Below are positions 1 to 64,000 of a DNA stretch of 64,000 nucleotides, piece after piece. The notes beneath the pieces are model-generated. The model saw only the letters and a program-made list of their open reading frames with translations, had not been told where the DNA came from and did not search any database. The DNA comes from Candidatus Latescibacterota bacterium (GTDB lineage: Bacteria > Latescibacterota > UBA2968), in NCBI GenBank assembly GCA_965207885.1, contig OZ242311.1:4256001-4320000 (forward strand), given 5' to 3'. Positions within the stretch are counted from its first letter, which is position 1. Every line of letters begins with the position of its first letter. The translations under genes and the position numbers were made by a program.

Positions 1-614
1 CGGTAACAGCCACCACAGGACCCTTTGCGAACTGGTACAATGGCAATACCACCTTTAACAACTCTGCGGATGCGATTGTACATGCTTAAAGGACTGCGTT
101 CCACACCCGGTTCGATGGCTGACCGCTTCTTTTCCCAGGCACGCACATTTTTCTCTACAGAATTGAGTTTGACCGTCAATTCGTCAATGCGTTTTTGCCG
201 GTCTTCTTCGATTTCCTGGTAGTAATCTTTGTCTTCGTGGAGTTTTTCCACAATTTTTTCAACTGTATCGATACTTTCCAAAATGGCGGTTTCGTGTTGG
301 TCTTTGCGATCATGGAGAGTTGCGATTTCGAGTTGCAAAGCATCGTACTCTTTATTGGTCTTTACTTCATAGAGACGATCTTGATGTTTTTTCAGATCTT
401 CTTCAATTGCGCTGAGTTCCCTTTCAAGTGCCCGGCGATCTTTTTCGAGTTCTTCACTGCGCTGTTGCTGGGCGTCGAGTTGATCGCGTGCATCTTGCAG
501 TTCTGTTTTGAGACCATTGATTTCTTTGGGGTAATCTATTTGAGATTGGTGCAACGCGTTGATTTCTTTGTCGATTTCTTGAAGTTTCAGCAAATTAACC
601 AAACTCTCTCTCAT
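1..614 (-). CDS. C4-type zinc-ribbon domain coiled-coil protein (DUF164/CT398-like), 3' end outside window
   Basis: Own translation of the minus strand from ATG at 614: MRESLVNLLKLQEIDKEI...VKTNKEYDALQLEI...MYNRIR...GIAIVPVRKGSCGGCYR. Absent from the ORF track because its stop lies outside the window. Confidence 0.85.
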   Translation of the reverse strand, partial: MRESLVNLLKLQEIDKEINALHQSQIDYPKEINGLKTELQDARDQLDAQQQRSEELEKDRRALERELSAIEEDLKKHQDRLYEVKTNKEYDALQLEIATLHDRKDQHETAILESIDTVEKIVEKLHEDKDYYQEIEEDRQKRIDELTVKLNSVEKNVRAWEKKRSAIEPGVERSPLSMYNRIRRVVKGGIAIVPVRKGSCGGCY

Positions 615-733
615 GCGCGGGTCTCCTCGTGAAACGTAAAAAAGAAAAGGTGCTACCCTGAGCAGGTGCACCTTTCTATGGCCGTTTTTGCTACAACTTG
701 AACCTCTTGATCTGTTGACAAGAAGTTTTGGAA

Positions 734-810
734 TGGTGGGCGATACTGGATTTGAACCAGTGACCTCCGGTATGTGAAACCGGCACTCTAACCAACTGAG
801 CTAATCGCCC
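734..810 (-). tRNA. tRNA-Val (anticodon CAC)
   Basis: Minus strand reads GGGCGATTAGCTCAGTTGGTTAGAGTG-CCGGT-TTCACAT-ACCGG-AGGTCACTGGTTCAAATCCAGTATCGCCCACCA, with D loop, T loop and encoded CCA. Confidence 0.97.
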
Positions 811-951
811 AATTTCGCAATAATACCGCACAGAACGACCGACCTTTTTTTGATATTTTACAGGAAATTTTGCAATGCATTTTAATTAACAAAAGATAGT
901 TTGGGATGTCAAGCCCGATTCGTGAAATCAGGCCCTTTCGCATCCCCGCAT

Positions 952-1716
952 TTACGCACTTTCTTCCAACTGCACAGTATCGGGCCGCTGACCTATTGAT
1001 GGTGGAGCCATTAAGCGAACCTGTTGTGTCGTCAAATTTTCATAATCATCGACATTGTAATACGTATTTGCCCACGATGAATGTCCGGGGCTGTATTTAT
1101 ACAAAAATGCTCGACGCTCGTGATCAGCTGTCCACGGCATCGTTCCGTGAACCACCGCCTCAGTAAAAATCAACGCATCCCCTGCGTTCACTTCGGGCTG
1201 TACCACATAATGGGGTACCCGTTCATACTCCCGCACATCCCGTGGAATGCTATTCAAAAAATTGGTCTTGTGCGTGCCGGGAATACAACAAAACCCACCA
1301 TCGCCTTTGCGTGCAGGTGTCGTAAAAAAGGTTACCACCGTCAACCCGGTTCGAATAACACCATCGCGGTATTTGTACCAATGATCGCCCTCGCGCCCAT
1401 TATCGCCCCCGTGCAATCGCCCTCGCTGCCCCCCTTTTTGCATAAAAATGCTGTAATCGTGATCAATCCGCACCTTTGGTCCCAAAAATGCCAGCAAATA
1501 AGGCATAATCTTCGGGTGATCCAGCAAATTTTGAAAAGGTATCCCCCACGTTGAGGGCCGTCCCACACTGCGATATTTGCCATCTACCGCCTTCATCTTC
1601 TCATCGGCAATCGCATTCAGTTCATCCACTTCCCCCTCTGAAAGCACATTCTCAATCACAATATAGCCATCTAAATCAAAGACAAATTTCTCTTCAATAT
1701 CCACCGATAACGGCAT
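952..1716 (-). CDS. Phytanoyl-CoA dioxygenase (PhyH) family protein
   Basis: FDLDGYIVIENVLS start, LHGG, DGGFCCIPGTHK and AGDALIFTEAVVHG motifs. Confidence 0.85.
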   Translation of the reverse strand: MPLSVDIEEKFVFDLDGYIVIENVLSEGEVDELNAIADEKMKAVDGKYRSVGRPSTWGIPFQNLLDHPKIMPYLLAFLGPKVRIDHDYSIFMQKGGQRGRLHGGDNGREGDHWYKYRDGVIRTGLTVVTFFTTPARKGDGGFCCIPGTHKTNFLNSIPRDVREYERVPHYVVQPEVNAGDALIFTEAVVHGTMPWTADHERRAFLYKYSPGHSSWANTYYNVDDYENLTTQQVRLMAPPSIGQRPDTVQLEESA

Positions 1717-1926
1717 GCTTCACTCCTTTAGATATGGACACAAACAGTCGAATTTACCACAAGATAACCACCTCAATCACCCGCGTCAAAAGCATTTGAA
1801 ACTGCATCAGCCGATAACTCAAAACCTTCGTTATACAGTGTGCTTTGTTCCTTGCGTATGTCGAGAAACCGAGCTATTTTTCAGAACACTGAATGAATTG
1901 AAGAAATAAAAACAAAAGGAGCATTG

Positions 1927-3714
1927 ATGCAGAAGGATTATTCTGAAGTCAAAGGTCAACTGCGAAGTCAAGAGTGGTTTAACAACCCGCACAACATGGG
2001 CATGACAGCCGTCTATGTCGAACGCTACATGAACTACGGCTGGACGCGTGAAGAACTCCAATCGGGCAAACCCGTTATCGGCATCGCGCAAACAGGGGGC
2101 GATCTCACCCCCTGCAATCGCATTCACGTCGAATTGGTCGATCGCGTCAAAGCAGGTATCCGCGACAACGGCGGCATACCCTTTGAATTTCCCGTACACC
2201 CCATTGCAGAACAGGGCAAAAGGCCCACGGCTGCCCTCGACCGCAACCTCGCGTACCTCGGACTGGTCGAAATCCTGCACGGCTATCCCATTGACGGCGT
2301 CGTCCTCACCACAGGATGCGACAAAACGACACCCGCCTGCATCATGGCCGCCTGCACCATGAACCTCCCCTCCATCGTCCTGTCTGGTGGTCCCATGCTC
2401 GATGGGCACTGGCGCGGTCGTCTGGCCGGATCGGGCACGGTTGTCTGGGAAGCCCGCGAACGCTACGCAGCTGGTGAAATCGACTACGACGGATTCATGG
2501 ATATCGTCACATCATCCTCGCCCAGTGTGGGCCATTGCAACACAATGGGAACCGCCTTATCCATGAACGCATTGGCCGAAGCACTTGGACTATCGCTTAC
2601 CGGATGTGCGGCCATCCCCGCACCCTATCGCGCCCGCAAGCAAATGGCCTATCGCACTGGCCTGCGCATCGTCGATATGGTCAAAGAAGATCTCATCCCC
2701 GACAAGGTCCTCACGCCTGAAGCCTTCCAAAACGCCATTGTCGTCAACTCTGCGCTCGGCGGTTCAACCAATGCGCCGGTTCACATCACCGCCATAGCGC
2801 GACACATCGGGCTGGAACTGCCAGCAAAAGACTGGCAAACCCATGGTCACCACATTCCCCTCCTCGTCAACTGCCAGCCCGCAGGCGAATACCTCGGCGA
2901 AGCCTTTTACCGCGCTGGTGGCGTGCCCGCCGTCATGGCCGAACTCGTCAAAGCCGGCAAACTCCACACCCACTGCCAGACCGTCACCGGCAAAACCATA
3001 GGCGAAAATCTCAAAGACATCGCCATTGAAGACGAGCGCGTCATCAAGCCCTATGAACAACCCTTAAAAGAAAACGCCGGATTCATTGTACTCAGCGGCA
3101 ACCTCTTTGAAGCGGGCTTGCTCAAAACCTCCGTAATTGGCGACGACTTTCGCAAAAAATATCTCCAGCGCGCAGGCGATGAAAACGCCTGGGAAGGCAC
3201 AGCTGTGGTCTTCGATGGTCCCGAAGATTATCACCACCGCATCAACGATCCCGATTTGCCCATCGACGAAAATTCCATGCTCTTCGTGCGCTATTGCGGC
3301 CCCGTGGGCTATCCCGGCTCAGCCGAAGTCGTCAACATGCTCCCGCCCGACCGCCTCGTGCAGGCGGGCATTTCCGAACTGCCCTGCATCGGCGATGGGC
3401 GTCAAAGCGGCACTTCTGCCAGCCCGTCCATACTCAACGCCTCTCCCGAAGCCACAGTGGGCGGTGGCCTTGCCTTTCTCAAAACGGGCGACCGCGTGCG
3501 TATCGACCTCAACACATGCACGGCCAATGTCCTCGTCACCGATCAGGAACTCGCGCAACGCAAAAAGGACTGGAAACAACCCGATCTGGTCCACCAGACA
3601 CCCTGGCAGGAAATCTATCGCCAAAATGTGGGACAACTCGCCGATGGCGCATGTATGGAACTGGCCGTCAAATACCAGAATGTGCGCGACAACACCCCTC
3701 GCCATTCGCATTAA
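1927..3714 (+). CDS. IlvD/Edd family dehydratase (sugar-acid/xylonate dehydratase-like)
   Basis: TPCN, GCDKTTP, GHCNTMGTA, GGSTNA and GDGRQSGT motifs; RBS AAGGAG. Confidence 0.92.
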   Translation: MQKDYSEVKGQLRSQEWFNNPHNMGMTAVYVERYMNYGWTREELQSGKPVIGIAQTGGDLTPCNRIHVELVDRVKAGIRDNGGIPFEFPVHPIAEQGKRPTAALDRNLAYLGLVEILHGYPIDGVVLTTGCDKTTPACIMAACTMNLPSIVLSGGPMLDGHWRGRLAGSGTVVWEARERYAAGEIDYDGFMDIVTSSSPSVGHCNTMGTALSMNALAEALGLSLTGCAAIPAPYRARKQMAYRTGLRIVDMVKEDLIPDKVLTPEAFQNAIVVNSALGGSTNAPVHITAIARHIGLELPAKDWQTHGHHIPLLVNCQPAGEYLGEAFYRAGGVPAVMAELVKAGKLHTHCQTVTGKTIGENLKDIAIEDERVIKPYEQPLKENAGFIVLSGNLFEAGLLKTSVIGDDFRKKYLQRAGDENAWEGTAVVFDGPEDYHHRINDPDLPIDENSMLFVRYCGPVGYPGSAEVVNMLPPDRLVQAGISELPCIGDGRQSGTSASPSILNASPEATVGGGLAFLKTGDRVRIDLNTCTANVLVTDQELAQRKKDWKQPDLVHQTPWQEIYRQNVGQLADGACMELAVKYQNVRDNTPRHSH

Positions 3715-3726
3715 ACCTACTGCATC

Positions 3727-4407
3727 GTGATATTTCCGACCCCCGAGGAATATACCGTCCTCATCCTATCGCTTAAAGTAGGCCTGCTCTGCGTGGTTAT
3801 AAGCCTGCCCTTTGCCGTATTGTTGGGATGGGTGCTGGCACGCAAAAACTTTCGGGGCAAGCTCGTCCTCGACGGTCTGTGTCACCTGCCCCTTGTATTG
3901 CCGCCTGTAGTTGTCGGGTATCTACTCCTTCTCCTGTTGGGACGCAGAGGTTTTCTGGGTCAAATTTTGAGCGACTGGTTTGGATTGCAAATCGCATTTA
4001 CCTGGCGAGGTGCTGTATTAGCCGCTGCTGTAGTGGGTTTTCCACTCATGTTAAGAGCTGTTCGCCTCGCCATCGAAAGTGTTGACCCCCGCCTTGAGCG
4101 CGCTGCTCGTACCCTGGGAGCCAATCCGCTCCGCGCCTTTTTCTCCATAACGCTGCGCCTGGCCACCCCGGGCGTACTCGTTGGCTCCCTCCTCACATTT
4201 GCCCGCAGCCTTGGCGAATTTGGCGCCACCATCACCTTTGTTTCCAATATTGCCGGCGAAACCCGCACACTCCCACTCGCCATTTTCACGTACATCAACC
4301 AGCCCGATGGCGAAGCTGCTGCCGCACGCCTCGTCTTACTCTCCATCATCCTATCCCTGGGCGCACTCATCGCCAGTGAGACTATCGCCCGCAAAATGAA
4401 AAATTAA
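3727..4407 (+). CDS. modB: Molybdate ABC transporter permease
   Basis: LPLVLPPVVVGY and FARSLGEFGAT motifs. Confidence 0.93.
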   Translation: MIFPTPEEYTVLILSLKVGLLCVVISLPFAVLLGWVLARKNFRGKLVLDGLCHLPLVLPPVVVGYLLLLLLGRRGFLGQILSDWFGLQIAFTWRGAVLAAAVVGFPLMLRAVRLAIESVDPRLERAARTLGANPLRAFFSITLRLATPGVLVGSLLTFARSLGEFGATITFVSNIAGETRTLPLAIFTYINQPDGEAAAARLVLLSIILSLGALIASETIARKMKN

Positions 4408-4413
4408 AACATC

Positions 4414-5475
4414 ATGCTCACCCTTTGTGTACACAGGCAACTCGCCGAATTTACCCTCGAAATCAATGTGACATGTGCCTATCCCGTCACCGCGATATTT
4501 GGACCTTCAGGATCTGGCAAAACCACCCTCTTGAATCTCATAAGCGGCCTGATGCGACCAGATAGCGGTCAAATCAGCATTGATGACACCATTTTATTTC
4601 ACGCTAAAAAAGGCATTGACCTGCCACCGGAAAAGCGACGTATAGGCCACGTATTTCAAGACGATTTGCTCTTTCCACACCTGACCGTGCGCCAAAATCT
4701 CCTGTACGGGTATCAATTTCTCGAGCCATCAGAACGCAAATTTCACCCCGACACCATTATCGACCTGCTCGAACTAAACACCCTGCTCGACCGCCTCCCA
4801 AATCTCCTCTCTGGCGGTGAACGCCAGCGCGTCGCTCTGGGGCGAGCCATCCTGACTGCTCCCAGATTACTCATCATGGATGAACCCCTGACCGCGCTCG
4901 ATCAAGAGCTCAAAGACCGCATCATGCCCTATCTGCGCCACATTCGCACGGATCTGGGCATCCCCATGCTCTACGTCAGCCACGCAATTGGTGAAATTCT
5001 ACAACTCACCGGACAGGTCATTGTGCTCAATCGCGGACAAGTACTCGCGCATGGAGACTTCTTTTCTATCGCTCACCAGCCCAAAATTCTGCCCCTGCTC
5101 GAAGCGCATGGTTTTGAAAATGTCCTGCCCGTTGAAGTCATCGCATCCAATCGCGTGCAATACAACAACCAAATCCTCCATATCCCCCCCTGTGACCGCA
5201 GACCGGGCACACATATCTTTATAGGCATCCGGGCAAACGACATCATTTTGTGCCAACAACGACCTGCGGGTTTAAGCATTCGCAACGCCCTCTCTGGAAG
5301 GATTCTCGACATCGTTGAAACGCATGGGCGACGCCTCGTGTACATCGATGTGGGCAAACGCCTCGCCGCCGAAGTCACGTCCGAAGCGATAGAGGAATTG
5401 GCTTTAAAAATCGGCGATCCCGTAATTTGCCTGATAAAAACACACGCCATTCGCATAGGCCCAGATATCTCTTGA
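4414..5475 (+). CDS. modC: Molybdate ABC transporter ATP-binding protein
   Basis: Walker A GPSGSGKT, signature LSGGERQR, C-terminal TOBE-like SIRN...LIKT. Confidence 0.93.
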   Translation: MLTLCVHRQLAEFTLEINVTCAYPVTAIFGPSGSGKTTLLNLISGLMRPDSGQISIDDTILFHAKKGIDLPPEKRRIGHVFQDDLLFPHLTVRQNLLYGYQFLEPSERKFHPDTIIDLLELNTLLDRLPNLLSGGERQRVALGRAILTAPRLLIMDEPLTALDQELKDRIMPYLRHIRTDLGIPMLYVSHAIGEILQLTGQVIVLNRGQVLAHGDFFSIAHQPKILPLLEAHGFENVLPVEVIASNRVQYNNQILHIPPCDRRPGTHIFIGIRANDIILCQQRPAGLSIRNALSGRILDIVETHGRRLVYIDVGKRLAAEVTSEAIEELALKIGDPVICLIKTHAIRIGPDIS

Positions 5476-5651
5476 GGCCTGCGCCTCCTCCATCTCTCTA
5501 CGAAAAAAAACAAAATTTCTGAAACCCATTCACAACCTGCACTGTCTATTTATGTGACATTGGGTAACTATTTTCTTATTTTTCGTTCCAAAGTGCATCC
5601 AAAGGTATGTAACAGTGAAGATGAAATTTGTAAAAAATTCCGATTTCTTCC

Positions 5652-5680
5652 TTGACGTATCGGAGTTCTCTAACTATCTT
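5652..5680 (+). promoter_or_regulatory. Putative sigma70 promoter
   Basis: TTGACG (5652-5657), 17-bp spacer, TATCTT (5675-5680). Confidence 0.55.
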
Positions 5681-5939
5681 TTTGAAGCTGAACAGTATTG
5701 TTGCAATCCACCAATCTCAAACAGGGAATCCATCGTGTATATCCGTAAACCCGCACCACAGGGCTGAGTCTCCTGGAACGACATCCCGGTAACACCTTTA
5801 CACAAGAGATTTTCGTGTTCAATCTCGCCATTGTTGCCTTTAACAGTCCTATCCAGGATAGCTCGCAATTTGAATTGCACGCGCTCTTATTGCGCCTGGG
5901 GAGGACCATATGGCTTGTTGAATGCATCACAAAGACACT

Positions 5940-5964
5940 GCCATCCTCACCGGATGGCTTTTTT
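5940..5964 (+). terminator. Intrinsic terminator 1 of the leader region
   Basis: GCCATCC-tcacc-GGATGGC followed by T6. Confidence 0.7.
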
Positions 5965-5967
5965 AAT

Positions 5968-6006
5968 GGCCACAGCGCAAAACGAGACGCGGTGGCCCTT
6001 TTTTTT
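5968..6006 (+). terminator. Intrinsic terminator 2 of the leader region
   Basis: GGCCAC-agcg...cgcg-GTGGCC followed by C and T8. Confidence 0.65.
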
Positions 6007-6098
6007 CACAGGAGGTACTATGATTATTTGACAAACGATTGGTAAACAAATATCTGGCTCACCATTTCTCCCCCTTCACCAGAGAAAGGAGATTTGAT

Positions 6099-6203
6099 AT
6101 GATGTCAGTACAAACAGAAAGGCCCTCACGCGAGTCTTTGGCGGGACGACGTGAGGACCCCAGATCACACCGACAAGTACATGCGGTGTTCCGCATAATT
6201 TAG
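6099..6203 (+). CDS. Putative 34-aa small protein (MMSVQTERPSRESLAGRREDPRSHRQVHAVFRII)
   Basis: Strong SD AAGGAGA upstream of ATG 6099; below the ORF-track length cutoff. Confidence 0.4.
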   Translation: MMSVQTERPSRESLAGRREDPRSHRQVHAVFRII

Positions 6204-6254
6204 GACAAATTTCCGATAACTGCAAATGGAATCACAAACTTGTGGAGAAATTAG

Positions 6255-6452
6255 ATGCAAACATGGAAGGATGTATTCCGCAGAAAAGAGGAATTGCAAA
6301 ATCTGAAAAACATCGGATTCTGCTTTCTGATTGTCGTTGCCCTCATCACGGGTTCTTATGCCCTGACGGGGTTGCGCGACATTTTTCAAGTCTCGCTTGC
6401 GGAGCCTACCGAGTGGGAAATCACCGCAACGCCTGACGATATTGACGAATAA
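6255..6452 (+). CDS. Small single-pass membrane protein (65 aa)
   Basis: SD GGAG; one hydrophobic segment IGFCFLIVVALITGSYAL; acidic tail. Confidence 0.6.
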   Translation: MQTWKDVFRRKEELQNLKNIGFCFLIVVALITGSYALTGLRDIFQVSLAEPTEWEITATPDDIDE

Positions 6453-6500
6453 ACGACCATTCCGCAGAGAAATTGATAACCATTCACCAGAGGATTAACC

Positions 6501-7082
6501 ATGCAGTACGCAGAAGAGCGGGATCTGGTGCGCCGCACATTAAATGGCGATGCCGGGGCTTTCAACAGCCTTTACAAACGCCATCACGCCCGAATTCTCG
6601 CCACACTAATTGGACGAACCAGAAATCGACACGATGCTGAAGATTTGATGCAAGTGACTTTCTTGCGCGCCTATCGCGGTTTGTCCGGGTTCCGCGGGGA
6701 GGCTGCGTTTTCAACCTGGCTGATGCAAATTGCCCTGAATGTGTGTACCACGCACATGCGATCCAAACAAGCCCGTCGATCGTGGCAGCAAACCATTGAA
6801 GATCCACAACTCGGTTATCGAGATACATGGGAGCCGGCCAATACAGAGCGTCCCGACGATGCATTGTCTCGAAAAGAATGCCGCGAGATGCTCGAAGAGA
6901 GCATAGAAGAACTGCCGCAGCGATATCGCCATGCCGTGCGATTGCGCTATGTACAGGATCGATCTTATGCAGAAATTGCCAGAGAACTCGGCGTGCCGAT
7001 GGGCACCCTGAAAACCTGGCTTCATCGCGCGCGACACCAGTTGCAAGAATCTCTTAATGACACGGAACTTGCGGCAATGTAA
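6501..7082 (+). CDS. ECF (sigma70 group 4) RNA polymerase sigma factor
   Basis: DAEDLMQVTFLRAY...FSTWLMQIALN (region 2); SYAEIARELGVPMGTLKTWLHRAR (region 4). Confidence 0.93.
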   Translation: MQYAEERDLVRRTLNGDAGAFNSLYKRHHARILATLIGRTRNRHDAEDLMQVTFLRAYRGLSGFRGEAAFSTWLMQIALNVCTTHMRSKQARRSWQQTIEDPQLGYRDTWEPANTERPDDALSRKECREMLEESIEELPQRYRHAVRLRYVQDRSYAEIARELGVPMGTLKTWLHRARHQLQESLNDTELAAM

Positions 7083-7147
7083 AACGTCTTACAACGTGTT
7101 AGCGCAACAGCCATTAAATTTTAACAACCGAAGGAGAAATTCATTTT

Positions 7148-7360
7148 ATGCACTGCGACATTTGCGGGCGCGAAAACGCGCACATCCACAAAATCGACCG
7201 CATGTATGGCAAGGGGAAACACACCGTCACCATTCGCAATATTCCCCTTGCGATATGTTCGACCTGTGATGAACGCTATTTTGCGCCTCGCATACCCGAC
7301 AAAGCCGAGCAACTGAGTCCAGTACTTCACAAACACTCAGAGTCGTCCTGTCTTGTATAA
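7148..7360 (+). CDS. YgiT/MqsA-type zinc-finger protein
   Basis: CDIC...IRNIPLAICSTCDERYF; SD AAGGAG. Confidence 0.75.
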   Translation: MHCDICGRENAHIHKIDRMYGKGKHTVTIRNIPLAICSTCDERYFAPRIPDKAEQLSPVLHKHSESSCLV

Positions 7361-7370
7361 ACAAGCAGCT

Positions 7371-7407
7371 AAAAAAAGCCGCCGATAGATGTACCGGCGG
7401 CTTTTTT
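7371..7407. terminator. Bidirectional intrinsic terminator
   Basis: A7-GCCGCCG...CGGCGGC-T6. Confidence 0.8.
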
Positions 7408-7517
7408 GTGTTCGTTTTCGGACACTACTGTATCAAAATCGGACACTTATCCATAACCTATTGATTTTATTTTTTTAAAAAAGTTTAATTGTTTTCCATT
7501 AAACTATAAAATTTTCC

Positions 7518-7546
7518 TTGACACCTGTTCTTTTGTTTAGTATTTT
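7518..7546 (+). promoter_or_regulatory. sigma70 promoter overlapped by a degenerate LexA-like box
   Basis: TTGACA (7518-7523), 17 bp, TATTTT (7541-7546); tgACAccTGTTC at 7519-7530 matches GAAC-N4-GTTC at 6 of 8 defined positions. Confidence 0.5.
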
Positions 7547-7590
7547 TGTGCATAGAACGTTGAGTCATAATTCCTTGACAGGAGGTAATC

Positions 7591-7887
7591 ATGGCAAGCA
7601 TTAAGGTTCAGACCGAGCAGGATATTAGGGAAATTCTACTGTCCGATTTGAGTCGAGATTTGCTCAAAGTTGCCGATCGCATCCAGGCCGAGATGCCGCA
7701 GGTGCCTTTTGATGCCATTCGCCCCGAAGCCATGGCGCGCATCGAAGCCGCTGAACAAGCTGTCGATACTCTGGCACGAGATTTGACCCAGGGCCAGGGG
7801 GAACTCACTGAATGGCATGGTGCCCTGACGAATTACGAATCGGCCTGGTTTCAGGTCATAGAGTCTTTAGGCGTCCGCAATAATTAA
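7591..7887 (+). CDS. Hypothetical alpha-helical protein (98 aa)
   Basis: Strong SD AGGAGG; clean ORF directly after the promoter. Confidence 0.8.
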   Translation: MASIKVQTEQDIREILLSDLSRDLLKVADRIQAEMPQVPFDAIRPEAMARIEAAEQAVDTLARDLTQGQGELTEWHGALTNYESAWFQVIESLGVRNN

Positions 7888-7973
7888 ATCGCAACCCATA
7901 TATTCACGTTTATTTTCGGCAATAAATAACCCGTTGTGTTGCCGATTTCCACGAAAGTAAAGGAGAGATAGCA

Positions 7974-8702
7974 ATGTCCCAGCGAGATATGAAGGCGAAT
8001 AACTCAAATATGACTGCGACAGCAGCCCAAACTATCGACCATATCAAGAAGCAGATTGCAGAGTCTGAAGGTTTCCCCATTGAGAAGATCGATGAGTTTG
8101 TAGTGTTCATCCAGAACGATCCCTACATCACGTCTGCGGGTTTGCAGTACAAAATGTTGCAAACCTATAAGGCTGGCAAATTCGCAGTACAGGCTGTAAT
8201 GCCTTCCAAAGAAGAATACGCTCTGTTGCGGCGGATGATGGGATTAAAAGATGAGGAACCGCTGGTGGTAATGCGCGGTGAGGTGTGGGTCGAGGGACTT
8301 GCGCGTCCTTTTGTCGATTACGGCACCACAACGCCTAAGAATCTCAAAGGATTTGTGCGATTTTCAGATTACCCACTCGAAATGGCGACGCGACGCGCCA
8401 CCAATCGGGCGATGCGTTTGGCTACCGCGACGGGGATGTGTTCTGTCGATGAGCTACAGGTAGCCACAGATGCCGCCAGCGATGTTGGAGAGGAGTACAA
8501 CAGTTCATCTGCCACGCAAAGTCAGATTGATCTGATTAAAAATCTGGGGCGCAGTCCACGGCTAACCGAGCGAGAACGCGAGCGATTGAAAACCCAGATT
8601 GAAGGTGGATTGGACAAGCGCCAAGCATCCGAATTGATCCAAAAAATAAAAGCGAGGTTAGACGCTCGGCGCAAAGCCGATGCACAACCTATTGCAGCTT
8701 GA
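7974..8702 (+). CDS. Putative RecT/Rad52-like single-strand annealing protein
   Basis: PYITSAGL near the N-terminus, beta-strand block VVMRGEVW...FVDYG, helix EMATRRATNRAMRLA, C-terminal ATQSQIDLI...ASELI helical module; SD AAGGAG. Confidence 0.6.
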   Translation: MSQRDMKANNSNMTATAAQTIDHIKKQIAESEGFPIEKIDEFVVFIQNDPYITSAGLQYKMLQTYKAGKFAVQAVMPSKEEYALLRRMMGLKDEEPLVVMRGEVWVEGLARPFVDYGTTTPKNLKGFVRFSDYPLEMATRRATNRAMRLATATGMCSVDELQVATDAASDVGEEYNSSSATQSQIDLIKNLGRSPRLTERERERLKTQIEGGLDKRQASELIQKIKARLDARRKADAQPIAA

Positions 8703-8776
8703 TTTTGAGCCGGTTGTAGCGCGCATTCTTTCGTCAGGGGAGAGGGGAAGGATTTAGCGTACAACCGGCACTTAAT

Positions 8777-8812
8777 AAAAAAGCGGGAGCTCTATAAGAG
8801 CCCCGCTTTTTT
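8777..8812. terminator. Bidirectional intrinsic terminator
   Basis: A6-GCGGGAGCTC-tataa-GAGCCCCGC-T6. Confidence 0.8.
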
Positions 8813-8906
8813 GTTTTCTACGGCAAATAGTGCCCTCTTGTGCTTTCGTTTCCTTTTGTGTATCATGGAGCAATGTGCAAACGATCAAAAATGCGATAAA
8901 AGGCGT

Positions 8907-11261
8907 ATGGTTATGAAATCGATAATACTGGGAATTTTGTGCATTGCGCTGACTGCAACAGATGGTCTGGCAAAAGACGCTTCGCCAGAGGCCATTGCCG
9001 CGGCAGAGAGAGCATATCAAGAAGGGATGAAACACTTTGAGGCAGAAAATCTGGACGCGGCACTTGTATCGTTTCAATCTGCGATTGCCCAGAACGAAAA
9101 GTACGCACCCGCCTATGTGGGCCTGGGCCATGTCTATTTGAAACAGGGCGATCTGGCCGAAGCGGAAAAGGCGTTTAAGACCGCAGTCTCAAAAAACAAA
9201 AAATACGCGCCAGCTTACAATGGACTGGGCCTGGTCTATAGCCGGAAAAAGAACGAACTGCGTCGGGCAATTGCGTATTTTCGGGATGCAAATCGGGCAG
9301 ATAAAACGTACTCGGAAGCGCAATATAACCTGGCTCAAACCCTGGAAAATTACGGCAGCAGTGAGACCCTTAAAGCCTATCGCAATGTCTTAAAAATCGA
9401 TCCCAAACACCCCAATGCAAACTATCGCATAGGAATATTGCTCGATGCAGATGGAGAACGCGAAAAAGCCGTGCAAGCATATCGCGATCAATTAGAAGCA
9501 AAACCGGATCACCGCGGGGCACGCTTGAATCTGGGCATTGATCTGAAATTGCTCGGGCAATTGCGAGAGGCACTTCAGCACCTGCTCAAAGTTGCAACCG
9601 TTGCCAGCGATTTTCAACGTCGCGCCGTATTGGAATTGGCGCAGGTATTTCAAAGGGCAAAGGCATTTGACCAGTCTGCGCGATTATTTGAATCATATAT
9701 CAGACAGTTATCCGAAAAAGAACAAGAGACGTATTGCGATCTGAATCTCGTCGCATCGGGTCCTATTCTCAAAGAATATAACGATGCCGAGACACTTCCA
9801 GAAAAAAAACGCGTTTTTAGAACATTCTGGTCGCGTTTAGATCCGGCTCCCGTCACCGAAGCCAATGAACGGTTATTGGAACACTATCGCCGCGTCGCGT
9901 ATGCGCGTGAATTTTTTGGGACACTTCGATTTCCCTGGGACGCGCGCGGCGAAGCCTATATCCGCTATGGCGCGCCTGACCATGTGAGCAATTCGGGCAA
10001 TATTCAACTGGAGCGAACAAAAAAATTAGTTGACGTAAAAGAGCGGCTCATTCAAAAAGCCGGACCGGCAGTGGACCGGTTGCTCAGGGCGCGGGCCGAC
10101 CCGGTAGCATCGGGCATGACTGGTATGCAGAGGCAATTGCGCCGCGCCGAGCAACGAGGCCCCGGCGAACGACAACAAGTAACCAGTGGAACCATTTTGG
10201 GCTGGCCGGTATATCCGGTGGACGGGATATGGGAATACTGGATCTATGCCGATGTTGGCAATGGCATAGAGGTCGTATTTGAACAGCGCGCAAACCAGGG
10301 GGCCTGGGATTATGCCGATATACCCCTCGGCAGAGGGCGGATTGCTCGGATCTGGCAGGACATGCATCCGGAAATTGTCTTGAAACAGGTCGCAGTTCTT
10401 ACACCGATGACATATCGCCCCGACTTTGCGACGGGCGCATTGGATTTTTATTTCTCCTCATCTGCTTTTCGGGGGCAAGAGGGTTTGACCGCACTCGAAA
10501 TTTATTACGGTATTCCAACCGCGCAATTGCACTTTGCAGCCGGGCAAGATGGCGTGCAGATCGCACAATTAGATCGCGGCATTGTGGTTTACAATCAAGC
10601 GGGCGATCCCGTCTATCGCACGAGCCGAGAAATGGTACTGGGCGCATCGGGTGAAGCCACCCAGTCGCCTGGCGCGTATATGCCGGAACTGGACCGTTTG
10701 TTTTTAACGCCGGGCAATTATCGCATCTCCGTGCAGGTTCTGGATCGCCGTTCGAGAAAATCACAGGTGTATCATGTCAACCGCGTCGTACCCGAATTTG
10801 ATATAGACGACGAGTTAAAAATCAGCGATGTGGAACTCGCCGCCACCATCAATGTGGCCGACAAGAATCGGTTCCAAAAGGGCGATATCGAAGTGATCCC
10901 CATAGCCTCAAAAGCCTATTTGCCCGCGCAACCCGTGTTTATCTATTTCGAAATTTACAACTTAAAACGCAATGCCTTCGGCCAGACCAAATACCGCGTA
11001 TCTTATGTGGTGCGATCGCGCGATCAAAAGACCATCGGCGCGCGAATTTTGGGTGGCGTGGGCAAAATGCTCGGACAAAAGAGCGAGCAGGGCGTTGTTT
11101 CAATCGAATACGAACAAGTGGGAACAGAGACACAAGAACCGGGATATCTCGAATTGGATATGTCGCGCTCTGAACCGGGCGAAAAGACCGTAGAAATCGC
11201 GATTGTGGATGAAACAACAGGCCAGACAGCAACCGCGACAGCGACATTTGTCACTCAATAG
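8907..11261 (+). CDS. Exported TPR-repeat GWxTD-domain protein
   Basis: Signal peptide; TPR repeats; FWSRLDPAP...NERLLEHYRRVAYA...PWDARGEAYIRYGAPD (GWxTD-type motif). Confidence 0.8.
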   Translation: MVMKSIILGILCIALTATDGLAKDASPEAIAAAERAYQEGMKHFEAENLDAALVSFQSAIAQNEKYAPAYVGLGHVYLKQGDLAEAEKAFKTAVSKNKKYAPAYNGLGLVYSRKKNELRRAIAYFRDANRADKTYSEAQYNLAQTLENYGSSETLKAYRNVLKIDPKHPNANYRIGILLDADGEREKAVQAYRDQLEAKPDHRGARLNLGIDLKLLGQLREALQHLLKVATVASDFQRRAVLELAQVFQRAKAFDQSARLFESYIRQLSEKEQETYCDLNLVASGPILKEYNDAETLPEKKRVFRTFWSRLDPAPVTEANERLLEHYRRVAYAREFFGTLRFPWDARGEAYIRYGAPDHVSNSGNIQLERTKKLVDVKERLIQKAGPAVDRLLRARADPVASGMTGMQRQLRRAEQRGPGERQQVTSGTILGWPVYPVDGIWEYWIYADVGNGIEVVFEQRANQGAWDYADIPLGRGRIARIWQDMHPEIVLKQVAVLTPMTYRPDFATGALDFYFSSSAFRGQEGLTALEIYYGIPTAQLHFAAGQDGVQIAQLDRGIVVYNQAGDPVYRTSREMVLGASGEATQSPGAYMPELDRLFLTPGNYRISVQVLDRRSRKSQVYHVNRVVPEFDIDDELKISDVELAATINVADKNRFQKGDIEVIPIASKAYLPAQPVFIYFEIYNLKRNAFGQTKYRVSYVVRSRDQKTIGARILGGVGKMLGQKSEQGVVSIEYEQVGTETQEPGYLELDMSRSEPGEKTVEIAIVDETTGQTATATATFVTQ

Positions 11262-11277
11262 GACAGGAGCAAATTCA

Positions 11278-12621
11278 ATGCGTATTTTCGATGTTGAAAC
11301 CATGCGCGCACACGCGCGTGAGATTTTTGATACGGCAGTCAAAGCAGTTGATGCCGAACAGTGCGTGCGGCAATTTGTATCGCTGGATGACAATATTTTG
11401 CACATAGGCGATCAAAATTATGATTTAAGTGTTTACCACCGCATCCTGGTCGTGGGCACGGGCAAAGCCTCACCGAAAATGGGCGTAGCTCTGGAAGATA
11501 TATTGGGTGATCGCATCTCCGGTGGATCAATGAATACAAAATACGACCATGCATTGCCCTTAAAACATATCGACATAGTGGAATGCGGCCATCCTGTACC
11601 TGACGAATCGGGAGTTGACGGCGTCGGACGCATGGTTCATTTGCTGGAAAAAGCGGATGAAAACACGCTGGTGATTTGTTTGATCTCCGGTGGTGGCTCG
11701 GCACTCGCGCCCGCACCTGCTGATGGATTGACGCTTGCGGACAAACAAGAGACCACGAGCCTATTGTTGGCCTGCGGTGCAAATATTGTAGAACTCAATG
11801 CCATCCGCAAACATCTATCGCGCTTAAAAGGTGGGGGGTTAGCACGTGCGGCTTTTCCCGCAACAGTTGTCGCACTCATGTTGTCAGATGTGATTGGCGA
11901 TCCCATGGATGTCATTGCATCTGGCCCCACAGTGCCGGATACCGCAACATTTAAAACGTGTATGGATATTCTGGACAAATACGAATTGGTCGATAAAATA
12001 CCCGAAAGTGTTCGGCTGCGACTAAAAGCCGGTTTGGCCGGAGATATTGAAGATACGCCCAAGCCCGGTGATGCGGCGCTCTCCAAAGTTCAGAATCTCG
12101 TGGTCGGCAGCAATGGTTTGGCCGTAGCTGCGGCAAATAACAAAGCGATGGAATTGGGGTATAATGCCCTGGTATTATCTACGCGCATCGAGGGCGAGGC
12201 GAGAGAAGTCGCTTATGTATATGCGGGTATTGCCAAAGAAATTGTGACATCTGGACAGCCCATTGCGGCCCCGGCCTGCGTGATTGCCGGCGGAGAAACA
12301 ACCGTGCTGGTGAGCGGAGAGGGCAAGGGCGGGCGCAATCAAGAAATTCCGCTATCGGGCGCAATTCAATTGGCCGGATGGGACAATGTCGTACTATTTA
12401 GCGGAGGTACCGATGGCACCGATGGGCCAACCGATGCCGCGGGCGCCGTAGCCGATGGACAAACCATAGCGCGCGCAGAGGCACTGGGACTATCCGCGAT
12501 CGCGCATCTAAAAAACAATGACGCCTACCACTTTTTTAAACCGCTGGACGACCTGATCATCACCGGAGCAACAGGAACCAATGTGGCAGATGTCGCGCTG
12601 GTAATGGTCGGGAATGCATAA
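11278..12621 (+). CDS. Glycerate kinase type 2 (MOFRL family)
   Basis: GTGKAS, LISGGGSAL, GGETTV, GGRNQE, GTDGTDGPT and TGTNV motifs. Confidence 0.92.
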   Translation: MRIFDVETMRAHAREIFDTAVKAVDAEQCVRQFVSLDDNILHIGDQNYDLSVYHRILVVGTGKASPKMGVALEDILGDRISGGSMNTKYDHALPLKHIDIVECGHPVPDESGVDGVGRMVHLLEKADENTLVICLISGGGSALAPAPADGLTLADKQETTSLLLACGANIVELNAIRKHLSRLKGGGLARAAFPATVVALMLSDVIGDPMDVIASGPTVPDTATFKTCMDILDKYELVDKIPESVRLRLKAGLAGDIEDTPKPGDAALSKVQNLVVGSNGLAVAAANNKAMELGYNALVLSTRIEGEAREVAYVYAGIAKEIVTSGQPIAAPACVIAGGETTVLVSGEGKGGRNQEIPLSGAIQLAGWDNVVLFSGGTDGTDGPTDAAGAVADGQTIARAEALGLSAIAHLKNNDAYHFFKPLDDLIITGATGTNVADVALVMVGNA

Positions 12622-12639
12622 CTTCGGGAAATATGTCTC

Positions 12640-13413
12640 ATGTCCAATTTAACCGAACCCATCCTCAACGAAGTCGAAGTCGATTATTTCCGGCGCCACG
12701 GGTATATCATACGCACCGATTTACTCACCGTTGATGAACGCGACGAATTTATCGCCCTATTCGACCACGACCGCGAGCAATTTGTGTTTCGCTGGCATCC
12801 CTATGGCTATCACCAGCAAGCCAATTACGACGCGCTCGTCACCACGCCCGAATTTGACCGCGTGATTCGTCACCCAAAAATTCTCGCTGCAATCGAACAA
12901 CTCATGGGGGGACCGGTTTGCTTTGGCGAAATTGGCGCGCGTTATATGCCCCCTTACGACGGCGAACTGCACCGCAGTTGGCACCGCGATCGCCCCCACT
13001 GGGACGAGCATCCATTTCGAATGGACTATATCCAGCTCATGCTCTATCTCACGAACGTGGGCGCAGACACCCACTGTTTTTCACTCTCGCCCGAATCGGT
13101 TTACGAACCCACTCTCGAAGATAACGAAGCACAACTCAAACGCGGAGGCATCGCCGATATTCACGGTCCCGCAGGCACGGTCTGTCTCTTCAATGTCGCG
13201 GCACTACACACGGCTACCACGCGACCTACGAAATGCGACCGCAAAACCCTGCAAATATACTACGGACACCGCGACCACAAATACTTGGCCAACGACTCCA
13301 TCATCCCTCCCATCTTCTGGCGCGACCACAAAGACCCCGAAGTGCGCGCCTTTTACGGCAACCTCAACGAAGTCTCCAATATTTACAACAAAGCATTTGG
13401 AATCCAGCCATGA
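12640..13413 (+). CDS. PhyH-family dioxygenase
   Basis: FRRHGY, WHRD facial-triad motif, GPAGTVCLFNVAALH. Confidence 0.8.
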   Translation: MSNLTEPILNEVEVDYFRRHGYIIRTDLLTVDERDEFIALFDHDREQFVFRWHPYGYHQQANYDALVTTPEFDRVIRHPKILAAIEQLMGGPVCFGEIGARYMPPYDGELHRSWHRDRPHWDEHPFRMDYIQLMLYLTNVGADTHCFSLSPESVYEPTLEDNEAQLKRGGIADIHGPAGTVCLFNVAALHTATTRPTKCDRKTLQIYYGHRDHKYLANDSIIPPIFWRDHKDPEVRAFYGNLNEVSNIYNKAFGIQP

Positions 13414-14222
13414 CCTTCCGAACAACACCTCTCACGCCCAACTACGGCGTTGAAGTTCACGACATTGACCTCACCCAAATCAATGGCGAAATGGCCGAAG
13501 CCATTCTCGATGCAGTCAACGAACACGCCCTGCTTCTCTTTCGGAGGCAATCGCTCCACGACGAAGACATCTACACCCTCAGTGCTGCGCTCGGACCCGT
13601 CGCAGAACCCGCAGCCAGAGTCAATCACAGTCCCCGTTTCAAAGAAGTCAATTACCTCTCGAATTTGAACAATGATGAAGGAACATTTATCGGTGCTCCC
13701 ATCACAGACAATGACAGTAGCTGGCATACAGATCAGGCCTTTCGCAAAAATCCCGCCACACTATCCACGCTTTTCTGTATCATCGCCCCGGAACAAGGGG
13801 GCGGCACCAGCTTTTGTAGTACACACATGGGCTATGAAGCCCTTCCGAAAACACTCAAGAAGCACATCGAGAACATGCGCGTCAAATATCTGCCCGGCAA
13901 AATTCACGAAGTCGAACCCCTTGTAGTCACCCATCCTCTGGTACTCACCAGCCCGAGCACAGGTCGAAAAACTCTCTATCTGGCTCCCCACACGCGTGGA
14001 ATTGACGGGCTGGACGAAGCCGAAAGCCAGGCTCTCAAAAACGAACTGCTCACCTATCAACTCCGCCCACAGCACATATACCAGCACAACTATCGCATGG
14101 GCGACATGCTCATTTACGACAACGCACAACTCCTGCACAAACGCGACGCGTACAAAGGTCCCCGCTTCCTGAAAATCACGCGCGTCTTTCTTTCCCACGA
14201 CCGCTTCGCCATTCCCGACTGA
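13410..14222 (+). CDS. TauD/TfdA family 2-oxoglutarate dioxygenase
   Basis: WHTD, GGGTSF, HPLV and GDMLIYDNAQLLHKR motifs; ATGA overlap with the upstream gene. Confidence 0.88.
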   Translation: MTFRTTPLTPNYGVEVHDIDLTQINGEMAEAILDAVNEHALLLFRRQSLHDEDIYTLSAALGPVAEPAARVNHSPRFKEVNYLSNLNNDEGTFIGAPITDNDSSWHTDQAFRKNPATLSTLFCIIAPEQGGGTSFCSTHMGYEALPKTLKKHIENMRVKYLPGKIHEVEPLVVTHPLVLTSPSTGRKTLYLAPHTRGIDGLDEAESQALKNELLTYQLRPQHIYQHNYRMGDMLIYDNAQLLHKRDAYKGPRFLKITRVFLSHDRFAIPD

Positions 14223-14224
14223 CC

Positions 14225-16219
14225 ATGGCTGCAACATCTCCCCAACAAGAATCTCAAGCTATTCCCTCGCGCATCACGGGACGCTCTGTGTTCTTTGGCG
14301 CACTCACCGCCATTGCCCTCAATGTGTACACAGACCACGCCGGGTTGGTGATGGGATCGTCATCCCTGGTCAAATCGCAATACCCCATGGCCATGTTGCT
14401 GCCCTTTGTACTCTGGTTATTTGCCAATATCGGTCTCAAAACCTTCTGGCCCAAAGCGGCACTTTCGGGCACCGAACTGCTGGTCATCTACAGCATGTCC
14501 TGGATCGCGGGCGTTATTCCCCTCGAAGGTTGGGCAGCTTATTGGACGAGCACAATGGCCGTGCCCACCTATTATGCGTCACCTGAAAATCGCTGGACCG
14601 AAATTATCTTTGACATCTTGCCCTGGTGGACCCTGCCAGACATATCGCCTGCAGTCATTCGTCCTTTCTACGATGGATTGCCTCCCTATGGTTCCATCCC
14701 CTGGGTGGGCTGGTTGCAACCCCTATTCTGGTGGACCGCCATCTCATTGGCCGTTTTTACAGCGGGATTATGCCTGTGTATTCTCTTTCAGCGCCAGTGG
14801 GAAGACCACGAGCGACTCGCCTTTCCGCTTGCGCAATTTGCCGTAGAACTGACTTCTGGCTTTGATCAACCCGGACGCGTTCCCGGCATATTTCGCAACA
14901 AAATTTTCTGGGCGGGCTTTTTCACTGTTTTTGGCGTTTTCGCGTGGAATATCCTCGGTTATTTCGCCACGGGCTTGCCGCGCATCACCATCTATGCCGG
15001 GTACCTGAGCAAACAAATCGACCTCGCCCGCGACTTTCCACCCATTTACCTTCGCATCTTGCCCCCGGTAGTCGGCCTCACCTACTTCTGCAATCTCGAC
15101 ATCCTCTTCAGTTTTTGGGTTCTGCGCCTCGTCGCCATAGTCAAACTCGGCATCATGGACCGCACGGGTTTCACCCTGGGCCTGACCAACCAGCAGGCAA
15201 AATCATCCGAAATCATCAATCTCGAAAGCCACGGCGCCCTTGTTTTGCTGGCGCTCTGGTCTATTTGGGCCGCTCGGGGACACCTGTCTCGCGTCTGGCA
15301 AGCTGTTGTAGAAGGCCGACAGTCTGTTCATAACGACAGCATTATATCCTACCGCATGGCATTTATCGGCTTTATTCTGGCAACCACTTTCATCATCGGC
15401 TGGATGAGTGCAATGGGCATGTCTATCCCCATTGCACTCTTGCAAACCGCGCTACTCTACACGGCATATTTCACCGTCGCCAAATTCACGGCCGCCAGTG
15501 GTTTTCCCCATCTTCTACCCATATATGGTAAAGGCGGTGGCATGGTCTATACCTTTACAGGTACTGCCAACTTGACCCCCTCGGACTTTGTGGGTACTGA
15601 ATTTGTCAACTCCAGCGCCTTCTTTGGCAACACTCGCATTCCCGCATGGCCCGCGCTACCCCACCACTTGAAATTGCACGGCGCAACGCCAAACGCCCGC
15701 ATTGCCCGTATCGCCGTGCTGGCCTTCACCGCGGGCTTGCTCGCATCCTTCATCTTTATTATCTATCTGGCATACGCCCACGGGGGGCAAAATCTGCACA
15801 CAGCCCCATTTTCCGGCCGCTCAAACTCGGCCTCGGTCCGCCTCTACAGCAACATGACCAACCACATACTCAACGAACAAAAAACCGTTTTTGATCCATA
15901 TAAAATGGCCGTATGGTTCATTGGCATCTTTGAAGCGCTCGTGCTCATTGGCTTGCGAAGCCGCCTGCCCTGGTGGCCCCTGCACCCGATTGGCCTCGCC
16001 TTTCAAAATACCTCTGGTCCAAGAATCTACAGCTTCTCCATTTTTCTCACCTGGGCAGCCAAATCACTTTTCCTGCGTATCGGTGGCATTGCCCTGTACC
16101 GCCGCGCAGCACCTTATTTTATTGGTCTGCCAGTGGGCTATGTCACAGGCGTCATTGTTTCGTCTATTGTCGATCTCATCTGGTTCCCAACAGGTGGACA
16201 CTGGACACATGGATGGTAG
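14225..16219 (+). CDS. Polytopic membrane protein, DUF6785/DUF6784 type (putative transporter)
   Basis: Many TM helices; RQWEDHERLAFPL and WWPLHPIG motifs. Confidence 0.7.
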   Translation: MAATSPQQESQAIPSRITGRSVFFGALTAIALNVYTDHAGLVMGSSSLVKSQYPMAMLLPFVLWLFANIGLKTFWPKAALSGTELLVIYSMSWIAGVIPLEGWAAYWTSTMAVPTYYASPENRWTEIIFDILPWWTLPDISPAVIRPFYDGLPPYGSIPWVGWLQPLFWWTAISLAVFTAGLCLCILFQRQWEDHERLAFPLAQFAVELTSGFDQPGRVPGIFRNKIFWAGFFTVFGVFAWNILGYFATGLPRITIYAGYLSKQIDLARDFPPIYLRILPPVVGLTYFCNLDILFSFWVLRLVAIVKLGIMDRTGFTLGLTNQQAKSSEIINLESHGALVLLALWSIWAARGHLSRVWQAVVEGRQSVHNDSIISYRMAFIGFILATTFIIGWMSAMGMSIPIALLQTALLYTAYFTVAKFTAASGFPHLLPIYGKGGGMVYTFTGTANLTPSDFVGTEFVNSSAFFGNTRIPAWPALPHHLKLHGATPNARIARIAVLAFTAGLLASFIFIIYLAYAHGGQNLHTAPFSGRSNSASVRLYSNMTNHILNEQKTVFDPYKMAVWFIGIFEALVLIGLRSRLPWWPLHPIGLAFQNTSGPRIYSFSIFLTWAAKSLFLRIGGIALYRRAAPYFIGLPVGYVTGVIVSSIVDLIWFPTGGHWTHGW

Positions 16220-16247
16220 GCCTGGGACTACTACAGAAAGGTTTCTC

Positions 16248-16967
16248 ATGCCCAAACAAAAACACATTCTCATCACAGGCGGTGCGGGCTTTGTCGCTGG
16301 CATGTTGCGCCAGCACTGGGGCGCAACCTATCGCCTTCGGCTTGCAGATATAAACCCGGTTGAAAATCTTGCAGATCACGAAGAATTTGTCCGGATGGAT
16401 ATAACCAATCTCGACGAATTTCAAGCTGCTTGCCGGGACATTCATACCGTCATTCATCTCGCAGCCGATCGCAGTCCGCGTGCCGACTTTTACGAAACCT
16501 TACTCGACCTCAACATTATTGGTGCATACAATGCCTTTCACGCTGCACACCTGTGTGGTTGCAAGCGCATTGTTTTTGCCAGCTCGGTCAATGCCGTGTT
16601 GGGCTACCCGGGCGATTCCCCCATCGAATGGGATGTGCCCGTATTTCCCACCAATGTCTATGGTGCCACCAAATGCTGGGGCGAAGCCCTTGCGCGGGTA
16701 TATTCCGAAACCCACGGACTATCCTGTATCTGTGTGCGCCTGGGCGGGCCGAGATGGAATACCGATGAAATTTACGATCCAGACAAACCCAGCATGCTCA
16801 TCAGCCCCAGAGATACCGCGCAACTTTTTCAAAAATGCGTGGAAGCAGAGACCAACTTTGCCATTGTACATGGCGTATCTGATCACAAAAAATCCTATCT
16901 CGGAATTGATAGGACCAGGGAAGTATTGGGCTACGCCCCACAGGACGGCACAGCGAAAAGGCCGTAA
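16248..16967 (+). CDS. NAD-dependent epimerase/dehydratase (uronate dehydrogenase-like)
   Basis: ITGGAGFVA, FASSVNA and YGATK motifs. Confidence 0.85.
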   Translation: MPKQKHILITGGAGFVAGMLRQHWGATYRLRLADINPVENLADHEEFVRMDITNLDEFQAACRDIHTVIHLAADRSPRADFYETLLDLNIIGAYNAFHAAHLCGCKRIVFASSVNAVLGYPGDSPIEWDVPVFPTNVYGATKCWGEALARVYSETHGLSCICVRLGGPRWNTDEIYDPDKPSMLISPRDTAQLFQKCVEAETNFAIVHGVSDHKKSYLGIDRTREVLGYAPQDGTAKRP

Positions 16968-16982
16968 ACAGAAAGGATGCCC

Positions 16983-17435
16983 ATGGGAAAGGGAAAATTC
17001 TCATCGACAAAAACATATCACGATCTGCCCTGTGCACATCGTCAGGGATACCACGATGGTCACTGTCACTTTATTCACGGATACAACCGCGAGATCACGT
17101 TTTATTTTACCTGCAACGAACTCGACGAAAACCACTTTGTCGTCGATTTTAGCAAGCTCAAAAAGCTCAAAGCATGGTTGGAACACATGTTTGACCACAC
17201 CATGCTCATCAACGAAAATGATCCCGAACGCGAATTTTTTGAAGAAATGCACCGCCGGGAGCTGATCGACCTGCGAATTATGCCCAACGTTGGCATGGAA
17301 GCGTCATCAAAATATGTCTTTGATTACGCCGACAAACTCGTGCGCGACATGACCCAAAACCGATGCTGGGTCTATAAAGTTGAAACCCGCGAAAACACGA
17401 AAAACTCGGGCATATACGAACTTGTAGATGGCTGA
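16983..17435 (+). CDS. queD: 6-carboxytetrahydropterin synthase / PTPS family
   Basis: CAHRQ...HCHFIHGY, VVDF, FDHT and VETRE motifs. Confidence 0.85.
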   Translation: MGKGKFSSTKTYHDLPCAHRQGYHDGHCHFIHGYNREITFYFTCNELDENHFVVDFSKLKKLKAWLEHMFDHTMLINENDPEREFFEEMHRRELIDLRIMPNVGMEASSKYVFDYADKLVRDMTQNRCWVYKVETRENTKNSGIYELVDG

Positions 17436-17546
17436 TCTATACACCTGAATAGCATTTTTTATTTTACTGCACAAAATACTGCACATATTTTTTCTTATAA
17501 CACAATAAGTCAATTATATACAATGATTTATTGTGTTATTTTTTTC

Positions 17547-17575
17547 TTGACTTATGAACAAGTGTTCACTATATT
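17547..17575 (+). promoter_or_regulatory. sigma70 promoter containing a perfect LexA (Cheo-type) box
   Basis: TTGACT (17547-52), 17 bp, TATATT (17570-75); tGAACaagtGTTCa at 17555-17568 in the spacer. Confidence 0.7.
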
Positions 17576-17663
17576 GTTGTTCGTCACTACTGAGGCCATT
17601 TCACAGAATCAGATAGATCTTTCGCACAGGGTATAGGACCTCAGAACACCATAAGGAGGAAAC

Positions 17664-18644
17664 ATGATTTCCGAAACGAACCAGCATCGTGGGCAGGCTC
17701 TTCGCAAAGCCCCAGATCGCACCTCATCCTATGTGGGCGATGAACCCTCTCTGGCCTATTACTACAAGGAAATCGAACGACATCCACTGCTCACGCCAGA
17801 CGAAGAAAAAGCCCTGACAGAGCAAATTGCCCTGGGCAATCTACCAGGTGCTAGTACTCGTGCTCGGCGGGCAGGAGAACACGCCCGAGAAAAGCTCATC
17901 ACCAGCAACCTGCGCTTTGTCATTCACATTGCCAAAAATTTTAAGAATCAAGGGCTTCCCCTGGCCGACCTCATCAATGAAGGCAACATGGGTTTGATGA
18001 CTGCCGCCCGCAAATTCAAACCCGAAAAAGGTTACAAATTCATCACTTACGCAGTCTGGTGGATACGGCAGAACATCCTCAAAGCCCTCGAAGTTCAAAC
18101 CCGATCCATCCGGATTCCCGGCAATGTTGTCAACGACCTCAACAAACTGCGGAAAGTCGAAGCTGAAATGACTCAACACCTCGACCGGCAGCCCGATGCC
18201 GATGAACTCGCCCGAGAAACCGATCTGCCTTTAAAAAAAGTCACACACACCCTCGAATCGGCCTATAATACCATATCGCTGGATACCCCAATGTACGATG
18301 AAGTCACAAACTCAGCGCCACGGGCTGTCACCCTGCAAGAAACTCTATCGGATCCCCAAATATTGTCTCCAGAAGATGCCTATATCCAAAACACTATGCA
18401 CAACGATATACACAACGCGCTCAGTGCCTTACCAGATCGCGATCGGCAAATTCTACATCTCTATTACGGTTTCAGCGACCCGACAGAACGCGCCGAAGTC
18501 AGTAGTTCAAAACCCGCGACCTATCAACAAATAGGCGACAAACTGGGGGTAAGTAGAGAGCGGGTGCGCCAACTCAAAGAAGAGGCACTCAATCGGCTGC
18601 GGCATCCCACTCACAGTAAGCGACTTGCCACCTATTGTAGTTAA
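17664..18644 (+). CDS. RpoD/RpoS-family (non-primary) sigma70 factor
   Basis: Region 1.2 YYKEI..HPLLT; NLRFVIHIAK, DLINEGNMGL, KFITYAVWWIRQ; region 4 IGDKLGVSRERVRQ; no region 1.1. Confidence 0.92.
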   Translation: MISETNQHRGQALRKAPDRTSSYVGDEPSLAYYYKEIERHPLLTPDEEKALTEQIALGNLPGASTRARRAGEHAREKLITSNLRFVIHIAKNFKNQGLPLADLINEGNMGLMTAARKFKPEKGYKFITYAVWWIRQNILKALEVQTRSIRIPGNVVNDLNKLRKVEAEMTQHLDRQPDADELARETDLPLKKVTHTLESAYNTISLDTPMYDEVTNSAPRAVTLQETLSDPQILSPEDAYIQNTMHNDIHNALSALPDRDRQILHLYYGFSDPTERAEVSSSKPATYQQIGDKLGVSRERVRQLKEEALNRLRHPTHSKRLATYCS

Positions 18645-18697
18645 AGTGAAAAATTGTACACCGCGTGTTCCCTTAAAACACAGCCCTAACAAAACCT

Positions 18698-18728
18698 GAG
18701 CGTCGGCGCGATTTGCCGGCGCTCTTTG
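18698..18728 (+). terminator. Putative intrinsic terminator
   Basis: GAGCGTCGGC...GCCGGCGCTC followed by TTT. Confidence 0.55.
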
Positions 18729-18847
18729 TGCTTCTACACCCTTGTATTTCTACTTGCGTTTAAAGCCGAAACCTTGCTATTTACAATATTCAAACGATCT
18801 TCTTGGAAAGTTGCACACCGCTTATTAGCTCACAATGAGAATCAACT

Positions 18848-19660
18848 ATGAAAATCCTCATCCTCTCTACACTCGGCGCGCTCATTCTGCTCGGTGTGGG
18901 TGTGTACATTATTTTTTATATTTCAGATCGCGACAAAATTGAAGGCAAATCCTTCTTCCGCCTTGAAAATCGCTGGCTCTATGGCTTTTTGGGCTACGCA
19001 TCTGTCATAGTTATCACTTTTCTGATCCTGATTTTGCAAACCTCACTCACGCGCCAAGGGCAAACCCTTGAAAATACCCAGGCGCGGTTTCAGCAAGAAC
19101 TCACGGCTTTTCGCGAGCGACTCGGCGACCAAACCGACCGCCTCATGTCCCAAATCAATGAAAAAGCGGAACTCACCGGATCTGAAGTCGAGGTGCGCGG
19201 CAAACTATCCAACGAAATCGACCATCATCAACGCACCCGTAAAGAGCTTGCCGCTACACGCGAACAATTGCGCCTCACACAAAGCGACTTAAATCGGGAA
19301 ACGCTCTCACACCGCGCCTATCTCGACAGCCTCAACACCGAAAGATCACTTCACGCATCAACCCAAAATCGGCTCAAGCGCGAGGAGGCACAACACGCCA
19401 AAAACCGCGAGACATTGCGAAACACCCAACAAAAACTCGACCGCGCCAACGAGCGACTAAACGTACAAAATCGCCAGATTAAAGCACTGAGAAGCGATCT
19501 CAAACGCGCACAGGACAACGCCGACAACGCACGCCAGATAGCCAGTCGCCTCTTACAACAATCCGGTGACCATCAGCGGGCACTCCTGATCCTTCAAGCC
19601 ACCGTCGATTCTCTCTTTCTAAAAGAATTTAAACGCCCCCGAGTTCCTTCAGAAAAATAG
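18848..19660 (+). CDS. Hypothetical protein with two N-terminal TM helices and a long coiled coil
   Basis: Two hydrophobic segments followed by about 190 aa of heptad-rich sequence. Confidence 0.75.
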   Translation: MKILILSTLGALILLGVGVYIIFYISDRDKIEGKSFFRLENRWLYGFLGYASVIVITFLILILQTSLTRQGQTLENTQARFQQELTAFRERLGDQTDRLMSQINEKAELTGSEVEVRGKLSNEIDHHQRTRKELAATREQLRLTQSDLNRETLSHRAYLDSLNTERSLHASTQNRLKREEAQHAKNRETLRNTQQKLDRANERLNVQNRQIKALRSDLKRAQDNADNARQIASRLLQQSGDHQRALLILQATVDSLFLKEFKRPRVPSEK

Positions 19661-19678
19661 ACGAGGAGAAAATACATC

Positions 19679-20842
19679 GTGAAACTCAAAATCCTCCTTC
19701 CCATCATTGTCCTGATCATCGGTATGCTGGGAGCTTTTGCACTTGTCAAAAACCGGGAAGTCGTCCAGCCCAAACCAACAGAAGTACCCCCACCGCTTGT
19801 GCGAGTTAAATCCGTTCATCCCACAGACTTCCAACTCATTATTCCAGCGCAAGGCACGGTTGCCCCGCGCACGCAAACCACACTCATTTCACAAGTGGCA
19901 GGCCAGATCATTGATGTATCGCCCGCATTTGCCAACGGGGGATTTTTTGAAAAAGGCGATGTCCTGCTCACAATTGATCCGCGCGATTACGCAGTCGCTG
20001 TCGCACAGGCACAGGTTCAGGTTGCACAGGCCAAATTGCGATTGGCACGCGAAGAAGAAGAAGCCGCAATTGCCCGTGACGAATGGAAACGCCTGGGCAA
20101 TGGAGATCCAACCGATCTCGTCTTGCGCAAGCCACAAATTGACGAAGCCCGTGCGACCATTGCCGCAGCCGAAGGCGCATTGATGCGCGCCAACCTCAAC
20201 CTCGAACGCACGCAAATCAGAGCACCATATCCCGGGCGCGTTCGCACCAAAAATGCCGATGTCGGACAATACGTCAACCCGGGTTCACCGCTCGGCCACA
20301 TTTACGCGATTGACTATGCCGAAGTGCGCCTGCCCGTGCCCGATGAGCAACTCGCTTACCTGGACCTGCCGTTCTCCTTCCGCAATAATCCCCATGATAA
20401 TTCAGGCCCCGATGTGCGCTTCCACGCCACATTTGCCGGACAGAAACACACCTATATGGGACGCATTGTGCGCGTTGAAGGCGAAATTGACACGCGCTCT
20501 GGCATGATCGCGCTCGTCGGGCGCGTGGATAACCCATACCGCCAGCGCGATAGCAACACGCCGCCATTAGCTGTGGGTCTGTTTGTCACTGCAGAAATCC
20601 TGGGCCAGCGCGCGGAAAACGTCGTGGTCATCCCGCGCGCTGCACTGCGCGGCAAAAATCGCGTCCTCGTGGTCACGGGCAATCGCCTCTATTATCGAAC
20701 CATCGACATCTTGCGCGCCGACGCAGAAAAAGTCGTTGTTAAAAGCGGTCTAAAATCGGGTGATCAACTCTGCCTATCGCCAATCGATACCGTCGTCGAT
20801 GGCATGCGCGTGCGCACCGTGCGCACTGGAGGTACGCAATGA
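19679..20842 (+). CDS. RND efflux periplasmic adaptor (MFP) subunit
   Basis: Lipoyl-like QVAGQI...KGDVLLTIDP and IRAPYPG...VGQYVNPG motifs. Confidence 0.9.
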   Translation: MKLKILLPIIVLIIGMLGAFALVKNREVVQPKPTEVPPPLVRVKSVHPTDFQLIIPAQGTVAPRTQTTLISQVAGQIIDVSPAFANGGFFEKGDVLLTIDPRDYAVAVAQAQVQVAQAKLRLAREEEEAAIARDEWKRLGNGDPTDLVLRKPQIDEARATIAAAEGALMRANLNLERTQIRAPYPGRVRTKNADVGQYVNPGSPLGHIYAIDYAEVRLPVPDEQLAYLDLPFSFRNNPHDNSGPDVRFHATFAGQKHTYMGRIVRVEGEIDTRSGMIALVGRVDNPYRQRDSNTPPLAVGLFVTAEILGQRAENVVVIPRAALRGKNRVLVVTGNRLYYRTIDILRADAEKVVVKSGLKSGDQLCLSPIDTVVDGMRVRTVRTGGTQ

Positions 20843-23800
20843 AAAATGCCATTGAATGGTTTGCCCGAAACAGCGTGGCGGCCAATCTGTTGATGGTATT
20901 GATCCTGGGAGGGGGCATTTTTCTCACATCCAGTATTCGCATGGAAGTCTTCCCAGAATTTTCACAGGACATGATCAATATCTCTATGATCTATCGAGGC
21001 GCTGCTCCCGAAGAAGTCGAAGAAGCCGTCTGCATACGCATCGAAGAAGCCGTAGTAGGTCTCGACGGCATCGAGCGCATCACCTCCACGGCATCGGAGA
21101 ACAGCGGTGTTGTCAACATCGAACTCGAGTCGGGTGCTGATATGCGCAAACTGCTCGACGATGTCAAAGCCCGCGTAGATGCCATCACCACTTTTCCGGT
21201 GGAAACGGAAAAACCCGTCATTCGAGAAATCACCAACCGCCGCCAGGTCATCAACGTTGCTATCTCGGGACCGACAGATGAAAAAACCCTCAAAACAATC
21301 GGTGAGCAAGTCAGAGACGACATTGCAACCATTCCCGGCATCACACAGGTCGATCTCGTCAGCACACGCCCTTACGAAATCGCCATCGAAGTTTCGGAAA
21401 ATGATCTGAGGCGTTATAACCTCACTTTTAGCGAAATTGCCATGGCCGTGAGGCATTTCTCGCTCGATCTGCCCGGCGGCGCCATTCGAACACAGGGCGG
21501 CGAAATCCTGTTGCGCACCAAAGGGCAGGCATATCGAGGCAAAGAATTTGAATCGCTCGTCTTGCGCTCTCGGCCCGATGGCACGTACCTTCGCCTGGGC
21601 GATGTCGCCACAGTCATCGACGGGTTTGCCGAAACAGACCAATCTGCTCAATTTGATGCAGAACCCACCGTGACAATCAAGGTTTATCGCGTGGGCGATC
21701 AAAATGCTCTGGACATTACCGAAAAAGTTAAAGCCTATATCAATAATACACAACAGCGCATGCCCGATGGCATCAAACTCACCGTCTGGGCAGACTTTTC
21801 TCGCATCTTAAACGACCGCCTGGAACTCATGCTGCACAATGGCCAACTGGGCTTTATCCTCGTCTTTATCGCGCTGACGATGTTTCTCCGTTTGCGACTC
21901 GCCTTCTGGGTTGCTCTGGGCATTCCCATCTCATTTCTCGGTGCAATCGGCCTGATGCCCTTCTTCGACATCTCCATCAACATGATCTCCCTTTTTGCAT
22001 TTATCGTGGTGCTCGGCATTGTCGTAGATGACGCGGTCATCGTAGGAGAAAACATCTATCGCCATTACCAAATGGGCAAACGCGGTTTGCGCGCAGCCAT
22101 TGATGGCGCGCAAGAAGTATATGTTCCCGTCATTTTTGCTATCCTCACATCTATTGCTGCCTTCTCTCCCCTGCTCACCGTTGAAGGCAGCATGGGAAAA
22201 ATCATGAGACTCATTCCCATGATTGTCATCCTCACCCTCATATTTTCACTCATCGAATCGCTCTTTATTTTACCAGCACACCTCGCGCACGCCAAAATAG
22301 ATTTAAAAAAAGACAGGGATCCCCCGCGCAAACGCGCCATTGTCACTCTGTGGCAACGCGTTCAAAATGGCGTGGCCGATGGTTTGCTCATCGCTGTTGA
22401 CCGCTATTATCGCCCCTTTCTCGAATGGGCACTTCAATGGCGGTATCTAACCCTCGCAGGGGGTGTTGCCACGCTCTTTCTCACCGTGGGCCTCGTTGGC
22501 GGCGGATGGATCAAGTTCGTCTTTTTTCCCAACGTCGAATCCGATAATATCGTAGCTATGCTCACCATGCCCCAGGGCACACCTGCCGAGGTCACTGAAA
22601 AAGCAGTGCGCCGCCTGGAGGCCTCAGCGCAGCAACTCCAACGGGAAATTGAAGGCGAGAATTCGGGTTCGGTATTTCGCCATGTTTTCGCATCTGTGGG
22701 CGAACAGCCCTATCGCGCAGCACAAGGTCCGCCCACCGGGAATGCCGCCTCATTTTCATCAGCACATCTGGGCGAAGTCTATATTGAACTCATGCCTTCG
22801 GAAAATCGCGACATCAGCAGTGAGGAAATTGCCAACCGCTGGCGCAAACTCACCGGCACTATTCCCGACGCGGTCGAACTGACCTATTCATCCTCGCTAT
22901 TTTCATCTGGAGAAGCCATCAATATCCAGTTCTCAGGCCCCGACTACGGCGAATTGCGCGAAGTCGCCGAAAAATTCAAAAGCGCGTTAAATGACTATCC
23001 CGGTGTCTTTGACATCGCCGATTCATTTCGCCCGGGGAAAGAGGAAGTGAAACTCTCCCTCACCCGACAGGCCGAAACTCTGGGTATCACATTGGCCGAC
23101 CTCGCGCGCCAGGTCAGACAGGCATTTTACGGAGAAGAAGCGCAACGCATTCAGCGCGGTCGCGACGACATCCGCGTGATGGTGCGCTATCCCGAATCAG
23201 AGCGACGATCTCTGGGCAATCTCGAAGACATGCGCATTCGCACGCCCGGCGGAGGCGAAGTGCCCTTTTCAATCGCCGCGAGTGCCGAACTCGGCCGGGG
23301 CTATGCATCCATCCGGCGCGCCGACCGCCAGAGAGTTATCAACGTTACTTCCGATGTCGATATAAGCATCGCCAATGCAAATGAAATCATCGCCGATTTC
23401 ACCCGCACTGTCTTGCCTCAAATACTGGCAGATCATCCCCGCGTGCGCTACGATTTTGAAGGCCAGCAAAGAGAGCAGACCGAAATGCTACAGGGACTGG
23501 GCAATAGCTTTGTTATCGCCTTGCTCATCATTTATATTTTGCTCGCCATTCCCTTCAAATCCTATGTCCAACCCCTCATTGTGATGGGGGCCATCCCATT
23601 TGGAATCGTCGGCGCGGTCTGGGGGCATGTCGCTCTTGGATTTAATCTCTCTATTCTCTCCGTATTTGGCATCGTTGCACTTACAGGCATCGTCGTCAAT
23701 GACAGTCTGGTCATGGTCGATTTTATCAACAAACAACGCGAAAAAGGCCACCCACTTTCCGACGCCCTCCGCGAAGCCGGTGCCGTGCGTTTCCGCCCCA

Positions 23801-24048
23801 TACTCTTGACCTCGGTCACGACATTTCTCGGCCTCACGCCCCTGCTATTGGAAAAAAGCCTTCAGGCGCAATTCCTGGTGCCAATGGCCATATCCCTCGG
23901 CTTTGGCGTTCTCTTTGCTACTGTAATAACCCTCTTGCTCGTTCCCATCAGCTACAATATTCTCGAAGACCTCATCAACGCCTTCTACCGCCTCATCGGG
24001 CGCGAACGCCGCGCATTCCGATCAGAACTGAATCGCGCAGCAGATTAA
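20839..24048 (+). CDS. RND efflux permease (AcrB/AcrD/AcrF family)
   Basis: 1069 aa; GIVVDDAVIVGENI and RFRPILLTS motifs. Confidence 0.93.
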   Translation: MKNAIEWFARNSVAANLLMVLILGGGIFLTSSIRMEVFPEFSQDMINISMIYRGAAPEEVEEAVCIRIEEAVVGLDGIERITSTASENSGVVNIELESGADMRKLLDDVKARVDAITTFPVETEKPVIREITNRRQVINVAISGPTDEKTLKTIGEQVRDDIATIPGITQVDLVSTRPYEIAIEVSENDLRRYNLTFSEIAMAVRHFSLDLPGGAIRTQGGEILLRTKGQAYRGKEFESLVLRSRPDGTYLRLGDVATVIDGFAETDQSAQFDAEPTVTIKVYRVGDQNALDITEKVKAYINNTQQRMPDGIKLTVWADFSRILNDRLELMLHNGQLGFILVFIALTMFLRLRLAFWVALGIPISFLGAIGLMPFFDISINMISLFAFIVVLGIVVDDAVIVGENIYRHYQMGKRGLRAAIDGAQEVYVPVIFAILTSIAAFSPLLTVEGSMGKIMRLIPMIVILTLIFSLIESLFILPAHLAHAKIDLKKDRDPPRKRAIVTLWQRVQNGVADGLLIAVDRYYRPFLEWALQWRYLTLAGGVATLFLTVGLVGGGWIKFVFFPNVESDNIVAMLTMPQGTPAEVTEKAVRRLEASAQQLQREIEGENSGSVFRHVFASVGEQPYRAAQGPPTGNAASFSSAHLGEVYIELMPSENRDISSEEIANRWRKLTGTIPDAVELTYSSSLFSSGEAINIQFSGPDYGELREVAEKFKSALNDYPGVFDIADSFRPGKEEVKLSLTRQAETLGITLADLARQVRQAFYGEEAQRIQRGRDDIRVMVRYPESERRSLGNLEDMRIRTPGGGEVPFSIAASAELGRGYASIRRADRQRVINVTSDVDISIANANEIIADFTRTVLPQILADHPRVRYDFEGQQREQTEMLQGLGNSFVIALLIIYILLAIPFKSYVQPLIVMGAIPFGIVGAVWGHVALGFNLSILSVFGIVALTGIVVNDSLVMVDFINKQREKGHPLSDALREAGAVRFRPILLTSVTTFLGLTPLLLEKSLQAQFLVPMAISLGFGVLFATVITLLLVPISYNILEDLINAFYRLIGRERRAFRSELNRAAD

Positions 24049-24073
24049 TCGCACGTGGTTTTCTCGCAATTAC

Positions 24074-24106
24074 AAAGGCCGATTGCTTTTGCAACCGGCC
24101 TTTTTT
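24074..24106 (+). terminator. Intrinsic terminator
   Basis: AAAGGCCGATTGC-tttt-GCAACCGGCC followed by a T run. Confidence 0.75.
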
Positions 24107-24197
24107 GCTCGCTATTGACAAGCTTTGTCGATGCGTGTACATTGCGCTCACGACTTATAACGCACGCCAGCATGTCTCAAAACTGAAAGGATAACCA

Positions 24198-25571
24198 ATG
24201 GCTCCCAACATCATCTTTATCCTTACCGATGATCAAGGACCCTGGGCTGCCGGATGTTATGGCAATCCAGAAATTCGCACTCCCAATCTCGACCGCATTG
24301 CCGCCACGGGTATTCGCTTCGACAATTTCTTTGTCACCATCCCCGTGTGTTCGCCCAGCCGCGCCTCTTTTCTCACCGGTCGCATACCCTCACAACACGG
24401 CGTACACGACTGGATCCGCGAGGGCAACACCGGTCCCGATGCGGCTTCTTATCTCCAGGACGAAATCTGCTATACCGATATCCTATCCGAACACGGCTGG
24501 ACATGTGGATTATCGGGCAAATGGCACCTGGGCAATAGCACCTTGCCGCAGCACGGCTTCTCGCACTGGTTTGCCCATGAAAAAGGCGGTGGTCCCTACA
24601 ACGACGCCACACTGGTACGCAACGGCGAACTCATCACCGTACCGGGTTATGTGACCACCGCCATCACAGACGACGCCCTCGCATTCATCGACAACCACGC
24701 CAATGACGACAATCCCTTTTATCTCAGCGTTCACTACACAGCGCCCCACAGCCCCTGGACTGGACATCCCCAGGATATTGTCGATTCCTACGACGACTGC
24801 CCATTCGAATCCTGCCCACAAGAAGATCCACACCCCTGGGCGGGAGGCTTGAGCAATAATTTGGGCAACCGCGAGAGTCTCAAAGGTTATTTTGCCGCTG
24901 TCACCGCAATGGATTATGACGTGGGACGCATCCTCGATAAAATTGAGGACAAAGGGATTCGCGACAACACCCTTGTTGTCTTCACCTCTGACAATGGTTT
25001 TTCCTGTGGTCATCATGGTTTTTGGGGCAAAGGCAATGGCACGCGCCCCTTAAATATGTATGAAAACTCCATCAAAGTGCCTTTCTTGGCCAGTCATCCC
25101 GGCGTCATCCCCGAAGGCAGTGTACAGCCCGCAATGGCTTCGGGATACGATTTTATGCCCACCCTCCTCGACTATCTCAACTTGCCCTTACCCGAAGATC
25201 GCAACTACCCCGGTCGATCCTTCCTCGCCGCCCTCAAAGACGAAGAAGATCCCGGACGCGACAATGTCGTTATCTACGACGAATACGGCACGACGCGCAT
25301 GATTCGCACGGTCGAGTGGAAATACGTACATCGCTATCCCGATGGCCCCAACGAACTCTACGACCTGCAAAACGATCCCGACGAGCGCGACAACCTCGTT
25401 GACGACAATGCGCAGACCAATCGCATCAGAACGATGAAAACGCAGATGGAAACGTGGTTTGCAACCTATAGCGTCCCCGACAAAGACGGGCGCGATTATA
25501 ATGTCACAGGTAGCGGTCAACTCCGCCCCGTAGGCCAAAAATGGGAAGACGACCGCAAACCCTTTGCATAA
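24198..25571 (+). CDS. Cys-type sulfatase
   Basis: PNIIFILTDDQG, CSPSRASFLTG, GKWHLG and FTSDNG motifs. Confidence 0.93.
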   Translation: MAPNIIFILTDDQGPWAAGCYGNPEIRTPNLDRIAATGIRFDNFFVTIPVCSPSRASFLTGRIPSQHGVHDWIREGNTGPDAASYLQDEICYTDILSEHGWTCGLSGKWHLGNSTLPQHGFSHWFAHEKGGGPYNDATLVRNGELITVPGYVTTAITDDALAFIDNHANDDNPFYLSVHYTAPHSPWTGHPQDIVDSYDDCPFESCPQEDPHPWAGGLSNNLGNRESLKGYFAAVTAMDYDVGRILDKIEDKGIRDNTLVVFTSDNGFSCGHHGFWGKGNGTRPLNMYENSIKVPFLASHPGVIPEGSVQPAMASGYDFMPTLLDYLNLPLPEDRNYPGRSFLAALKDEEDPGRDNVVIYDEYGTTRMIRTVEWKYVHRYPDGPNELYDLQNDPDERDNLVDDNAQTNRIRTMKTQMETWFATYSVPDKDGRDYNVTGSGQLRPVGQKWEDDRKPFA

Positions 25572-25595
25572 AGGTTTTCTATCAAGGAGGTACTG

Positions 25596-26480
25596 GTGAA
25601 AACGGGTGTGTGCAGTTACTGTTTCAATTCGATGCTGACCGAGGGTAAGATCTCTTTGATGGAGGCGATCGAATTCGTAGGAAAGGAGACTGAGGCCGAC
25701 TGCTTCGAGCCCTACTCCCCATACTGGCGTCCTGATCGAGACGTGCAAGAACAGGCGCGCGAGGCCCGGAAACTGATGGACCGGGTGGGCCTACAGGCCT
25801 CGTGCCATGCCCTGGCGACCGATTTCGCCGTCTATGACGAAGGTGAAAATCGCGCCTGCCTGGACTGGTGTGAGAAGATGCTCCAGGTCGCCGTGATCCT
25901 CGGAGCCGATACGGTCCGAGTCGATCCCCGCACCGCCCCACCTCCCGGCAGATCCCGCGACGATATCGATCCCGAAGACGCCCTCGTCCGAGTTGCCCAA
26001 AGCATGCAGACCGTCGCCGACATCGCTATCGAAAAAGACTTGAAAGTCGGCGTTGAGAACCACGGGCTGCTGCTCGGACGCACGTCGCAGACCGCGCGCA
26101 TCGTCGAGCGGGTCGATCGCCCCAACTTCGGCGTGAACCTCGACTTCACCAATTTCCGCACGGTCTTCGGAGAAGACCACGTTGAGGCGACCCGGCTTCT
26201 CGCCAGACATGTCGTCCACATTCACGCCAAGGACTTCCACATTCGGCAGGATCCCCAACTTGGGGAGGAGTGGCGCAAAATCCCCTCGGGCGAATACGTC
26301 AAGCGCGCGGTCGGCGGCGAGGGGAACTCGAGTTGGGCCGAGATCTTTCGCATCCTCAAAGATGTGGGCTACAAGGGCACTATCTGCCTCGAGGTCTCAG
26401 ATCCAGCGGACATCCGGGGCAGTGTCGCCAAAGGAGCGGCCAATTTGAAGCGTATCATCTCGGAGGTGGAGCAGTTGTAA
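25596..26480 (+). CDS. Sugar phosphate isomerase/epimerase (AP endonuclease 2 TIM barrel)
   Basis: VENH, NLDFTNF, HIHAKD and GYKGTICLE motifs; SD AAGGAGG. Confidence 0.88.
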   Translation: MKTGVCSYCFNSMLTEGKISLMEAIEFVGKETEADCFEPYSPYWRPDRDVQEQAREARKLMDRVGLQASCHALATDFAVYDEGENRACLDWCEKMLQVAVILGADTVRVDPRTAPPPGRSRDDIDPEDALVRVAQSMQTVADIAIEKDLKVGVENHGLLLGRTSQTARIVERVDRPNFGVNLDFTNFRTVFGEDHVEATRLLARHVVHIHAKDFHIRQDPQLGEEWRKIPSGEYVKRAVGGEGNSSWAEIFRILKDVGYKGTICLEVSDPADIRGSVAKGAANLKRIISEVEQL

Positions 26481-26527
26481 TGCCAGAGCCAGGACGTGGA
26501 TGGAAGCCACGGCAACCGCTACCGCCT

Positions 26528-26620
26528 CGACAAAGACAGACGCGATTACGTCGTCACAGGTAGCGGTCAACTCTGCCCTGTCGGCCGAAACTGGGAAGAC
26601 GACGCAAGCCCTTTGCGTAA
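26528..26620 (+). repeat. Degenerate copy of the 3' end of the sulfatase gene (25478-25571)
   Basis: cgacaaagac...gtcacaggtagcggtcaactc...tgggaagacgac...ccctttgc.taa is present at both places. Confidence 0.85.
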
Positions 26621-26697
26621 GAGACCTGTAAGAGAGGCATCTCTGCCTCGACTATTGCAATCGGTACTTGTCTTTAACGTACGGGATGACCAGAAGG

Positions 26698-29091
26698 ATG
26701 TTCAAAAGCTATCTAAAAACAGCGGTTCGCAACCTCGCCAGACATCGCGTATACTCGGCGATCAACATCATTGGCATGTCTATCGCCCTCGCCTTTTGCA
26801 TCCTCACCTTCCTATTTGTTCACCGCGAATGGACTTATGATGCCTTTCACGAAAATGCCGACCGCATATATCGGATTACAGTACAGCACAAAAGTCCTTT
26901 TTATGATGGTGTGATGGTTGAGGTGTCACCCTTTCTCGGGCCTGCAATCAGCGAAGCATTCCCCAACATACAGACTGTTCGTTTCCAAAATGACTCAGGA
27001 AAAATCGGCACCGAAGATCGCGTTTTTCACGATCAGTTTTACAATCTATTCGGTTTTGTTGATCCCAACTTCTTCGAAGTTTTTTCTTTTCCGATCATTC
27101 ATGGCGATCCTACTCGCGTCCTTCGAGACAAGTATTCCGCGGTCATAACAGAGCGCACCGCGCAGCAGTATTTCAACAAGCCCGACCCGGTTGGGGAACT
27201 GCTGTCCATTCAGTACGAAGAGCAAATTCAAAATTACACCATCACAGGCATTGTGAAAAATGTGCCCAAAAACTCCATGCTTAAATTTGAAGTGCTACTG
27301 CCTTATGAACAATATGAGCAATTTGTGCGTGAACGCGACTACTCTGGCTCAGTGGGTACTTATATCATGCTCCCTCCGAATGTAAAACCAAATAGTCTCG
27401 AACAACAATCTTCCAGGTGGACCAATATCTGGTGGGACAAAGATACCAAAATCCGGCGAAGCAAAGACAGAGATATACAACTCAAACTCCTGCCCATCAC
27501 CCAAATGCACTTCGATCAAAACTTACGGGGATACCTCGGTAGCAGTAATCCAGTCTATTCATACATTCTGTCGGGTATTGCAATCCTGGTGCTATTTATC
27601 GCCTGTGTCAACTTCACAACCTTAACCATCGGACGACAGGCAACGCGGGCGCGAGAAGTCGGCTTGCGAAAAGTCGTTGGAGCCGGACGCATGCAGATCG
27701 CAAAACAATTTATCGGAGAATCGCTCTTACTCATTGTCATAGCACTAACTACTGGTATTGCCATAGCAGTACTCGCGTTGCCAATATTCAATAACTTAGT
27801 CGGTCAAAACTTCGTTGAAGCTTTGACCTTAAGCGATGGTCTCAATTTCACAACCCTTGCGTTTCTCATTTTGCTGATCAGTCTCATTGGCATCACAGCA
27901 GGGGGTTATCCCGCCCTTGTGCTATCCCGATTGCAGCCAACCCAAATCATAACGAGCAGGTTGCAAATTAAAACGGGCAATCGTTTTGGCAGCGTATTGG
28001 TCATTTTTCAGTTTGCCCTTTCTATCTTTTTTATCATCGTCACCCTGATGATGGGCAAACAACTCATGTTTTTGCGAACCAAACCCCTGGGATATCAAAT
28101 CGAAAACATCGTCTCCATTGATACTTTTGAACTGGCAGAAGAAAGCAAAACCCTGCCAAACGTTTTTCGGGATGCCCTGCGGTCTTACCCCGCCGTGATC
28201 AGTACGACCTGGTTTGATGCTATGGGCATGGGTGGAATGTCTTTCGCCTGGATGTTTGTAACATATCAGGGAAGTCCAAAGCAAGATGTTGCACTCTTTT
28301 CTATTGATTACGATTTGTTCAAAACACTCGGCATGAAACTCGTTGCAGGTCGAGAATTTTCTGAAGAATTTGCCACCGATAACAAAAAATCGATCATTGT
28401 CAATGAGACACTGGTCAAAAAATTTGGTATAGAAGATCCCATCGGCAAAACATTTAATTACCGTACCATCATCGGCGTTATTCGCGATTTCCATTTTCGC
28501 TCTTTGCATCATAAAGTTGAACCCGCTATTATGTCCCTCGGTACCGGTACACGGCATTCTCGCTTATTGATCCGCATCCACCCCGAAAATGTGCCGGGTA
28601 CCATGGCGTTTATCAAAAAACAATGGGAAAAAGTCGCCCCTGATCACGCATTCGAATTTTCATTTCTCGATGAAGAGTTGGAGGAACAGTACCAGAAGAC
28701 AGAACGCTGGACTTACATCATTCAATACGCGACGGGGTTTGCCATCTTCATCGCTGGACTCGGTGCGTTTGGTCTGGCTACACTAACTGTCGCGCGACGC
28801 ACCAAAGAAATTGGCATTCGCAAAGTACTGGGCGCATCCCAGGCGCAAATTTTGTCTCTACTCTCGCGAGAATTTGTCCTCTACATCGCCCTTGCAAGCC
28901 TCATAGCGTTTCCTATCGCCTATTACGCGATAAATCAATGGCTGCAAACATTCCCCTACCGCATTGAGTTGGGTTTGGTTACATTTCTACTCGGTAGTTT
29001 TGTTATGTTTATAGTGGTTGTTACAACGATTGCCACCCAGGTCCTCAAAGCGATACGCGCAAACCTGGTCGAAGCCTTGCGATATGAATAG
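26698..29091 (+). CDS. ABC transporter permease, MacB/FtsX family (duplicated domains)
   Basis: IACVNF...RAREVGLRKVVGA and RTKEIGIRKVLGA motifs; ends VEALRYE. Confidence 0.9.
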   Translation: MFKSYLKTAVRNLARHRVYSAINIIGMSIALAFCILTFLFVHREWTYDAFHENADRIYRITVQHKSPFYDGVMVEVSPFLGPAISEAFPNIQTVRFQNDSGKIGTEDRVFHDQFYNLFGFVDPNFFEVFSFPIIHGDPTRVLRDKYSAVITERTAQQYFNKPDPVGELLSIQYEEQIQNYTITGIVKNVPKNSMLKFEVLLPYEQYEQFVRERDYSGSVGTYIMLPPNVKPNSLEQQSSRWTNIWWDKDTKIRRSKDRDIQLKLLPITQMHFDQNLRGYLGSSNPVYSYILSGIAILVLFIACVNFTTLTIGRQATRAREVGLRKVVGAGRMQIAKQFIGESLLLIVIALTTGIAIAVLALPIFNNLVGQNFVEALTLSDGLNFTTLAFLILLISLIGITAGGYPALVLSRLQPTQIITSRLQIKTGNRFGSVLVIFQFALSIFFIIVTLMMGKQLMFLRTKPLGYQIENIVSIDTFELAEESKTLPNVFRDALRSYPAVISTTWFDAMGMGGMSFAWMFVTYQGSPKQDVALFSIDYDLFKTLGMKLVAGREFSEEFATDNKKSIIVNETLVKKFGIEDPIGKTFNYRTIIGVIRDFHFRSLHHKVEPAIMSLGTGTRHSRLLIRIHPENVPGTMAFIKKQWEKVAPDHAFEFSFLDEELEEQYQKTERWTYIIQYATGFAIFIAGLGAFGLATLTVARRTKEIGIRKVLGASQAQILSLLSREFVLYIALASLIAFPIAYYAINQWLQTFPYRIELGLVTFLLGSFVMFIVVVTTIATQVLKAIRANLVEALRYE

Positions 29092-29098
29092 AGGATCA

Positions 29099-29347
29099 AT
29101 GAATTGGCCAATGTGGTGGGATTGGGAACTGGAAATAACACCGCATGTTGAAACGCGAATGGAAGAAAGAGATTTCACTGAAATCGATCTGAGAACCATG
29201 CTAGATCGCGCTGATGCTTTTGAACCAGATGAAATTGAAGGACGGTATATGATTCAAACGCGACATCGTCGAGACGATTGGATAATTATTGTTGAACCAG
29301 ATGAAGAAGATCACTTATTGGTGGTTATAACCGCTTTTCGCATATAA
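29099..29347 (+). CDS. DUF4258-type (RelE-like) toxin
   Basis: TPHVETRMEER...WIIIVEPD...VVITAF; paired with a DUF2283-type gene. Confidence 0.7.
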   Translation: MNWPMWWDWELEITPHVETRMEERDFTEIDLRTMLDRADAFEPDEIEGRYMIQTRHRRDDWIIIVEPDEEDHLLVVITAFRI

Positions 29348-29355
29348 GGTACCCG

Positions 29356-29625
29356 ATGAAAACTCGATATTTGGAAGTGACATTTCGCAAGGGTAAACCG
29401 CTCGCAGCCTATTTGTATTTGCCGAGAGAGCCCGGTGCTAAGAGTGCCAGAACAGAACTTATGGGGTCTGGCTTGCTGGTGGATTATCAGGCCGATGGTC
29501 GTCCGATTGGCTTAGAGATCACAGCACCTGACAAAGTCACATTGGATCAGATCAACGGTATTCTCAAGCGATTAAATTTACCCTTACTGGACCCCCAAGA
29601 ATTGGCCCCCTTACAAGCAGCATAA
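29356..29625 (+). CDS. DUF2283-type antitoxin partner
   Basis: AAYLYL...LLVDYQADGRPIGLEI. Confidence 0.75.
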   Translation: MKTRYLEVTFRKGKPLAAYLYLPREPGAKSARTELMGSGLLVDYQADGRPIGLEITAPDKVTLDQINGILKRLNLPLLDPQELAPLQAA

Positions 29626-29642
29626 GACATTGGAGGACGGAT

Positions 29643-30869
29643 ATGAATGACAAATTAGCTCTCTACGGCGGGGAAAAAACGCGCACAGATCCCTTTCCCT
29701 CGCGCACGCCATTTGGAAAAAAAGAAGAAGACTTATTATTGGACGCCGTGCGCAGTCAAAATTTGTTTGGCAAGAGCGGCACCTATGTCAAAGATTTTGA
29801 AAAGCAATTTGCCGAATTTTACGGAATGGAACATGCACAAAGTTCGACGAGCGGCACGGCGGCCATTCACCTGGCAGTGGGCGTTGTCGATCCCGAACCG
29901 GGGGACGAAATCATCACTGCGCCCATTACCGATCCGGGCAGCGTAATGCCCATTTTGATTCAAAATGCCGTGCCCGTATTTGCCGACGTCGATCCCCTGA
30001 CAATGAACATGACACCCGAATCAATAGAAGCAAATATTACAGACCGAACGCGCGCAATCATCCTCGTACACTTGTTTGGGCGCCCCTGCAATGTCGAAGA
30101 AGTGGTAAAAATTGCGGAAAAATACCATATTACGCTAATCGAAGATTGCAGCCAATGTCACGCCACCAAATACAAAGGTCGCTATGTGGGAACTTTTGGG
30201 CACATGGGTTGTTTTAGCTTGCAGCAGTCCAAACACATGACCACGGGCGATGGCGGAATGACTGTCACACATGACCGAGAAACCTATATTCGCCTCAAGC
30301 TGTTCTCCGATAAAGGATGGGATTATCAATATATGGCCGACCGCGATCACGCTTTTGTCGCACCCAACTATCGCATGACCGAAATGCAGGGCGCAGTTGG
30401 CCTCGCACAACTGGAAAAGGTGCGCGGCGTGGTCGAAAGACGCCACGAATTGGGCGCGTTGCTGTGTGAACTGATTGCCGATGCCCCGGGCATAACGCCC
30501 GTTCCACCCGAAGGAGACCGCGAAGTTTCGTGGTGGAATTTTATTTTTCACATCACGGGTCACGACCCCGACGAATTTTGCAAAGCCGTGCGTGCCGAAG
30601 GCGTGTCTATGGGAGCGCATTATATCAAAGACCCGATTTTTATGCGCGGAAATTATTTGACCGAAAAACGCACCTATGGAAACAGCGGATTCCCCTTTCA
30701 CCACGGCGTAACAAGCCGCGAATATAACTACGGCCCAGAACTCGTTCCAGGCGCAGTACAGGCATTGAGTACAGTTGTCGTATGGGGCCTTCACGAGCAC
30801 CTCGACGAAAATGACATCCGCGACACCGCCGCCGCAATCAACAAAGTCGCAAACGGCCTGGGCAGATAG
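29643..30869 (+). CDS. DegT/DnrJ/EryC1/StrS PLP-dependent aminotransferase
   Basis: SSGTAA-like STSGTAA, IEDCSQ, SKHMTTGDGG and NYRMTE motifs. Confidence 0.92.
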   Translation: MNDKLALYGGEKTRTDPFPSRTPFGKKEEDLLLDAVRSQNLFGKSGTYVKDFEKQFAEFYGMEHAQSSTSGTAAIHLAVGVVDPEPGDEIITAPITDPGSVMPILIQNAVPVFADVDPLTMNMTPESIEANITDRTRAIILVHLFGRPCNVEEVVKIAEKYHITLIEDCSQCHATKYKGRYVGTFGHMGCFSLQQSKHMTTGDGGMTVTHDRETYIRLKLFSDKGWDYQYMADRDHAFVAPNYRMTEMQGAVGLAQLEKVRGVVERRHELGALLCELIADAPGITPVPPEGDREVSWWNFIFHITGHDPDEFCKAVRAEGVSMGAHYIKDPIFMRGNYLTEKRTYGNSGFPFHHGVTSREYNYGPELVPGAVQALSTVVVWGLHEHLDENDIRDTAAAINKVANGLGR

Positions 30870-30886
30870 ACGAGAAAAGGAACCAA

Positions 30887-31921
30887 ATGCATCAGTCTCG
30901 TACACAGTGGTATTACACCAGACATATTTTTGCAAGTGTGCTCTGTATTTTAACTCTTTCTGCTTGCGGAAACACACCACCGGACGTCACGGGGCCCACA
31001 CCGGGCGAACCCGAGGCAGAGGCAATACCGGGAGGTCCGGGTCGGATCTCATATTTGAGGCAAAACCTGCAAACGGGCAGTTTTCATCTCCATATCGTAG
31101 ATCCCGATGGTAAAAACCCCATCAACCTCAATCCCATAGACGACCTGGCTGAATATTCCGGGCAATCGTGGTCGTCCGACGGCACACAACTCGCCTTTGC
31201 CTCGAACCGCAGCGGCAATGCCAATTTCAACATTTTTGTCATGAATGCCGACGGGAGCAATATCCGCAGTGTGGTTGAAGATTCGGGAGGCGATTTTGCA
31301 TCGTCCTGGTCGCCCGATGGGCAAAAAATTCTCTTTCAGGCCTGGCGCAGCGATGAGACAACCTGGGATATTTATGTCGTCAATATCAACGGCTCTGACG
31401 AAAAGGTGTTGATCAATACAGAGATGGAAGAACAACTGCCCGTCTGGTCGCCCGATGGCACCAAATTTGCCTATCAGGCTGGACATCGCGGTCGGGGAAC
31501 CGATATCTATATCGCCAATGTCGATGGTACAGGCGCGATGCGTTTGACAGATGGCAATGGCACCTTGCACTCTGCACCTGCCTGGTCGCCAGATGGAACG
31601 CAGATAGCATTCGAATCCAACCGCCATCAACCCCCACCAACAGATACGAGAACACCCCTGGCACAGTACGAGATTTACTTAATGAATCCGGATGGTTCAA
31701 ATGTGCGCCGTCTCACGTCTTCCCAACCCCTCGAAGCATTGCGCAATCCAACCTGGTCGCCAGATGGAAAGCAAATAGCATTTGCATTTCACACCTATGC
31801 AACAAATCTCATCTCGGGATTTTCGACCATTAAGGTCATGAATGTAGATGGCTCTAATATGTACTCCATTCCCGATCTCCCTCTTGGCGCACGCTTCCCG
31901 CGTTGGTCGCCCGTGCCGTAA
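30887..31921 (+). CDS. TolB-like PD40 beta-propeller lipoprotein
   Basis: Lipobox LSAC; repeated WSPDG motifs. Confidence 0.85.
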   Translation: MHQSRTQWYYTRHIFASVLCILTLSACGNTPPDVTGPTPGEPEAEAIPGGPGRISYLRQNLQTGSFHLHIVDPDGKNPINLNPIDDLAEYSGQSWSSDGTQLAFASNRSGNANFNIFVMNADGSNIRSVVEDSGGDFASSWSPDGQKILFQAWRSDETTWDIYVVNINGSDEKVLINTEMEEQLPVWSPDGTKFAYQAGHRGRGTDIYIANVDGTGAMRLTDGNGTLHSAPAWSPDGTQIAFESNRHQPPPTDTRTPLAQYEIYLMNPDGSNVRRLTSSQPLEALRNPTWSPDGKQIAFAFHTYATNLISGFSTIKVMNVDGSNMYSIPDLPLGARFPRWSPVP

Positions 31922-32061
31922 ACACACATCTATGTCGTGAATCAACCACCTGAAAGTCTCAGATTTTATCTGAGACTTTTTTGTTTGACTTCGCCGCTTT
32001 TGTCCAATTAATTGTTCGCGGCGAATATATAGCATTTCGAACCACTTGTCAGGAGATGTGT

Positions 32062-32781
32062 ATGAGACGGCCAACAGATGCTGAACGGCAGGAATGGGAA
32101 GATAACGGCGTGTTGTTTTTAGAAAAAGCAATTGTAGGCGAAGACCTCGCGCGGTTACAGGCGACATTTGATCGATGTGCCGCCGAGGCCAGGCGCGAAT
32201 GGTTGGAGGGAATTGCGAAAGGCACGCGTCCCGCTGCCCATTTTGATATTCCAAAACCACTGGAAAAGGACGACTTATTTATCGACCTGATCGATTATCC
32301 TGGCTGGTACGGGTTTTTGATGGATTTTGCCGATGAAGATCTGATCTTGCTCGCGCCGCAAATAAGAACTCTGCCGGTCTCACCCATCAGTTATGTGGGC
32401 TGGCATCCGGATGTGCCGCATACGACACCACTTCATATGAAGGTACAGATTTATATTGAAGATGTTCCGGCCGATGGCGGAGCATTTGGGTATGTACCGG
32501 GCAGTCATAAACCCGATGTCGGGCCGTGTCCCCTGGTTCGTCCATTGGATTCGATGCCGGGGCACAAAGTGTATCCGGGCAAAGCGGGCGATGCGGTATT
32601 ATTCAATTCTTATGGATGGCATACATCGATGGTCAACCGCACGTTAAAGCCGCGCAAGTCGATTATTCTCATCTATGAAAAGTGGAGTAAGGACCGCATA
32701 TCGACCAAACATTTTGCAGCCATTGCGGATAAATGCACAACGCCAGACCGCAGGCGATTGTTCAGCCTGGATGAGAGATGA
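32062..32781 (+). CDS. PhyH-family dioxygenase
   Basis: WHPD, GAFGYVPGSH and KAGDAVLFNSYGWH motifs. Confidence 0.85.
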   Translation: MRRPTDAERQEWEDNGVLFLEKAIVGEDLARLQATFDRCAAEARREWLEGIAKGTRPAAHFDIPKPLEKDDLFIDLIDYPGWYGFLMDFADEDLILLAPQIRTLPVSPISYVGWHPDVPHTTPLHMKVQIYIEDVPADGGAFGYVPGSHKPDVGPCPLVRPLDSMPGHKVYPGKAGDAVLFNSYGWHTSMVNRTLKPRKSIILIYEKWSKDRISTKHFAAIADKCTTPDRRRLFSLDER

Positions 32782-32785
32782 TAGC

Positions 32786-33688
32786 ATGCCAATTATTGAC
32801 TCGCACCTGCATGTATTTGAAAAACTGTCGGACGAATTTCCCCGAGAAGTGGATGATCAGTGTCCCCCAGATAGGGCAGAGACAGCAGAAAAATTGCTGG
32901 AGGTCATGGCGGCCAATGGGGTCGATCAGGCCGTGCTGACACAGATTGGCGGTGCACAATTGGCGCACCATCGGTACTTACAGCATTGTTTGAAGACCTA
33001 CCCCAATCGCTTCCGGGGAATTGGATTGATCCCCCGGGATGAATGGGACGCGCCGGAAGACCACATGGATCGGCTCGCTGAGAATGGGGATATTATCGGG
33101 TTCAGGATTAACGAAATTGGCGGATCTGCCGATCCCCTATCCCAAATGGATGTACGAACATTTACTTCGTATCGCATCTGGAAACACGCGGCTGAAAAAA
33201 ACTACGTGATGTGGCTGTATATCCGGGCGAAAGACGCGCATCAAGTCGCCTTTATGATTCAGGCATTTCCCGAAATTCGCGCCGTGTTTAACCACCTGAT
33301 GATCTGTCCAGGCGAAGGAATGTTTTCGTGGGATGACGAAGGCCGCCCACACATCAATACCCCTATACCGCCGATGACGCGCTACTCGATGCTGGGCTTG
33401 CACGAATACCCCAATATCTGCGTACATCTATCGGGACAATATGCGTTTAGCCAGGAGGCATGGCCCTATCGCGACCTGGAAAGCTGGCACAAAACATTGC
33501 ACACCAGGTTTGGCGCAGACAAATTGATGTGGGCGACAGATTTTCCCTGGATTTTGGAAGATCCGGGATATGATAAGCTGGTACAGGTAATCGATGAATT
33601 GCTACCAGATTTGAATGCGCGGCAAAAAGCAGAGATTATGGGGGGAACGGCAAAACGGGTTTTGGGCTTTCCCGACGTGGCGGATTGA
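32786..33688 (+). CDS. Amidohydrolase_2 family metallo-hydrolase (lactonase-like)
   Basis: IIDSHLH and LMWATDFP motifs. Confidence 0.85.
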   Translation: MPIIDSHLHVFEKLSDEFPREVDDQCPPDRAETAEKLLEVMAANGVDQAVLTQIGGAQLAHHRYLQHCLKTYPNRFRGIGLIPRDEWDAPEDHMDRLAENGDIIGFRINEIGGSADPLSQMDVRTFTSYRIWKHAAEKNYVMWLYIRAKDAHQVAFMIQAFPEIRAVFNHLMICPGEGMFSWDDEGRPHINTPIPPMTRYSMLGLHEYPNICVHLSGQYAFSQEAWPYRDLESWHKTLHTRFGADKLMWATDFPWILEDPGYDKLVQVIDELLPDLNARQKAEIMGGTAKRVLGFPDVAD

Positions 33689-35720
33689 CCCTTTTGAAAT
33701 TGACCTTGTATTGTTCGAGGGCCTCGAGCGCCTTGTTAGCGGGATGGGGATATATATCACGGGATTTCGCAAAAGATGCAACAGCTTCTACTCTCTTGCC
33801 CTGTTTTTGCAGCAGGCTACCCTTCAAGTAGTATAGCTGCGCCAGAGTTTGCTTTTTCAATGCCTCGTATTTGAGGGTCTCCGCCCTGTCTAACCACGCC
33901 GAGACTTGTTCCCAGTGCGAGCTATTTCCATGCTTTATCAGTATGCCAGCCATACCGATGAGGCAGGCATAACTACCCTCTGCGAGGCGGAATAATTCCT
34001 GCATTGAATTGAGAAGTCCCGGATCGCCCGATAAATAAATCAAACCCAAATATCGCCCGTACTGGAACAACAATCCGTTTCGCCGCACACGCTCCCAGCG
34101 ATCAATGGGCTGCAAATGCACCAGATAGGTGAAATATTCCTCTCCACGCGGATGGCGTTTTATTTCTATATCACCCGGCTTACCATCTTTAACCGCCTCC
34201 ATGAGAAAACCATAGATCCGTCCCTGGCGATTGGGAAAAATGTCGAAATCCATGGGGAAAAAGAGGGCGCGTTCTGTCGAATCAGTAAATTGTTCCAAAA
34301 CTTCCTGCTTGTTCTCTTTGGGCAGAAATGGATCGTAGAGACGTTTGCCATATACGAGACCTTGAAGATTGTACAACGCGACATCCGGACGGCGGTTCTC
34401 GATGTATTGATAATAGCCCATCGGCCCGGTTGCATCGCCAAACACGAACAGGACCGCGTCCTCTGGCAAAATATCCAATTGCATGTCTGCATAGTGCTCG
34501 GCAAAGTCGCTATCGGATCGATCATTGACCTGCCAGTGTTCGTGCACCGACCACGCAACCATCGCCGTGCCCACCAGTGCTGCCATACCAATATTGAGTC
34601 TCGGCCTCTGGGCAAATTTGGAAGGCAACCGTTCTGCTAACCAGTCGAGCACAACCTGCAAGCCAACGCCCAGCCACAGAGCCGCTATGCCATAACACAA
34701 CAGAGAGTAGGGACGGAAGATCGCGCCCCAGAAAAAGTCAAAATCAAAACCCAGCAAGGCGATCAGCACGATGCTATTGCCCAAAAATACCAGCAATCCC
34801 GAACCCGCTTTTGCGATCTGCCGCCGCCGAAACAGAATGATCAGGCCGAACACAGCGAGTGCAAATCCCGGCAGCGTCAATTGCCATAAAAATTCATTGC
34901 CAAGCCATTGCATGAACCCAAAACGATCATCCCATCCAGCGCTGGGGCTGGCATCTATATGGGCATAGCCTTGACGGGTGAAATAATGCCAAAATTCTTT
35001 CAACGTATCGATAGAGCCGTAAAAATTGATCAGGGGATCCCGATGTGACTGCCAGACCATCCATGCATAAGGCAATGCCGCACACGGCAGGGAAATCCCC
35101 AAAAGCAACGGCAGCTTCCGATATACGGTGCGCCAAATGGGAAAGACCAATATCATCAACCCCGGCGTTGAAAGCACCATCAGCGGCCAGTGATTGGCCA
35201 AACTCAATCCATAAGCGATAGCCGTGGCAATCCAGATCCCGGTGCGCTGCGGCTGGCGGAGGCCGTATAAAAGCAGCGCGTAGAAACCAAAAAAGAACAG
35301 CGTATTGAGCGTATAAACCTCGGCAATAATAGCCTGAGACCAGAAATGCTCAGAAGCGGCAAACAGCCAGGCGGCAGTCCTGGCTGGAATTGGCGATGCA
35401 CCCAACAGGCGAGCACACACATAAACGCAGCCACAGGTGAGCGCGCCCAATACCGCGCTGGACAAATGACCGAGAAAAGCAACACTGCCAAAGGGCAATT
35501 GCGTAAACAGATAGACAATGAGGGTATAGAGCGGATAGCCCGGTGGATGTGCCACACCGAGGTGCACGCCAGCCATGAGAAACAAGCCGTCATCTTCTAA
35601 AACAACAGTACGCGGCATGGTAAGCACATAAAGCACGAGCGGGCCAATAACCGATGCGGCCAGTGCGATACCATCGCGCAAGGGATTAAATGTTCCATCC
35701 TGGTCATGCACGCGATTCAT
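33636..35720 (-). CDS. DUF2723 / TMEM260-like GT-C membrane glycosyltransferase with C-terminal TPR
   Basis: EDDG...LGVAHPPGYPLY, FWSQAIIAEVYTL and GLSLANHW motifs. Confidence 0.8.
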   Translation of the reverse strand: MNRVHDQDGTFNPLRDGIALAASVIGPLVLYVLTMPRTVVLEDDGLFLMAGVHLGVAHPPGYPLYTLIVYLFTQLPFGSVAFLGHLSSAVLGALTCGCVYVCARLLGASPIPARTAAWLFAASEHFWSQAIIAEVYTLNTLFFFGFYALLLYGLRQPQRTGIWIATAIAYGLSLANHWPLMVLSTPGLMILVFPIWRTVYRKLPLLLGISLPCAALPYAWMVWQSHRDPLINFYGSIDTLKEFWHYFTRQGYAHIDASPSAGWDDRFGFMQWLGNEFLWQLTLPGFALAVFGLIILFRRRQIAKAGSGLLVFLGNSIVLIALLGFDFDFFWGAIFRPYSLLCYGIAALWLGVGLQVVLDWLAERLPSKFAQRPRLNIGMAALVGTAMVAWSVHEHWQVNDRSDSDFAEHYADMQLDILPEDAVLFVFGDATGPMGYYQYIENRRPDVALYNLQGLVYGKRLYDPFLPKENKQEVLEQFTDSTERALFFPMDFDIFPNRQGRIYGFLMEAVKDGKPGDIEIKRHPRGEEYFTYLVHLQPIDRWERVRRNGLLFQYGRYLGLIYLSGDPGLLNSMQELFRLAEGSYACLIGMAGILIKHGNSSHWEQVSAWLDRAETLKYEALKKQTLAQLYYLKGSLLQKQGKRVEAVASFAKSRDIYPHPANKALEALEQYKVNFKRVNPPRRESPKPVLPFPP

Positions 35721-36139
35721 TGCGTACCGTCCTCCTGTTCTTCCGGGCGTTCGTCTGTCACCTCGCGAAACGTCCAGAGGGAATTGAGAAAATAGTTAAA
35801 CAATGTGGCCGGTGCAATTGCGCACCCCTGCAAAATGACCGATTGCACCGCTGGAAAAAGGAAGGAAAGCAAGACAAATGTGCCATAACTCAGCACGAGA
35901 GTCACCAGTGAAACGAGATTGTACTTCAAACCCCGAACGCGCTTTCTCCCCGCCAGTGCGCGATCGCGGAAGGTCCAGTAGTTATTGAGCAGAAAATTTG
36001 AGATAATCGACAGCTCAATTGCAACTGGCGATGCGAGCAACTTATGCACACCGAGATTGAGCAAGAATTGAAACGAACCGAGATTGACAAATACCCCCGA
36101 TAACCCCGTGAGGGCAAATTTGATAAATGTGCGAGACAT
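35717..36139 (-). CDS. GtrA-family membrane protein
   Basis: FIKFALTGLSGVFVN, NFLLNNYWTF and NYFLNSLWTF motifs. Confidence 0.88.
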   Translation of the reverse strand: MSRTFIKFALTGLSGVFVNLGSFQFLLNLGVHKLLASPVAIELSIISNFLLNNYWTFRDRALAGRKRVRGLKYNLVSLVTLVLSYGTFVLLSFLFPAVQSVILQGCAIAPATLFNYFLNSLWTFREVTDERPEEQEDGTQ

Positions 36140-36273
36140 AAATTTTCCGATAAATTAGATTTTCAACTAATCAAATTAACAACACACCTTCGAGAAATCA
36201 AGCGCGAAACTCCCAAAAATCTTCTCCCGCATTTACCAGAATACACAGACAACTTGATACGGTTGACCCGATC

Positions 36274-37158
36274 GTGAAACGAATCGCTAAAATTTTGCTC
36301 ATCTCCATATTGTTATTCATTGCGTTGTCTGTTGCGCTATCCATCTGGAGGAAACCGATGCCCGATCATCCTTTTATCAAAAAAAACGCGGGTGTTGAAG
36401 TGATCGCACACCGGGGAGGCTGGCGGTTGTGGCCCGAAAATACACTGTATGCTTTTCAACATGCCGTAGATCTCGGCGTAGATATGCTGGAAATGGATAT
36501 CCGCAGTACAAAAGACGGCCATATCGTGGTCTTTCACGATGAGACCGTAACGCGCACGACCAATGGCAACGCGCGTGTAAATGATCTAACACTTGCAGAA
36601 TTGAAACAGTTAGATGCGGGATACAAATGGACGGCTGACAAGGGCGCGACTTTTCCCTTTCGCGGAAAAGGAATAGTAGCTCCAACGCTGGATGAAGTCT
36701 TCGCGTCTTTTCCGCACATGCGAATGACCATTGAAATCAAACAGAAAGAGCCAGATATTGTCGAGGCATTTGGCAACCTGATTCGCCGCCATGGGATGCA
36801 GCACCGCGTGCTGGTCGCGTGTTTTGACACCGGAACATTGAAGCGTTTTCGCAAGCTGTTTCCCGAAGTAGCAACATCGCCGGGCATGACGGAAGGAATG
36901 ATTTTTTACGCCCTGTGCTGGCTGCACCTGAGCGCGGTTTACCAGCCCAATGTCGAAGTATTGCAGTTCCCACTAAAAATGGGACCAATAAATGGCAGCC
37001 ATCCACGCCTGTTATCTGGAGCGCGCAAAAACAATATACAGGTGCAAATATGGACTGTGGATGACGAATCGAAAATGCGAATGCTGATTGAAAAAAGGGT
37101 AGATGGCATCATCACTCGCCGGCCAGACCGCCTGTTAAAAATATTCGGGAGAGAATAG
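36274..37158 (+). CDS. Glycerophosphodiester phosphodiesterase
   Basis: IAHRGG...PENT, EMDI...VVFHD, WTVD and VDGIIT motifs. Confidence 0.92.
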   Translation: MKRIAKILLISILLFIALSVALSIWRKPMPDHPFIKKNAGVEVIAHRGGWRLWPENTLYAFQHAVDLGVDMLEMDIRSTKDGHIVVFHDETVTRTTNGNARVNDLTLAELKQLDAGYKWTADKGATFPFRGKGIVAPTLDEVFASFPHMRMTIEIKQKEPDIVEAFGNLIRRHGMQHRVLVACFDTGTLKRFRKLFPEVATSPGMTEGMIFYALCWLHLSAVYQPNVEVLQFPLKMGPINGSHPRLLSGARKNNIQVQIWTVDDESKMRMLIEKRVDGIITRRPDRLLKIFGRE

Positions 37159-37183
37159 GCCTTTCACAAACGGAATAAATACC

Positions 37184-38638
37184 ATGTCTGAACAAATCAA
37201 CTTGCTTTTTATCTTAACAGACGACCAGGGATATTGGGCGATGGGATGTGCGGGCAATTCGGAAATTCGCACGCCAAATCTGGATCGATTGGCCACAACG
37301 GGATTGCGCTTTGAGAATTTCTTTTGCGCGTCGCCAGTTTGCTCGCCGGCTCGGGCTTCCATTTTAACGGGCCGCATTCCATCGCAACACGGCGTACAGG
37401 ATTTTTTGCGGGCAGGCAATTCAAATATCTACGGCGCAGATGATCGGGCTATAGAATATCTATCGGGACAAACAGCATATACAGATATCTTATCTGAACG
37501 GGGTTACACGTGTGGTTTAAGTGGCAAATGGCATCTGGGCTATTCGGAAAAACCGCAGAAAAGTTTTGCGTTTTGGGATGTTCACGCAAGTGGCGCAGGA
37601 CCGTATTACAATCCCCCGATGATTCGCGACGGCAAAGCGTATCAAACATCGGATTACGTGAGCGATCTGATTACAGATAATGCATTGGAATTTCTGCAGA
37701 ATGCAAATCAACCGTTCTGCTTGAATGTTCACTACACAGCGCCTCACGCGCCTTGGGGGCGCGAACACCATCCGCCAGAATTATTCGAAGATTATTACAA
37801 AAACTGTCCTTTTGAATCAACCCCCGATGAACCCATGCACCCCCAGCAGTTGTCAAAGACGGGGTCATCGGGTTCTTTGGGGTTTACAGAAGAAGAGCGC
37901 AGTGAAACACTCAGCGGCTATTTTGCTGCAATGACCGCGATGGACGCCAACGTGGGCAGATTGCTGGATTGGCTGGAAGCCAATGGGTTGCGGGAAAATA
38001 CACTCATCGCATTTACAAGCGACAATGGAATGAACATGGGACATCACGGGATTTACGGCAAAGGCAATGGAACATTCCCACCGAACATGTTCGACACCTC
38101 GGTGAAAGTCCCCATGCTCTTCTCGCATCCAGGTCGCGTTCCCGAAGGCAAAGTTATTTCCTCACTGCACAGCCATTACGACATCATGCCGACCTTACTG
38201 GACTATCTCAACGTAGAAAATCCCGACTCCGATTCCCTTCCCGGACGCAGCTTTTCCGCATTATTGGAGGGACGCGCTTTAGATAGCAACGACAAGGTGG
38301 TTGTATATGACGAATACGGTCCCACGCGAATGATCCGCACTGCGGAATGGAAGTACGTCCATCGCTATCCCTATGGACCTCCTGAACTCTACGATCTGGT
38401 AAACGACCCGGATGAACGACAAAATCTGATCGCAGAACAAAAACATCAAACAATAAGGGAATCGCTACAGGCCGATCTGGATGCGTGGTTTGTGCGCTAT
38501 GCCGATCCCGAGCGGGATGGATCGCGCGAAGCCGTGATGGGCAGAGGACAGTTAGACGTTGTTGGTCCTGCCGCAAAGGGACGAAAGCGGTTTGGCGATG
38601 ATGTCGTTCTTGAACGCGACAACAAACGGAGGTCTTGA
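37184..38638 (+). CDS. Cys-type sulfatase (paralog of 24198-25571)
   Basis: LTDDQG, CSPARASILTG and GKWHLG motifs. Confidence 0.93.
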   Translation: MSEQINLLFILTDDQGYWAMGCAGNSEIRTPNLDRLATTGLRFENFFCASPVCSPARASILTGRIPSQHGVQDFLRAGNSNIYGADDRAIEYLSGQTAYTDILSERGYTCGLSGKWHLGYSEKPQKSFAFWDVHASGAGPYYNPPMIRDGKAYQTSDYVSDLITDNALEFLQNANQPFCLNVHYTAPHAPWGREHHPPELFEDYYKNCPFESTPDEPMHPQQLSKTGSSGSLGFTEEERSETLSGYFAAMTAMDANVGRLLDWLEANGLRENTLIAFTSDNGMNMGHHGIYGKGNGTFPPNMFDTSVKVPMLFSHPGRVPEGKVISSLHSHYDIMPTLLDYLNVENPDSDSLPGRSFSALLEGRALDSNDKVVVYDEYGPTRMIRTAEWKYVHRYPYGPPELYDLVNDPDERQNLIAEQKHQTIRESLQADLDAWFVRYADPERDGSREAVMGRGQLDVVGPAAKGRKRFGDDVVLERDNKRRS

Positions 38639-38640
38639 TA

Positions 38641-39771
38641 ATGGCAGATCTACTTGATGAACGCATTGTACGCATTGAAAAAGTAATGTTAAAAAGTCGG
38701 CGTCCCCGCTTTGTGGGCGTAAATTCCAAAGGCGGACCAGGAGGCAATATAGTTACGGATCACGTCGTTCGCATCCATACAGATAGCGGAGCCGTTGGCG
38801 TTGGCTGGTCGCGCATAAACCGCAAACAGGCCGAACAATTTTTGGGAAGACAATTGAATGAACTCTTCGCATTGCCCAACGGCTGTTTGGAAGCGGGAGA
38901 AAGTATCGACTTACCCCTGTGGGATCTGGCGGCAAAACTCTCGGATCAGCCATTGTACAAACTGCTGGGCGCGCGCGGTTCTCGGCAAGTGGAACTCTAC
39001 GACGGATCGGTCTATATCGACGACCTGGAAGCGGATGAAGATGAAGCAGTGGCAATTTTTCAGGAAGAAGTAAAAACCGGCCAGGAATACGGGTTCAAAA
39101 ATTTCAAAATAAAAATTGGGCGCGGGGCAAAGTGGATGCCAATTATGGAAGGCCTGGAACGGGATGTACTCGTCATTCAAACAATTCGAGAGGCAGCGGG
39201 ATCAGACGCCAAAATTCTCGTTGATGCCAACAATGGCACAACGCTAAATATTGCCCAGGAAATTCTCAAACAGTGTGAATCCGCAAGGATCTACTGGTTT
39301 GAGGAAGCCTTTCACGAAGAACGGGGTTTCAACGAACCTTTTAAGGCATTTATTCAAGCATCGGGTTATGACACTTATGTCGCCGATGGCGAGTCAAAAC
39401 CACCGTCGAATTTTTTTGACATGGTAGAACGCGGCTGGATTGACATTGTGCAACACGATTTTCGCGCCAGAGGATTGACCTGGTGGAAAGCGACAGCGGA
39501 TATGATCGCGCCCTGGGGTGCGCAATGTGCCCCGCATTGCTGGGGCAGTATTATCGAGCGATATGTACACGCCCATTTTGCCGCTTCGATTCCAAATTTT
39601 TGTCTATTAGAAGCAGCCCCTGCAGATACGCAGGGCATAGTACTCGACGGTTGGGAATTTCGAGACGGTCACCTCATCGTGCCAGATACGCTGGGAACGG
39701 GATTTGACCTCGCACCGGAAACAATTGCACGGGGAACACGCGAAGAAGGCGGGTTTTGCATTTTCATTTGA
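38641..39771 (+). CDS. Mandelate racemase/muconate lactonizing enzyme (enolase superfamily)
   Basis: DLPLWDL, KIKIG, VDAN, WFEE and DGE motifs. Confidence 0.85.
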   Translation: MADLLDERIVRIEKVMLKSRRPRFVGVNSKGGPGGNIVTDHVVRIHTDSGAVGVGWSRINRKQAEQFLGRQLNELFALPNGCLEAGESIDLPLWDLAAKLSDQPLYKLLGARGSRQVELYDGSVYIDDLEADEDEAVAIFQEEVKTGQEYGFKNFKIKIGRGAKWMPIMEGLERDVLVIQTIREAAGSDAKILVDANNGTTLNIAQEILKQCESARIYWFEEAFHEERGFNEPFKAFIQASGYDTYVADGESKPPSNFFDMVERGWIDIVQHDFRARGLTWWKATADMIAPWGAQCAPHCWGSIIERYVHAHFAASIPNFCLLEAAPADTQGIVLDGWEFRDGHLIVPDTLGTGFDLAPETIARGTREEGGFCIFI

Positions 39772-39785
39772 AAAAGGATAACACG

Positions 39786-40877
39786 GTGAATAACACAACT
39801 GCCCCCCAGGACGCCGGCATGTCTGCCGACCAACTCGAACGAGCTTTTAACCTGCTCACAGCCGCCACAGAAGCCGGACAAATTGGCGCGGCCTCACTGA
39901 CGGTTACACGGCACGGCAAGGAAGTCTTCGCCCGGGGATGCGGGCAACAGCACCCTCGCACAGGCCAGCCAGTCGATGCGGACTCGATATTTCTCCTCGC
40001 CTCAATCACCAAACCCGTTACAGCCTGCGCGCTGATGATCCTCGTAGATCGAGGGCTGATCTCACTCAACGACCCGGCCATTGATTATCTACCCGAATAC
40101 ACCGGCGGCGACCGTTCCGCCGTCAAAGTGCGCCACTTGCTCTCGCACATATCCGGCATGCCCGACATGCTACCCGAAAACACCAGCTTGCGACAGGCGC
40201 ACACACCCGTAGCTGGCTTCGTAGAACTAGCACTCCAGACGCCCTTGCTCTACAAACCGGAAACCGATTTTTCCTACCAGAGCATGGGCATCCTGCTCGC
40301 AGCCGAAATTGTCGAACGAGTCAGTGGACAGCGATTGCGCGACTTCGAGCGCGAGGAGATCTTTGCACCGCTGGGAATGGCGCAAAGCGCATTGGGGATG
40401 GGCGAATGGACACTTGAAGACGTGGTATGGTGCGGAACGGATGTCGAAGAGGACGAAGAACAACAGAGCTGGGGTTGGAACTCCCCTTACTGGCGCGACT
40501 TTGGAGCACCGTGGGGCGGCATGCACAGCACTGGACGCGATCTGGCGATCCTATTGCAAACCATGCTCAACGGCGGCACTTATGGCGATCGGCGCATCTT
40601 CAGCCGCGCAGCAGTCGCAGCCATGACGCGAGATCAAAACGGGGCACTCAATGCGCCCTGGGGAATCGGTTGGAGCGTATCCGGAGCGCGGGTATGGGGC
40701 TTTTGGGGCGATCTGGTATCTCAACAAACCTTCGGACACACCGGAGCGACCGGCACAGTAGCCTGGGCAGACGCCGAGCGTCAACTCAGTTGCGTCGTAC
40801 TCACCAATCAGATGGTCGCAGAAGGCAGCCTCCTGCGACGGGTTTCCAACGCAGTCGCAGCAGCAGTGGAAGAATAG
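39786..40877 (+). CDS. Serine hydrolase, beta-lactamase-related family
   Basis: SITK (SxxK), LLSHISG, YQS and FGHTGATG motifs. Confidence 0.88.
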   Translation: MNNTTAPQDAGMSADQLERAFNLLTAATEAGQIGAASLTVTRHGKEVFARGCGQQHPRTGQPVDADSIFLLASITKPVTACALMILVDRGLISLNDPAIDYLPEYTGGDRSAVKVRHLLSHISGMPDMLPENTSLRQAHTPVAGFVELALQTPLLYKPETDFSYQSMGILLAAEIVERVSGQRLRDFEREEIFAPLGMAQSALGMGEWTLEDVVWCGTDVEEDEEQQSWGWNSPYWRDFGAPWGGMHSTGRDLAILLQTMLNGGTYGDRRIFSRAAVAAMTRDQNGALNAPWGIGWSVSGARVWGFWGDLVSQQTFGHTGATGTVAWADAERQLSCVVLTNQMVAEGSLLRRVSNAVAAAVEE

Positions 40878-40909
40878 TTTCCACCCATACATCATTTCAA
40901 GGAGACATT

Positions 40910-42631
40910 ATGAATACCGCAGCAAAAACGCGACAGACCAGACGTGACCGCGAGCGCATTGCATGGTGGGAAGAAGCGCGGTTTGGCATGTTCATTCACT
41001 GGGGCGTGTATGCGATTCCCGCGGGCAAATGGAAAGGCAAAGCCATTGAAGGCATTGGGGAATGGATTATGCGCCGAGCCGAAATTCCCGCCGAGGAATA
41101 CGAACAACTCGCCTCACAATTCAATCCGGTAAAATTCGACGCCGATGCGGTTGCCAAACTCGCGCGGGATGCAGGTATGAAATACCTCGTTATCACGGCA
41201 AAACACCACGACGGCTTTGCCATGTATGACTCCCCGTGCAGCGACTACGACATCGTCGATGCCACGCCTTATGGCAAAGATATTATGGCAGACCTATCCA
41301 AAGCCTGCCAAAAATACGGCATTCGCCTCTGCTTCTACTATTCTCAAGATCAGGACTGGCACGACCCCAACGCCTCTGGAAACAACTGGGATTTTGATCC
41401 CGCGACCAAAGACTTCGCCTATTATCTCGAAAACAAAGCCAAACCCCAGGTGCGCGAGTTGCTCACGCAATATGGGCCTATCGGCCTGATATGGTTCGAC
41501 ACTCCCGTCTCCATTTCCCTGGAACAGAGCCAATCGCTCTCCCGTCTCGTCCACGGTTTGCAACCCGACTGCCTCGTCAGTGGTCGCGTGGGCAATGGCG
41601 TAGGGGACTATGGCAGCCTGGGCGACAACCAGATCCCCACCGGTCGCCTCGAAGGCTACTGGGAGACACCCGCCACCCTCAACGATACCTGGGGCTATAA
41701 AACCGATGACCACAACTGGAAAAGCGTAAAAACACTGCTCCATCTTCTCGTTGAACTCACCAGCAAAGGCGTCAACTACCTGCTCAACATCGGGCCACGC
41801 GCCGACGGCAGTGTGCCCATGCCCAGTATCAATCGCCTTCGCGCCATTGGCGAATGGATGAACACCAACAGCGAAGCGATCTACGGCACCAAAGCCACGC
41901 CATACCCCTATGAATTTCCCTGGGGTGGCATCACGCAAAAAGGCAACCGTCTCTACTTGCTCTTTACCACATGGCCCGGTGAGGATTTCACCCTCCTGGG
42001 CCTGCGCAACCGCGTTACAAACGCGACCTTGCTCGCCGACAAAAGCGCGCACATCGACATCTCTCAAATCCGCGACAACGACTGCGATATCTTAACATTG
42101 CGCCTGCCCGAATGCCCCGACCCAAATGTCTCAGTCGTCGCCCTCGAACTCGATGGCGCACCCGATGTCGATCAAACCGCTCTCCAGCAAACCGATGGCT
42201 CTATCACCATGATCGCCAGCATGGCAAACTTGCACACGTCCGAGACGGGAACGCAGATCCGCATTGGCGAAACCGGTGTAATTCAAGACTGGTTTGACAC
42301 ATCCAACTGGATCGACTGCGATTTCAAAGTATTCAAACCCGGCACCTTTGAAATACGCGTTCACACCAGTACACTCCGCCGCGTCCGCGAATGGACAGGC
42401 GGCCACGAAGTGCGCGTTGACATTGCGGGCAACACATTCAGCAAAACCATCACACCCGACGTCTGGAGCGACAGCCCCAAAGCGCAGTATTTCCCAGAAG
42501 CCGCAACCATTATTGGCCAGGTCCAACTCGACGAACCCGGCCTTTACACCGTCGAAGTCCGCGCCGAATCCATCAACGAACAATCCCGCGCCGGACTATC
42601 CGTCTCAGCCATTTCTCTGACGCGCGAATAA
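40910..42631 (+). CDS. Alpha-L-fucosidase (GH29)
   Basis: RFGMFIHWG, TAKHHDGF, IWFD and LLNIGP motifs. Confidence 0.92.
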   Translation: MNTAAKTRQTRRDRERIAWWEEARFGMFIHWGVYAIPAGKWKGKAIEGIGEWIMRRAEIPAEEYEQLASQFNPVKFDADAVAKLARDAGMKYLVITAKHHDGFAMYDSPCSDYDIVDATPYGKDIMADLSKACQKYGIRLCFYYSQDQDWHDPNASGNNWDFDPATKDFAYYLENKAKPQVRELLTQYGPIGLIWFDTPVSISLEQSQSLSRLVHGLQPDCLVSGRVGNGVGDYGSLGDNQIPTGRLEGYWETPATLNDTWGYKTDDHNWKSVKTLLHLLVELTSKGVNYLLNIGPRADGSVPMPSINRLRAIGEWMNTNSEAIYGTKATPYPYEFPWGGITQKGNRLYLLFTTWPGEDFTLLGLRNRVTNATLLADKSAHIDISQIRDNDCDILTLRLPECPDPNVSVVALELDGAPDVDQTALQQTDGSITMIASMANLHTSETGTQIRIGETGVIQDWFDTSNWIDCDFKVFKPGTFEIRVHTSTLRRVREWTGGHEVRVDIAGNTFSKTITPDVWSDSPKAQYFPEAATIIGQVQLDEPGLYTVEVRAESINEQSRAGLSVSAISLTRE

Positions 42632-42648
42632 ACGAAAAGGAGGATCCC

Positions 42649-43665
42649 ATGCCACTGGAAGTATGTGCCCTATCACCCGAAAAGATGGAACTGCGGGAAT
42701 ACGAGGAACCAAAAGTAGGAACAGGACAGATGAAAGTGCAGAGCCTGTACGCTGCGGCCAAGCACGGAACCGAGTTATCGGGGATAAAAGGTGACAGCGC
42801 GAAACGCGGACCTTATGATCCGGAACTCCAGGTATTCCCAAACACGGGCAAAGGGCGGTCGTCTCGGACGGGCAATATGTTTATAGGCACTGTAATCAGC
42901 GAGGGCGTAGATGGGTTCGTAGAAGGCGACGTAGTGCTGAGCTACGGACCATTTAGAGAAGTCCATGTCATCTCGACCGAACGATGCTGGAAAGTACCAG
43001 AAGGATTTTCGTGGAAATCCGCGGTCTGTTTGGACCCGGCGGATTTTGCCATGTGTGCGGTCAGAGATGGACAGGTAAGAGTCGGAGACGCTGTGGCCGT
43101 ATTTGGGATGGGAGCCATTGGCCTGATGGTCGTACAAATCGCCAAATTATCCGGGGCATATCCAATCATCGCGGTCGATCCATTGGAAAACCGCCAAAAA
43201 GTGGCTCAAATCTGCGGTGCCGACCTGATCCTCGATCCCACAACCTGTGATGCAGGCGTAGAAATCAAAAAAGCAACCGGGAACCGGGGCGTGGATGTAG
43301 CAATTGACTACAGCGCCAATGTACACGCCCTGCAAGCAGCCATACGCGGCGTGGCATTTGGCGGCAATGTAGTGGCTGGCGCTGCGCCAGCACCTTATGG
43401 TCCCGGACTCGATCTTGGCGCAGAAGCGCATTACAACCGCCCCAATCTCATCTTTTCGCGGTCCTGCAGCGACCCCAACCGGGAATATCCCCGATGGGAC
43501 GAAAAACGCATTTACGCCACTTGCTGGCGACTGCTCACCGAGGGAAAACTGACGGGCGAACCCATTGTAACGCCCGTAGTAGCTTTTGAAGACCTCGTCG
43601 CAGAATATCCCAAAATCACCAGCAACCCCGAGCAGAATATTAAATTAGGAGCTTATTTCAAATAG
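42649..43665 (+). CDS. Zinc-type (MDR) alcohol dehydrogenase-like oxidoreductase
   Basis: AAKHGTE and GMGAIG Rossmann motif. Confidence 0.85.
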   Translation: MPLEVCALSPEKMELREYEEPKVGTGQMKVQSLYAAAKHGTELSGIKGDSAKRGPYDPELQVFPNTGKGRSSRTGNMFIGTVISEGVDGFVEGDVVLSYGPFREVHVISTERCWKVPEGFSWKSAVCLDPADFAMCAVRDGQVRVGDAVAVFGMGAIGLMVVQIAKLSGAYPIIAVDPLENRQKVAQICGADLILDPTTCDAGVEIKKATGNRGVDVAIDYSANVHALQAAIRGVAFGGNVVAGAAPAPYGPGLDLGAEAHYNRPNLIFSRSCSDPNREYPRWDEKRIYATCWRLLTEGKLTGEPIVTPVVAFEDLVAEYPKITSNPEQNIKLGAYFK

Positions 43666-43805
43666 CTCCCAGGCTTTTTTGCCATCTCGTAAGCGGACTT
43701 AGAGCAGATATGCTACGCGCTGTTCGAGGATTTGACCCGCCAAGACAGAACCCAACACAAAACAGCCATCCAATGTGGGTGGCTGTTCTAATAAGGAAAA
43801 TTTCC

Positions 43806-44900
43806 ATGCTGAAAATCAAGGTAGTTGTATTGTTTTTTCTTTTTTTATGTCAGACTGCTGAGAGCAAAGAACTAAGTCCAGACATACAGTTATTGATTGC
43901 TCATGGGTTTATTAAAGAAGCAAAACTTGAGTTGATTGCCGTGGCCCGCAATCCTGCAAATAGTGACCCAGAGAAAATACAGGCTCTATTGCTTTTGGAC
44001 ACGATAGCATCAAATAACACAGAAAAAAAAGTTGTTTTGGAGATGCTATGTGACATTGACAACAAATACTTGCCGCAGCTAAAACAATTTGAAGCTGATG
44101 TTTTAAAGGAAAAAGAGCAAGAGAAGTTAGCCCAGCAAAGGCTCCGAGATGAGGAACACGCCAAACAGTATCTTGAACATGCAAAGTTATGGAGAAAACG
44201 GATAAGAGAATGGAAGGATAGTTCCGATTATTATGACTATGAAGAGTTGGTGGCGTCTATGGAATTTTGGCTTAACAAAGCATTAAATCATGTTCCCAAC
44301 TCCGATGTATCTAAAGATGCCTTTGAGTTTTATTTTGATGTTCTATTTCAAGACCTGATAATCTACAAGCCGGGATTCTTCTCTTCTAAGTTAGATGCAA
44401 AGAATTTTGAAGAATCAATGGCCAAGATTGTCAATGGCCTTAAAATTTATGAGACAATGTATTCCGACGCTCCAGAGGTTTTGGAGTTGATGTGGAATAT
44501 ACATGACACTTTTTACCGGTTGTCTCTGCATCGTCAATGGCGGCAAGTGATTCCAAGAAAGCGTAGTGATATAAAAGGGGAACATAGGGGTTTAACTTAT
44601 ATTGGCTCTATGTTTGACATGTACATGTTGTCCCTGGAATGGTTAGATCGTATTATGAAGAAATCCGAGGATAGAGAGAATTTCTATTCTGATATGGCAC
44701 GTCGAAAATATCGATTTATGTCTCGCTACTTCCACCGTTATGTCGAGAAGGACGAAAAGAACCGATATCGCATCAAAAGTGTCCATCACTCAAGTGGATT
44801 TAGAGGTGTAACAGAAGAAGACCTAAAAAAGATACAAGAAGAACTCAGCCTAAGAGTCACGAAATACCCTGTTATAGAAATATCTTCTGTTTCCCATTAG
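43806..44900 (+). CDS. Hypothetical exported protein, visibly AT-rich
   Basis: Signal-peptide-like MLKIKVVVLFFLFLCQTA; composition differs from neighbours. Confidence 0.7.
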   Translation: MLKIKVVVLFFLFLCQTAESKELSPDIQLLIAHGFIKEAKLELIAVARNPANSDPEKIQALLLLDTIASNNTEKKVVLEMLCDIDNKYLPQLKQFEADVLKEKEQEKLAQQRLRDEEHAKQYLEHAKLWRKRIREWKDSSDYYDYEELVASMEFWLNKALNHVPNSDVSKDAFEFYFDVLFQDLIIYKPGFFSSKLDAKNFEESMAKIVNGLKIYETMYSDAPEVLELMWNIHDTFYRLSLHRQWRQVIPRKRSDIKGEHRGLTYIGSMFDMYMLSLEWLDRIMKKSEDRENFYSDMARRKYRFMSRYFHRYVEKDEKNRYRIKSVHHSSGFRGVTEEDLKKIQEELSLRVTKYPVIEISSVSH

Positions 44901-45001
44901 ACATAAAAACAGCCACCAGTGATAGGTGGCTATTTCTTTATACGTATTTGTGAATTGAACCACTATTCGCCAGAATGCCCTGCCGCCCATTGTACCGCAT
45001 C

Positions 45002-45949
45002 TCATTCTTCGGAATAACGTTGCGTAACCGCCTTTGCGGCTTCGTCAAGGCCGGGAAAAAGACTCTCACGAGTGATGTTCAGGAAGCGCAATTCTTCCAT
45101 AATATCCTGCTTACTCGTGTACGGCACCTTGAGCGTATAATAGTCGTAAACTGGAATGTCGGTGTTCCGACTCAGAATTTCTTCGCGCTCAAACCGCTCG
45201 TGAAATACCGAAATGAGAAAGGCACCGGATTGCATCCGGATGCGCTCAAACGACTGTTGAGGTTCAACCACGAAGACGCGCAAGAAATCTCTTAAGTCGA
45301 TATTTTTCAGGAAATACGGTTTCTCTTGCCGGATGAAATGGTAGAGACGATCCCAAGCCTCTTCGTGTTCTTTTACAAGGCGTTCTTTTACAAGATCCAA
45401 GTCTTCGTCCTCATCAGTGCCTTCCCCCATTTTGCTCAACAACTGATTCTGCTCTGCATAACGAAGTTTGGCGAAATTGGCGATGACGCTTACCGTGTCG
45501 CTGTTGAACGACTTAACCATGTCTCTCCACACCGAGAATACATGCAGGCGACCATCCTCGATACTGTCATCTTCGCAGGCATTGAACAGAGCGACCAAAG
45601 GATTTCGGGTTATATCGAGGAGCCGAGTCTTAAGCCCATAATGCTGTGCAAGCACCCATTGTGATAATGCTGATGTCAGCCCGCTAAACGCCTCCGGCTG
45701 ACGCGACATAAGTTCGTTCAGCATCTCGCCTTCCCATGCCCGGAATGGGAATTTATCTTTATTCTCTTCTGAACACCGCATCACGGAGGGACGTAGATCC
45801 CACGAGTCGTCGCATTCTCCTCGGAAATAGAGTTGATCATCAGGATGTTGGTTTTGCAGGTCGCGGCATGCTCCCAGCAAATTCTCAATACTTTTGATTT
45901 CCTTATTGCCGTTCTCCCGATTTGCCCCGGTATTTTGGGCTTCTTTCAT
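45002..45949 (-). CDS. FRG domain protein
   Basis: LYFRGE, LRPSV, AQHYGLKTRLLDITRNPLVALFNAC, ERIRMQSGAF and LFPGLD motifs; ATG overlaps the upstream TGA. Confidence 0.9.
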   Translation of the reverse strand: MKEAQNTGANRENGNKEIKSIENLLGACRDLQNQHPDDQLYFRGECDDSWDLRPSVMRCSEENKDKFPFRAWEGEMLNELMSRQPEAFSGLTSALSQWVLAQHYGLKTRLLDITRNPLVALFNACEDDSIEDGRLHVFSVWRDMVKSFNSDTVSVIANFAKLRYAEQNQLLSKMGEGTDEDEDLDLVKERLVKEHEEAWDRLYHFIRQEKPYFLKNIDLRDFLRVFVVEPQQSFERIRMQSGAFLISVFHERFEREEILSRNTDIPVYDYYTLKVPYTSKQDIMEELRFLNITRESLFPGLDEAAKAVTQRYSEE

Positions 45950-46773
45950 ACGGCCTTCGCTTTCCACAGTTTCGCTTTCCATATCTGCGAATGCGATATA
46001 TTTGTGCCGATGAGCTTTGTAGAGACAAAATCTGCGCCAGCGACTGTCGCTTTCGTCAGGTTGGCATTGGAAAGATCGGCTTCGGAAAAATCGGCTTCGG
46101 AAAGGTTGGCACCGGAGAGATCGGCATAGGTGAGAGTCGCTCTCTTGAACTTGGCACGGGAGAGGTTAGCACCAGTCAGATTGGCATTGGAAAGATCCGC
46201 ATTGGAAAGATCGGCATTGGAGAGATTAGCTTTGGAAAGGATAGCACTAGAAAGGTTGGCACCGGTCAAGACAGCTTCAGAAAGGTCGGCTTCAAGGAGT
46301 TCGGCACAGACGAGAATTGCACCAGTCAGATTGGCTTTGGTAAGGACAGCATCACAAAGGGCGGCACCGCTAAGGTTGGCACCGGTTAAGTTAGCACTGG
46401 AGAGGATAGAAAATGAAAGGTTGGCACCGGAGAGATCGGACTTAAACAAAAAAGCCTCGGTTAAATCGGTCTCCCAAAGCCGCGCTTGATAGAGTTTGGT
46501 GTTAGAGAGTTTGGCCCGTCTAAGATTGGCGTTGTAAAGATACACACCGGTCAAGTCGGCACTATTTGAATTGGATTTGGAGGGGGCGGCCCAGGTACTC
46601 AGATCAATTTCAGAGAGAGGCATTTTCCTATTGCTATCGAGTTTGCCTGCTTCCTGAAATTTTTTGTAGAGGTTCACCCCCGCAAGATCTGGCACAAAAT
46701 TTTCACGCTCGCGCATCGCGTTCCATGATTCGGCTCCTTCGAGAAGCCATTCAATGTGTTGTTTATCCGCCAT
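45946..46773 (-). CDS. Pentapeptide-repeat protein
   Basis: MADKQHIEWLLEG..WN start; many A(D/N)LS/T repeats. Confidence 0.9.
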   Translation of the reverse strand: MADKQHIEWLLEGAESWNAMRERENFVPDLAGVNLYKKFQEAGKLDSNRKMPLSEIDLSTWAAPSKSNSNSADLTGVYLYNANLRRAKLSNTKLYQARLWETDLTEAFLFKSDLSGANLSFSILSSANLTGANLSGAALCDAVLTKANLTGAILVCAELLEADLSEAVLTGANLSSAILSKANLSNADLSNADLSNANLTGANLSRAKFKRATLTYADLSGANLSEADFSEADLSNANLTKATVAGADFVSTKLIGTNISHSQIWKAKLWKAKAV

Positions 46774-47100
46774 ATCCCTTTCTCCTCTACTCAGAATTTC
46801 ATTTATCTTCCTGCTGGTATAAGACTGTTGAGGTATGCTCGGCATACCTTTCTGCTTAATCGTCTCAGACCAATATAGCCAACATCATATCATCGTGCAA
46901 GGTCATCGCTTTTTTTCGATGAATTTGGGGGCACTATCCGGCGCAAGGCCAAACGAACCCAAACGCCCTGATCTGACCTGCGGGTTTTCATCCTGATCAT
47001 CCTTTCATCACTGGATAGAACCACTCCAGTGCAGGCTCTGCCCATCCAGATGAACTGATCTGAAAATCGACCAGTTGTACACCGCTTCCGATAATGTTTT

Positions 47101-48996
47101 TCACCCCAACACCCGCACATCCCCTTGCCGAATGGTTATGCCTTGTGTATCAAAATAATTTAACAGCGGCACGGCAAATTTGCGCGTGGTGCCGATCAGG
47201 CTGCGAAAAGTCGATACATCGATCTCTCCATTTTCTTTCAGATAATCGACCAGTTGCCGCGCCACCTCTTCCATCACCTCCGGATGAAAGAGCAACGTAT
47301 CGTCCAGGCGCACCAGATTTCCCATAGCCTGCATCGCCGACACCACATCTCGCACAGAGCTGGCATTGACCTGAATCGCATCGGGCAGCGTCTTCAAGTC
47401 CTCAGGCGTCGTCCCCCCATCTTTTAATACCCGCACAATCGCATCGCGAATTTCCTCTTGTTGGGGCGTCAACGCAATTTTGTAATCGCGCAACCCGATC
47501 AGCGCGTTATCGCTTCTTAAGATACCTTCGCGAACGAGATATTCAACACCCTGCGCAAACAAATCGTCAGACGGCGTACCCTTCACCAATGCGCGAAGCT
47601 CCTCGCGTCGCGCACCTGGTCGGAGGGGATGCGCCTCGTGAAAAACCTGCACCGCATCGCCAATTCCGTCCAGCAATTCCCGCCAGCACATCGCGTGGAC
47701 ATACATCGCTTTACCCGCCTGCACATAAGAAATCACATCGCCCGAATTGGCGAGCGCGGTTAACTGACCCTCAATCCCACTCGCAGACACCGCCATCTCA
47801 GACGCGAGTTGGAGCGCAGTTCGCGGTTGCAATCGCGCGGCCTTTAAGCGCGTCAACAAAACCTGTGTGGGATCATCCTGCTCCAATTCTCGCAGTGCAT
47901 CATTGACATCGTCCCGAAACCGCCGATGCTTCACGGGTTGCGGATCCAGCACCACGCCACCGCCCAGCGTTTGCACTGGTGAATACCGCCGGATCACAAA
48001 CCGATCTCCCCGTGCGGCAACGCCCGGTTCCTCCAGGCGCAACTGCACCAGTTGCGATTCACCCGGCAACAAAGTCTCACCTTCGAGCAACACCACGCGA
48101 GCCAAAACCTCTCGCGGTCCCATAAGCAGATGTACGCGCGTGCGATTTGTCACATGCGCGGGTGCATCGGGTAGCATGTGCAAGCGCGCATCGATCATAT
48201 ACGTCGTCTCAAAATACCCCGGTTGTGCCAGAAGATCACCCCGAGACACTTCATCTACTTCGACCCCGCTTATATTAATAGCCGCGCGCGCGCCCACCTG
48301 TGCCACATCCACATCCCGCCCATGCGTTTGCACGCCGCGCACTCGAACACCTTTGCCCGCTGGCAACAGCGACAATTCGTCTCGCACGCGCACATCCCCT
48401 GAAATCACAGTACCCGTCACCACAGTTCCAAATCCCTGCACGGAAAAAGTGCGATCAACGGGCAAGCGAAAAATACCCTGGTCTGGCCGTACCTCAACCC
48501 TTGCAACCTCCGCCTCAACCGCCGCGCGCAACGCATCGATCCCCTCACCCGTGATCGACGATACGGGCACAATCGGTGCATCCTCCAAAAATGTATCTGC
48601 AAACACCTCCCGCAATTCCTCTTCCACCAGCTCCAGCCACTCTTCTTCTACCAGATCAACTTTAGTCAACACCACAATACCGCGGGGTACGCCCAAAAGA
48701 TTCAAAATACCCAGATGCTCGCGCGTCTGCGGCATCACCCCATCATCGGCAGCCACCACAAAAAGTGCCAGATCAACCGTACACACCCCCGTCACCATAT
48801 TCTTGACAAACCGCTCGTGCCCGGGCACATCGATAATGGTCACATTATCTTTCCAATACGCAAAACCAATATCAATGGTCACGCCGCGATCGCGCTCCTC
48901 GGGCAAAGTATCGGTCTCAATACCCGTCAATGCCTTAACCAGTGCCGTCTTGCCGTGATCAATATGCCCGGCCGTTCCAATAATCACATGCGCCAT
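47101..48996 (-). CDS. selB: Selenocysteine-specific elongation factor
   Basis: GTAGHIDHGKT, DVPGHERF and QTREH motifs; C-terminal TRKFAVPLLNYFD winged helix. Confidence 0.96.
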   Translation of the reverse strand: MAHVIIGTAGHIDHGKTALVKALTGIETDTLPEERDRGVTIDIGFAYWKDNVTIIDVPGHERFVKNMVTGVCTVDLALFVVAADDGVMPQTREHLGILNLLGVPRGIVVLTKVDLVEEEWLELVEEELREVFADTFLEDAPIVPVSSITGEGIDALRAAVEAEVARVEVRPDQGIFRLPVDRTFSVQGFGTVVTGTVISGDVRVRDELSLLPAGKGVRVRGVQTHGRDVDVAQVGARAAINISGVEVDEVSRGDLLAQPGYFETTYMIDARLHMLPDAPAHVTNRTRVHLLMGPREVLARVVLLEGETLLPGESQLVQLRLEEPGVAARGDRFVIRRYSPVQTLGGGVVLDPQPVKHRRFRDDVNDALRELEQDDPTQVLLTRLKAARLQPRTALQLASEMAVSASGIEGQLTALANSGDVISYVQAGKAMYVHAMCWRELLDGIGDAVQVFHEAHPLRPGARREELRALVKGTPSDDLFAQGVEYLVREGILRSDNALIGLRDYKIALTPQQEEIRDAIVRVLKDGGTTPEDLKTLPDAIQVNASSVRDVVSAMQAMGNLVRLDDTLLFHPEVMEEVARQLVDYLKENGEIDVSTFRSLIGTTRKFAVPLLNYFDTQGITIRQGDVRVLG

Positions 48997-50402
48997 CAAC
49001 CCCGCGCTCCTTTTTGTACCGCATCGCCCACAATACTCACCTCGTCATCTCTGATCGTGCGCAAATCCAGAAATAACTGGTCACCGCGCACATAGCAAAT
49101 AACGGGCGGATCATAGCGGCGCAACGCATTGGAAAGGGACAAAATATCGCCACCGGAAATTGCGACTGCAACACTCGGAATATTTTCCAAAGGCAGCGCA
49201 CCACTGCCAGTTTGTGCCTGAGAATCGACCAGTTCACATGAAAAACCCTCAAGTTCACCGATCATCCGCAACAACCGCCGACCACGCCGCTCAAGCATTC
49301 CCACAGGCTCCGTCAACATGCGAAGTGTGGGATGTTCGCGCGCCAATGCCTCTGGATTTAAAAACAACTTCAACGTCGCCTCCAGCGCGGCATACGTCAG
49401 CTTTCCACAACGCAACGCGCGCATCAAGGGATTTTTGCGAATCTGTTCTACGACATTTTGTTTCCCCACAATAATCCCACACTGCGGCCCACCGAGAACC
49501 TTGTCACCACTAAACATCACCACATCTGCCCCGGCGGAAATACTATCAGATACCAGCGGCTCGTAGGGCAATCCGTAATCCCGCAAATTGACCAGCACAC
49601 CGCCGCCCAAATCGTGCGCCACAGGCACGCCGCGTTGTCGTCCCAACACCACCATATCTTCCAGTGCTACTTCGGCGGTAAATCCCATCACCCTGTAATT
49701 GCTCGGATGCACCGCCAGCATCACCCCCGTATTTTCCGTCAAAGCGTTTTCATAATCGCTCAAATGAGTGCGATTGGTCGTCCCCACCTCGACGAGTTGC
49801 GCCCCACTGCGCGACATAATATCGGGAATGCGGAACGATCCCCCAATTTCGACCAGTTGCCCGCGCGACACAATCGCCTCTTTGCCACCGGCCAGTGTAT
49901 TTAACGTCAACAAAACAGCCGCTGCATTGTTATTTGCAATCGCAGCGGCTTCGGCACCGGTCAACTCACACAGCAATTTTTCCACAAGCGTCGTACGCGA
50001 CCCGCGTTGTCCAGTCTCCAGATCCAACTCCAGATTGCTATACGAACCAGCAATATCGGCAATATGTTTCACCGCAACATCGGACAGCGGCGCGCGTCCC
50101 AAATTGGTATGCAGAATAACCCCAGTCGCATTCACAACACACCTGAGATTTGGCGCAAACCGTTCTGCTAACTCCCTCTCCACATCCCCAACAATCCATT
50201 CGGTCAACGCCTCACGCGACGCACCCACCGCCTTGCCATCGCGCATCATCCCCCGCACGCGATCTATCGCCCGTCGAATCATATCGGTCAAAACAGACGT
50301 CCCACAGCGCTTTGACAGCGTCTGAATCGCCTGTTCATTGAGCACCCCATCTACACCAGGGATAATTGAATAATCTACATTCTTTTTTAAATCACCATTC
50401 AT
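48996..50402 (-). CDS. selA: L-seryl-tRNA(Sec) selenium transferase
   Basis: NATGVILHTNLGRA, EIGGSFRIPD and FSGDKVLGGPQ motifs. Confidence 0.96.
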   Translation of the reverse strand: MNGDLKKNVDYSIIPGVDGVLNEQAIQTLSKRCGTSVLTDMIRRAIDRVRGMMRDGKAVGASREALTEWIVGDVERELAERFAPNLRCVVNATGVILHTNLGRAPLSDVAVKHIADIAGSYSNLELDLETGQRGSRTTLVEKLLCELTGAEAAAIANNNAAAVLLTLNTLAGGKEAIVSRGQLVEIGGSFRIPDIMSRSGAQLVEVGTTNRTHLSDYENALTENTGVMLAVHPSNYRVMGFTAEVALEDMVVLGRQRGVPVAHDLGGGVLVNLRDYGLPYEPLVSDSISAGADVVMFSGDKVLGGPQCGIIVGKQNVVEQIRKNPLMRALRCGKLTYAALEATLKLFLNPEALAREHPTLRMLTEPVGMLERRGRRLLRMIGELEGFSCELVDSQAQTGSGALPLENIPSVAVAISGGDILSLSNALRRYDPPVICYVRGDQLFLDLRTIRDDEVSIVGDAVQKGARG

Positions 50403-50413
50403 AGCCCACCGCC

Positions 50414-52030
50414 CTACGGCACAATCTTAAACGCAATCTCCTTCTTCACATCGCGATCCGCCAGCAAATCCGTCACTTTGACGCGGACTTCTTGACCGCC
50501 CGGCTCGGCGTCTTTCAAATCCAATTCGACATACGCCATATCCTCCGGGGTATCACCCGATTGCTCATAGGAAATCACCACTTCCCTGCGCTTCTCTTGC
50601 AAGCGCAACATACGACCCAATCCGCGCAGCGCGCGAATCGGCGCAAGCCCTTTTTCCTGAGCGCGAAAAGAATAATCCACGCGATACCTCGTCCGTCCAA
50701 ATTCATCGCGTTTCAAATTGTACACCTCAAAATAGACAAATGCATTTTGATCTGGGCGAAACGCCTTTGACGCCATTGGAATAATTTTTAATCCGCGTTT
50801 TTGAAACGGACCTTGCTCTTCACTCGGCCCAACAAAAAATGCGAGGGCAATATCGCTCATCAACAAATCATCGCGCTGCGAAAAATCTGATACGGCCAAT
50901 GCTTGCTGATACACCTGTGATTTTCCCGACACCACATCGCGGACCTGAAAAGAAAGATAGTGCAGCCCCGCTTCAACCTCAAACGCGAGCACACCCGGAA
51001 TAAACGCCCCATCCAACACTTGCTGGTCTGACGGCGCCTGAAATGTCAATTGATCCTGCAAGCGATAGACCTCTGTCCACAGGCTATCAAACATCGCAAG
51101 ACCCCGGTCCAGCATCACCTGATCGGTTTTTTCATCAATGGGCAACCGCGCCATTTCCTCCGCTGGCAATCCATAGTAGATTTCCAGCCGCGTCGCGCCA
51201 TCTTCGCCGCGAAACCCAGCGGGAAAATAATAAAAATCAACGGGAAGCTCGGCAATATCTGCATCGTAAACTGAGGGCTGATGCGCTGCCACTTGCCGCA
51301 AAACCACCTCACTCTGATACGCCAGCAAATCCGTTGTCAAAGACAGACTCAAGCCCTCGGGCATCGGTGCAAAATCATACCTGTCCCCCTTGCCGCGACG
51401 CACAAAATCAAACTCTGTACCGCCCTCCAAATCCGCATACACCCAGTATTCCCACCACGACATCGCCGGCACTGGGAAAATGGGTTGTCCTGGTCTGATT
51501 CTCAGAGCAATGCGTCTGCGATTCACGTAATTTTGCCGCGCATCCTGTATCTCACGATCTATCTCATTTTGAATATCGCCCGACTTGCTCGTGTGATCGG
51601 GTTTGCCAAACCGCACATAGACCTCGCCCCGATCATCCCACGGGAACTGTCCCTGACCGTAATATTGCCGCGCATACGCCACGCGTCGATAATGCTCAAT
51701 GAGCCGCTCATTTGCCTTTGTCAACGGCGAGGGATCCAGGCGTCGCCAAAAGCGGTCGATCAACTCTGCGCGTTTCTCTGTATCCGCATCCCGGTAAATT
51801 TCCAGATCATCGGGAAATGCCACCTGCGCCAAATCGCGATAGAGTGCCTGCTCTTCTTCTGACAGGTCTTTGATATACTCTTCAAACAGCGTCTGCGCCT
51901 TCGCATAATCCCGAACAGACTGCGCCTGAACCGCCTGAACCAATAGCGGATCGTCAAAACCGCCCTCCTGCGTCCAAAGCGTTGTACTCAACGCAAACAC
52001 CATCAGAAAACCCGTCAATATCGCCTGCAT
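50414..52030 (-). CDS. Exported GWxTD-domain protein
   Basis: FWRRLDPSP...NERLIEHYRRVAYA...PWDDRGEVYVRFGKPD; paralog of 8907-11261. Confidence 0.8.
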   Translation of the reverse strand: MQAILTGFLMVFALSTTLWTQEGGFDDPLLVQAVQAQSVRDYAKAQTLFEEYIKDLSEEEQALYRDLAQVAFPDDLEIYRDADTEKRAELIDRFWRRLDPSPLTKANERLIEHYRRVAYARQYYGQGQFPWDDRGEVYVRFGKPDHTSKSGDIQNEIDREIQDARQNYVNRRRIALRIRPGQPIFPVPAMSWWEYWVYADLEGGTEFDFVRRGKGDRYDFAPMPEGLSLSLTTDLLAYQSEVVLRQVAAHQPSVYDADIAELPVDFYYFPAGFRGEDGATRLEIYYGLPAEEMARLPIDEKTDQVMLDRGLAMFDSLWTEVYRLQDQLTFQAPSDQQVLDGAFIPGVLAFEVEAGLHYLSFQVRDVVSGKSQVYQQALAVSDFSQRDDLLMSDIALAFFVGPSEEQGPFQKRGLKIIPMASKAFRPDQNAFVYFEVYNLKRDEFGRTRYRVDYSFRAQEKGLAPIRALRGLGRMLRLQEKRREVVISYEQSGDTPEDMAYVELDLKDAEPGGQEVRVKVTDLLADRDVKKEIAFKIVP

Positions 52031-52248
52031 AACAACCACCTTGTAAAATGTAGGTATGCCATATAAATAGAATCTACCCCATAATCCCCCGACCCGCAAA
52101 GAAAATTTCCCTCATTTATTGACAAGCACCACACCTGCATGTATCTTTTTGGTCTATTTTTTAAAATACGCAAAAAACGTTTATTCCTCTCCTGTAACCT
52201 CGCATTTGTGATACGAGTTCCAATTTAATTTTTCAGAAGGAGTTCTCC

Positions 52249-53322
52249 ATGGCAGTTGCTGTTCAAAGTGGCATTGACAAAATCGCGGACTACCTCGGCA
52301 ATGAAGCCGACGACTTGCTCGATTATGAAGCACTGGTAAATAAAAACTTTCTCACACTACCCGGTCCCGACTTTATCGACCGGGTCTTTGCAGACTCTGA
52401 CCGCACCATTCCCGTACTCAACAACCTGCAACGCCTCTACGGTGCGGGACGGCTCTCGGACACCGGGTACATTTCCATTCTCCCCATTGATCAGGGCATC
52501 GAACACTCTGGCGGCGCGTCCTTTGCTCCCAACCCCATCTACTTTGACCCCGAAAACATCGTCAAACTCGCCATAGAAGGGGGCTGTAATGCCGTGGCAA
52601 CCACACTGGGCGTACTCGGGATGGTCGCCCGCCAATACGCCCATAAAATCCCCTTTATCCTCAAATTTAACCACAATCAATTACTCACGTACCCATCCCA
52701 ATACGACCAGGTCATATTTGGCCAGGTCGAACAAGCCTGGGAAATGGGATGTGCAGGTATGGGCGCCACAATTTATTTTGGCTCACCCGAATCCAACCGA
52801 CAAATTGTCGAAATCAGCGAAGCATTTGCCCGCGCACACGAACTGGGGCTATTTACCGTACTGTGGTGCTATTTGCGCAACTCGGCATTTGCAACCGACG
52901 ACATCGACTACCACGAAGCCGCGGACCTCACGGGACAGGCCAACCACCTCGGTGTCACCATTGGCGCAGACATCATCAAACAAAAATTGCCGACCAACAA
53001 CAACGGTTACACAGCCCTGAATTTTGGACGCACCCACGACAAAGTCTATACCGAACTCACATCTGATCACCCCATTGACCTGTGCCGCTATCAGGTCGTC
53101 AATTGTTACATGGGCAAAGCCGGACTGATCAATTCCGGGGGCGCATCCTCAGGCGCCAGTGATTATGCCGAAGCCGTGCGAACCGCTGTAATCAACAAAC
53201 GCGCCGGAGGCACCGGCCTCATCTCTGGGCGCAAAGCATTTCAACGCCCCATGCACGAAGGCATCCAACTCCTCAACGACATACAAGACGTCTATCTCTG
53301 CCCCGATGTAACCATCTCCTGA
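52249..53322 (+). CDS. fbaB: Class I fructose-bisphosphate aldolase (DhnA type)
   Basis: [26 protein letters not shown] and ISGRKAF motifs. Confidence 0.95.
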
Positions 53323-53331
53323 TTCACGTAT

Positions 53332-53373
53332 AAAAAAAGCGGAGCTTTCGATCTGCCGAAGGCTCCGCTTTTT
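53332..53373. terminator. Bidirectional intrinsic terminator
   Basis: A7-GCGGAGCTTTCG...CGAAGGCTCCGC-T run, between convergent genes. Confidence 0.85.
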
Positions 53374-53392
53374 GTTTTATCTTCTCGGGCTC

Positions 53393-53830
53393 TCATTCAA
53401 CCAACTTCTCACCGTCGAAAATCATTTTATCCTTTTCGTAAATCGCACCCGTTTCTTCATCCAACTCGTACTTCATCAACTGCCCCATAGACATGTGGTT
53501 AAACACCTCTTTGGGATCGCCGTATTTTTCCAGCAATTTTTCAATTGGGCCTTCAAACTCATAGGTTCGGCGTTTGGGCCGTTCGCGCGCTCTGCGCTCG
53601 GATTCTTCCTTGCTCAAAATGGGCAATCGCTCGGCGGTGGGGCCCAATCGACTCGCGTATTCCTGCCGTCTGCGGTACTGATCGTGCCGCTTTTCAACTT
53701 CGTCCTTGTCCTCTTCTCGCTCCTTGTGACTGAGCAAATCTCCTTCCCGCTCTGACCACTTTTCCCGCTCGCGCTCGCGCACATCATCGCGGCCCACTTT
53801 TCGCATAATATCTCGCAGTGAATCACTCAT
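53393..53830 (-). CDS. Hypothetical highly charged protein (145 aa)
   Basis: ORF with SD GGAGG; R/E-rich. Confidence 0.7.
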   Translation of the reverse strand: MSDSLRDIMRKVGRDDVREREREKWSEREGDLLSHKEREEDKDEVEKRHDQYRRRQEYASRLGPTAERLPILSKEESERRARERPKRRTYEFEGPIEKLLEKYGDPKEVFNHMSMGQLMKYELDEETGAIYEKDKMIFDGEKLVE

Positions 53831-53998
53831 CTCTCAAACCCTCCAAAGCCAGACAAATTTAAGACTATCGAGTAACCAAAAAATAACGCACCACATCCCG
53901 CTTGTCAAAAGGTAAATCCCACTTTTAAAACATCGGGGTTGACGCGGACCCTCTTTGCATACATATTGCAGCCATACACACCCTGCGAAAGGAAATAC

Positions 53999-54784
53999 AT
54001 GTCCAACTTGGAGCAACTTATCAACATCATGGCGCAATTGAGAGGGCCTGCGGGCTGCCCGTGGGACAAAGAGCAAACGCACCAGAGTCTGAAACCCTAT
54101 CTCATCGAAGAAGCCTATGAACTCCTCGAGGCGATTGACTGCAATGACGATGGCGAAATCAAAGAAGAACTGGGCGACCTCTTGCTACAAGTCGTCTTTC
54201 ACGCGCAAATCGCCAGTGAAGAAAACCGATTTACCATAGACGATGTAGCCGAAGCCATCGCCGACAAACTCATCCGTCGTCATCCGCATGTTTTTGGCGA
54301 CACACAAGCCGACACACCCGACGAAGTCATCAAAAATTGGGAAGCCATCAAAGCCGAAGAAAAACCCAACAAAAAAGCCTCCCTGCTCGACGGAGTGCCA
54401 CAACACTTGCCGGCACTATTGAAAGCGCGCAGGCTCCAGGAAAAAGCTGCACGGGTGGGATTTGAATGGGAACACATAGCGGATGTGGCTCAAAAAGTAA
54501 GGGAAGAAACAGAAGAATTGATGCACGCACGAGAAACCGGCGCAACAGAAAAAATTCAAGAAGAATTTGGTGACTTGCTATTTGCCCTGGTCAATCTCGC
54601 TCGATTTCTCCAAATATGCCCTGAAGAAGCACTCATACAAACCAACAGAAAATTTCAATCGCGCTTCCAGTACATCGAAACCGAACTGTGCAAGCAGGGC
54701 AAAACACCTGATGACGCTACGCTTGAAGAAATGGACGCGCTGTGGGAAGCCGCAAAAAAAGAGAATCAGCCCCAAAAATCGTAG
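53999..54784 (+). CDS. mazG: Nucleoside triphosphate pyrophosphohydrolase
   Basis: GCPWDKEQT, EELGDLLLQVVFH and EEFGDLLF motifs. Confidence 0.95.
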   Translation: MSNLEQLINIMAQLRGPAGCPWDKEQTHQSLKPYLIEEAYELLEAIDCNDDGEIKEELGDLLLQVVFHAQIASEENRFTIDDVAEAIADKLIRRHPHVFGDTQADTPDEVIKNWEAIKAEEKPNKKASLLDGVPQHLPALLKARRLQEKAARVGFEWEHIADVAQKVREETEELMHARETGATEKIQEEFGDLLFALVNLARFLQICPEEALIQTNRKFQSRFQYIETELCKQGKTPDDATLEEMDALWEAAKKENQPQKS

Positions 54785-55278
54785 TGTGCAGACAATTCTA
54801 AAACGGGAATAGGAGCCGATTCCCAATCGTCAATCCAGCAAATAATGCTATCACATGCCATATAATCGAGATTTTCGCGCTCGAAATCACTGCTGCGCAA
54901 CACGGCGTGCGCTCGAACCGGCAATTCATTACTCGACAAAATATAATTGGGAAAAGCCTCCTGGGATTTGAGCACCTCAAATCCCAACTTGTCGTAAACC
55001 CGAATAAACAACTCGCGGACATTGGTCGCATTTCGCACAGCCGGATACGTCAAAAGTAGTTCTTGCTTAACAGGAGCCAGTTGTTTTTCAATAACATCAA
55101 GCGTACTCTGAGGAACCGTAACCGACTTTGCATTTTTGCGCTCCAATTCGGCTTCGACCCGCTTGAGAGCCAATTCTGCGACCTCTTTGGAATCGCTAAT
55201 TGACTTCCGCACGCGCTTGCCCTCTTCATCGTAATACCCGATCCACCACTTCTTTCCCCGCTGATAAAGCCACGCCAT
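54766..55278 (-). CDS. Integrase arm-type DNA-binding domain fused to a degenerate PD-(D/E)XK-like domain
   Basis: N-terminal LYQRGKKWWIGYYDEEGKRVRKS...KEVAELAL; C-terminal LGFEVLKSQEAFPN...S.DF...CDSIICWIDDW...PIPVLEL. Confidence 0.6.
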   Translation of the reverse strand: MAWLYQRGKKWWIGYYDEEGKRVRKSISDSKEVAELALKRVEAELERKNAKSVTVPQSTLDVIEKQLAPVKQELLLTYPAVRNATNVRELFIRVYDKLGFEVLKSQEAFPNYILSSNELPVRAHAVLRSSDFERENLDYMACDSIICWIDDWESAPIPVLELSAHYDFWG

Positions 55279-55531
55279 AGTTGTGCTCCCGCTGCAAAAC
55301 GTCAGTGTGTCTTATAGATAGCCACAAAAAATGAGAAAAACAATTTACTGCTGATATTATACAATATATTGTATATCGCTCTCAAAACAAAGCACAATAT
55401 ATAAAACAAAATGTGGCTAATAGCCACAAAACGTCCATCAAATAATAATCTAAGCCACACTTTTACGCAACAAAAAGAACACACCCCAGCATCAAAAATG
55501 CTGGAGTGTTCTTATAAGCTGACGATATCCC

Positions 55532-55559
55532 TTGACATTTCTTTAGACAATTGTACAAT
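55532..55559 (+). promoter_or_regulatory. Promoter with palindromic operator
   Basis: TTGACA, 16 bp, TACAAT; palindrome ATTGTACAAT over the -10. Confidence 0.5.
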
Positions 55560-55620
55560 CGAACACTTAGACGGGCTGCAGACGCACTCGGTATCAACCT
55601 CGTTAATTTGGAGGGGTAAG

Positions 55621-55866
55621 ATGGAAGTATATACGTACTCGGAAGCCAGACAAAAACTCTCCAGCGTACTCGACAAAGCTGAGTCAGCGGGTAAGGTCCT
55701 TATACGGAGAAAAGACGGTAGGACTTATGCCCTGATGCCAGAACGTCCCACCGTGTCACCACTGGATGTTCCTTCAATTGACGCAGACATCTCTACGCAG
55801 GACGTCGTCACACTTGTCAGGCAACAGAGGGGTAGAATAAGAGGGTGGCGTCAACGCGCCCAATAA
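55621..55866 (+). CDS. Phd/YefM-family antitoxin (no adjacent toxin)
   Basis: MEVYTYSEARQKLSSVLDKA...VLIRRKDG. Confidence 0.8.
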   Translation: MEVYTYSEARQKLSSVLDKAESAGKVLIRRKDGRTYALMPERPTVSPLDVPSIDADISTQDVVTLVRQQRGRIRGWRQRAQ

Positions 55867-55960
55867 CGCACGTTTGAATTTAGCCGCGATTCAGAACCTA
55901 AAGGGGAAAACACTTTCATTTTCCTATCAGGCATTTGCTACAGTTAAATTTTTTCTTTTG

Positions 55961-55984
55961 ATATATGTCATATTTGACATATAT
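55961..55984. promoter_or_regulatory. Palindromic operator of the HigBA-type TA operon
   Basis: ATATATGTCA-tatt-TGACATATAT, a perfect 10-bp inverted repeat just upstream of the toxin ATG. Confidence 0.7.
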
Positions 55985-55991
55985 TTCTTTT

Positions 55992-56327
55992 ATGAGTCCT
56001 CATGACAAACCTCTGGTATGGCTTCACGGACAAATCAAAACGCCTCCATTTTCTCCAGCAGCGAGAATTGAAGCAGGTTTTCTTCTGCGTAGTCTCCAAG
56101 CTGGTGAACTGCTTTCAATGCCCCAGGCCAGACCAATGCCCTCTATTGGAAGGCATTGTTACGAATTGAGAGTTCGAGATCAGAATGAGACCTGGCGAAT
56201 CATCTATCGCATTGATTCGGATGCCATCGTCATAGCAGAAGTTTTCACAAAAAGGACTCGTCAGACGCCCAAAAGAATCATTGATATTTGTAAAAGACGG
56301 CTACAACACTACGATTCGATAGGATGA
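55992..56327 (+). CDS. RelE/ParE (HigB/Gp49-like) toxin
   Basis: KPLVWLHG..KTPPFS, CYELRV, WRIIYR and FTKRTRQTP motifs. Confidence 0.88.
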   Translation: MSPHDKPLVWLHGQIKTPPFSPAARIEAGFLLRSLQAGELLSMPQARPMPSIGRHCYELRVRDQNETWRIIYRIDSDAIVIAEVFTKRTRQTPKRIIDICKRRLQHYDSIG

Positions 56328-56330
56328 CTC

Positions 56331-56645
56331 ATGAATACAAAAAAGAAAAAACTTCTCGAGGCTGCCGGATGGCGTGTGGGTTCAACAGACGATTTTCTGG
56401 ATCTGACCGACGAAGAAGCCGCTTACATTGATCTCAAAATCACGTTGAGCAAGAAAGTGCGTCAATGCCGTGAGCGAGAAAATTTGACCCAAACACAATT
56501 GGCCAAATATCTCAAATCCAGTCAATCTCGTGTTGCCAAAATCGAAGCGGGCGATCCCTCTGTTTCTGTAGATCTATTAATTCGATCCCTCTTCGCGCTT
56601 GGGGTCTCCAAATCCGAACTCGCCGAAATGCTCGTATCGCAATAG
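56331..56645 (+). CDS. XRE-family HTH antitoxin (HigA-like)
   Basis: LTQTQLAKYLKSSQSRVAKIEAGD. Confidence 0.88.
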   Translation: MNTKKKKLLEAAGWRVGSTDDFLDLTDEEAAYIDLKITLSKKVRQCRERENLTQTQLAKYLKSSQSRVAKIEAGDPSVSVDLLIRSLFALGVSKSELAEMLVSQ

Positions 56646-56754
56646 ACCGGTCGCCCAGGGCCGATTCACTGGCATGATGGCCCCCGTATAGGCCCCGTAA
56701 TGATTCTATACGGCAAGCTGCGTCAATCACAGGCTTGAAACCCAAGCCCTAAAA

Positions 56755-56780
56755 CTCTCCACCGAAGCGGGGTAACTCCA
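56755..56780. mobile_element. Possible IS3-family terminal repeat remnant
   Basis: ctctccaccgaagcggggtaactcCA resembles IS3-type right ends and sits at the edge of the duplicated PL6 segment; no transposase. Confidence 0.3.
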
Positions 56781-57110
56781 GTTTGCGTGCCGAACACGAC
56801 GCTTATTTACCGAAAGCATCGACAAACAGCAGAAAATCGCCAATCCCTATTGTGCCATCCCCATCCAGATCAAACCGCGCATCATATCCCGCATCGCCAC
56901 GACTTAATCCGAACCGGGTTGCAAACAGCAGAAAATCGCTAATGCCAACTGTCCCATCGCCATCAAAATCAGCCACTGGCGACTCCTCCGGAACACCAGT
57001 GACCACAGCATCGATGCCCACATCTGCCACTGTTAGAGGACCTCCGCCTTTCTCCTGAACTGGAAACTCTACGCAACCAATCGTCTTTCGCTCTCCGCGA
57101 GAATTTCCTA

Positions 57111-58047
57111 GGTAGTGTCTGAAAAGTCGTAAAGTATGTATTTTAGTTGCAGCATACGCCCTAAACCAAGGAGTATGATATGCAACGGAGATATGAACTG
57201 CGCGACGAGGCTTGGCATCTGATCCAAGACCTGTTCCCACCGCCGAAGAAGATGGGTCGTCCCCGTCGGGATGATCGTACATTATTCAACGGGATCTTCT
57301 GGATATTGTGTTCAGGTGCAGCTTGGCGCGACCTGCCAGAACGATATGGTCCTTGGCAGACAGCCTTTGACCGATTCTGCAAATGGAAACAGGATGGCAC
57401 CTTTGATCGCATTGTAGAAAAGCTACATCTCAAATTGGGTGAAGATGGTCTTTTAGATTATGCGACCTGGATGATGGATGCAACCCATATTCGAGCCACA
57501 CAAGCCGCGGCAGGAGCGAAAAAAAAAGGGCAAAAAGGGTGAAGAAGAGCCCCCAGATCACGCTTTAGGACGCTCTCGTGGCGGTTTGACCACGAAAATC
57601 CATCTTCTTTGCGATGCAGTCGGGCATCCTTTAGCAGTGGATCTTCTCCCTGGTAACCAGTCAGAATCCACACAGGCTGAAAGGCTACTGTCAAAGGTAT
57701 GCATACCCACCAAACGAGGGCGTCCAAGAAACCGACCCAAGTATCTGGTAGCTGATAAATCTTATGATGTCTCACGCATCAGAGTCTATCTACGCAAACG
57801 GGGTATCAAGGCTGCTATCCCAAACAAGGCGATTCCCAAAGGCAGAAAACGGCGTAAGAGAGGACCACGGCCTAAGTGTGATAAAAGATTATATGCCAAA
57901 CGCAATATCGTGGAGCGTCTCTTTGGTTGGCTTAAACACTGCCGACGGATTGTGACCCGATTTGAAAAAAAGGCGACTCATTTTCTCACTATGGTCAAGC
58001 TGGCCTGTATCAGACAACTCTTCAAAGCTTACTTTTCAGACACTACC
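57111..58047 (+). mobile_element. IS5-family insertion sequence (IS427-like group), 937 bp
   Basis: Perfect 17-bp TIRs GGTAGTGTCTGAAAAGT / ACTTTTCAGACACTACC; TA target duplication at 57109-10 and 58048-49. Confidence 0.95.
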
Positions 58048-58050
58048 TAA
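57180..58050 (+). CDS. IS5-family DDE transposase in two frames
   Basis: orfA 57180-57542 (GAAWRDLPERYGPWQT, MMDAT); orfB GRSRGGLTTKIH, ADKSYD, RNIVERLF; A9 run at about 57519-57527 at the junction (probable programmed frameshift). Confidence 0.9.
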
Positions 58051-59689
58051 GATATCGGTTGTTATATCTGGATAATACCCCTCTGCATTGCCAATCAGAC
58101 CACTGGATTCTCCCGGAGCAACAACCCCATTGGGCAGATAATCCACATCGATCCGCTCAACCTTTATCCCATCCCGATCAGGCATACCCAACTCGCCATC
58201 GGTGATATTCCCTTCCCAGGTGAAATTGACTGGCTCATCGTCCTGCACGAGTTCCACAGTCCTCTCAGATCTCTCCATCACAAAAGCATTATTCGCAATT
58301 ACACAATCCTTAGGTGCTATACCGTTGGGATACAGTCTGTGATTACGCCCTACAACCATCGCCGGACTACATCCCATAAATGTATTAAACGCGATCAGCG
58401 CGCGCTCCACCTGCACATAGTGCTTATCCATCGTCCCATCCCTTATACACACACCAAACGCATTGAGCGAGCGGAACAGATTGTTGACAACAACCTGATC
58501 CGTTCCCTGCAAGCACACACCGCCAGCACGTAGTTCACCCTCACCAAAAAAGAAATTCTCAGACACCACATTGCCATGCCCACTCCGAAGCGTCAGCGCC
58601 CCCCGGCAATCGCGAAACGTATTTCTACGGAGAATATTGCCATTGGACTTCACAGAAATGATCTCCGACTCACCGTTACAACGCTCGAAGAGATTGTACT
58701 CAATCACTGTCTCACAATCGCCCGGCTCAGGATCTTTAGGAGCACCCTCTGTAATCAGCTGAATCGTCTCGTACCCATTGTCTCCCCTGCCCTCTGGAAT
58801 ATCGACGAAGTGGTTATGATGGATGTGATGCCTCTCACCCTGATTGAAAACCTCAAACTGAATCAACTGGCAACCACTCATCTCAACGAGATTATTGGTC
58901 TTATTCTCAAATCGGCAACGCTCAATCTCCCGGCTCAGTGCACTGACGCGTATCCACTTGCCAACCTGAACATCGGTCATCACGCAGCGACTTATGCGAC
59001 AACCTCGACCGCGAATTTTTATGCTGCCCTTCTCCTCAAAGCGAAGACCTACGAGATTAATGTAATCTCCCTTTATTGATATGGGACCCTGTATAACGGC
59101 TTTCCCGATGTTTTTTGCCTGAATTGTGATGGGATGAGTAGTGGTACCCTTTGCTACCAACTCGCACACATCGCCATCATATACTCCGTCATCTAAGGTG
59201 ATTGTGTCGCCCGCCCGCGCGTCAGATACCCGGTGTTTAAGATCGGATAATGTCATAATTCCCGTGCGAAAGGTCAACGGTGGCACCGACGCATGCCCTA
59301 TGAGTAATACCTCGACCGTATTTTCTTTTGATGATCCCAATGTCAAGGTTGTCTGTGCTCTACCTACGGTATTGGTAGTGTCAGTGACGGTACTGAGTGA
59401 GCCACCACCTGAGGTGACGGTAAAAGACACCGGCACACCAGCAAATGTTTTATCCCTCTGATCCTGCACTTCCACAACAAATGGGGTCGCCAAAGCCGCA
59501 CCAGGCGTGCCATCCTGCACTTGCCCAGAGACTATGACCAACCTCGTCGGCGTGCGGGAATCGAAGCTCACGCTGACTCCGCGACTCTGAAGGGCGGGAA
59601 TGTGTGTATTGAGGGAAGGATAGCTCAGAGGGTTGCCTATCAAATAGACCTCGTCGCCATTTCCCAATCCCATGTTTACTACCAATGGC

Positions 59690-60110
59690 GAGATGTCCAG
59701 AATGTTGTTTCTATGAAGCTCCAGCTTTGTCAGACCAGTTAAGTTAGAAAGCGGAGACGCATCCGAAATACTGTTGCCTCGTAGCTTTAGATGGATCAGA
59801 TGGATTAAGCCCGAAAGGTGCGAAAGATCTGACATACTGTTCCGGCTAATATCCAGAAATGTCAGACGGGTTAAGTTAGAAAGCGGAGACGCATCCGAGA
59901 TTGAGTTGCGCTCAAGATCCAGAGATGTCAGACGGGTTAAGTTGGAAAGCGGAGATACGTTCGAGATCGAGTTGCTCTGGATATCCAGCAATGTCAAGCG
60001 AGTTAAGTTAGAAAGTGGAGATACATCCGAAATACTGTTGCCTGCAAGTTTTAGCTTTGTCAGGCTGGTTAAGCCCGACAGTGGCGAGAGGTTGAAGATG
60101 TCGTTGCTGT
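59690..60110 (-). repeat. 66-bp tandem repeats encoding internalin-type LRRs
   Basis: Repeated NSISD(A/V)SPLSNLTRLT units. Confidence 0.85.
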
Positions 60111-60423
60111 TGATATAATGACCACCCTCTCCCCACTCGCCACCGAGATAAAGATGGGTCAATCCGGTTGCATACTCAAGCCCGGTCAGGTTGTGGATAT
60201 TCGCATCCTGCGCGTCAATGCGCGTCAATGTCGCCATTTCCGCCCGGGTAATCGTCGCACCGCTTGCCTTGTCCAACGAGTCCTCAATGACAGCCCTCAG
60301 GTTCACATCGGGGATGGTTACGGTCTGGTTCTGCGCGCTGCTTTCGCCGCAGACGGCAAAGAAAATTAAAAGTATGGTAAAGACAGAGGATATATAACGG
60401 CAAAAAATCATAAATTTCCTCGC

Positions 60424-61236
60424 TCACTTTCTGTGGATGTCGTAGTACCGGAACCCGGCGGTGAGCCAGTAGCGATTCGCAGAGCGCAAGACCCTCGGTA
60501 AGCTGATCAACGAACCACCACGCAACACATGCCTATTGCAGTCTCCAAATATCCAGGCAGAACCATCTGTAGGTGCCCCCTCGTAATTCTCATTCCAACA
60601 ATCTTGCACCCACTCCCACACATTGCCATGCATATCGTAAACACCCCACGCATTCGCCTCGAACGATCCCACTGGCGCTGTCTGCTTATCGTCCCACTGA
60701 CTACCGCATCCATCACAATTGGCGCGGTTGACACCGATGCTGTCTCCCCAGCTATACGCTGTCTCTGTCCCTGCACGTGCCACATACTCCCACTCCGCTT
60801 CACTCAATAAACGATATGTTTTACCCGTCCTCTCAGACAACCAACGCACATAAGACTGCGCATCGTCCCAACTCACATTCACTACCGGACGATTTCCGCG
60901 GCCCCAGCTATCACTCGGAATATCCGGAATATAGTTTCCACAACCTCCTGCATCCATACAGGCATACCATTCGTCAAATGTCACCTCATATACACCCACC
61001 GCAAACTGGTAATCTATATGCACCCTATGCAGCGGCCTTTCATCAGAATGACCCCTCTCACGCGTGGGTGACCCCATCCTGAACGATCCCGATGGCACCA
61101 CCACCATCTTTGGGCATTCATCACAGTCTTGAAAAGTCTCTCCAGGTGAAGGTGCACTATTCCCGGTGTTCTGTTGTGACCATAGAGGAAGGCTCAGAAG
61201 AATTAATACACCTGTACAAATACAGTGACGATCCAT
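60424..61236 (-). CDS. Exported FGE-sulfatase (C-type lectin fold) protein, 3'-truncated; probable DGR target
   Basis: FQDCDECPKMVVVPSGSFRMGS, RLLSEAEWEY, DMHGNVWEW and RGGS motifs; ends before the canonical terminal GFR; SD AAGGAG. Confidence 0.85.
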   Translation of the reverse strand: MDRHCICTGVLILLSLPLWSQQNTGNSAPSPGETFQDCDECPKMVVVPSGSFRMGSPTRERGHSDERPLHRVHIDYQFAVGVYEVTFDEWYACMDAGGCGNYIPDIPSDSWGRGNRPVVNVSWDDAQSYVRWLSERTGKTYRLLSEAEWEYVARAGTETAYSWGDSIGVNRANCDGCGSQWDDKQTAPVGSFEANAWGVYDMHGNVWEWVQDCWNENYEGAPTDGSAWIFGDCNRHVLRGGSLISLPRVLRSANRYWLTAGFRYYDIHRK

Positions 61237-61311
61237 CTTGGCTCTCCTTTCATCAATTCCCCCTGCTATAGAAGATTCTTGGCCTCTAAAAAATGTCAAG
61301 TATCACCTCTG

Positions 61312-62376
61312 CTATCTGCCCTGTATATAGGTCACTTCATATATGATGGTCCCTTCCTCATCGCGGCTGACCCATTTTCCGTGCCGCTTGCCATCCGCAA
61401 ATGGGCCTTCGGATGTGCCTCCATCATAAGAAGGAAAGCTCCAGTGACCGTGCCGCTTGCCGTTCACATAAGGGCCTTTAGCTATGTGAGTTCCCCACTC
61501 AATCTCAACCCATTGTCCGTGCTTTTTTCCGTTCACATAGGAGCCGCCCCCTGTGCGACCCTCCGGGCTACGTTCGACCCATTGTCCGTGCTTCTCGCCA
61601 TCCACGTACGGGCCTTCGAATACGATATGCCTGAACCTCCGCATTTGCTGGACCCAATGCCCGTGCCGCTTGCCGTTCACGTACGGGCCTTTCTCGTCAT
61701 TGAACTTATAAAAGTACCAATAATAGCGATAGATCCATTCTCCGTGTTTCTTACCATCCACATAAAGGCCTTGCCTTACGATCTCGTCGAGGGGCATTTC
61801 GATCCAATGTCCGTACCGTTTGCCATCCCGCAAGTATCCCATTTCTTCACCTTTGTCGGTATAGAGAGTGCCGTGAAAAATAGCAACGGTCTTGAGTGTT
61901 CCCCTTCCCTGGGCAAAACCATCGGAACACTCACCCGACCAGGCCATGATCTCACCCTCTCTGAGATTATCGTTCCAGACATAGCATTTGGGGTGATTGA
62001 TCAACTCCATCCAGCAACCCGCACCTGACGGTTTTCCTTCACACGTTCCATCAGCTTTGATAATTTCGTTGTCGAACACGTCCTCGGAATCTGCTGGCGT
62101 TTCGTCACCGTCAGCACTATGCTGCGCCTTTATATATCCCTCAACCTCACGCATCAGTTCCAGAGCTTCTTTTGTCAGCACTGCGCCGCGTTCTTTTTTT
62201 AACGCTTCGAGCTTTTTCAGCACTCTCAATGTACCCCCGTAGTCGCCTTTGCCGTACAGTTCTTTTGCCAGATTCAGATAATCGCCCCATTGGGCACGTG
62301 GCGGAAATCCGGCTGTTGCAACTGTGAAGAATCCCAACATTACTGCAATAAAAAAGTTCCTGACTACTTCACGCAT
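61312..62376 (-). CDS. Exported MORN-variant/YwqK-like repeat protein
   Basis: Signal peptide; repeated (E/K)GPYV(N/D)GK(R/K)HGxW units. Confidence 0.75.
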   Translation of the reverse strand: MREVVRNFFIAVMLGFFTVATAGFPPRAQWGDYLNLAKELYGKGDYGGTLRVLKKLEALKKERGAVLTKEALELMREVEGYIKAQHSADGDETPADSEDVFDNEIIKADGTCEGKPSGAGCWMELINHPKCYVWNDNLREGEIMAWSGECSDGFAQGRGTLKTVAIFHGTLYTDKGEEMGYLRDGKRYGHWIEMPLDEIVRQGLYVDGKKHGEWIYRYYWYFYKFNDEKGPYVNGKRHGHWVQQMRRFRHIVFEGPYVDGEKHGQWVERSPEGRTGGGSYVNGKKHGQWVEIEWGTHIAKGPYVNGKRHGHWSFPSYDGGTSEGPFADGKRHGKWVSRDEEGTIIYEVTYIQGR

Positions 62377-62463
62377 GGTGTGTCTCCTTAAATCGTGCCT
62401 TATTTAACATGCGATTACTTTAAGAGGCCCCGTGCTGAGTAGATTGCGTGCCGAACACGACGC

Positions 62464-64000
62464 TTATTTACCGAAAGCATCGACAAACAGCAGAAAATCG
62501 CCAATCCCTATTGTGCCATCCCCATCCAGATCAAACCGCGCATCATATCTCGCATCGCCACGACTTAATCCGAACCGGGTTGCAAACAGCAAAAAATCGC
62601 TAATGCCAACTGTCCCATCGCCATCAAAATCGGCCGTTGGAGACGCCTCCGGAACACCAGTGACCACAGCATCGATGCCCACATCTGACACTGTTAGAGG
62701 ACCTCCGCCTTTCTCCTGAACTGGAAACTCTACGCAACCAATCGTCTTTCGCTCTCCGCGAGAATTTCCTAAAATATCGGTTGTTATATCTGGATAATGT
62801 CCCTCTGCATTGCCAATCAAACCACTGGACTCTGCCGCACAACAACCCCATTGGGCAGATAATCCACATCCACCTTAGCAATTCTTATCCCATCCCGATC
62901 AGGCATACCCAAATCCCCATCCGTCACATTCCCCTCCCACATCCAATCCACTGGCTCATCGTCCTGCACCAGCCGCACAGTCCTATCGGATCCCACAAAA
63001 GCATTATTCGCAACCACGCAATCCTCAGGTGCTATACCGTTGGGATGCAGTGGGTGATTTAGCCCCACATCCATCGCCGGACTACATCCCACAAACGTAT
63101 TAAACGCAATCAGCGCGCGCTCCACCCGCACATAGAGATCATCCATCGTCCCATCCCTCACACCCACGCCAGACGCATTGAGCGAGTGGAACAGATTGTT
63201 GACAACAACCTGATCTGTCCCTTGCAAGCGCACACCGCCAGCCCGGCGTTCGCCCTCGCCAAAAAAGAAATTCTCAGACACCACATTGCCATGCCCACTC
63301 CGAAGCGTCAGCGCCCCTCGGCAATCGCGAAACGTATTCCTGCGGAGCGTATTGCCATTGGACTTCACAGAGATAATCTCCGACTCCCCACTACAGCGCT
63401 CAAAAAGGTTGTATTCGATTAGGGTTCCAGAGTGGCCCGGTTCCGGGTTCCAAGGATTTCCCTTTATAACAAGTTGAAGCGTTTCATAGCCATTGCCCAA
63501 CTTGCCCTCTGGAATATCGACGAAGTGGTTGTGGTGGATGTGGTGGTGTTCTCCCTTGTCTAGCACGACGATTCGCATCAATTGGTGGTCAATGTACCCC
63601 TCCGCAACATGGGGAATGTCGAACCTACCGCCCTCATGATCGGTGTTGTTGGTCTTGTTCTCGAATCGGCAGTAATCAATTTCGATTTGCTGACTTTCCG
63701 GCAATACGTCCATCCAAATGCCTACCTGAACGTCTGTCATTACACAGCGACTGATGCGACAACCTCGACCGCGAATTTTTATACTGCCCTTCTCCTCAAA
63801 GCGAAGACCTACGAGATTAATGTAATCTCCCTTTATTGATATGGGACCCTGGATAACGGCTTTCCCGATGTTCTTCGCCTGAATTGTGATGGGATGGGCC
63901 GCGCTCCCCTTTGCTACCAACTCGCACACATCGCCGTCATATACTCCGTCATCTAAGGTGATTGTGTCGCCAGGACGCGCGTCAGATACCCGGTTTTCAA
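62464..64000 (-). pseudogene. Second chondroitinase-B/PL6-like + EF-hand gene (5' end outside window), frameshifted near the 3' end
   Basis: Highly similar to the 56803-59240 part of the first copy. One base shorter near 62830 (ccactgga-10nt-caacaac versus 11 nt), giving a stop at 62817; the EF-hand part continues in another frame to 62464. Confidence 0.8.

Follow-up and report, generated by a model that had tools for sequence, protein, structure and literature searches.

A conserved chromosomal protein of sponge-associated Latescibacterota with an integrase Arm-type domain, a dead restriction-endonuclease fold and a predicted operator at its own promoter

Organization and conservation of the locus

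The window analyzed here, a 64,000-nt stretch of a Latescibacterota genome, carries a chromosomal gene for a two-domain protein of 170 aa whose host group is the sponge-associated Latescibacterota (Table 1). The 3′ ends of this gene and of mazG overlap by 19 nt, as had been noticed when the DNA was read from its letters alone (hereafter the sequence-only reading), and the mazG synteny proposed there as a check was found to be conserved, a mazG homologue being convergent on the 3′ end of the gene in 23 of 24 loci. Ahead of the gene, the ribosome-binding site is retained as GG(G/A)G across 13 aligned species. The gene is flanked by housekeeping genes in conserved synteny, and upstream, beyond the conserved control region, the DNA varies among species, with an ornithine-cyclodeaminase-family gene, a CarboxypepD_reg protein, a DDE transposase and toxin-antitoxin genes. 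The proposal that the gene lies at the left border of an accessory region was only partly right: it holds for the DNA past the control region, which differs between species. A 60-aa open reading frame over the control region (55302..55484, minus strand) was rejected as a gene, indels of 2, 9 and 20 nt separating the species in this region.

Table 1. Features of the locus, with positions in the 64,000-nt window
Feature	Position	Strand	Basis or remark
Convergent mazG neighbour (context only)	53939..54784	+	Pfam MazG 4.3e-41
Gene for the 170-aa two-domain protein	54766..55278	-	open reading frame list; ATG start; stop codon included
Residues 79-167, PD-(D/E)XK-fold domain, catalytic residues replaced	54778..55044	-	alignment of relatives, model, structure matches
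Residues 51-78, variable linker	55045..55128	-	pLDDT <50; poorly conserved columns; dN/dS 0.11-0.55
Residues 1-50, Arm-type (integrase N-terminal) DNA-binding domain, three strands and a helix	55129..55278	-	Pfam, integrase alignment, AlphaFold2
Ribosome-binding site GGGAG	55286..55290	-	read from sequence; 8 nt upstream of ATG
Degenerate inverted copy of the distal site (AGTGTGTCTTA vs AGTGTGGCTTA)	55304..55314	+	inverted repeat I2, 91% complementary
Proximal TGTGGCTA site	55319..55329	-	48 nt before ATG; downstream of predicted -10
Predicted sigma-70-like promoter (TTGAGA, 18 nt, TATAAT)	55356..55385	-	consensus scan, 11/12 matches; overlapped by palindrome I5 (55358-75)
63-nt ultra-conserved block: distal site (55452-59), invariant 24-nt spacer, palindrome TGTGGCTAATAGCCACA (55412-28)	55408..55470	-
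Hairpin with 13-bp stem, then T-run; upstream boundary of the locus	55481..55509	-	terminator-like scan

A total of 46 homologues were found, most of them of 167-172 aa. Each of 24 other species genomes has one copy of this form, with identity down to 54%, indicating that the fusion is conserved and not a strain-specific chimera; within its own genus the single-copy gene was detected in 19 of 20 other genomes. The dN/dS ratio of the whole gene was 0.05-0.13 (0.047-0.126 for 16 pairs with dS<1.5), with values of up to 0.16 for the N-terminal domain and up to 0.13 for the C-terminal domain, and both domains evidently stand under strong purifying selection. RNA-library contigs from two runs of one study, short and of low depth, cover the gene and reach 55454, and for a relative of 92% identity a 3.2-kb contig from two runs of another study holds several genes on both strands; such contigs reveal neither strand nor transcript ends and may stem from DNA carry-over, and they were not counted as proof of expression.

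The N-terminal domain is related to the Arm domain of tyrosine integrases

The profile Arm-DNA-bind_4 (PF14657) of Pfam matched the 170-aa protein with E=0.018 and 15.1 bits, below its gathering cut-off of 22.3, and was found in 20 of 26 family members at E<=0.1, the best match being 6.7e-5. In a search of 1.84 billion proteins, the tyrosine integrase P0183 (Phage_integrase 5.5e-32) matched residues 1-52 with E 3.2e-5, the pairwise comparison giving E 7e-14 and 39% identity over the N-terminus; on the side of P0183 the alignment covers residues 1-51. The integrase-arm-like appearance of the N-terminus, claimed in the sequence-only reading, is borne out by the profile matches and the P0183 alignment, and residues 1-50 share, by these sequence relationships, common ancestry with the domain through which tyrosine integrases bind arm sites. 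The AlphaFold2 model of this domain (strands 2-7, 10-16 and 22-28, helix 31-51; pLDDT about 82) shows three antiparallel strands forming a sheet against which a helix packs. The N-domain fold of lambda Int and Tn916 Int is related to AP2 domains; the structure matches of the present domain are weak and unspecific, those to the lambda Int DBD at Z 4.6 and to AP2 at Z 4.1 being on a par with those to PH-domain fragments at Z 5.2. Identification of the protein as a tyrosine integrase was rejected: residues 79-167 form a different fold, no catalytic domain with the R-K-H-R-H-Y residues is present, PF00589 (Phage_integrase) gave no match on the 170-aa protein, and the chain ends at 170 aa. A word-based search turned up no longer protein that has residues 1-55 in common with this one.

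The C-terminal domain is a restriction-endonuclease fold with its catalytic residues replaced

A first AlphaFold2 model, built from 26 close relatives, gave pLDDT of about 50 for the C-terminal domain and was superseded by a later model with pLDDT >90 and the element order alpha-beta-beta-beta-alpha-beta (helix 84-94, strands 100-105, 112-116 and 119-128, helix 129-134, strand 144-149). The structure matches of this domain, all of them with Z<=6, a range graded middling by the tool, include NucS (Z 6.0, rmsd 3.1 A over 81 residues), 3dnx (5.6), AF1548 (5.4), the XisH-type 2okf (5.2), VRR_NUC, MspJI, Hjc, FokI and others; among the matches listed, 26 of 50 structure rows cover the C-terminal domain, most of them nucleases by title. 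Of the two folds expected by the sequence-only reading, the structural searches returned the nuclease fold for the C-terminal half, while for the N-terminal half they were unspecific.

After alignment of 133 domain stretches of relatives, the catalytic pattern E..FPD..ExE..HxH emerged, with D at position 111 in 126 of the 133, E124 in 128, E126 in 124, H135 in 121 and H137 in 122, within the full family motif E..PD..ExE..HxH..CD.IICW.HDW. This agrees with the PD-(D/E)XK-like pattern named in the sequence-only reading, FPD...EFE..S..F...CD.IVCW..DW, the family being confirmed in the form FPD...ExE...CD.I[IV]CW..DW. The 170-aa protein carries A84, N111, H124, V126, E135 and L137 at these positions. 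The acidic catalytic residues of PD-(D/E)XK enzymes, D, E and E in the relatives, are absent (N111, H124, V126), as had also been suspected. The C-terminal 90 residues accordingly represent a restriction-endonuclease (PD-(D/E)XK) fold of a large unnamed family, and, as judged from the alignment, the catalytic residues have been lost throughout the protein and its clade.

The nuclease family comprises 312 representative clusters at E<=0.001. Scans of the C-terminal domain with NCBIfam, PADLOC and lenient Pfam settings gave no family model; a single faint match, to NF052465 'type II restriction endonuclease' (E 0.0016), came from P0174, a distant relative. The active relatives are fused to DNA-binding domains (HTH, Omega repressor, HNH_repeat and Mrr_N), the family domain standing behind Mrr_N, in the place of Mrr_cat, at two loci (L056 and L076), and their neighbours include genes for Eco57I-type methylases, BrxC/D, SIR2_2 and Mrr_cat. 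In two relatives, P0048 and P0055, the C-terminal domain is present twice in one chain, a hint that this domain may pair; the homodimer prediction for residues 77-170 scored 0.20 (mark 0.42). Profile and sequence searches of the PDB detected no relative, Foldseek of the full-length model against the PDB gave no match at E<=0.001, and the nearest clusters in the ESM Atlas were unnamed hypothetical proteins. A literature search found no paper on an inactive restriction-endonuclease-fold protein with an integrase arm DNA-binding domain, and the protein family is uncharacterised.

Since His occupies position 111 in most members and position 124 in all 26 aligned members, the active site may be changed rather than dead; the protein might then be an enzyme that cuts or nicks DNA, using a rebuilt active site, at sites selected by its Arm domain. 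E89, R88, K104 and D131 are likewise invariant among the 26, and the fusions of the active relatives are of a similar kind. We consider such an enzyme improbable: in the own genus position 111 is Asn and not His, the five or six residues kept in more than 90% of the active relatives have all been replaced together, and for a nuclease lacking a methylase partner it would be suicidal to have its unique recognition cluster at the promoter of its own gene.

A conserved array of TGTGG sites precedes the gene

The AGCCAC repeats pointed out by the sequence-only reading proved to be real and conserved. There are two copies of ATAGCCACAAAA, one at 55318-29 and one at 55420-31. The inverted pair TGTGGCTA/TAGCCACA occupies 55412-19 / 55421-28, and AGCCACA, the inverse of TGTGGCT, stands at 55453-59. 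Of the 12 AGCCACA matches in the window, for which 7.2 were expected, 4 fall within 140 nt. Within the 6,228,721 bases of the genome the 17-bp palindrome TGTGGCTAATAGCCACA occurs once, and the upstream region of the gene is the only place where three TGTGGCYA sites (242 in total) lie within 200 nt. TGTGGCTA is not enriched genome-wide, with 138 copies vs about 190 expected from length alone; no regulon is visible, and a regulon search of the genome found no other site cluster.

Comparison among 25 loci gave a site density of 13.2/kb in the 300 nt upstream of the gene vs 1.8/kb in the rest. The palindrome was identified in 21 of the 25, and in 18 the distal site lies exactly 31 nt upstream of it. 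Within the 63-nt block, 54 of 63 columns are invariant among 13 species; elsewhere in the upstream region 72 of 129 columns are. The TGTGG core is invariant in all sites, the array form being TGTGG(C/A)(T/C), and TAAGACACAC, at the inverted copy (55304..55314), is nearly invariant across the 13 species. A proximal-type site lies at -29 to -49 in most relatives, and divergent relatives repeat the arrangement in which a distal site is followed after 31 nt by the palindrome and then by the promoter and the proximal site; the layout of palindrome and distal site persists at 54-70% protein identity, where the other intergenic sequence is unalignable. The same sites were found in five further metagenome loci of the family. 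At two loci of 78% identity (L016 and L017) the gene is intact and the sites are absent, and at two others (L013 and L014) the palindrome is degenerate. Taken together, a conserved array of TGTGGCT (AGCCACA) sites precedes the gene, and a conserved predicted operator is situated at its own promoter, the promoter itself being called by a match to the sigma-70 consensus, which may not be that of Latescibacterota. The 18-bp AT-rich palindrome at 55358-75, noticed as perfect in the sequence-only reading and recovered as such by the inverted-repeat scan, has at least 4 mismatches in every other genome match; it is kept within the genus only, overlaps the predicted -10 and stands outside the family-wide site set. 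The boundary hairpin is shared with L015, other species having a different terminator or a gene end there.

The scan also marked TGTGGCTATTAGCCACA followed by TTTTGTTTTA as terminator-like on the minus strand, and an RNA-library contig of a relative terminates within the palindrome, as would be expected if the palindromes were RNA or terminator elements and not protein sites. Assembly graphs, however, often break at inverted repeats, the T-run is lost in divergent relatives, in which the flanks are TTTT...AAAA, and single sites are unable to pair. The stem halves diverge without compensation and lack the covariation of an RNA stem (L021: TGTGGCC...ATCCACA), and Rfam on 54500-56000 gave no family, the best hit being a chance miRNA match with E=0.86. 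We regard the RNA explanation as very unlikely.

Least credible is the suggestion, also made in the sequence-only reading, that the protein acts as a recombination directionality factor or as a decoy on integrase arm sites of a mobile element. In its favour, the N-terminal domain is integrase-derived, the variable DNA beyond the control region holds IS and toxin-antitoxin genes in several species, and the match 2okf is an excision factor of endonuclease fold. The gene and its sites have, on the other hand, been inherited with mazG and housekeeping neighbours across the genus and beyond, the sites lie at the gene's own promoter and not at an element end, tblastn of the own genome found no other copy of either domain, and the 4 tyrosine-recombinase matches of the genome are 0.5-3.6 Mb away, with no integrase in the neighbourhood. 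Having neither an integrase partner nor a mobile-element context, this suggestion is largely refuted. The gene is best explained as a chromosomal, lineage-restricted one that unites two recruited domains and has a predicted DNA-binding product.

Shorter relatives lie near DNA-damage genes

Shorter dead relatives with the same layout, a three-strand N-terminus followed by an FPN/FPE...AH/AT domain, were found in other lineages. In 3 of 4 distinct loci (L029, L031 and L036) they are located 0.8-1.5 kb from a divergent uvrC, and in the fourth (L026) one gene from lexA. These loci contain many boxes resembling GAAC-N4-GTTC, which is given as the LexA motif of Gram-positive bacteria in PMC3323433; at L031, 3 perfect and 4 one-mismatch boxes of this form occur in 3.7 kb vs about 0.06 and 1.4 expected, and at L029 there are 8 such boxes in 6.3 kb. 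The 170-aa protein could accordingly be a factor associated with DNA damage or repair, acting on targets elsewhere, be they DNA that is damaged or structured or a partner protein, with the upstream sites belonging to another regulator; the loss of the TGTGG sites at L016 and L017, where the gene was kept, would fit. The short forms are, however, known from four loci only, of which L029 and L031 may be close kin, and their boxes could equally be binding sites of the short-form protein itself. No GAAC-N4-GTTC box with up to one mismatch exists within 250 nt upstream in any of the 25 Latescibacterota loci, though this motif may not be that of the phylum's LexA, and the lexA/recA promoter element of the genus, ACRAAYGTTCACTATA, is also absent upstream of these loci. 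The neighbours of the short relatives include no conserved partner gene. We judge a repair factor of this kind to be rather unlikely, yet the most serious of the alternatives.

A bolder proposal, to which we give slightly less credence again, is that the long Latescibacterota and the short forms constitute an unrecognised DNA-damage-linked chromosomal class, in which the arm-like sheet would aim a dead restriction-enzyme fold at site clusters and form an intasome-like looped nucleoprotein complex acting as a switch, not as a recombinase or nuclease. The features cited for a looped complex are the fixed 31-nt spacing, the invariant spacer and the sites flanking the promoter.

Autoregulation as the proposed role

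The role that we favour, with a confidence slightly better than even, is that of an autoregulating DNA-binding protein, in which the Arm domain would read the TGTGG sites and the dead nuclease domain, without cutting DNA, would provide a scaffold or oligomerisation module. With the palindrome and distal site occupied on its upstream side and the proximal site on its downstream side, the promoter would be bracketed by bound protein, which would control the expression of its own gene, probably as a repressor that bridges or loops the DNA. The autoregulator guessed at in the sequence-only reading is plausible, given the conserved predicted operator. The TGTGG sites could also be owned by another regulator; comparison of neighbours across the loci identified no other DNA-binding gene co-conserved next to them. 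Because the sites are absent at L016 and L017 and the palindrome is degenerate at L013 and L014, autoregulation appears to be dispensable, and because the former two loci keep an intact gene, the protein would have to serve some further function, or bind some further target, besides its own promoter.

Comparison with known systems

The protein offers a clean case of domestication, in which a DNA-binding module from mobile elements and a nuclease fold of the defence type have become a conserved chromosomal protein with a likely operator attached, so that the DNA specificity of an Arm domain can be tested directly outside recombination. It also points to a large nuclease family, seen in restriction and defence neighbourhoods, that is unmodelled in current domain libraries, and the dead short forms near uvrC and lexA suggest a possible unrecognised player in the DNA-damage responses of uncultured bacteria.

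With the Arm domain of integrases the protein shares the three-stranded sheet and helix, a sequence match and several short repeated sites nearby; unlike tyrosine integrases, it is devoid of core-binding and catalytic domains, lies outside a mobile element and has the sites at its own promoter. Autoregulated looping repressors serve as a working analogy, since a palindrome and single sites flank the predicted promoter at a fixed 31-nt spacing; the 170-aa protein differs in having no helix-turn-helix, and its binding and looping are predicted ones. The C-terminal domain resembles the Mrr/NucS-like PD-(D/E)XK catalytic domains in fold order and structure matches, but all of its acidic and His positions are replaced and its family is without a Pfam, NCBIfam or PADLOC model. 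Inactivated nuclease folds have been reused as scaffolds or DNA binders in ERCC1, the nuclease-like domain of RecC and the regulatory domain of Sau3AI. The likeness to these lies in a fold that is kept and catalytic residues that are lost, here with strong purifying selection; what sets the present protein apart is that the domain joined to the nuclease fold is of integrase arm type.

Domain organization of the 170-aa protein

The sequence-only reading had given a family pattern for the C-terminal half and proposed a nuclease fold with lost catalytic residues. An exhaustive search gave 312 representatives at E<=0.001, with few exceptions covering residues about 80-165 only, and we aligned 133 domain stretches drawn from the 150 matches listed, leaving out those with E>1e-9, stretches short of residue 150, N-terminal-only matches and the repetitive P0071. 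The consensus of these stretches, NE..VRE.F...LG..I..SQ..FPD...RAExE..SS.F..H.HD...CDLIICW.HDW...P.PVLEL, agrees with that pattern. Among the 133 stretches E84 is conserved in 118, D111 in 126, E124 in 128, E126 in 124, H135 in 121 and H137 in 122, and at these positions the window protein carries A, N, H, V, E and L, respectively; its own family has N or H at position 111 and keeps H124 throughout. Modelled with a 103-row alignment, the C domain reached pLDDT >90 with the order alpha-beta-beta-beta-alpha-beta. In the structure search against representatives it was covered by 26 of the 50 rows listed, mostly titled nucleases, with NucS (Z 6.0, rmsd 3.1 A, 81 residues), 3dnx (5.6), AF1548 (5.4) and an fdxN-excision factor (5.2) among the matches, all in the range (Z<8) where, by the tool's own caution, a match may reflect a common arrangement. 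Because the list is consistent (VRR_NUC, MspJI, LlaBIII, BsmI, I-Ssp6803I, Hjc, SdaI, FokI, SfsA and Can1/Can2 were also matched) and the relatives carry the PD...ExE motif, we consider the fold assignment sound; a nuclease fold with replaced catalytic residues is supported.

No model for the C domain was found in Pfam, NCBIfam or PADLOC. HTH, wHTH, Omega-repressor, HNH_repeat and RPA domains occur as fusion partners in its active relatives, and in two of these Mrr_N precedes the nuclease domain (L056:1884-2621 and L076:2530-3276). A neighbor scan covering 63 of 112 ORFs in 21 of 25 metagenome loci identified Eco57I-type methylases (L053, L056), BrxC/D with a DEAD helicase (L049), SIR2_2 (L047) and Mrr_cat (L054). 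Given the Mrr_N fusions and the methylase and defense neighbors, the parent family looks like an unmodelled Mrr-like nuclease domain of restriction and defense.

For the N-terminal part, the window protein scored E=0.018 and 15.1 bits with Pfam Arm-DNA-bind_4, below the cut-off of 22.3 and thus short of formal membership; 20 of 26 family members scanned singly matched at E<=0.1 (best 6.7e-5). Residues 1-52 were also matched (exhaustive search against 1.84 billion representatives, E 3.2e-5; pairwise E 7e-14) by P0183, a 333-aa protein with Phage_integrase (5.5e-32) and SAM-like domains, the alignment beginning at its first residue. The AlphaFold2 model shows three strands and a helix at pLDDT about 82, and its structure matches, to PH-domain fragments (Z 5.2), the lambda Int DNA-binding domain (Z 4.6) and AP2 (Z 4.1), score low and lack specificity. 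Homology to integrase arm domains is accepted on the sequence evidence. A recombination directionality factor, or a decoy occupying integrase arm sites, had also been suggested, but either role requires an integrase partner: tblastn of the own genome detected no other Arm domain of the same kind and no second copy of the C domain, and its four matches to tyrosine recombinases are at 0.66, 1.70, 4.84 and 5.82 Mb, against 4.26-4.32 Mb for the window. With no such partner near, both ideas were set aside.

Distribution, selection and gene neighborhood

A word-indexed search identified 46 homologues, all unnamed proteins, mostly of 167-172 aa and with identity down to 55%, and a one-genome-per-species scan gave 24 loci (98-54% identity), of which 23 are labelled Latescibacterota or Latescibacteria and one 'Gemmatimonas sp.'. 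The gene, a single copy in its own genome, is present in 29 of 168 genomes of the phylum, including 16 of 52 high-quality ones; it occurs in 19 of 20 other genomes of the genus and in only 6 of 49 genera, and is therefore core to one genus and patchy outside. Against the window copy dN/dS was 0.047-0.126 (Nei-Gojobori; 16 pairs with dS<1.5), with values up to 0.16 for the N domain, up to 0.13 for the C domain and 0.11-0.55 for the linker; judged from these ratios, both halves are under purifying selection. The last 19 nt of the gene overlap the 3' end of mazG, and a convergent mazG follows the gene in 23 of 24 loci, L024 stopping too early to judge. The fusion, the mazG synteny and the AGCCAC repeats are thus kept across relatives together with low dN/dS, which excludes a strain-specific chimera.

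Upstream neighbors differ among loci, with an ornithine-cyclodeaminase-family gene directly upstream in 7, a CarboxypepD_reg protein in 6, and DDE-transposase and DUF3368 genes also occurring; the window has a Phd antitoxin, a Gp49-like/HTH pair and an IS on this side. This variable DNA starts immediately outside the conserved block, past a terminator or gene end, and appears to be an ordinary intergenic site prone to insertion. From the translations, the overlapping plus-strand ORFs 57180..57542 and 57478..58050 resemble a frameshifted IS transposase. On the other side, a highly charged 145-aa protein without Pfam family (53393-53830, minus strand) is a conserved neighbor of mazG (23 of 24 loci). 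Sponge- or marine-metagenome DNA and RNA libraries contain 0.3-0.5 of the sampled words of window 53800-56000, contigs from RNA libraries cover the gene, and the organism seems sponge-associated.

Features of the gene, its control region and related loci
Feature	Position	Strand	Remarks
mazG, convergent	53939..54784	+	Pfam MazG 4.3e-41
Gene for 170-aa protein	54766..55278	-	ATG start, ORF list
GGGAG	8 nt upstream of ATG	-	
Degenerate inverted copy of distal site	55304-14		repeat I2
ATAGCCACAAAA	55318-29 and 55420-31		
Perfect 18-bp palindrome	55358-75		
Sigma-70-like promoter, TTGAGA, 18 nt, TATAAT	55385..55356	-	consensus match (11/12); between 17-bp palindrome and proximal site
Inverted pair TGTGGCTA/TAGCCACA	55412-28		
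AGCCACA	55453-59		
Phd/YefM-type antitoxin gene	55621-55866		no obvious toxin adjoining
Gp49-like (HigB-type) gene	55965-56327		after Phd/YefM-type gene
HTH_3 gene	56331-56645		after Gp49-like gene
Short dead relatives flanked by GAAC-N4-GTTC-like boxes	L029 1750-3400; L031 1400-3350; L036 1650-2260; L026		

The upstream TGTGG site array

All the repeats listed in the sequence-only reading were found in place. Four of the 12 AGCCACA matches in the window lie inside 140 nt, the 17-bp palindrome formed by the inverted pair occurs once in the genome of 6,228,721 bases, and only here do three TGTGGCYA sites (242 genome-wide) fall inside 200 nt. Over 25 loci, the density of TGTGG[ACT]N is 13.2/kb in the 300 nt before the ATG versus 1.8/kb elsewhere. 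The layout recurs: in gene orientation, a forward distal site is followed after exactly 31 nt by the inverted pair, its halves 10 nt apart, and then, after 75-122 nt containing the AT-rich promoter region, by a forward proximal site 29-49 nt ahead of the ATG. Of the 25 loci, 21 have the inverted pair and 18 the 31-nt spacing; the pair has become degenerate in L013 and L014 and has disappeared from L016 and L017. The layout is kept in relatives at 54-70% protein identity, where the rest of the intergenic DNA is unalignable, and at five more metagenome loci (L032-L034, L037, L038). Among 13 species of the genus, 54 of 63 columns are invariant in the block at 55408-55470 (distal site, 24-nt spacer and palindrome), compared with 72 of 129 in the remaining upstream region and a coding dS of 0.19-0.53. 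The invariant spacer at 55431-55451, CCATCAAATAATAATC on the plus strand, resembles the IHF consensus, WATCAANNNNTTR, with two mismatches.

The AT-rich 18-mer, which overlaps the predicted -10, is conserved within the genus only and has no second genomic match at fewer than 4 mismatches. At 1659868 of the own genome, TATACAAGATATTGTGGC joins a near-copy of one half of it to a TGTGGC core; TGTGGCGACTCACCACA or its reverse complement occurs in four copies (305323, 631435, 2368714 and 2611157), probably within a repeated gene or element.

Two other readings of the region were rejected. An RNA stem is at odds with single sites that have nothing to pair with, with uncompensated divergence of the halves and with the absence of the T-run after the palindrome in distant relatives; Rfam gave no match in the control region. 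A small ORF is at odds with indels of 2, 9 and 20 nt between species.

Short inactive relatives near uvrC and lexA

The nearest relatives outside the family (P0049, P0051, P0052, P0056, P0057 and P0202; 139-174 aa) also have replaced residues (FPN/FPE, AH/AT), and their N-termini, a shorter strand-turn-strand-turn-strand-helix (MLYQRNNRVYIKTDGEDIEITKADL...), align with the start of the Arm domain; by this alignment, the fusion predates its Latescibacterota form. A divergent uvrC lies 0.8-1.5 kb from the short relatives in L029, L031 and L036, and lexA one gene away in L026/L027. GAAC-N4-GTTC-like palindromes are abundant at these loci (three perfect and four one-mismatch in 3.7 kb of L031; one perfect and seven one-mismatch in 6.3 kb of L029), and each uvrC locus has one just 5' and another just 3' of the gene. 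A passage of PMC3323433 gives GAAC-N4-GTTC as the LexA motif of Gram-positive bacteria. Either the genes of the short relatives are under SOS control, or their own products bind the boxes, in a counterpart to the TGTGG array. Such boxes, with up to one mismatch, were found within 250 nt upstream of the gene in none of the 25 Latescibacterota loci, nor was the element common to the lexA and recA promoters of the genus found at the loci of the 170-aa gene. The lexA promoter TTGACGGATGCACGAACGTTCACTATATT is nearly invariant across 20 genomes of the genus (L081-L100), and ACRAAYGTTCACTATA, being common to the lexA (about 4643990-4644043 of G000:C1) and recA (about 2477480-2477530) promoters of the own genome, is a candidate LexA box of this lineage.

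Proposed mode of action

The analysis demonstrates which domains make up the protein, that its catalytic residues have been lost, that it is under purifying selection and that its gene is linked to a genome-unique site array tracked through evolution. An autoregulating DNA-binding protein appears to us somewhat probable: the Arm domain would recognize the invariant TGTGG core, the dead nuclease domain would keep two or more chains together, and complexes flanking the promoter on both sides would control expression of the gene itself. Pairing of the C domain is hinted at by the relatives P0048 and P0055, which carry two copies per chain, and the invariance of the 63-nt block, which extends to its spacer, points to a higher-order complex and not to isolated sites. 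Since the gene is intact and constrained in L016 and L017, where the TGTGG sites are absent, the protein must act elsewhere too. We regard it as improbable that the protein is an intasome-like switch linked to DNA damage and based on a dead nuclease.

No description of a protein joining an arm domain to an inactive restriction-endonuclease fold was found in the literature searched. Each of the two domains is of a known kind. Judged by the literature searched and the domain libraries, neither the architecture nor the unmodelled nuclease family nor the attached site array has been described.

Follow-up and report, generated by a model that had tools for sequence, protein, structure and literature searches.

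A truncated C-type-lectin-fold gene in a Latescibacterota genome is likely a fossil target of a lost DGR

Bordetella phage BPP-1 carries a diversity-generating retroelement (DGR) with the gene order avd, template repeat (TR), reverse transcriptase (RT), and its target is a phage tail fibre. In this system a variable region (VR) is rewritten from the TR with A-to-N changes in dependence on 3' cis elements (Guo et al. 2011, PMC3240598), and the IMH is described as essential in that paper and in PMC5758913, the latter adding that an IMH can be predicted in nearly all DGRs. PMC5758913 describes the chromosomal DGR of Treponema denticola as having several targets, some of them not adjacent to the cassette, with a C-terminal VR in an FGE-type C-type-lectin (CLec) fold such as that of TvpA (2y3c). 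In Thiohalocapsa PB-PSB1, as presented by Doré et al. 2024 (PMC10907252), CLec targets stand by missing or pseudogenised RT and TR and have been shaped by duplications and IS elements, and one complete locus per class is kept in the genome. Dispersed CLec paralogs of cyanobacteria, for example all3226 of Nostoc PCC 7120, carry VR remnants with no RT nearby in Vallota-Eastman et al. 2020 (PMC7517822), where the genomes were chosen for having DGRs and where it has already been proposed that the machinery is removed after selection of a variant. Degenerate DGR loci and dispersed VR remnants are already on record in PMC10907252 and PMC7517822, and the gene described here joins them. We found no report in the open literature on DGRs of sponge symbionts or Latescibacterota; PMC11661182 mentions neither sponge nor Latescibacterota.

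The window, by which we mean the whole stretch of 64,000 nucleotides that was analysed, comes from a Candidatus Latescibacterota bacterium (assembly GCA_965207885.1, contig OZ242311.1, positions 4,256,001 to 4,320,000). This genome, here called G000, is assembled as a single contig of 6.23 Mb and is 97% complete. The gene of interest and its surroundings comprise the following features.

54008..55278, both strands: conserved left flank of the island, formed by mazG on the plus strand (MazG, E 3.1e-41) and a convergent 170-aa gene on the minus strand
57106..58050, plus strand: IS4/IS5-type insertion sequence (DUF4096 and DDE_Tnp_1), of which the genome has over 25 near-identical copies
58036..60411, minus strand: second copy of a gene with LRR, Big_1 and chondroitinase-B-like parts (Pfam), its end broken by the IS5-type element and its leader the donor of the foreign tail
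60424..61236, minus strand: FGE-sulfatase/C-type-lectin-fold gene, 3'-truncated, 270 aa from the ATG at 61236
60424..60442, minus strand: junction and foreign tail IHRK-stop, matched to the leader of the other LRR/chondroitinase copy, in place of the terminal GFRVAR codons, the predicted IMH and the downstream element
60442..60522, minus strand: VR, 27 unambiguous codons from RGGS on, by comparison with the TR of the congener G016
61177..61236, minus strand: likely signal peptide of about 20 residues with a hydrophobic core, judged by eye from the translation
61312..62376, minus strand: upstream repeat protein, translated frame with no Pfam match
62464..64000, minus strand: dockerin-like tail and 3' part of the first LRR/chondroitinase copy, which continues beyond the window to G000:4321171

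The protein matches the Pfam FGE-sulfatase family (PF03781, E 2.8e-56). Its nearest solved sequence is PvdO (5hha, E 8.7e-53), TvpA (2y3c) matches at E 5.7e-09, and these matches place the VR on a CLec/FGE fold; the FGE structures align to residues ~103-245 only. We take FGE catalysis to need two active-site cysteines after RGGS, and the window translation has no Cys after RGGS. The score against the NCBIfam model for PvdO (dihydropyoverdine dehydrogenase, NF051459) is 219.7 bits with a cut-off of 500. Translation likely starts at the ATG at 61236, which has AGGAG upstream, and not at the TTG at 61299. Judged from the signal peptide the protein is putatively exported, and this peptide together with the homology to TvpA predicts that its former role was that of a secreted binder. 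The cluster of host-interaction surface genes in which the original prediction placed the gene is putative and follows from the domain names of the neighbours. Re-reading the DNA gave exactly the codons that had been listed after RGGS and confirmed that RGGSL has an L at a position where W reaches at least 90% conservation across 47 aligned relatives, that the frame ends in DIHRK-stop and that the terminal GFR is absent; the distance to the next gene, given before as 13 bp, is 12 bases between the stop and the next ATG. A chance G-F-R lies inside the VR at codons 23-25.

The TR used for comparison is that of G016, a congener from the same genus of Latescibacterota, and is a non-cognate template. 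The window VR differs from it at 18 of 28 adenines, compared with 8 of 53 non-adenine bases (Fisher p=1.2e-5). Of the non-A differences, seven are third-position or synonymous and one changes W to L; because of these mismatches the G016 TR must be a relative of the cognate template and not the template itself. The excess of NNC codons pointed out in the original prediction is real and beyond chance. Among the first 27 VR codons, 8 of the 9 that are AAC or AAT in the template end in C, compared with 13.9% of the codons in the body (binomial p=1e-6, or 0.0014 with an assumed background of 35%), and all 9 end in a pyrimidine, compared with 47.9% (p=0.0013). The proposed derivation of TTA, TGG and GCC from AAA, AGG and ACC agrees with the G016 template at those codons. 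At the 28 TR adenines the window VR has A 10, T 11, G 6 and C 1; the same count is A 302, T 192, G 177 and C 57 in orphan tails of the genus and A 102, T 51, G 58 and C 13 in the VRs of G016 itself. This low share of C matches the in vitro spectrum of bRT-Avd (10.1101/2020.04.29.068544). When the window gene is compared with its syntenic counterpart in G008, 20 of 26 differences in the VR fall at TR adenines and codon positions 1/2/3 account for 12/8/6 of them, whereas the differences in the body are third-position heavy (28/23/65). The last two codons of the VR as originally listed, GAC ATC, overlap the junction and possibly come from the joined DNA.

Similar tails occur across the genus. Ten genomes in which no intact cassette of this lineage is present, unlike the DGR-bearing genomes chosen for the Nostoc-type paralogs, contain 26 VR-type tails, a number that covers tails of canonical length from the fetched loci with other lengths and the conserved GAWYLEG family set aside. 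In these 26 tails, which are akin to one another so that pooled counts are not independent and overstate independence, mean variation is 0.50 at TR-adenine columns and 0.09 elsewhere, 95.8% of the template-AAY codons end in C or T, and K, E, Q, M and W make up 3.2% of the residues. In a hand-picked subset of 19 tails that were found without the TR as query, 163 of 171 template-AAY codons end in C or T, compared with 56.7% in 16 gene bodies. Fourfold sites differ at 49 of 231 positions in the VR scaffold and at 235 of 493 in the last 80 body codons; such uniformity of silent sites in the scaffold would be expected if it was copied off a shared template. The window VR departs from the majority scaffold of the 25 other orphan tails at 3 of 53 non-A bases. 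Scaffold codon 14 tracks the genome, being TCT in 5/5 tails of G015 and 2/2 of G000 and TCG in 5/5 of G006. In a control family of five tails 80% of the codons at template-AAY positions end in a pyrimidine too, yet the residues are conserved, and a non-DGR paralog family from the same genomes shows few changes, often third-position.

Some tails depart from the canonical form. Those two codons short (L011 in G007, L009 in G008, L126 in G017 and G000:1259336) differ at adenine sites in their 5' halves but share one unchanging 3' half, which reads DKG[FI]IRSS.RGFR in three genomes; this suggests frozen alleles reshuffled through recombination or partial homing. A near-identical VR allele is found in two species without an intact cassette (L095 in G014, L103 in G005), consistent with inheritance of a frozen variant. 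An FGE gene of G017 (G017:C1:1180390-1180628, L134) has a tail that runs into the 3' flank of a TR and ends GFRVARTLVG as the TR does; it is likely a VR-TR fusion left behind by an RT deletion.

An intact cassette is present in the same genus, so that the absence of TR and RT even from close relatives, which the original prediction had named as evidence against itself, does not hold. In G016 an Avd gene (NF033474, 106 bits, cut-off 80) and a 361-aa RT with the TR directly behind it lie among kinase-FGE genes. The eight VRs of this genome differ from their own TR at 14-19 of 33 adenines and at 0-1 of 69 non-A bases, and one of them is 3.55 Mb away from the TR (G016:C1:668903, L108) with 0 of 69 non-A mismatches. 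The locus itself (G016:C1:4209688-4229462; L066:9688-17110, L067) is an intact multi-target DGR with seven local VRs in kinase-FGE genes and the order target-avd-RT-TR, which is not that of BPP-1. Trypsin/FHA genes adjoin it, and one target protein has two tandem FGE domains with a VR in both. Its kinase-FGE targets beside trypsin/FHA genes liken G016 to PB-PSB1, whereas the window gene encodes the domain unfused, behind a likely signal peptide. We looked for a strong homing hairpin after the VRs and found none; unlike in BPP-1, the DNA that follows the VRs of G016 forms no strong GC hairpin, at about -4 to -6 kcal/mol. A pyrimidine-rich element is found downstream of most intact VRs.

Among 53 genomes of the order, intact copies of the G016-type RT occur in G016 and G045, and remnants 83-93% identical to it persist in G006, G009, G015 and G029. 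The 21 genus genomes include one with an intact Avd-RT-TR, three with RT remnants, one of which lies in the island of the window; rewritten genes are found in at least 10 other genus genomes compared with 1 of 21 with an intact cassette. The internal deletions of the cassette differ in three genomes: in G006 (G006:C1:6092226-6092889, L120) pieces of Avd, RT and TR are fused, in G029 (G029:C1:560194-560470, L122) the whole TR is left with only the last 27-30 RT codons, and in G009 (G009:C2:3199608-3200238, L121) the whole Avd is left with the first ~100 RT codons. Loci in G041, G037, G028 and G025 with RT frames of 370-420 aa or broken RTs were set aside, having no tail of VR/TR type.

Searches of G000 returned neither a TR, nor a DGR RT, nor an Avd anywhere in its single contig, which speaks against the remote target that had been offered as an alternative to an orphan. 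An adenine-tolerant ungapped scan of both strands for a TR, together with a scan for AAY-rich windows, yielded FGE paralogs only, the best non-self candidate being a paralog VR 6.7 kb away with 15 of 87 non-A mismatches. The blastn search of the VR against its own genome that had been proposed as a check did bring up FGE paralogs and brought up no non-coding copy next to a DGR RT. With cassette DNA of five relatives as query, blastn in G000 gave FGE tails and short flanks only. An exact pattern for the TR start matched G016 alone among 21 genus genomes and had no match in G000. A profile search gave no Avd above the cut-off. The three RTs that G000 does encode (584, 604 and 604 aa) are 23-31% identical to the G016 RT and, with C-termini judged by eye, look like group II intron maturases. 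A pattern for the deduced cognate TR had 0 matches in metagenome and genome collections, and among 39 TR-like sequences taken from RT loci the closest fit still has 8 non-A mismatches to the window VR. Contigs of four sequencing runs show 0 differences over 60409-60879, these runs being at most two samples of one study, possibly the source, and contigs dropping rare variants. Small word shares were seen in 19 further runs, several of them labelled sponge metagenome, a label that is no evidence of habitat. In having no cassette, G000 differs from T. denticola, which has the cassette in its genome, and from PB-PSB1 with its complete loci.

The 3' end of the window gene is also unlike that of TvpA, being deleted within the VR. 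In the syntenic region of G008 the FGE gene is likewise followed by the LRR/chondroitinase gene and has a complete GFRVARSF end. The window gene lacks the GFRVAR codons that are homologous to the TR and also the pyrimidine-rich element conserved downstream, and with them the IMH as positioned by TR/VR homology. Bases 60442-60401 instead match, at 41 of 42 positions, the DNA ahead of the other LRR/chondroitinase copy (G000:4321202-4321161), and the first 300 bases of the two copies are 96-97% identical. The letters of the junction are seen in the contigs of the same four runs, with 30 letters on the short side. The simplest reading is that the junction would have formed by recombination at short microhomology. 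We dropped the idea that one deletion at the VR end also took Avd-RT-TR: in G008 the intact gene and the same LRR gene are 73 bases apart, and no cassette separates them. Ahead of the first LRR copy, an open frame of 96 residues that is single copy in the genome (G000:C1:4321187-4321474, L211:1187-1474) ends in the same IHRK-stop tail and has no Pfam or NCBIfam match; that this donor DNA is a fragment of a tyrosine integrase, as a motif had hinted, is not claimed.

AlphaFold models the intact G008 protein with pLDDT 91-95 over its last 20 residues and with strands at 242-244 and 246-249. For the window protein (mean pLDDT 84.3) confidence falls to 67 and then 33 at the end, residues 238-242 are below 50 and no terminal strand is predicted, in a comparison that rests on an alignment with a gap in this protein where the strand is missing. 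The G008 model matches TvpA (2y3c) at TM 0.72 and PvdO (5hha), which is closer by both sequence and fold, at TM 0.86.

The gene lies in a variable island bordered by mazG and the 170-aa gene on one side and an ornithine-cyclodeaminase-like gene on the other, with a sigma-54 propeller-sensor activator at the far end. The mazG gene is present in 19 of 20 congeners. At the site of the island in 19 congeners, 10 are nearly empty (<=1 kb), 6 are filled and in 3 the contig ends there; therefore the island comes and goes. Three of the filled sites (G008, G015, G020) hold the activator and VR-type FGE genes and three hold other inserts. In its G015 version the island contains an RT remnant 1.6 kb after a VR. 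A second FGE gene of the island, beyond the window at G000:4323199(-), has a complete VR tail, lacks its 5' half and is frameshifted. The second LRR/chondroitinase copy is 85.7% identical to the first over 2443 bases.

Taken with the intact gene of G008, the TR comparison and the missing cassette uphold the idea of an orphan DGR target cut at the 3' boundary of its VR. We hold it very probable that the window gene is a former target of the chromosomal DGR lineage of G016 and G045, orphaned by loss of the cassette and then truncated. An Avd-RT-TR cassette of this lineage would have copied template RNA with adenine errors into the tail of the gene. The cassette is now missing here and has decayed in several relatives; the RT remnant of G015 suggests that it once resided in or near the island. 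The 3' end, which we infer was cut later, is joined to the duplicated LRR/chondroitinase leader, presumably through recombination at short microhomology. Without its terminal strand the fold is predicted to be less stable, and with the 3' homing sequence gone even a returning DGR would be unable to re-target the gene. Since no cassette is in the genome and the 3' end is cut off, the gene is likely a non-diversifying pseudogene, that is, a fossil DGR target.

Other histories were weighed against this one. The VR could have been written by the DGR of another organism, the finished gene having arrived by horizontal transfer as island cargo in a lineage that never had the cassette. The coming and going of the island among congeners and an RT clade that crosses phyla at 72-80% identity fit such a transfer, which we nevertheless consider unlikely given that four genomes (G006, G009, G015, G029) retain RT remnants of the same clade, in one case within this island, and that scaffold variants at codon 14 track genomes; it would alter only the place of rewriting and leave the gene an orphan DGR product. 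It is very unlikely that the tail arose with no DGR at all, through the usual divergence of paralogs or through positive selection acting on a binding loop. The exact TR was not found, and the TR adenines fall on residues at the surface of the fold (Wu et al., PMC5758913, for TvpA), which could vary anyway and count to that extent against rewriting. Point mutation, however, would not hold a third-position C or T at 95% of changing codons, exclude K, E, Q, M and W, suppress C at adenine sites or leave the silent sites of the scaffold more uniform than the adjacent body, and the non-DGR paralogs change little and often at third positions; this explanation is largely refuted.

The gene might instead be a remote target that is still alive, with a DGR in a minor strain, or on a plasmid or phage missing from the assembly, acting on it in trans. 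Speaking for this are the G016 VR that is served across 3.55 Mb and an assembly that is 97% and not 100% complete, from which an unbinned plasmid or phage may be absent. The deleted 3' end held the IMH, which PMC5758913 and PMC3240598 call essential, the contigs of the four runs lack VR variants and the scaffold has a non-A change, W to L; we thus give this possibility very little credence. Hardest to credit is that the truncated protein still folds with the chance GFR of the VR replacing the lost strand. This G-F-R is followed by aromatic residues and lies 7 codons ahead of the motif that was lost, nothing else interrupts the frame and the core models well, but AlphaFold puts no terminal strand there, and an internal GFR also occurs in an intact G020 gene and is therefore a common product of those codons. 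Preferring the orphaned and truncated target, we regard the gene as mattering little alone because it is probably dead. It does illustrate that DGR products can be recognised in a genome with neither RT nor TR, where RT-centred surveys would miss them.

RTs 72-80% identical to that of G016 are found in records of Binatia, Dehalococcoidia, Alpha- and Gammaproteobacteria, Nitrospira and Acidobacteriota (L155-L185), in at least five phyla besides Latescibacterota and each with a near-identical TR layout. In a quick tree of close relatives that excluded L176 (an RT with 3 stops) and the 27-aa remnant of G029, 25 of these cross-phylum RTs group at SH-aLRT 99 and the Latescibacterota RTs (two intact and three remnants) form one clade, also at SH-aLRT 99. 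The same RT type in several phyla suggests horizontal spread. The wider point, which may be unreported, is a DGR RT clade common to six phyla. More tentatively, and with rather more doubt than conviction, we propose that a single DGR lineage circulates among unrelated bacteria (Latescibacterota, Binatota, Chloroflexota, Pseudomonadota, Nitrospirota and Acidobacteriota), which we presume to dwell in sponges, and acts in this genus by hit-and-run. It would write a secreted lectin-fold repertoire in sigma-54-linked islands of surface-protein genes and then be lost, as in 20 of 21 genomes, leaving behind many frozen alleles that are passed on from species to species by descent and shuffled through recombination; the window gene would count among the casualties of such a cycle. 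The intact multi-target DGR of G016 with its eight VRs and the cross-phylum RT clade are places to study ongoing diversification and ligands.

Further observations concern the neighbourhood of such genes. Orphan VR genes of several congeners often adjoin a sigma-54 propeller-sensor activator and short repeat-protein genes (L124, L128, L129, L130, L131, L196, L211). The two LRR/chondroitinase copies (58036-60411 and 62817-64000) are mosaic: within a single block of 150 bases their identity falls to 59%, one of them resembling G008 there and the other G006, which suggests segment exchange. The window also contains a toxin-antitoxin-like pair of Gp49/ParE-like and HTH genes at 55965-56645, and a 93% identical copy of this pair lies at G000:1263729-1264460 near a third FGE paralog.
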